Both the position numbers and the translations under genes were made by a program. From IMG/VR virus record IMGVR_UViG_3300032116_000170: a DNA stretch of 20,000 nt. One strand, written 5' to 3'. The first letter of the stretch is position 1; the number at the start of each line of letters is the position of its first letter. The notes beneath the pieces were generated by a model. It had not been told where the DNA came from, made no database searches, and saw only the letters and a list, made by a program, of their open reading frames with translations. This document shows, piece by piece, positions 1 to 20,000 of the stretch. This DNA is from an uncultured virus (IMG/VR IMGVR_UViG_3300032116_000170) (taxonomy: Duplodnaviria > Heunggongvirae > Uroviricota > Caudoviricetes).

Positions 1-1058
1 GTATCGGAATAGACTGCTCCACACGCAATTTGCAGCAGCTTGTTGAGCTTGGCCGCAGCGTTGACCGCAGTGACTTCTTCCCCGGCAGCTTGCATGGCCA
101 TGACCTTGCGCAGCTTCTCGTAGTACTTGATCTGCTGCGTGGTCAGGGGCACCTCACGCTCGGTGTACAGCAGGTCGGGCAGGTCAAGGCATTGGTCCTT
201 GGTAAACCGGATGGCGGGCTGCAGCAGCGAGCTGACCACTTGCTGGGCTTCCTTCTTCGGGGTCCATTTGAACTGCGTGATCTTGGTCATCACCTGATCC
301 CGGTACAGCGTGAAGCTGCGTGGTGCGGCTGATGGGTTGAGCAGTTTGGCCAGACCGTAGGCATCCAGAGGGGATTGCGAAGCGGGGGTGCCTGTCAGCA
401 TCCACAGCCACGTGCTGGGCTTGATGATCTTGTTGAGCGACTTCCACCGTGCGGTGGATGCGGTCTTGTATGCGTTGCATTCGTCGATGACGATCAGGTC
501 AAAGTTGGCAGCGGCAATCTGCTCTTCCACAATGTTCACGCCGTCGAAGTTGATGATCACGAACTCAGCATCTGACTCGATGACCTTGATGCGCTTTTCC
601 TTGCTGCCGTAGGCCACGCCCACCTTGCGGTGCATCGCGGCTTTGAAGATGTCAGCTTGCCATGCGGACTGCATGATGGACAGGGGGCAGATGACCAGCA
701 CCCGTTTGATTTGCTTGATGTCCATCAAGTAATCTGCGGCCCATGTGACAGACATGGTCTTGCCAGTGCCGGGATCGTTGAAGCAAAACGCCCTGCGGTG
801 CAGGGTCAAGAAGGCAGAGGTCTGCTTCTGATGCACGAACGGGTCGTATATACCGGGCCAGCCGTATTTGGCAACGATGGGGGATGGTACGTTTTTGATT
901 TTCAGGTTCTTCAAAACCTGCGCTTCTTCCAGCCCCCAGTGAACCATCACTGTACTGAGCGGGCCGTCTTCAATCAATGCGCTTTTGGGGATAACGCTCA
1001 AGACCTTGTGCGGGTTCTTGAGGCGTAGCTTCAGGGCCTTGCCTTGAATGATTTCCAT
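1..1058 (-). CDS. SNF2-family (SF2) helicase, 3' end truncated by window edge
   Basis: Missing from the ORF track; translated by hand from ATG at 1058 (RBS GGAGAAC 1061-1067): MEIIQGKALKLRLKNPHKV... Motif I FNDPGTGKT, Ia VICPLSI, II IVIDECN, III MLTGTP. Frame is open to the window edge. Confidence 0.93.
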   Translation of the reverse strand, partial: MEIIQGKALKLRLKNPHKVLSVIPKSALIEDGPLSTVMVHWGLEEAQVLKNLKIKNVPSPIVAKYGWPGIYDPFVHQKQTSAFLTLHRRAFCFNDPGTGKTMSVTWAADYLMDIKQIKRVLVICPLSIMQSAWQADIFKAAMHRKVGVAYGSKEKRIKVIESDAEFVIINFDGVNIVEEQIAAANFDLIVIDECNAYKTASTARWKSLNKIIKPSTWLWMLTGTPASQSPLDAYGLAKLLNPSAAPRSFTLYRDQVMTKITQFKWTPKKEAQQVVSSLLQPAIRFTKDQCLDLPDLLYTEREVPLTTQQIKYYEKLRKVMAMQAAGEEVTAVNAAAKLNKLLQIACGAVYSD

Positions 1059-1079
1059 GTGTTCTCCAATGCAGAATAT

Positions 1080-1239
1080 CCCGAAAGTGGAATCCACGTT
1101 CGGGTCTGGGGCTGGCACCTTACGGGTGCCATTCGGTTGAATCAACCCCCACGAAAGGACTGGGGTCTTCAACTGGTATGGTTTAAGGGTTCAAATCTTG
1201 AAACACCCCCGCAGCCCCACTCATACCTGACGAGCTGCG
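1080..1239 (-). ncRNA. Candidate structured RNA or cis-regulatory element (5 helices plus pseudoknot) upstream of the SNF2 gene
   Basis: Nearly the whole 190-nt intergenic gap folds into stems. G-U pairs extend the stems on the minus strand only. Pairings are listed in the findings. Confidence 0.6.
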
Positions 1240-1249
1240 TATTCCAAGG

Positions 1250-1528
1250 CTACTTGGGTTTGTTCTTCTTTACGGTGTGGTCACTGTTGCGACTGAACGA
1301 CCGGTTTGCTGAAGCTGTCTTGAGCTGCAGGTTGTTTTTACTGGTGCTGCCACCTTTAGATAGTGGGCGCTTATGGTCAATATCCTTGCCCTTGCGGTCA
1401 ATACCTTCTCGGTCATACAGGTCACGTGCGTTTTCTCTTTTGCGTCTTGCATCTGCTTCACCCTCTCCTCGCGCCAGCTGCTGCTGGTATTCTTTTTTGT
1501 ATGGTCTTGGTTTGTTCACGTATGGCAT
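1250..1528 (-). CDS. Small HNH endonuclease
   Basis: MPYVNKPRPY...DIDHKRPLSKGGSTSKNNLQLKTASANRS: HNH motif DH..PLS.GG....NL......N. RBS GAAGGAAG upstream of ATG 1528. Confidence 0.8.
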   Translation of the reverse strand: MPYVNKPRPYKKEYQQQLARGEGEADARRKRENARDLYDREGIDRKGKDIDHKRPLSKGGSTSKNNLQLKTASANRSFSRNSDHTVKKNKPK

Positions 1529-1529
1529 A

Positions 1530-2201
1530 TCACTTCCTTCCACAATGGGTGCACGATGTCACCCAGCAGTATTGTTTGCACAGGCCGTTGGGTTTTGCAT
1601 TCCACACGCCTGAACTGTATGCACCTTCCAGCATGGTGATCGTGGGCATCCAGTTGCCCCAGTACCGATGCTGTTGTTGCGCTTCATACACTGTAGGGAC
1701 AAATTTACCCTCGGTCAAGAACAACAATCCACCCTTGACCACGGTGATCTTGGGGAAGATTTTGAACACCGTCAGCGCCATGAGTTCGAGCTGGCCAAGG
1801 TCTGCATACTTCGATTTGCCCAGCTTGTAGTCCACGACTCGGGCTTCGCCCTTTTCCTCGTTGACAATCAGCAAATCAGCCACCCCACGGAACCAGCATT
1901 CTTTGTCAAAGAAGTCGCACGGCTCCAAGGATTCGGTCAGGGCTACCTTGAACTCGCAGTACTTGTCACCGGGAATCTTGATGAGGCTGTCCAGTGCAGG
2001 CTTAATGAACGCGAACTTCTCAGGGATTGCTGTGCCATCCCGCACGTAAAACTCCGCAGCGGAGTGGACCTCTTTGCCGTACAGGGCGGCTTCACCTTCT
2101 GGCTCCTTGACGTCTTTGGCCACCTTGGCGTGGTAAAACTTCTTGGGGCAAGTCGTGAAGGTCTTCAGGCTGCTGAAGCTCCATGCTGGGATGGTGGGCA
2201 T
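1530..2201 (-). CDS. PD-(D/E)XK exonuclease, Cas4/RecB-like
   Basis: WSFSSLKTFTTCPKK at the N-terminus, G.EVH, CE, RGVADLL, VVDYKLGK, QL, and C-terminal CKQYCWVTSCTHC (the 1+3 Cys arrangement of Cas4/AddB Fe-S nucleases). RBS AGGAAC before ATG 2201. Confidence 0.88.
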   Translation of the reverse strand: MPTIPAWSFSSLKTFTTCPKKFYHAKVAKDVKEPEGEAALYGKEVHSAAEFYVRDGTAIPEKFAFIKPALDSLIKIPGDKYCEFKVALTESLEPCDFFDKECWFRGVADLLIVNEEKGEARVVDYKLGKSKYADLGQLELMALTVFKIFPKITVVKGGLLFLTEGKFVPTVYEAQQQHRYWGNWMPTITMLEGAYSSGVWNAKPNGLCKQYCWVTSCTHCGRK

Positions 2202-2209
2202 TTGGTTCC

Positions 2210-4126
2210 TTAGCAATCACCGTAACTGTCGCCCATGCCGCTTTCGCAGTTGACAGGCAATCCTTCCGCCCACGCAGGAACCCATCGCATGCAGGTTTCC
2301 ACGTAAGCCCGTGCTTCATCGGCTTCTTCCCGCCTCGCAACGATACCAATAGCATCATGCACGGTAAGGACAACCTTATACCGTTTGGCGATTTTCAGCA
2401 TTTGTTCACCGATGATACACCTCGCCACGGCCTGTGTGAAGTTCTCAACGACCTTTCCACCATAAATTTTGTTGGGTCCGGTGCGGGTTGTATATACAAA
2501 CTGCCGTTTGCCCTCGTTGTCGGCAACCTCGCGGATGCCGTTGTAGTAAATGTACAGGCCGTTGGGCAGGAGGATGCCCTTGTCGTCCACAGTGAGCAGG
2601 CCGTTGCGCCCCAGCTTCATGGTCTGGCCGCGCACCATGCACCTCAAGGCTTCTTGCGAGTCCCGCCAAAGCTGCGGGATGCTTGAATAGCGCGAACGAT
2701 AGACCGAAATAATGCGTGCACACTCCTCGGTGGACAAGTCAGTACCAAACGTCTTGAGCTGAGCTTGAAACTTCGGACCACCCATACCGTACCCTGCGCC
2801 GAGAATCGTAGTCTTACCCACGAATCTCTCCTCTTTTGTAATCTCTTCTTCAGCCTTGCCGTATATAGCCGCTGCCATGATTTTGTAAACATCTTCGCCC
2901 CTTGCAAAGGATTCCACCAAGTCATCCTGTTCAGACTCCCACGCCAGCGTGCGGGCTTCGATCTGCGAAGAGTCTGCGTCGATGAACACGTAGCCCTCGG
3001 GGGCGAGGATCGCCTTCTTGAGCTTGCCTGCGTTGGGGCCACGGCTTGGCAGGTTCTGCAGGTTCACAGAGTCCGACCCACCCCAGCGCCCAGTGTGGGC
3101 AGCGTAATACTTGAGCGGCACAGGGAACACCCCGTTGCGCCTGCCGATGTTGATGAACCGTTGGGTGCGGGTTTCCTCCAGCGTGGATTTAGTACCCAGA
3201 CGCGCAGCGCATAGCGCCTGTACACGCACGTCCTCATGCTGCGCTAGGGCTTTGAACGCCTCATCGCTCTTGGCAAACGCGTAGGTTTCCTTGCCCGTGG
3301 CCATGCTGATCTTCATCGGGATGGTCGGCACCACGCGCTTGCCTTCTTCATCGACCAGCGCTTCAAGGATGGCCGCGAACTTGGGGTTACTCATCAACTC
3401 CGTGCGGATGCCCGCACGGGTTTCTTCATCCCCGAGGATTTGCTGCAGTGCCAAGTCCTTACGACCGATCGCGCTCAGCGCATTGACCAGATGCCCTTGC
3501 TTTTGCGCAGCGGTGTCTTCAAGGTGCAGCTCCAACGCACGGTCATCCAGCCTGAGTACGGGTTCCACGTACATCTTCAGCGTCAGGTCGATCAGCTTGA
3601 GTTCAATCGGTGGGAAGCCCGCAGCCATCATCTTGTGGAAAATGGTGTGCGTCAGCTCCACGTCGTTTTTGCAGTACTCGCCGTATTCGCGCAACTGGGA
3701 GGGAGAGAACTGGTGGCGTCGTTTGCCCTTGGCATCCAGAACTTCGGTTCCTTTGACGCCTGCACCGTACCGCTCGGCCATCGCCTTGAGGGAACCCCCA
3801 GCTTCAACGCCATGCAGGGCGCGGCCCATCGACAGGGTGTCCAGCCAGCCTTTGGGTTTGACCCTGTACTTCCACGACAGGATGGCCCCATCGAACATGG
3901 TGTTGTGCGCCAGCACAAACGCGTCGTCCCACGGCAGGGTGTTCAATACGTTTTGTATGTGATCCTGCGAACCCGCCCTCCAAACCGCAGGCTCATTGTC
4001 GATCTTGTACGCAAAGCCAATAGCTTCAAAGCGGTCGTCGTTCACATACTCTTCGGTGCTGAGCTTGGTAAGACTGTAGTCCGTGTCGTAGAAGGTTTCA
4101 AAGTCGATGGTGATCAGTTTAGCCAC
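2210..4126 (-). CDS. polA: Family A DNA polymerase with 3'-5' exonuclease domain
   Basis: ExoI DFET, ExoII AHNTMFD, ExoIII YCKND, HTGRWGG, NLQNLP, motif A DSSQIEAR, motif B RFVGKTTILGAGYG, motif C VHDA. GTG start at 4126 is inferred. Confidence 0.96.
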   Translation of the reverse strand: MAKLITIDFETFYDTDYSLTKLSTEEYVNDDRFEAIGFAYKIDNEPAVWRAGSQDHIQNVLNTLPWDDAFVLAHNTMFDGAILSWKYRVKPKGWLDTLSMGRALHGVEAGGSLKAMAERYGAGVKGTEVLDAKGKRRHQFSPSQLREYGEYCKNDVELTHTIFHKMMAAGFPPIELKLIDLTLKMYVEPVLRLDDRALELHLEDTAAQKQGHLVNALSAIGRKDLALQQILGDEETRAGIRTELMSNPKFAAILEALVDEEGKRVVPTIPMKISMATGKETYAFAKSDEAFKALAQHEDVRVQALCAARLGTKSTLEETRTQRFINIGRRNGVFPVPLKYYAAHTGRWGGSDSVNLQNLPSRGPNAGKLKKAILAPEGYVFIDADSSQIEARTLAWESEQDDLVESFARGEDVYKIMAAAIYGKAEEEITKEERFVGKTTILGAGYGMGGPKFQAQLKTFGTDLSTEECARIISVYRSRYSSIPQLWRDSQEALRCMVRGQTMKLGRNGLLTVDDKGILLPNGLYIYYNGIREVADNEGKRQFVYTTRTGPNKIYGGKVVENFTQAVARCIIGEQMLKIAKRYKVVLTVHDAIGIVARREEADEARAYVETCMRWVPAWAEGLPVNCESGMGDSYGDC

Positions 4127-4646
4127 GCTTGAACCCCTGCATTCTGGCTTCGAGCGCATCTTCTATCTGCGACCGCAGTTGAGGGTTGGAGTTTACGGTG
4201 TTCATACCTGTGGCATTCCTATACGCTTCATCGAAGCTCGCGTTTAATTGCGCAGTAGCAGTTTGCATAAGTACCGATTTGGAGATCACACCCCCACTCA
4301 GTGCAGTGCCCGTTGCAGTGCTGTATTGTGCGCCGGGCATAGTATCCTTCCATCCCGATTTCGGTTCTTGACCTGCCAGTATGCTTTTGAGCATGCTCTT
4401 GTACTCGCGGTCTCGGTAAATTTCGCGGTACTTTGCAAGCATCAGGTCAACTTCAAACTGATCGTACGCCCACATAACATTGCGGTCGGGTACAGAACTG
4501 TTTCCGGTGTAAGCCCCAGCGTAACGCTCCAACGCTTCGCACAGTGCGTTCCACCGCCCATAGTGTTCAAACTCTTCAGGGTTGCTGTCCATACGCTGCA
4601 GCACCAACTTTACAAAATCACATGGCTCTCGTGTCATGTTGTCCAT
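4119..4646 (-). CDS. Hypothetical protein (175 aa)
   Basis: ORF fills the gap between VRR-NUC and polA, overlapping both; GGAAGG RBS. An alternative start at 4637 would give an ATGA overlap. Confidence 0.75.
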   Translation of the reverse strand: MDNMTREPCDFVKLVLQRMDSNPEEFEHYGRWNALCEALERYAGAYTGNSSVPDRNVMWAYDQFEVDLMLAKYREIYRDREYKSMLKSILAGQEPKSGWKDTMPGAQYSTATGTALSGGVISKSVLMQTATAQLNASFDEAYRNATGMNTVNSNPQLRSQIEDALEARMQGFKRG

Positions 4647-4930
4647 AGCAGTAGCCTTCCTTCCATTTCTTCCAAGTTGTCTTCACGGGCCACGAATGTG
4701 AACCCGCCCGAGTCTTTGATCAATTGCAGCTCACGCTCTTGCAGGGTAGTGGTCTTGCCCTTGCCAGCCTTGCATTCGATGGCGATGAACCGCCCGTTGT
4801 AGCAACCGATGATGTCGGGAATACCTGAGCGCCCAAGCCCCATGCCCGGAGGCATGAAGTGGTAGATGCCCAAGCGATCCAGCACCTTGCGAACCGCAGC
4901 TTTTACCGCCGCTTCTGGAGTTCTTGCCAT
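4634..4930 (-). CDS. VRR-NUC domain nuclease (putative Holliday junction resolvase)
   Basis: TPEAAVK...GRSGIPDIIGCYNGRFIAIECKAGKGKTTTLQ: PD...E.K plus Q motif typical of stand-alone phage VRR-NUC. Confidence 0.9.
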   Translation of the reverse strand: MARTPEAAVKAAVRKVLDRLGIYHFMPPGMGLGRSGIPDIIGCYNGRFIAIECKAGKGKTTTLQERELQLIKDSGGFTFVAREDNLEEMEGRLLLWTT

Positions 4931-5379
4931 ACTTGTCCTTTAATAAATGTGTTGTGTTGTTTCCACCGCCAGTGCGCCAGCGCTTTGCTTATGCCCACAT
5001 GCCGAGCACACTCCACAAGCGTGCCGGTAAACGTGCCGTCGGTGTAGAGCCGGGTGGTGCTCTTGTTTTTTTGCTGTTCGCTGCGCGTACTCCAGCAACA
5101 GTTGCCGGGGCTATAGCCCTTGTTGTTATTGCGTCGTTCAAGGGAGTGTTGGGGGCTTGGGCGCGGCCCAATATCGGCAATAAACGCGGCATAGTTGTGC
5201 CATCGTTTACAGACTTTAATACCCCGCGCGCCGTAGTAGTGGTACGCTTGGTTGCTCGGGTTGTTACACCGCGCCATCATTGACCGCCATACATAGTGTT
5301 CAGGGCGTTCTTTGCCCCCAAGATAGCCGCCGTGTTTAGTTCTTGCGGCAGCCCATGCAGCTTTTTGTTCAGGCGACAT
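4903..5379 (-). CDS. HNH homing-endonuclease-like protein
   Basis: KHG...YVWRSMMARC...YGARGIKVCKRW...FIADIGPRPSPQHSLERRNNNKGYSPGNCCWST..EQ..N, a common free-standing phage HNH family. RBS GGAGAAG. Confidence 0.85.
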   Translation of the reverse strand: MSPEQKAAWAAARTKHGGYLGGKERPEHYVWRSMMARCNNPSNQAYHYYGARGIKVCKRWHNYAAFIADIGPRPSPQHSLERRNNNKGYSPGNCCWSTRSEQQKNKSTTRLYTDGTFTGTLVECARHVGISKALAHWRWKQHNTFIKGQVWQELQKRR

Positions 5380-5419
5380 AAACTTCTCCGTTGTTCAGGA
5401 GTTATCACTTTACCATGTT

Positions 5420-5791
5420 TCAGGTGTTTGGGCCATTGCTCTCTCCTGCGGGTTCGTATGTCATTTCAAAGATGTCAGGCTTGCACGGGTAGTGCTCACC
5501 CTTCACGCCAGTGATGATCCAGTCGCCGGGACACACAATGTGATCGCCTTCCAGCGTGTCAATCCATCCGTGATGGTGCATGATGTCGCCGCAGTGTTTG
5601 CACCTCGTCATTCCAGCAACACCGGGGTCGCGGTAATAGCGCACCACCTTACCCTCTGAAAGAAAAGGCTCGAACTGGGTTGTAGAGTTTGGATCAGGAT
5701 GCACCATCTCGCAGGCATCCAACGGATGATCGCCGTTCTCAAACCACTGCGAGGCCTCGATGACTACGGGCTTCTTTTTGAACTTAGCCAC
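5420..5791 (-). CDS. Conserved phage protein (KKPVVIEA...TLEG...GDWII.G..GE.YPCKPDIF..TYE family)
   Basis: Recognisable widespread motif set; GTG start at 5791 with GGAGG RBS, overlapping the upstream stop. Confidence 0.8.
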   Translation of the reverse strand: MAKFKKKPVVIEASQWFENGDHPLDACEMVHPDPNSTTQFEPFLSEGKVVRYYRDPGVAGMTRCKHCGDIMHHHGWIDTLEGDHIVCPGDWIITGVKGEHYPCKPDIFEMTYEPAGESNGPNT

Positions 5792-6134
5792 GCTGCACCT
5801 CCGCGAGTTTGACTGCGTAGTGGCGTGCCTTGCCTGCGTCATCGCTGCCGTCCTTGCGACCAGCACGCAGGCTGTACTTGATGATGTTGCCTTTGAGGAA
5901 CCCTACGAACTCCTCGTGCGTCAGCACGGCTTCCATGATGTGCCAAGGCTGGATCGGCATGTCCTTGTAGTGGTTTCCGCTGACCTGCATGTCATCTGCT
6001 GAGGTGCCGTTGATGCCTTTGTTCAAGCGACTTGTCTTTATCATTTGCTGCAGCTCCTGCTCTTCTTCGGGGGTGAGGGTTGGTGGGAGGTCGGGGAACA
6101 GTTCCATCTGCGCGGAGTTTGGGATCGGTTTCAT
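5784..6134 (-). CDS. DUF3310 family protein (T7 gp1.7 nucleotide kinase / SaV-like)
   Basis: QVSGNHYKDMPIQPW...GFLKGNIIKYSLRAGRKDGSDDAGKARHY matches the DUF3310 signature. RBS AAGGAG before ATG 6134. Confidence 0.85.
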   Translation of the reverse strand: MKPIPNSAQMELFPDLPPTLTPEEEQELQQMIKTSRLNKGINGTSADDMQVSGNHYKDMPIQPWHIMEAVLTHEEFVGFLKGNIIKYSLRAGRKDGSDDAGKARHYAVKLAEVQRG

Positions 6135-6135
6135 T

Positions 6136-6387
6136 TCAGTTTCTCCTTCGTTTGGTTTCAGGTGGGGGGCAATTTTCTGGTGGCACAACTACGCACCATA
6201 TGGCGCTTGGTCTTCCTACGCCGCCAAACTTGGTCCAGCGGTCGATGTAGGCGTCAGGCATTGTGCACAGCAGCTTGCGGATGTTGCCCGGCTCTCGGTC
6301 GAGGTTGTTGGCTATTGTGCCTACGTCCATGCCGTCAGGGTTATCGCGCAGTAGCTTGCGGACGGCGTGCGTTGCAAAAGTTCTCAT
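6136..6387 (-). CDS. Small winged-HTH-like DNA-binding protein (paralog of 7045-7347)
   Basis: RKLLRDNPDGMDVGTIANNLDREPGNIRKLL, followed by MPDAYIDRW...W..V..P..CP.P, shared with 7045-7347. Confidence 0.7.
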   Translation of the reverse strand: MRTFATHAVRKLLRDNPDGMDVGTIANNLDREPGNIRKLLCTMPDAYIDRWTKFGGVGRPSAIWCVVVPPENCPPPETKRRRN

Positions 6388-6572
6388 TACAGCTCGTACT
6401 TGTTGGGGGATGGTTTGATATGTGGTTGCGCTCTCAGGAAGATGCCGAACATCTTGTAATCAGTACTCACTACCGCACCCTTGGCGCGGAAGACAGGGTC
6501 CTGCAAAAAGATGCTCGGTCTTGGATTGTGCCTCCAGTGGAAAGGCGATTCGGGGTGGCATTTACATTCCAT
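6387..6572 (-). CDS. Hypothetical protein (61 aa, MECKCHPESPFHW...)
   Basis: Coupled by overlaps at both ends; AGGAAAG upstream. Confidence 0.7.
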   Translation of the reverse strand: MECKCHPESPFHWRHNPRPSIFLQDPVFRAKGAVVSTDYKMFGIFLRAQPHIKPSPNKYEL

Positions 6573-6798
6573 TTTTTTCTTTCCTTTTCTGCACAAGATC
6601 GTGGAGCTTTTCTTCGAGCGGCGCATCCAGTCCGCCGCCCAGCCATGCGTCCCAAGTGCCCAAGCGGCGTTGGTTGATGGTCAGGTCGCCGTCGGGGCTG
6701 TCTTGAAGTAAGCGCCCCATCTCAGCGCAGCTTGCAGTGAAGCTCTTTGGTGCGTCTTGGTCGGGGCAGATCGTGAATGTATACGGCAGCTTAGCCAT
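6562..6798 (-). CDS. Hypothetical protein (78 aa)
   Basis: GGAGAAG RBS; overlaps both neighbours. Confidence 0.75.
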   Translation of the reverse strand: MAKLPYTFTICPDQDAPKSFTASCAEMGRLLQDSPDGDLTINQRRLGTWDAWLGGGLDAPLEEKLHDLVQKRKEKNGM

Positions 6799-7048
6799 GG
6801 TTCTTCTCCATCAAAGTTGTCATTGTGTCGATCACTACCGCGTATACGGCATCGCGTAGTTTTGAGTCAGTGATTGTCATGTTGCCGTCGATGATGGCGT
6901 CCATCTCTGCAAGGTCAAGCCCCACCCAAGGCTTGATGATTCTCCGCACATCTTCAGGTGTGGTTGTCCGGCAAGTTGCACTCACGGCCTCCATGCGTTG
7001 CTTGGCTTCACGCTCAATGCGGTTGAACTCGTCGTCTTCAGTGTTCAT
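6791..7048 (-). CDS. Hypothetical modular protein (MNTEDDEFNRIERE...WVGL...EKNHG)
   Basis: ATGA overlap at 7045-7048 and AAGGAG RBS. Shares the VGL and EKN.G modules with genes at 8426 and 9681. Confidence 0.75.
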   Translation of the reverse strand: MNTEDDEFNRIEREAKQRMEAVSATCRTTTPEDVRRIIKPWVGLDLAEMDAIIDGNMTITDSKLRDAVYAVVIDTMTTLMEKNHG

Positions 7049-7347
7049 ACTCTCGCTCCTTCGGTTATGACCCACTGGGTCTTTGGTTTCTTGTAGTGTG
7101 CGCCCCACTTGGTGCGGTCTCTGGGGTGAGGGCAGTCGTCTGGCACCGGTACAGCAACCCACACCTTCTCGAACTGCCCACGCTTGCCCATGCGCCAGCG
7201 GTCCACATACACATCGGGCATGGCTCTCAGGGATGTCCTCACGTTGGAGGGGTGAATCCCCGTGATTTCCGCTATCTCGATGGGCGTCAGGCCGCTTGGC
7301 TTTGAGCGTAGTAGCGTACGGATTTTCTTTTGGCGTACAGGGGTCAT
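7045..7347 (-). CDS. Small winged-HTH-like DNA-binding protein (paralog of 6136-6387)
   Basis: RTLLRSKPSGLTPIEIAEITGIHPSNVRTSLRAMPDVYVDRW: HTH pattern. AAGGAG RBS and ATGA overlap. Confidence 0.75.
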   Translation of the reverse strand: MTPVRQKKIRTLLRSKPSGLTPIEIAEITGIHPSNVRTSLRAMPDVYVDRWRMGKRGQFEKVWVAVPVPDDCPHPRDRTKWGAHYKKPKTQWVITEGARV

Positions 7348-7583
7348 GGGTACTCCTTGAGTGGTCGCTTGTTGGAACTGCTCATGTTGTCAAGGTTGTC
7401 GGGCTTTTCCTTGAAGTGATCGACTGCGATGCAGCCACGGGTGCGGCAGCCCTCATCCAAATCGGGCAGGTACTCGTCCAGCGCTTCGTACATCTTGTGC
7501 CTGAGCATGGATGGTGCCCCGTGGTACAGGACAGCCAAGTTGATCAGCGTATCCACCAGCGGTTTGGCTTGTTCGTATTTCAT
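7344..7583 (-). CDS. Hypothetical protein (79 aa)
   Basis: ATGA overlaps at both ends; GGGGAAG RBS. Confidence 0.75.
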   Translation of the reverse strand: MKYEQAKPLVDTLINLAVLYHGAPSMLRHKMYEALDEYLPDLDEGCRTRGCIAVDHFKEKPDNLDNMSSSNKRPLKEYP

Positions 7584-7735
7584 GCTTGCTTCCCCAAGAC
7601 AATCTTCTCCAGCACGGACATCGAGCGCTGAATATCATCGACCAAGTAGTCGGGCAGTCTGCTTTGTTGGCTGAATGCCCACGACTCCAGCGCGGACAGC
7701 AGTTTGATTGCTGCGAGGGCTTCTTCTTTGGTCAT
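7580..7735 (-). CDS. Hypothetical protein (51 aa, MTKEEALAAIKLLSALESW...)
   Basis: GGAG RBS; ATGA overlaps. Confidence 0.7.
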   Translation of the reverse strand: MTKEEALAAIKLLSALESWAFSQQSRLPDYLVDDIQRSMSVLEKIVLGKQA

Positions 7736-7821
7736 ATAAATCTCCACGCACCACAGCGGGTGCAACGGTATGCGGGTCGGTCTTGGTTGTCGCCGGGTTC
7801 CCAGCGGTGTTTACAGGTCAT
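7732..7821 (-). CDS. 29-aa zinc-finger micro-protein MTCKHRWEPGDNQDRPAYRCTRCGAWRFI
   Basis: Not in the ORF track. GGAGG RBS 9 nt upstream; CxHxW...CxxCG motif; stop forms an ATGA overlap with the next gene and fills the gap exactly. Confidence 0.7.
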   Translation of the reverse strand: MTCKHRWEPGDNQDRPAYRCTRCGAWRFI

Positions 7822-7981
7822 CTTCGTCATCCTCCATGTGTTCTTGCAACAGTTGCAGCTTGGCGAGGTCAAGGCATCCGAGGGCGGTGGGCAGCACCAT
7901 CGCTTCGTCGTACCTGTGAACCACCTCCAGCAGCTCGTCCACTAGCTTCTGCGCCAGCGATCCTTGGTAGTCGTAGGTCAT
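7811..7981 (-). CDS. Hypothetical acidic protein (56 aa)
   Basis: AGGGGAACAC-ATGA junction. Confidence 0.72.
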   Translation of the reverse strand: MTYDYQGSLAQKLVDELLEVVHRYDEAMVLPTALGCLDLAKLQLLQEHMEDDEDDL

Positions 7982-8109
7982 GTGTTCCCCTTTTTTGGTA
8001 TACATTTGCCCGGCTCGCTGATGCACAAGTAATAGTCAATCGCACCCAATGCGCCGAGGACCGTGGCGATGATGTGTGCCGCGCCAAACCAAGCAAGAAA
8101 TATCTTCAT
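7978..8109 (-). CDS. Small membrane protein (43 aa)
   Basis: MKIFLAWFGAAHIIATVLGALGAIDYYLC: hydrophobic N-terminal helix. ATGA overlaps. Confidence 0.65.
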   Translation of the reverse strand: MKIFLAWFGAAHIIATVLGALGAIDYYLCISEPGKCIPKKGNT

Positions 8110-8429
8110 ATGTTCCCCCTTGCTCGGATGGCAACTTGCAGGGCACAGAAATCCTGATGGGCCTTGAGTGTTGATGAGTAGTGAAGGTTGCTGTCGCAGT
8201 GGATCTTCCACCATTTACGTGCAAATTCTTCACACACCTTTGCACACGCCTCTCTTTCGGCAAGCACAGCCTTCTGCACCAAAATCTTGATGTTGTCGTC
8301 AATAGCCTCAAGAACCAGCTTGGCTGCGTCATCAGCAGGGATGTCAGGATTGGCCCATATGCCATCTTTAGACAAGCGCAAAACTTCTGTTGCTGGCGTT
8401 CCGCTGTGAAATTGAATGGTGTTGTTCAT
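8106..8429 (-). CDS. EREACAK-module family protein (107 aa)
   Basis: Contains AEREACAKVCE and ends AIRARGNI; AGGAAG RBS; ATGA overlaps. Confidence 0.78.
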   Translation of the reverse strand: MNNTIQFHSGTPATEVLRLSKDGIWANPDIPADDAAKLVLEAIDDNIKILVQKAVLAEREACAKVCEEFARKWWKIHCDSNLHYSSTLKAHQDFCALQVAIRARGNI

Positions 8430-8803
8430 TCGGTTCTTCCTTTCAACATCTCTGCTCTGCAATCGTTCCAGCCTGCTGCAAAAGCGGGATTCTCATCTTT
8501 TGGATTCAGAACATCTGGTATGACCACTGCTGTTGCTAAGTTCTTCTCAAATACCTTGGCTTCAACGACTTGGGCAAATTCGTAATGGTCTAAGTTGTAT
8601 GTAGGCCAATTGTTAAAAATCTCGTCAATTTCATCCTCAGTCAGCCCAACCAATTGCCGCTTTGCGCACGCCTCACGCTCATCAGCACGGACAAGAGCGG
8701 CGAAGCGGCGAAGCGATCCGTTTTCTCCATCAAAGCCTACAAAGCCAGCCTCACGGGCCATGCGGGAAATGTCTTCACGGGTCATGTCTATCGTGTCTCT
8801 CAT
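8426..8803 (-). CDS. EREACAK-module family protein (125 aa, multi-module)
   Basis: MRDTIDM..MAREAG..FAALVRADEREACAK + LVGLTEDEI..EAKVFEKN + GWNDCRAEML. Confidence 0.78.
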   Translation of the reverse strand: MRDTIDMTREDISRMAREAGFVGFDGENGSLRRFAALVRADEREACAKRQLVGLTEDEIDEIFNNWPTYNLDHYEFAQVVEAKVFEKNLATAVVIPDVLNPKDENPAFAAGWNDCRAEMLKGRTE

Positions 8804-9057
8804 GCTTGCTCTCCCCATGCCTTTGTTGCTTCTTCTCGCAGTTGGGAAATCAATTTTTCAACCTCATCCCAGTTGCGTAGGTACTGCTGATAAAACGGAT
8901 CGCCATCCTGTCCAAACCCAACAACAGGCGGATCAACAGGGCCTATGTAGCCGCCAAGTCCATGAATGTCCTTCACGACATAAGCGTCATGCTCATATCC
9001 ACCACTGCGAATTTCACGTAGCTCTTTTTCGTAATACGCTTTTTGTTCGGGTGTCAT
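8800..9057 (-). CDS. Hypothetical protein (85 aa)
   Basis: ATGA overlaps at both ends; AGGGA RBS. Confidence 0.72.
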   Translation of the reverse strand: MTPEQKAYYEKELREIRSGGYEHDAYVVKDIHGLGGYIGPVDPPVVGFGQDGDPFYQQYLRNWDEVEKLISQLREEATKAWGEQA

Positions 9058-9359
9058 GTGTTTTCCCTTGCTGGACAGTTGCGTCCTTGGTCACAGTCTT
9101 GGTTGCATGGTGGGCATGTGTTCCCCCTTGCTCGGATGGCGTCGGCGCAGTCCAAAGTAGCAGCCTCCCACAAAGATTCGTTGTCTAGTGAAATATGCAC
9201 AGGAACAAGTAAATCATCACACACCTTTGCACATGCCTCACGCTCATCAGCACGGACAAGGGCTTCAAAGGCTTTCAGCTTTTCAAGGTAGATTGGCTCA
9301 CCAGTTACAAAGTCATAGGGCATTTTGACTTCACGGGCCATGTCTATCGTGTCTCTCAT
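9054..9359 (-). CDS. EREACAK-module family protein with Cys-rich tail (101 aa)
   Basis: MRDTIDMARE..FEALVRADEREACAKVCD..AIRARGNT + CPPCNQDCDQGRNCPAR. Confidence 0.78.
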   Translation of the reverse strand: MRDTIDMAREVKMPYDFVTGEPIYLEKLKAFEALVRADEREACAKVCDDLLVPVHISLDNESLWEAATLDCADAIRARGNTCPPCNQDCDQGRNCPARENT

Positions 9360-9688
9360 GTGTTCCCCCTGGCTCGAATAGCGGCAGCGTTCCACTCTGA
9401 GGTTTGGGCTGCGGAATCATAAATACGCTGGTCAGTGATGCGCTTTGCCTTTGCTGAGGCAACAAGACTTCTTTCAACTTGTTCATCACACACCTTTGCA
9501 CACGCCTCTCTTTCCCCAAGAATCATGGTGTGGGCACGCTCCATCCATTTGTCACGCTCATCAGCACGGACAAGGGCTTCAAAGCGTTTGAGAAATTCAG
9601 TTGATTGCGTCCCAACCCAAGAAGTCCATCCGTGACTTGCAATGTCAGCTGCACCAGCCTTACGGGCCATGTCTATCGTCTTATCCAT
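9356..9688 (-). CDS. EREACAK-module family protein (110 aa)
   Basis: MDKTIDMARKAG..FEALVRADER..GEREACAKVCD..AIRARGNT; AGGAGAAG RBS before ATG 9688. Confidence 0.78.
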   Translation of the reverse strand: MDKTIDMARKAGAADIASHGWTSWVGTQSTEFLKRFEALVRADERDKWMERAHTMILGEREACAKVCDEQVERSLVASAKAKRITDQRIYDSAAQTSEWNAAAIRARGNT

Positions 9689-10277
9689 TGTTCTTCTCCT
9701 TGAGTTTGGCTTCTGCTGTTTTGGCTCGTTCGGCCCACTCATGAATTGCTTCAACGTGTGCGGCGTGCAGGGTGCATTGCTGCACCTGCTCCTCGCCTTT
9801 CCACCTGCAACTGCATGGCTTAAAGACTGGCTCCTGCACAGGAGCGAATGGGGCGACTCTTCGTGCTCTGAATACGGCCTGAAGATCGGCATCGGCAACG
9901 AACTCGCACTCATCACCTTCTGAATACTTGGCAACTTTGAACTGCATCTCATGCACCAGTCCGCAATCGCAGCACTTCATGAAGTATTGCTCCGAGTAGG
10001 GATTGACCCACTCTGACCAGTCGCCTTCGTTTTCAACCTCATGCTTGGTGAAGTCCGGCGGCAATCCTCCGGGCCGATGTGCCGTGTCGCTTGATTTCCA
10101 AGGCTCATAGTCCAGCCCCAACTCTCTGGCGTTCTCTGCCATCTTGTCGAGGGCTCGGGCTTGCTTGATGGCGGTGATGGCTTGTTCGGCGCGTTCTATC
10201 TCATTCATGCTAAGAGATAGCTCTTTAAAGAACTGCAACGCCTCCAGCGCCAAGTCCAATGCTTCGTCTTTGGTCAT
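9681..10277 (-). CDS. Mosaic hypothetical protein (198 aa) with CCDCGLVH zinc motif
   Basis: MTKDEALDLALEAL..AITAIKQA..LDKMAENARELGLDY + WSEW..MKCCDCGLVH + CSC..CTLH + EAKLKEKNNG. Confidence 0.8.
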   Translation of the reverse strand: MTKDEALDLALEALQFFKELSLSMNEIERAEQAITAIKQARALDKMAENARELGLDYEPWKSSDTAHRPGGLPPDFTKHEVENEGDWSEWVNPYSEQYFMKCCDCGLVHEMQFKVAKYSEGDECEFVADADLQAVFRARRVAPFAPVQEPVFKPCSCRWKGEEQVQQCTLHAAHVEAIHEWAERAKTAEAKLKEKNNG

Positions 10278-10369
10278 AGCGGTGCATCCTCATGGTTGCC
10301 GGGGTTGAACTTGGGTACTCGGTTGCCCGTGTCTTTGGGGTTTGGGAATTGTGGGAAAGGCCATGTCAT
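10274..10369 (-). CDS. 31-aa proline-rich micro-protein MTWPFPQFPNPKDTGNRVPKFNPGNHEDAPL
   Basis: Not in the ORF track; GGAGG RBS; ATGA overlaps at both ends. Confidence 0.7.
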   Translation of the reverse strand: MTWPFPQFPNPKDTGNRVPKFNPGNHEDAPL

Positions 10370-10530
10370 GTGCCCCTCCATGAGCTTGCCAAGCGTTGCT
10401 TCAACAGCCCCACCACAGGTAAAGCAATCTCGTCATACACGCCGGGGTCAGTCTGCATGATGACCTCGATTAAGTCGAGCGCAGCTTGTATCGCCGTGCC
10501 ATCAGCGTCAAAAATATCTTCGTTGTTCAT
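10366..10530 (-). CDS. Hypothetical protein (54 aa, MNNEDIFDADGTAIQAALDLIE...)
   Basis: Not in the ORF track; AGGAG RBS; ATGA overlaps at both ends. Confidence 0.72.
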   Translation of the reverse strand: MNNEDIFDADGTAIQAALDLIEVIMQTDPGVYDEIALPVVGLLKQRLASSWRGT

Positions 10531-10706
10531 TTCAATCTCCTAAACGTTATCCACGCTGGCTCTTGCACCTTGACCACGGGTGGGGGTGTCATCTTCTCCG
10601 AGGGTGGGGCCCATCCATACTTGCGCCACAGCGCTTGCACATCAGAGCCGCTGCTCCATTTGAAATCGGGGTGTCCTACTGGAATCCATGGAATAGTCTT
10701 TGTCAT
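10527..10706 (-). CDS. Hypothetical protein (59 aa, ..DVQALWRKYGWAPPSE..)
   Basis: AAGGAG RBS; ATGA overlaps. Confidence 0.72.
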   Translation of the reverse strand: MTKTIPWIPVGHPDFKWSSGSDVQALWRKYGWAPPSEKMTPPPVVKVQEPAWITFRRLK

Positions 10707-10948
10707 GTTTGTTCTCCTTCTTTGGGGGTTAACCAAAACGCTTCACCGATCCTGTGTCCAATACTCTTGATCTCGCTCAAGGGGTCCACAAGACTGAGCA
10801 GGGCTACATCCCTGCGTATCCAGTCAGGTACGGACTCATCGGAAAAATCCATCTGAGGTCCAAGCATGGTGTTGCCTTTGAACGAAGACACGTGCCAGCG
10901 CCCATCCCGAAGGAGGACTCTGTACTGGCAGTCAGGTTTGCGAAGCAT
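10703..10948 (-). CDS. Hypothetical protein (81 aa)
   Basis: AAGGAAC RBS before ATG 10948, directly after the vWA gene stop. Confidence 0.7.
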   Translation of the reverse strand: MLRKPDCQYRVLLRDGRWHVSSFKGNTMLGPQMDFSDESVPDWIRRDVALLSLVDPLSEIKSIGHRIGEAFWLTPKEGEQT

Positions 10949-10956
10949 TACGTTCC

Positions 10957-12108
10957 TTACATATGCACGGTGACACCGTGTGGCGCACTGTTGTGCGAGT
11001 TGTTGATACACCATAAAACGGGGGCGGGCCAGTCATTGCCCCAATCCCCGAACACATCACCATCGGTGAGCATGACAATGCAATCAGGACGGATGTTCTG
11101 ATCGCGCAGATATTCGGTCACGCAACTCGGCGCTGTGCCACCACCTCCTCTCGGCTTGGTGCTGTCGCGCAAAGTGCTTACCGCATCTGCTTCGTATTGT
11201 TCATGTGCGGCTACATCATGCCCCCAATACAGCAAATCCACAAGTTCAGGCTTAACAGACTCGCACACGGACTGCGCTTCTGCAAGGAACTCGGCCAGCT
11301 CCCGGCCACCGATCGAACCCGATGTATCCACAGCCAACACAACCCTGTGGATGGTGTCGGAATAACTTGTGGGCAGCATCAGGTCTTGGCTCTGGAACCT
11401 GCGGTTGATGCGGCGGTACGTGGTGTAGTCGTCACCGGGTTTGGTATTGCTCACGAACTCACGCAGCGCATCACGCCAATCCACCTTGGGTTGCAGCATC
11501 TCAAGCACCGAGCGGTCCACATTCGCACCCGCCTTGCTTGCAAGGATGTTGCCCTGCCGCAATGCTTGGTCGATGGTCTTGGCAAGTTCATCGACTTCCT
11601 CTGGTGTCAGCTCGCTGGCCGCATCCCAATCGTGCTGGTCGAATCCTTTGCCACTGGGCGCACCGTTTGGGTATTGCTTCTTGAGCATCTTAAACACTTG
11701 GCCAGAGTCCATGCCACGGTACTGCTCGTCTACACACCCGCCAGCAGGCAGGCGCAAAAAGCCATCCTTGGCCGCACGATCTGCGATCATGAGGTTGATC
11801 ACAAAGTCACACGCCATGTTGGCCAGTTGCGCATCGTCCTCGTACAGGTGATGCCATGTGGTCAGGTGCTTGAACGCACAGTGCAGCTTCTCGTGCAGCA
11901 CAAGGCCCATGAGTTCTGCATCTGTCAGGTTGGCAATGAAGGCTTCGCTGTACTCGACATTAACGCCATCGGTGCGTGCGGTGATACCCGGCTGGGTGGT
12001 CACTACGTTGTTGCCCATGACGATGATGCCGGACAACCACATGAACTCCGGGTCTCGGATGAGGGATACATGCGCACGCTCGATGCGCTGCAAGGGTGTC
12101 ATCTTCAT
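10957..12108 (-). CDS. HExxH metallopeptidase-like + vWA domain protein (DUF2201-like)
   Basis: TARTDG, LHEKLHCAFKH, ANMACDFVIN; C-terminal MIDAS AVDTSGSI, GGGGT, MLTDG. GAGG RBS before ATG 12108. Confidence 0.9.
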   Translation of the reverse strand: MKMTPLQRIERAHVSLIRDPEFMWLSGIIVMGNNVVTTQPGITARTDGVNVEYSEAFIANLTDAELMGLVLHEKLHCAFKHLTTWHHLYEDDAQLANMACDFVINLMIADRAAKDGFLRLPAGGCVDEQYRGMDSGQVFKMLKKQYPNGAPSGKGFDQHDWDAASELTPEEVDELAKTIDQALRQGNILASKAGANVDRSVLEMLQPKVDWRDALREFVSNTKPGDDYTTYRRINRRFQSQDLMLPTSYSDTIHRVVLAVDTSGSIGGRELAEFLAEAQSVCESVKPELVDLLYWGHDVAAHEQYEADAVSTLRDSTKPRGGGGTAPSCVTEYLRDQNIRPDCIVMLTDGDVFGDWGNDWPAPVLWCINNSHNSAPHGVTVHM

Positions 12109-12115
12109 GGTGACC

Positions 12116-13171
12116 TCACGCAAACATGTATTGGTTGTCGATGGCGAACGTGGTGAACTTCTCGTTCTCCAGCGTGAACTGCTTGGCAGGCTTCTTGATG
12201 ATGGACGTGCAAAACAGTGCCTGCATCTCACGGGGCATGCGTGCCATGTAATCCATCCACGGGTCAAGGGTCTGCTCATCCACCCAGTTGAGCGCTTGGT
12301 AGGCCAGCATCAGCTTGCCCGCCACTTCCTTGGGCATGCGTGCGTTCTCCGGGTCGTTGATGATCTCGGTGCGCTTGGGCAGGCTGTCACCCATGGCGAT
12401 CCACGCTTGCAGGTCCAAAGCAGCAGGTGCACCCACCGTACCTACCAGCGCAGACTCCAGCGCGTTCGGGGTATACAGGTGGCGCTTGTTCACGATCTTG
12501 CTGGCTTGTGCCAGTGACCGGTGTGTCACGAACGCAGTGCGCTGTGCCCGTGGATGGAAGATGAACGGGTTGTCGTTGGGCTCTTTGTAGTCCTCGAACG
12601 AGTGCAGCACATCGGGGCGCTCACCCACCCACATGATGATCTCGGGGGCGATGTCATTGAACCGTGCCCAGTTGTCCACCCACTCTTGCGCCGTGGGTTT
12701 CTTCATCTGCACGAATGACATGCGGTTGCGGTGGTGTGCTTGGAACGTATCGCCCACAGACTCAGCACCAAGGTTGGTTGTTGCGAACACGATGGAGTCA
12801 GGGTGCAGGCGCTGGTTACCCAAGCGGCGCTCGACCAGCAGGGGCAGGGACGCATCCTTGACGGGCTTGGTGGCCTTGCCCATTTCATCCAGCATGAGGA
12901 CGACCGGCGTGTTGTCGTGCATACCCAGCGAAGCGTTCGGATAGAACTCGGAGGACTTGGTCGCGTGGTCCACAGCAGGCACACGGAAGTCACCCTCGTG
13001 CATGACGGTCATGTCAAGGTACATCTTGCGGTGGTTGGGGAACCGCTCACTGACATCATCAAGAATGGCGCTCTTCCCGCTGCCAATATCTCCTTCTACA
13101 ACACAGGTCACGTCTGCGCCGATGGCGCAGATAAGATCGACCACTTCATTACGTGTGATTGCTGATTTCAT
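12116..13171 (-). CDS. MoxR-type AAA+ ATPase
   Basis: Walker A GDIGSGKS, Walker B VLMLDEMGK, sensor ATTN, Arg finger RNR; adjacent to the vWA gene. Confidence 0.9.
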   Translation of the reverse strand: MKSAITRNEVVDLICAIGADVTCVVEGDIGSGKSAILDDVSERFPNHRKMYLDMTVMHEGDFRVPAVDHATKSSEFYPNASLGMHDNTPVVLMLDEMGKATKPVKDASLPLLVERRLGNQRLHPDSIVFATTNLGAESVGDTFQAHHRNRMSFVQMKKPTAQEWVDNWARFNDIAPEIIMWVGERPDVLHSFEDYKEPNDNPFIFHPRAQRTAFVTHRSLAQASKIVNKRHLYTPNALESALVGTVGAPAALDLQAWIAMGDSLPKRTEIINDPENARMPKEVAGKLMLAYQALNWVDEQTLDPWMDYMARMPREMQALFCTSIIKKPAKQFTLENEKFTTFAIDNQYMFA

Positions 13172-13677
13172 GATGTTCTTTCGTTTAAAAAGGTTGATTT
13201 ATCGATCCGCAGAAATACTGCATCTTTGGCACTGAGGCCGCGCTTTAAGCGGTAATGAACCGTCTTTGGCCCAATACCTGCTTCCTTTGCCCATACGGTC
13301 AAGGGCTTGCTCTTTCCGTCTATTTCTAGCCACCGGGTGTTGCGCTTGTTGGTAGCCTGTTCTGCCAAGGTTGCCCATCGGCAGTTGTTGGGACCATATC
13401 CTTGGGCCCCATCTATGCGGTCAATTGATGCACCAGCAAATGGGGGTGGCCCCATATCCAAAATGAACCATTCAAATCCGCTCAAACCGTCTGCTCCATA
13501 TGCCCATCTATCGCATATGGTCACACCCTTCGCCCCGTATTTGGCGTAGTCTTTGTGTGAGGGCTGTAAGCAACGGGCCTTCATGTTCTGCCATCGCAGA
13601 TAAATGGTTGACGGCTTCCCGTTTACATACTGGCCGTGCTTGAAAGACGGGTTTGTGGTTCCTTTTAGACTGGGCAT
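13168..13677 (-). CDS. HNH homing-endonuclease-like protein
   Basis: KHG...YLRWQNMKARC...YGAKGVTICDRW...FILDMG...SIDRIDGAQGYGPNNCRWAT..EQATNKR plus a C-terminal HTH-like region. AAGGAG RBS. Confidence 0.85.
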   Translation of the reverse strand: MPSLKGTTNPSFKHGQYVNGKPSTIYLRWQNMKARCLQPSHKDYAKYGAKGVTICDRWAYGADGLSGFEWFILDMGPPPFAGASIDRIDGAQGYGPNNCRWATLAEQATNKRNTRWLEIDGKSKPLTVWAKEAGIGPKTVHYRLKRGLSAKDAVFLRIDKSTFLNERTS

Positions 13678-13744
13678 CACTGACTCCTTTTGCTAAGTAC
13701 ATGACCATGTTTTACCACAGTATACGCTCTTGGGTCAGCCCCAT

Positions 13745-14614
13745 TTAAATCTCCAATGAAAATTTATCTGTCAGGTCTTGCATCTTGATCTTGATGGCTT
13801 CACGCACCTCGGGTGATTTGCGCAGAGACACAATATCAATGTCGGTCAGGGATTGCTCAAGCGCACGGCGTGCAGCTTCAAGGTCCGGGTCATCCAGCAG
13901 GTTCAAGGATGTGAGCGTGCCGCACAGTGCCAGCGCATTGTCGAGCATGGATTGGTACAGCTTCTGGGGCTTGCCGTCTTCCTTGTCGATCATCTTGTCC
14001 TTGATGTGTTTGATCTCTTGGTACAGGCGCTCCCACGGCTCGCGCATGGCTTCTTGCATACGCTTGTTGTGCTCACGCTCAAACTGAGCGACCACCTGTT
14101 GTGCAGCTGCTGCAGGGATGTCCACACGGAAGTCGCCTGACGATGGCACAGGAGTGAACACATAGTTGAACCCGAACTTGTGCACCAGCTCTGCAGCGTT
14201 GGGGAACTCTTTGGGGTCGAACAGCTTGCCCAGCTTGAACGCTTGCGATGAAACCTTCACGCCATAATTGTTGATGAACATATCCACAAGGCGGTTGAAC
14301 TCGCGCTCGTGCTCTGCCAACTCATGCGTGATGTCAAAGAAGTTTTTGGTTGGTACAAGGCGTGTGCCCGAGTCAGCCCATGGAAGGGTTACGCTGTACA
14401 GCCAAGTGCGCACGCGCCCTGCGTAGGACGCGATGGCTTCGAGGTCTTTGTCCTCGGTGAAGAGTGACTTGTACACCGATGCAGCTTTGGATGAACGTGT
14501 GTTCTTGCTGATGTTGATCTCTGCGGCAGTAGCCTTGTCTTGCTTGCGGCCCGTGTACACGGACAGATGCAGATCGAGCAGCATCGCTGAAGATGAAAGT
14601 GATTTGATTGCCAT
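13745..14614 (-). CDS. DUF3150-like coiled-coil protein, partner of the AAA/vWA pair
   Basis: LSSSAMLLDL.LSVYTGRKQD...TLPWADSGTRLVP...N.LDDPDLE; resembles the family that accompanies phage AAA-vWA pairs. Family name is from recall. Confidence 0.7.
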   Translation of the reverse strand: MAIKSLSSSAMLLDLHLSVYTGRKQDKATAAEINISKNTRSSKAASVYKSLFTEDKDLEAIASYAGRVRTWLYSVTLPWADSGTRLVPTKNFFDITHELAEHEREFNRLVDMFINNYGVKVSSQAFKLGKLFDPKEFPNAAELVHKFGFNYVFTPVPSSGDFRVDIPAAAAQQVVAQFEREHNKRMQEAMREPWERLYQEIKHIKDKMIDKEDGKPQKLYQSMLDNALALCGTLTSLNLLDDPDLEAARRALEQSLTDIDIVSLRKSPEVREAIKIKMQDLTDKFSLEI

Positions 14615-14641
14615 GATGTTTCGTAAGTTAAGTTGAAGAAA

Positions 14642-14657
14642 TTCCTACGCGTAGGAA
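14642..14657. repeat. Palindrome TTCCTAC-GC-GTAGGAA (copy of intergenic motif family)
   Basis: Perfect 16-bp palindrome, 28 nt upstream of ATG 14614. Confidence 0.85.
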
Positions 14658-14697
14658 AAAGGTGTGGGATGGTGTGCCCCACAAAAGCTACCAGTTC

Positions 14698-15060
14698 TCA
14701 GCCGATACGCAGCACTTCGACCTTTTGGGTGTTTTTGTTGAAGCAGGACTTCATTGCACCTTTGCCCCACAAGTTGATGAAGTGCGCGGTGACGCCGCTG
14801 TGCAAACTCTTGCCTGTGCCGCCCGGTGGAATGTCAAACTCTGCCACATCACCCACGGCCATGTTGTTGTATGGCTTGCACATGGTGGAGTAAGTGCCCA
14901 TCGGGAGCGGGCCAGCTTTACGTACGCGGGTCTTGACCTCAGCCAGCTGCAGGTCGCCCTCGCTGTGTGTCGTGCCATCGGGCATGACGATGATGTATTT
15001 GGCCTTGGTAGCCTTGAGCAAACGCATAGCGTTCTGAACGGTTTGTTCGATGATACTCAT
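14698..15060 (-). CDS. Hypothetical protein (120 aa)
   Basis: AAAGGAAA RBS; first gene behind the promoter at 15099-15127. Confidence 0.8.
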   Translation of the reverse strand: MSIIEQTVQNAMRLLKATKAKYIIVMPDGTTHSEGDLQLAEVKTRVRKAGPLPMGTYSTMCKPYNNMAVGDVAEFDIPPGGTGKSLHSGVTAHFINLWGKGAMKSCFNKNTQKVEVLRIG

Positions 15061-15098
15061 TTCAAGTTTCCTTTCGGGGTTTACAAAGTGAAGATTAC

Positions 15099-15127
15099 AT
15101 TATAAAGGAGTTTGGGGGTTGTGTCAA
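15099..15127 (-). promoter_or_regulatory. Consensus sigma70 promoter TTGACA-17-TATAAT
   Basis: Minus strand TTGACA caacccccaaactcctt TATAAT; intergenic and oriented toward downstream genes. Confidence 0.92.
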
Positions 15128-15135
15128 ACAACACC

Positions 15136-15429
15136 TCATGGAAAATCGCGAACTTTATTTCGCGGGGTCTTGGAAAAAGTTACGCCATCGGCGTCAAGCA
15201 TGGCAAGGCCTACAGCCCACGGTATGTGGTGGGCCTTCTCCCAATCACGGGTTTGCCCGTCATTGTTGTGCAAGCTGATCGTGTAATAGCAGGTGTTGTC
15301 GTCCGCATTGAACGTCAGGCGCATATCCACGCTTGTGTTGCCCTCATCGGGCAGCGAGTACAACTCTTTGTCGTAGTCGTAGTAAGGCGAGAAGTGCTGA
15401 ACGAAGTGCCACTTGTTCGTGTCTTTCAT
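15136..15429 (-). CDS. Hypothetical protein (97 aa)
   Basis: ATGA overlap with the upstream gene; GAAGGGA RBS. Confidence 0.72.
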   Translation of the reverse strand: MKDTNKWHFVQHFSPYYDYDKELYSLPDEGNTSVDMRLTFNADDNTCYYTISLHNNDGQTRDWEKAHHIPWAVGLAMLDADGVTFSKTPRNKVRDFP

Positions 15430-15542
15430 TTCATTTTCCCTTCACCTACGTCACAGAAGTCACAGCGGCGCTGCCACCACCAGACACGTACCTCACCACA
15501 CTCACAGCACTTGGCCGTGAACAGTTTGCGTAAAAGTTTCAT
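15426..15542 (-). CDS. 38-aa zinc-ribbon micro-protein MKLLRKLFTAKCCECGEVRVWWWQRRCDFCDVGEGKMK
   Basis: Not in the ORF track; GGAGG RBS; ATGA overlaps at both ends; CxxC-x11-CxxC. Confidence 0.72.
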   Translation of the reverse strand: MKLLRKLFTAKCCECGEVRVWWWQRRCDFCDVGEGKMK

Positions 15543-15667
15543 ACCACCTCCAATACCAAAAACAAAACAAAAATTACCGCCAGCACGATGAACCAGATCA
15601 ACTCGGCACGATCGGACATGGGTTCACGGTGTGTTGGGATAGGCTTGGGTGGGCCTTTGTATTTCAT
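15539..15667 (-). CDS. Small membrane protein (42 aa)
   Basis: AGGAG RBS; C-terminal LIWFIVLAVIFVLFLVLEVV transmembrane helix. Confidence 0.7.
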   Translation of the reverse strand: MKYKGPPKPIPTHREPMSDRAELIWFIVLAVIFVLFLVLEVV

Positions 15668-15668
15668 C

Positions 15669-16766
15669 TCATGCTCCTGTGTAGCAAAGGTCATACGCTG
15701 TTGCCAGCATGGTGTCGGGGTTGCTGCTGTACAGCAGGTCTTCGAGCTGCTCCAGCACCTCATCGGTCAGCTTCTTGGTGTTGATATACCGCTCGGCCAT
15801 CGCTGGGTCTTCGGGGTACACACTCTCACACATCAGGGTCACCAGTGGTTTGGTCACGCCACGGAACGCAGCGATCACTGCATCCTCAGTGTCAAGGAAG
15901 TGTGCGGTGATGGGCTGGTGCTCGTCATACGCTGGATACCCAAAGGTCTTGTAGCTTGCGAACCCATACTCCATATCGTCTACTCCCGGCTCACGCTCGG
16001 CAGGCAGCATGTCCCATCGCACCTTGGTCACAGCTTCGGACAGTTGCTTGAAGTGCAGGATGTCAAGGGACTCTTGGTCACTGTGCTCACGGTCGTAGCC
16101 CACGCTGATGTTGGTGCACTCGGGGATGATGGCTGTGAACTCGGCTGTGTCTGTATATACACCGGTGTTGTCGGGTAGATACATCAGGTTGTCGTTGGTC
16201 GCATTCAACTCATCGGCCAAGTGCTGAGCGAACGTATCTGAGCAGCAGCGCCCATACCCTTGGTGTGTGATGACACTGTCGATACCCCGGCGGTCGAACG
16301 CAATGGCACGGTCGAACTCAGACAGCAGCTGTGGGTAGTGCTCAGCAAGGTGGGTCGCACCGATGCCGCCACATTCTTCGCCTTGGGTGAACACGTAGTA
16401 ACCCGGCACGTTCTTGTGGATCATGTGCATGAGCATCGCGCAGCCAGCACCATCGTCTGCACCGAGGGGCGCACCGTCAGCATGCCAGTGTGTGTCGGTC
16501 TTGCGAATCTTGTTGGGTGCAACGTCTTTGTGCACAGTGTCAACGTGGGCAACGAACAGCGTGCGGTGCTTGGTGCTTGAGCGTGCATCGATGTGCAGAT
16601 TGCCAGCCACGTCACGCCATGCGCCCTCTTGCAGATGCTTGGGCAGTGCGTCTTGCAGCCACTGTGTGAAATACATCGTGGCCTTGGTGTTGTGTGGGCG
16701 TGCAATGGACAAAGCACGGGCGAGAGTTTTGTGAAGGATAGAATTTTTGTGCATGATGTTTCTCAT
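15669..16766 (-). CDS. M28/M20-clan zinc-dependent peptidase/amidohydrolase
   Basis: Metal-ligand motifs AHVDTVH, LGADDGAG, GEECGGIG, IAFDR, YTDT, NISVGYDREHS. Confidence 0.88.
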   Translation of the reverse strand: MRNIMHKNSILHKTLARALSIARPHNTKATMYFTQWLQDALPKHLQEGAWRDVAGNLHIDARSSTKHRTLFVAHVDTVHKDVAPNKIRKTDTHWHADGAPLGADDGAGCAMLMHMIHKNVPGYYVFTQGEECGGIGATHLAEHYPQLLSEFDRAIAFDRRGIDSVITHQGYGRCCSDTFAQHLADELNATNDNLMYLPDNTGVYTDTAEFTAIIPECTNISVGYDREHSDQESLDILHFKQLSEAVTKVRWDMLPAEREPGVDDMEYGFASYKTFGYPAYDEHQPITAHFLDTEDAVIAAFRGVTKPLVTLMCESVYPEDPAMAERYINTKKLTDEVLEQLEDLLYSSNPDTMLATAYDLCYTGA

Positions 16767-16772
16767 TGGTTT

Positions 16773-16814
16773 TTCCTAGTCCTAGCAGAGCTTGGCTCTG
16801 CTACTCGGTAGGAA
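16773..16814. repeat. Composite hairpin TTCCTA..TAGCAGAGC-TTG-GCTCTGCTA..TAGGAA
   Basis: 9-bp inner stem 16783-16803 plus 6-bp outer stem; inverted homolog at 18218-18261. Confidence 0.75.
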
Positions 16815-18185
16815 TTATTCGGTTTCGGTTTGTTCAGGGACGTTGTCGGGGTGATACAGGTTGCCATCCACTTCAACGGGCGGCTCGTCATCTTTGCTGT
16901 ACCACTTGCCAGACTCGGCACACTCGTATGCATCGTCACGCAGGGCATAGTCCCCGTTGTCAAGGCACACGATGTCATCGTCATCCACGTGATACCACTC
17001 GTCATCGATCTGCACAGCGTTGTCCTCGTGCTCGTACTCACCATTGGCAAGGTAGATGATGCCGTTGTCACCGAGGTAGCTGTCGTGGTAGTACTCATCC
17101 TGCGACTCCACGTACACGGTGTCATTTTCATGCACGTAGTATTGGTTCCCGTTGCGGCCATACGCAAAGCGGTAGTACTCATCACGGCAGTACTCGCACA
17201 CCATCGTGTCCTCATTACGGCCAACCCAATACCCATCGCCCTCACGGATACGGTCGCTGCATGACTCGCATGTGGTCATGTCCGCATCATCGTAAGTGCC
17301 ATCGGTGTTGGTGCATTCGTACTCGCCATCTTCAGTGATGACCAAGCAACGCTCACCGTTCAGGTGTGTGGTGTCCACGCGCTGTGTGTCCCCATCGAGG
17401 TAGGGTGCAAGGAAGTCACAGGAATGGGTAATACCCGGCAGCCGGGCAAGGTAGCAGCTCTCCCACCCACCACGCTTTTTGTAGCCTTGCTCAGCCAGCC
17501 ACTGTTCCATCTGCTCATCGCTGGATGAATAGCCCCCGGTCTTGCGGTAGCTACGCACGTAGAACTTCTCATCGCCGCTTTGGTAGCACAGCGCACGGCC
17601 CACGGTGTCATCGCCCTCAATGTGCACACACATGTGCCAGCCATACTTGGGGTCATAGGTTCGGTACGGGTGTTCATCCACATCGCTTCCGTTCCATACC
17701 ATGCAAGAGTGTGGCCCCCGGTGCAGGTGGAATATCATCTCGGCTGTGGTGTGCACGAACTTCATGCCTGTGGCTGTGACGCTGGCCACGATGTCACGTA
17801 TGGCGTGATCGGGCAGCATGGTGAAGTGTGAGCGCAGGTATTTGCCCAGTGAGGTGACAGTCTGCACGTCACGCTCTGCCTTGTCTTCGTTCTGTGTGTA
17901 GGCAACCCGGCCCTTGTCGGTGATGGTTGTGGGTACGTGCGGCCACTCCAGCAGCAGGCGCTGCCAATTATCGGGGCGTGCAAGAGCGATGGCTTTGGTG
18001 ATGGCAGGGTGCAGTGGGTATCGGTCTTGCTCACGACGATGCCATTCACGGCGTGGCACGGATATGTTGTATTCGTAGCCCCCATCAAGGCGGCGTGTGG
18101 TGATTGGCTCGCCACCATATTTGAGAATGTTTGCAGCAATTAGGATCGTGTCGATCATGTACTGCGGGTTGTATGTAGTTTCCAT
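16815..18185 (-). CDS. Conserved phage protein (456 aa) with SCM / GRAL / PYLD core and C-terminal acidic CxxC repeats
   Basis: Long ORF with coding-like composition; motifs SLGKYL, GPHSCM, VGRALC, YVRSY, APYLDG; tail CESC..CEYC then D/E/Y-rich repeats. Confidence 0.85.
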   Translation of the reverse strand: METTYNPQYMIDTILIAANILKYGGEPITTRRLDGGYEYNISVPRREWHRREQDRYPLHPAITKAIALARPDNWQRLLLEWPHVPTTITDKGRVAYTQNEDKAERDVQTVTSLGKYLRSHFTMLPDHAIRDIVASVTATGMKFVHTTAEMIFHLHRGPHSCMVWNGSDVDEHPYRTYDPKYGWHMCVHIEGDDTVGRALCYQSGDEKFYVRSYRKTGGYSSSDEQMEQWLAEQGYKKRGGWESCYLARLPGITHSCDFLAPYLDGDTQRVDTTHLNGERCLVITEDGEYECTNTDGTYDDADMTTCESCSDRIREGDGYWVGRNEDTMVCEYCRDEYYRFAYGRNGNQYYVHENDTVYVESQDEYYHDSYLGDNGIIYLANGEYEHEDNAVQIDDEWYHVDDDDIVCLDNGDYALRDDAYECAESGKWYSKDDEPPVEVDGNLYHPDNVPEQTETE

Positions 18186-18217
18186 ATCATCTTTCGTGGT
18201 TGGTTGAGTTGAAGAAT

Positions 18218-18261
18218 TTCCTACTGGTAGGAAGCAGGGCTTGCCCTGCTAGGGCTAGGAA
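18218..18261. repeat. Palindrome TTCCTAC-TG-GTAGGAA plus hairpin AGCAGGGC-TT-GCCCTGCT
   Basis: Motif copy 33 nt upstream of ATG 18185; flank AGTTGAAGAA is shared with the 14642 copy. Confidence 0.82.
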
Positions 18262-18266
18262 TGTTG

Positions 18267-18476
18267 TTACGTCATGGCTCCTCCTTTGTGTGACGTGTTG
18301 AGTCCCTTGAGCAGGGACGGGTCTGTTATCAGGATGTAGTTACTCTTTGGCATGGGGGCGACAGTCCACCCTTTGCGCTCTTGCTTGGCAGCAGCTTCGC
18401 CACATGGCAGGCATGTGTGTCGGCCCAAGGCCCAGCGTGCTGTGGCCACGGTATCTCCGCAGTGTGTGCAGTTCAT
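18267..18476 (-). CDS. C4 zinc-finger protein (DksA/TraR-finger-like), 69 aa
   Basis: CTHCGDTVATARWALGRHTCLPCG; ATGA overlap. Confidence 0.72.
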   Translation of the reverse strand: MNCTHCGDTVATARWALGRHTCLPCGEAAAKQERKGWTVAPMPKSNYILITDPSLLKGLNTSHKGGAMT

Positions 18477-18718
18477 GTGTTGCCTTTCAATATGAATAGG
18501 GTTTGGTATTGCCGCACCAAGCGGGTTACTTCGGGTTGCAGGGCAGCAGGGAACGATTCGAGTTTTCGCACTAGGTATTGGCTGCCGTATCCGTTGTTGT
18601 CGTACAGATATGCAGGGTCTCGCAATCCGTCACGTGTGACGTAAAACTGTGTGACCACCTGCCCCACACGCAGTGTGATGTGTGCGTTCTCGCTACCCTG
18701 CACAACGTGCGCACTCAT
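18473..18718 (-). CDS. Hypothetical protein (81 aa)
   Basis: ATGA overlaps at both ends. Confidence 0.68.
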   Translation of the reverse strand: MSAHVVQGSENAHITLRVGQVVTQFYVTRDGLRDPAYLYDNNGYGSQYLVRKLESFPAALQPEVTRLVRQYQTLFILKGNT

Positions 18719-19077
18719 CTGTGAAACAGCGCCATGCCTGCAATGGCAGGGAACCGTGCCCCATGTTCGGCAATCCACGTTTCATCCACGATCTGGTCAC
18801 GGCCAATGGCTGGCCCGATGAAGTATTGGATGCCGTCAATGTCGTCTTCGCACATGACAACGCCGATGCACGCACCGCCAGCGGCGGTGAACCATGTTGA
18901 GTCAAGTATGTTCATGTTTGTGATCTCCTTTTCTTGTATCCAATAGATGTAGCCACGCCCGTCATCGGTGGCTTTCATGTGTCGCAGTCCTGCTTCAGCC
19001 AGCACCTTGTCGATGAACACGGCCTCAAGCCACGGCTTTTCGGTGTCACTGCCCCACAAAATCCATACGAGTTTCAT
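18715..19077 (-). CDS. Hypothetical protein (120 aa), possibly two fused genes
   Basis: GAGGGAG RBS and ATGA overlap; internal AAGGAG plus in-frame ATG at 18915. Confidence 0.72.
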   Translation of the reverse strand: MKLVWILWGSDTEKPWLEAVFIDKVLAEAGLRHMKATDDGRGYIYWIQEKEITNMNILDSTWFTAAGGACIGVVMCEDDIDGIQYFIGPAIGRDQIVDETWIAEHGARFPAIAGMALFHR

Positions 19078-19280
19078 TTGCTTTCTCCCTCTGGTGTGTA
19101 TGCTTTGCATCGGTCTGCAAATGCCCGAGCTTTGGCATCGATTTGCTTGTTCTCCTCTATGCTTGCGGAGAAGGGCGCGACAACTTCAAGGCTAGTCCCT
19201 GCCCACAAGGGGCATATCAGGCTAGGTCTATGGGCCGACCCATCGTGGCGCGAGTGCTCGCAGTTTCTGCATGACTTCAT
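19074..19280 (-). CDS. Small Cys-containing protein (68 aa, CRNCEH..C..C)
   Basis: GGGGGA RBS; ATGA overlaps. Confidence 0.72.
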   Translation of the reverse strand: MKSCRNCEHSRHDGSAHRPSLICPLWAGTSLEVVAPFSASIEENKQIDAKARAFADRCKAYTPEGESK

Positions 19281-19456
19281 TCCATCCCCCCTTCATCAAG
19301 GCACGTAGTCCAGCGAATCTCCCCGTCACCGGGGTATGCCTTGTCAACATCGAACAGGTCAAAGGCCGTGGCTTCGGCTTCCTCCACGCTGGATGCCTCA
19401 ACTTCTATGGTGTGAAAGTAGGACATCACTACTTGCACTTGGTATCGCTTTATCAT
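19277..19456 (-). CDS. 59-aa acidic protein, DpnD/PcfM-like pattern
   Basis: Not in the ORF track; MIKRYQVQVVMSYFHTIEVEASSVEEAEATAFDLFDVDKAYPGDGEIRWTTCLDEGGME; AAAGGAAC RBS; ATGA overlap. Confidence 0.75.
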   Translation of the reverse strand: MIKRYQVQVVMSYFHTIEVEASSVEEAEATAFDLFDVDKAYPGDGEIRWTTCLDEGGME

Positions 19457-19483
19457 GTTTGTTCCTTTCAGTTTCGATTGGTT

Positions 19484-19502
19484 TTTCCTACCGGGTAGGA
19501 AA
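19484..19502. repeat. Palindrome TTTCCTACC-G-GGTAGGAAA
   Basis: Motif copy about 29 nt upstream of ATG 19456. Confidence 0.82.
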
Positions 19503-19843
19503 GTGATGCGGTGATCGCATCCAATAGCTCACATGACGTGCACGTCATGCCACGGCACGCCGTGAGCTATCAGCGGAAATCTCCGGGCGCATGTGCGCCG
19601 TGTACACGGTGTTGCCACCATGAATAGGGGTTACTCTTTGGTTTGATTGTTTGCTTCACATGCACGAGTGCATGCATGTGGCCGACTGGCTACGGCACGC
19701 CTATTCACTGAGCATTGATGGGACTGATTTGTGGTTTTGTTGTGGCCCATGTGCCAGCTTCTACGATCTACGCAGCGGCGGTTCATAGTCCCATTGTCAG
19801 AGGGACTTGCTTGTAAGATGTTAATGAACAACTTGGCCGAGGT

Positions 19844-19859
19844 TTCCTACCGGTAGGAG
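19844..19859. repeat. Palindrome TTCCTAC-CG-GTAGGAG
   Basis: Motif copy about 55 nt downstream of the -10 box of the 19914-19942 promoter. Confidence 0.8.
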
Positions 19860-19913
19860 AAAGTGTCGTAGGTCTGTGGCCAATGCAGGGCGCAATGTCC
19901 CTTACATGGCTCT

Positions 19914-19942
19914 ATTATAGGTGATAAGACAGGGCTTGTCAA
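19914..19942 (-). promoter_or_regulatory. Consensus sigma70 promoter TTGACA-17-TATAAT
   Basis: Minus strand TTGACA agccctgtcttatcacc TATAAT, heading the early gene run. Confidence 0.92.
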
Positions 19943-20000
19943 GTCAGGACATGACTAAACGTGAGTGCCTGTGGGGTGTTCCAGAACGTGTTCTGCATGC

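Follow-up and report, generated by a model that had tools for sequence, protein, structure and literature searches.

Between the genes for a small HNH protein and an SNF2 helicase in an uncultured virus of the Caudoviricetes lies a gap that was suggested to encode a structured RNA, and the question raised by this locus is what the RNA is and which gene it acts on. The window, i.e., the whole 20,000-nt stretch of DNA that was analysed, belongs to a phage replication module whose genes for PolA, a PD-(D/E)XK exonuclease, the small HNH protein, and the SNF2 helicase are on the minus strand. The HNH-like protein (1250..1525, minus strand) is 91 aa long when read from the ATG at 1525 and matches Pfam HNH (E 3.4e-4) and phrog_4590. 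The SNF2-type helicase (3..1058, minus strand; Pfam SNF2-rel_dom, E 9.9e-22) runs off the window; in the nearest virus record, G001, it is 522 aa long and is followed by genes for a protein of 129 aa, an Xis-like HTH protein, a protein of 297 aa, and a DUF927 primase-helicase. The 297-aa protein, which we take to be an SSB from its position, has no Pfam match and matches phrog_27714, where no function is assigned. The gap had been put at 190 nt; measured between the stop codon of HNH (1250) and the start codon of SNF2 (ATG at 1058), it is 191 nt long, with the SNF2 ribosome-binding site (RBS) at 1063..1069 on the minus strand. Stop-codon readthrough or frameshifting into SNF2 is ruled out, since the gap lengths fail to keep the reading frame. 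Two more free-standing HNH homing-type endonuclease genes (phrog_3377) are found in the window at 4903-5379 and 13168-13680.

The gap encodes a real, uncatalogued family of pseudoknotted RNA, located at 1072-1239 on the minus strand. All helices of the original prediction are found on this strand where they had been placed. P1 (1210..1239) starts 10 nt after the HNH stop; its 8 bp (1239-1232 with 1217-1210) close a conserved 14-nt loop, RUHA-GGURYG-A-GU-G. This loop contains the 5' strand of the pseudoknot (1219..1227), consisting of six nucleotides (1227-1222), a bulged A (1221), and two further nucleotides (1220-1219). It pairs with 1182-1175, which together with an invariant AAC make up the segment 1175..1183. 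The pseudoknot helix is thus refined to 6 bp, a bulged A, and 2 bp, the two extra pairs being invariant. P2 (1187..1209) is a variable hairpin within loop 3 of the pseudoknot; it is present in the window as proposed, but only 58% paired in the alignment. P3 (1136..1173) is composed of P3a (1173-1168/1141-1136), where the first pair is refined to G-C, a purine bulge on the 3' side, P3b (1167-1162/1149-1144), and a 12-nt loop. P4 (1113..1131) is a CGUAA-type hairpin, while other copies have a GGAAAGAC-type hairpin, with a U-tract behind it in most of the bacterial ones. P5 (1072..1108) is the RBS-proximal hairpin and has a 4-bp extension. P4 and P5 behave as interchangeable modules, found also without the pseudoknot. 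P5 is kept before SNF2 without the pseudoknot in L141, L145, L151-L153, and L157, and it may be the true translational element of SNF2.

Homologues were collected by protein searches, which gave 159 partly redundant loci, 73 of them with a relaxed core pattern, and by a pattern scan that added at least 120 more; 105 phage loci are distinct among the matches listed, and for 40 loci the flanks are only 300 nt. Two chance rows (L277 and L075) were removed before counting. The 123 distinct copies among the matches listed define the core P1-[RUHA GGURYG A GU G]-P1'-P2-[AAC CRYAYC A]-P3. The search pattern fixed several of the core letters, but 32 distinct copies recruited through proteins are equally conserved. 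In 66 dereplicated homologues 85.4% of the cells are paired, compared to 67.1% after shuffling and 32-45% when the structure is slid along the alignment, and the covariation score is 0.533 against 0.214 for shuffled alignments (0/500). Pairing reaches 99.8% in the pseudoknot helix and 95.8% in P3, and RNAalifold recovers both P3 and the 6+2 pseudoknot helix unprompted. Pair 4 of the pseudoknot is G-C in 90 and A-U in 33 of the 123 listed copies with no mismatch, although mismatches were tolerated by the search pattern; on a neighbour-joining tree of SNF2 from 58 loci, 10 changes are needed for the pair as a whole and 10 for each of its two sides (5' and 3') taken alone. Pair 3 changes from U-A to C-G in L005 and in the bacterial L450 and L455. 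P1, the pseudoknot, and P3 covary strongly, and the comparative evidence is decisive for the predicted fold.

The RNA is assigned to the minus strand because of the G-U and U-G wobbles at pseudoknot pair 2 (62 of the 123 listed copies) and pair 5 (73 of 123), in agreement with the proposal that the wobble pairs work on that strand only. Folding of the single sequence is modestly better than that of shuffled controls (z -2.13), but the plus strand gives z -2.72, and the energy does not pick a strand. P4 and P5 together give z -4.30, while the pseudoknot domain gives z -1.14 in a model that does not include pseudoknots.

The original prediction did not recognise a named family, and none was recovered from Rfam 15. 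The scan of the window gave no match at the gathering threshold and one chance match on the other strand (E 0.82). In 20 homologous loci the only match was a sub-threshold one to sbrA (E 0.072) in the variable 3' part, and for seven bacterial islands and two phage stretches no family was assigned to the element. The element is likewise without a blastn match among isolated phages. The motif is undescribed in the literature searched, although it may be listed in the Weinberg 2017 supplement, in PMC4509812, or among the alignments of Fremin 2023. DNAVirus_1549 (Fremin et al. 2023, PMC10690425) is described as a 117-nt motif from 74 freshwater viral sequences, located at most 25 bp upstream of SNF2-type genes. 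Compared by description and length only, it could be the 3' part (P3-P5) of the element. The supplement rows for DNAVirus_1549 carry no function, target, or host copies, and the motif strings of the element are absent from supplement files 3-6 of that paper. An uncatalogued and widespread RNA family is hereby added to those of freshwater phages.

The RNA is found in more than 100 distinct phage loci. Among the matches listed, an HNH match lies upstream in 95 of the 105 phage loci and an SNF2 match downstream in 94, and the spacing from the pseudoknot to SNF2 is usually about 110 nt. In 94 of the 95 listed loci with an HNH match the RNA starts 7-71 nt past the stop codon. HNH is a frequent, not an obligate neighbour; it is missing beside the bacterial copies and in L204, L296, L361, and L381. 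The RNA is located between PolA and the exonuclease in L296 and after an SSB in L361 and L381, while in the complete phage G007 it precedes small genes and PolA, at a distance of 4.7 kb upstream from SNF2. The same phage contains a type II hammerhead-like descriptor match (L463, 1881-1938), where Rfam finds none. The RNA is optional, since the covariance model R1 matches nothing in 34 HNH-SNF2 loci, picked as pattern-free, or in three distant cultured phages with a related SNF2. A type III antitoxin pseudoknot RNA was rejected as an identity for the element; tandem repeats are absent (one match per genome or record, with two separate copies in G069 and G119), and there is no constant toxin neighbour.

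The interior of P3 could be called in 102 of the 105 rows. CCUUUC is present in 48 of these 102 interiors compared to 3.9 expected, in the orientation of the 16S tail taken from a genome. An identity of at least 7 nt with the 16S tail is found in 16 of 18 non-phage copies (1.6 expected) and in 22 of 84 phage copies (3.2 expected). By sequence, the P3 loop is a mimic of the anti-Shine-Dalgarno tail of 16S rRNA. In the window, the loop segment 1151..1160 (minus strand) is a 10-bp complement to the RBS of the 129-aa gene that follows SNF2 (L464, 2217-2226, with the ATG at 2230); this target lies outside the window and is third by duplex energy among the coding-strand sites.

Longer flanks were obtained for the candidate loci, 265 of 279 having both genes; these reduce to 79 representatives, or 78 without the chance row L075. 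For the 78 phages the duplex energy between a loop and its own target RBS is -12.17 kcal/mol, while permuted combinations give -10.88 ± 0.30 (z -4.35, 0/2000). The same comparison is null for the RBSs of SNF2 (z +1.9, n=73), the putative SSB (+0.9, n=68), HNH (+0.1, n=69), the exonuclease (+0.5, n=64), and the polymerase (0.0, n=22). With one phage per protein cluster the median z is -2.7 at 70% identity (26 clusters; p<0.05 in 87% of the draws) and -2.45 at 60% (12 clusters), while the signal is non-significant at 50%, where three clusters are left. Cofolding with the whole of P3 gives z -2.6 (p 0.005), with medians of -1.45 and -1.96 after clustering. A control using P4/P5 is null and one using P2 is weakly positive in the full set (z -1.9, p 0.04).

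Strong outlier pairs are found in only 8 of the 78 phages (2.7 expected), and the mean rank fraction is 0.40. Many loops match at a generic Shine-Dalgarno level only, and those of L139, L140, and L142 hardly match. Among close relatives the loop and the RBS change together (32 non-independent rows), with L018, L005, and L313 differing again. In the group of L007, L014, L091, and L110 both depart from the Shine-Dalgarno consensus and can form 8-11 bp, and more distant phages have duplexes of 16 bp (L523), 13 bp (L708), and 11 bp (L711). The complementarity of the loop to the translation start of the 129-aa gene is thus statistically shown and gene-specific at the level of predicted pairing, and the co-variation of two sites 1.7 kb apart provides a specific and testable target, which is unusual for motifs of this kind. 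The loop was also considered as a partner of the SNF2 RBS, which it fits no better than it fits the SNF2 RBSs of other phages (z +1.9). A role as Shine-Dalgarno sequence of an antisense small ORF, resembling a type I toxin, was rejected as well; a start codon is present in 36 of 75 cases, the spacing is scattered, and no peptide is conserved.

The family matches of the 129-aa protein are all weak. It matches DUF7307 (E 3.5e-4), a Mu Gam/Sipho_Gp157-like family (E 0.02; E 1.7e-4 for the G007 orthologue), and phrog_13900, which is labelled minor head protein. No sequence relative was found in PDB, and the Atlas clusters contain only hypothetical or DUF7307 proteins. From the biology of Gam and Gp157, an anti-nuclease role can be presumed. 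The gene heads a series encoding the Xis-like HTH protein, the putative SSB, and the DUF927 primase-helicase. A strong sigma-70-like promoter, TTTACA-17-TATGAT, is located at the SNF2 stop (L464, 2177-2205) and would give a leader of about 20 nt. Promoter-like sites are found ahead of the target in 44 of 79 phages. The gene and its promoter are also present in phages that lack the RNA, the promoter in 33 of 53 distinct rows, although a few of these rows do carry the RNA.

Since the loop matches the RBS of another gene downstream, the RNA probably silences that gene and not the helicase. Our preferred reading, to which we assign a probability of roughly 45%, is that it is an antisense RNA of the C4/CI kind which owes its stability to the pseudoknot and prevents translation of the first gene in the putative-SSB/primase operon. 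It would then be a mobile regulatory RNA of about 110-170 nt in freshwater phages, acting as an antisense sRNA. The RNA would be transcribed inside the PolA-exonuclease-HNH-SNF2 message, and it may survive or be cut out as a stable species with the pseudoknot as a 5' cap or a protective or protein-binding scaffold and P4 as the 3' boundary. Acting in trans, the P3 loop would base-pair with the leader of the downstream transcript, which is short and unstructured, and hide the Shine-Dalgarno sequence and start codon there, so that the replication/anti-nuclease module is tuned or delayed. No sigma-70 promoter for the RNA itself was found in the window; TAnnnT hexamers ending 5-9 nt before P1 are present in 20 of 84 copies, but they are confounded with the HNH stop. 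Four sequencing runs were compared as contigs only. In two lake or aquatic RNA libraries, contigs X1 (1017-1231, no differences) and X5 (1150-1325, three differences) cover the element, X2 being off it; at a depth of 3-4 they link HNH to P3 and the 3' side of the pseudoknot to SNF2, which indicates presence in RNA libraries only, with DNA carry-over possible. Against the antisense reading stand the small number of strong outlier pairs, the loss of the signal with three clusters, the weakly positive P2 control, and the third rank of the target site in the window. The near-invariant sequence of the pseudoknot is likewise not explained by pairing, and there are many HNH-SNF2 phages in which the target gene and its promoter occur without the RNA.

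The closest parallels are found in the antisense RNAs of other phages. The CI RNA of P4 is described as being processed from a leader and as silencing replication genes by an antisense mechanism (PMC4825925). Like CI and the C4 RNA of P1 and P7 (RF01695; isrK is RF01394), the window RNA is a phage RNA within a longer transcript that is thought to act in trans on a replication transcript (PMC4825925, PMC5499578), and it is present both in phages and in host islands (PMC4825925, PMC5499578; table in PMC4603805). A loop complementary to the phage's own replication-related transcript is found statistically, and strongly in a minority of loci. However, the window RNA has no sequence-structure match to RF01695 or RF01394, it has a pseudoknot core, and it is predicted to act on an RBS 1.7 kb away, in front of a gene with a promoter of its own, and not on flanking seqA/seqC sites.

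The invariant pseudoknot would also suit a role in cleavage or processing. The pseudoknot domain would then cut or cap the polycistronic message, either as a new self-cleaving ribozyme or as a nuclease-blocking or processing element. We regard this as rather unlikely; it is compatible with the antisense role, in that such an element could release the RNA. The core nucleotides are near-invariant, paired ones included, and the element lies close behind a stop codon and changes its position in the operon, while L151 and L153 carry a different compact pseudoknot in the same slot. Pistol ribozymes also have a P1-loop pseudoknot. The hammerhead, twister, pistol, and HDV-like ribozymes and the RAGATH motifs are similarly patchy, mobile, intergenic, on the sense strand, and near phage genes; a hammerhead is described 13 nt ahead of a phage helicase (PMC3088659), and bacterial ribozymes are described near phage genes (PMC6765202). 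The window RNA matches none of their cores or Rfam models. No ribozyme family is found in the window even at E<=10, nor in 20 homologous loci, and 139 kb of islands contain none at the gathering threshold and none by the hammerhead descriptor. The descriptor finds no CUGANGA/GAAA/UH core with three stems on either strand of the window. The HDV layout, a nested double pseudoknot with P3/L3, P1.1, and an invariant catalytic C in J4/2, is not conserved: an equivalent of P1.1/L3 is lacking, the base after P3 varies, and the GA behind it is present in 72 of 102 copies. Twister, pistol, hatchet, and twister-sister give no Rfam model match. The RNA-library contigs, which together span 1048-1294 at a depth of 3-4 and with possible DNA carry-over, also speak against this reading. 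The original prediction left the choice between a cis-regulatory RNA and a small ncRNA; the latter fits best, while a cis-regulator of SNF2 is weakened by the SNF2 RBS control, the varied operon sites, and the convergent genes beside bacterial copies. A cis-acting role as a leader or operator through which a phage replication protein controls translation of the following gene (in most cases SNF2), in the manner of T4 gene 32 autoregulation, is improbable because HNH-SNF2 phages are often without the RNA, its sites vary, and the host copies mostly lack a gene in cis. The SNF2 gene downstream in 94 of the 105 listed phage loci, the P5 end 5-12 nt from the RBS, and loops that pair by 7-8 bp with the RBS of the next gene in L361 and L381 speak for it, as does the gp32 pseudoknot, an operator in a phage mRNA near replication genes (PMC10690425). 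But the loop has no specificity for the SNF2 RBS (24 of 44 better than shuffled), the next gene may be an inserted ORF, an exonuclease, an HTH gene, or a small gene with no fixed position, a same-strand ORF lies within 60 nt in 1 of 19 bacterial copies, and P5, which is nearest to the RBS, is separable from the pseudoknot. The window RNA is also much larger than the gene 32 operator, with hairpins within and after the knot, is not attached to one downstream gene, and looks terminated and alone in host chromosomes.

The excess of CCUUUC and of 16S-tail identity in the P3 interiors could alternatively reflect a generic mimic of the 16S 3' end, either a toxic sRNA acting on many Shine-Dalgarno sequences or a decoy that draws off proteins or nucleases with a preference for the anti-Shine-Dalgarno. 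Like the window RNA, the betaproteobacterial toxic small RNAs are small and terminated and have a pyrimidine-rich anti-Shine-Dalgarno segment, and they act by an anti-Shine-Dalgarno mechanism. The occurrence of such toxic RNAs in Betaproteobacteria (RF02278) is described in PMC4603805. The window RNA differs in being pseudoknotted, mainly phage-borne, and co-varying with one RBS, and it has no match to RF02278 or any other Rfam family. Given that one phage group drops the 16S-like sequence in step with the target RBS and that the excess pairing is gene-specific, we find little reason to expect such a mimic. A riboswitch aptamer, in which an H-type pseudoknot binds a small molecule and P3-P5 form the expression platform, is very unlikely. 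The conserved major-groove-type core with a bulged A resembles ligand-binding H-type folds, and a subfamily (27 of the 105 listed copies) has a partial alternative pairing between the P1 loop and a UCAU segment; there is no association with metabolic genes, most host copies lack a gene to regulate, and no Rfam riboswitch matches. Finally, the HNH gene upstream in 95 of the 105 listed phage loci might suggest a guide or cofactor RNA of the HNH protein, but this can be practically dismissed: HNH abuts SNF2 without the RNA in many phages, bacterial and several phage copies have no HNH neighbour, and a variable guide segment is absent.

Copies are also found in bacterial genomes. A genome scan gave 39 matches, of which eight are bacterial copies (four titled Polynucleobacter and four 'beta proteobacterium'), five are phage-like contigs in MAGs, and 26 were judged to be chance matches from a poor P1, the lack of phage context, and a CM score <=26 bits where scored. 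In the genus of G002, the Polynucleobacter genome of L303, at least 14 of 151 genomes have the RNA by the model and at least 16 of 241 by the pattern; in a sample of the family it is at least two of 150, both from the Polynucleobacter genus. These counts are floors because few candidates are scored. Of seven 20-kb regions around such copies, the genes were listed for five, and all five are variable islands that encode WYL regulators, VWA proteins, and restriction-modification and toxin-antitoxin systems. A palindrome, GCTCA-N5-TGAGC, occurs 44 times in the seven islands (L456-L462), compared to about four expected by uniform-base arithmetic; it is mostly intergenic and includes sites 55-80 nt before WYL-type genes. 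WYL regulators are described as binding palindromes and responding to ssDNA (PMC11662680), and we therefore infer that GCTCA-N5-TGAGC is a candidate operator of a WYL regulon in the islands of this genus.

The bacterial copies look like standalone terminated RNAs, judged from their surroundings. By mechanical ORF calls, a same-strand gene precedes the RNA in 18 of 21 copies, and the next ORF is convergent in 15 of the 19 with flanking DNA, with a same-strand ORF within 60 nt in only one of the 19; the positions in L450 and L455 are approximate. A U-tract follows the GGAAAGAC-type P4 in 14 of 21 copies, and the WYL-type palindrome lies upstream in eight of 21. According to the antisense reading these copies would be the same RNA expressed alone, possibly under WYL control. 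No target for the P3 loop is shared by the seven islands; in L461, an anecdotal case, the match covers 15 of 16 positions from the Shine-Dalgarno sequence to the AUG of a gene for a rhodanese-domain protein at a distance of 6 kb. It is conceivable, if unlikely, that a new class of pseudoknot-capped antisense RNA co-evolves with the RBS of the Gam/Gp157-like phage gene and that Polynucleobacter has captured it into WYL-controlled defence islands, where it would be induced by infection or DNA damage and silence the anti-nuclease/replication operon of the incoming phage, as an immunity consisting of RNA only and taken from the regulator of the phage itself. Through its standalone copies in WYL/defence islands the RNA connects the control of phage genes with host immunity, and these copies could reveal an RNA-only mechanism of defence or superinfection exclusion. 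Other RNAs are found in these islands as well. SAM-I/IV riboswitch-like RNAs score above the gathering threshold in WYL/restriction islands (L456 14543-14644, L459 422-520, and L460 459-556), the L456 copy having no same-strand gene after it. Two islands (L456 1572-1670 and L460 18280-18378) are inserted next to dnaX and the gene for the SRP RNA, which is a likely site of integration.

Some phage copies depart from the common architecture. The intergenic regions of L005 (2770-3190) and L120 (1960-2500) are enlarged to 418 and 560 nt, respectively, and the extra sequence in L005 forms more hairpins between the pseudoknot domain and P5. The different pseudoknot of L151 (about 2330-2370) and L153 (about 2330-2365) is a compact H-type in the same slot after the HNH stop, with a 3-bp stem and a knot of 6-7 bp; after it come a P3-like stem, whose loop in L153 is anti-Shine-Dalgarno-like, then a GGAAAGAC hairpin, and finally P5. 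The UCAU segment, located between P2 and the pseudoknot strand, is seen in L166, L170, L198, and most bacterial copies, and the 6 bp that it can alternatively form with the P1 loop, in those 27 listed copies, are a possible folding intermediate or switch.
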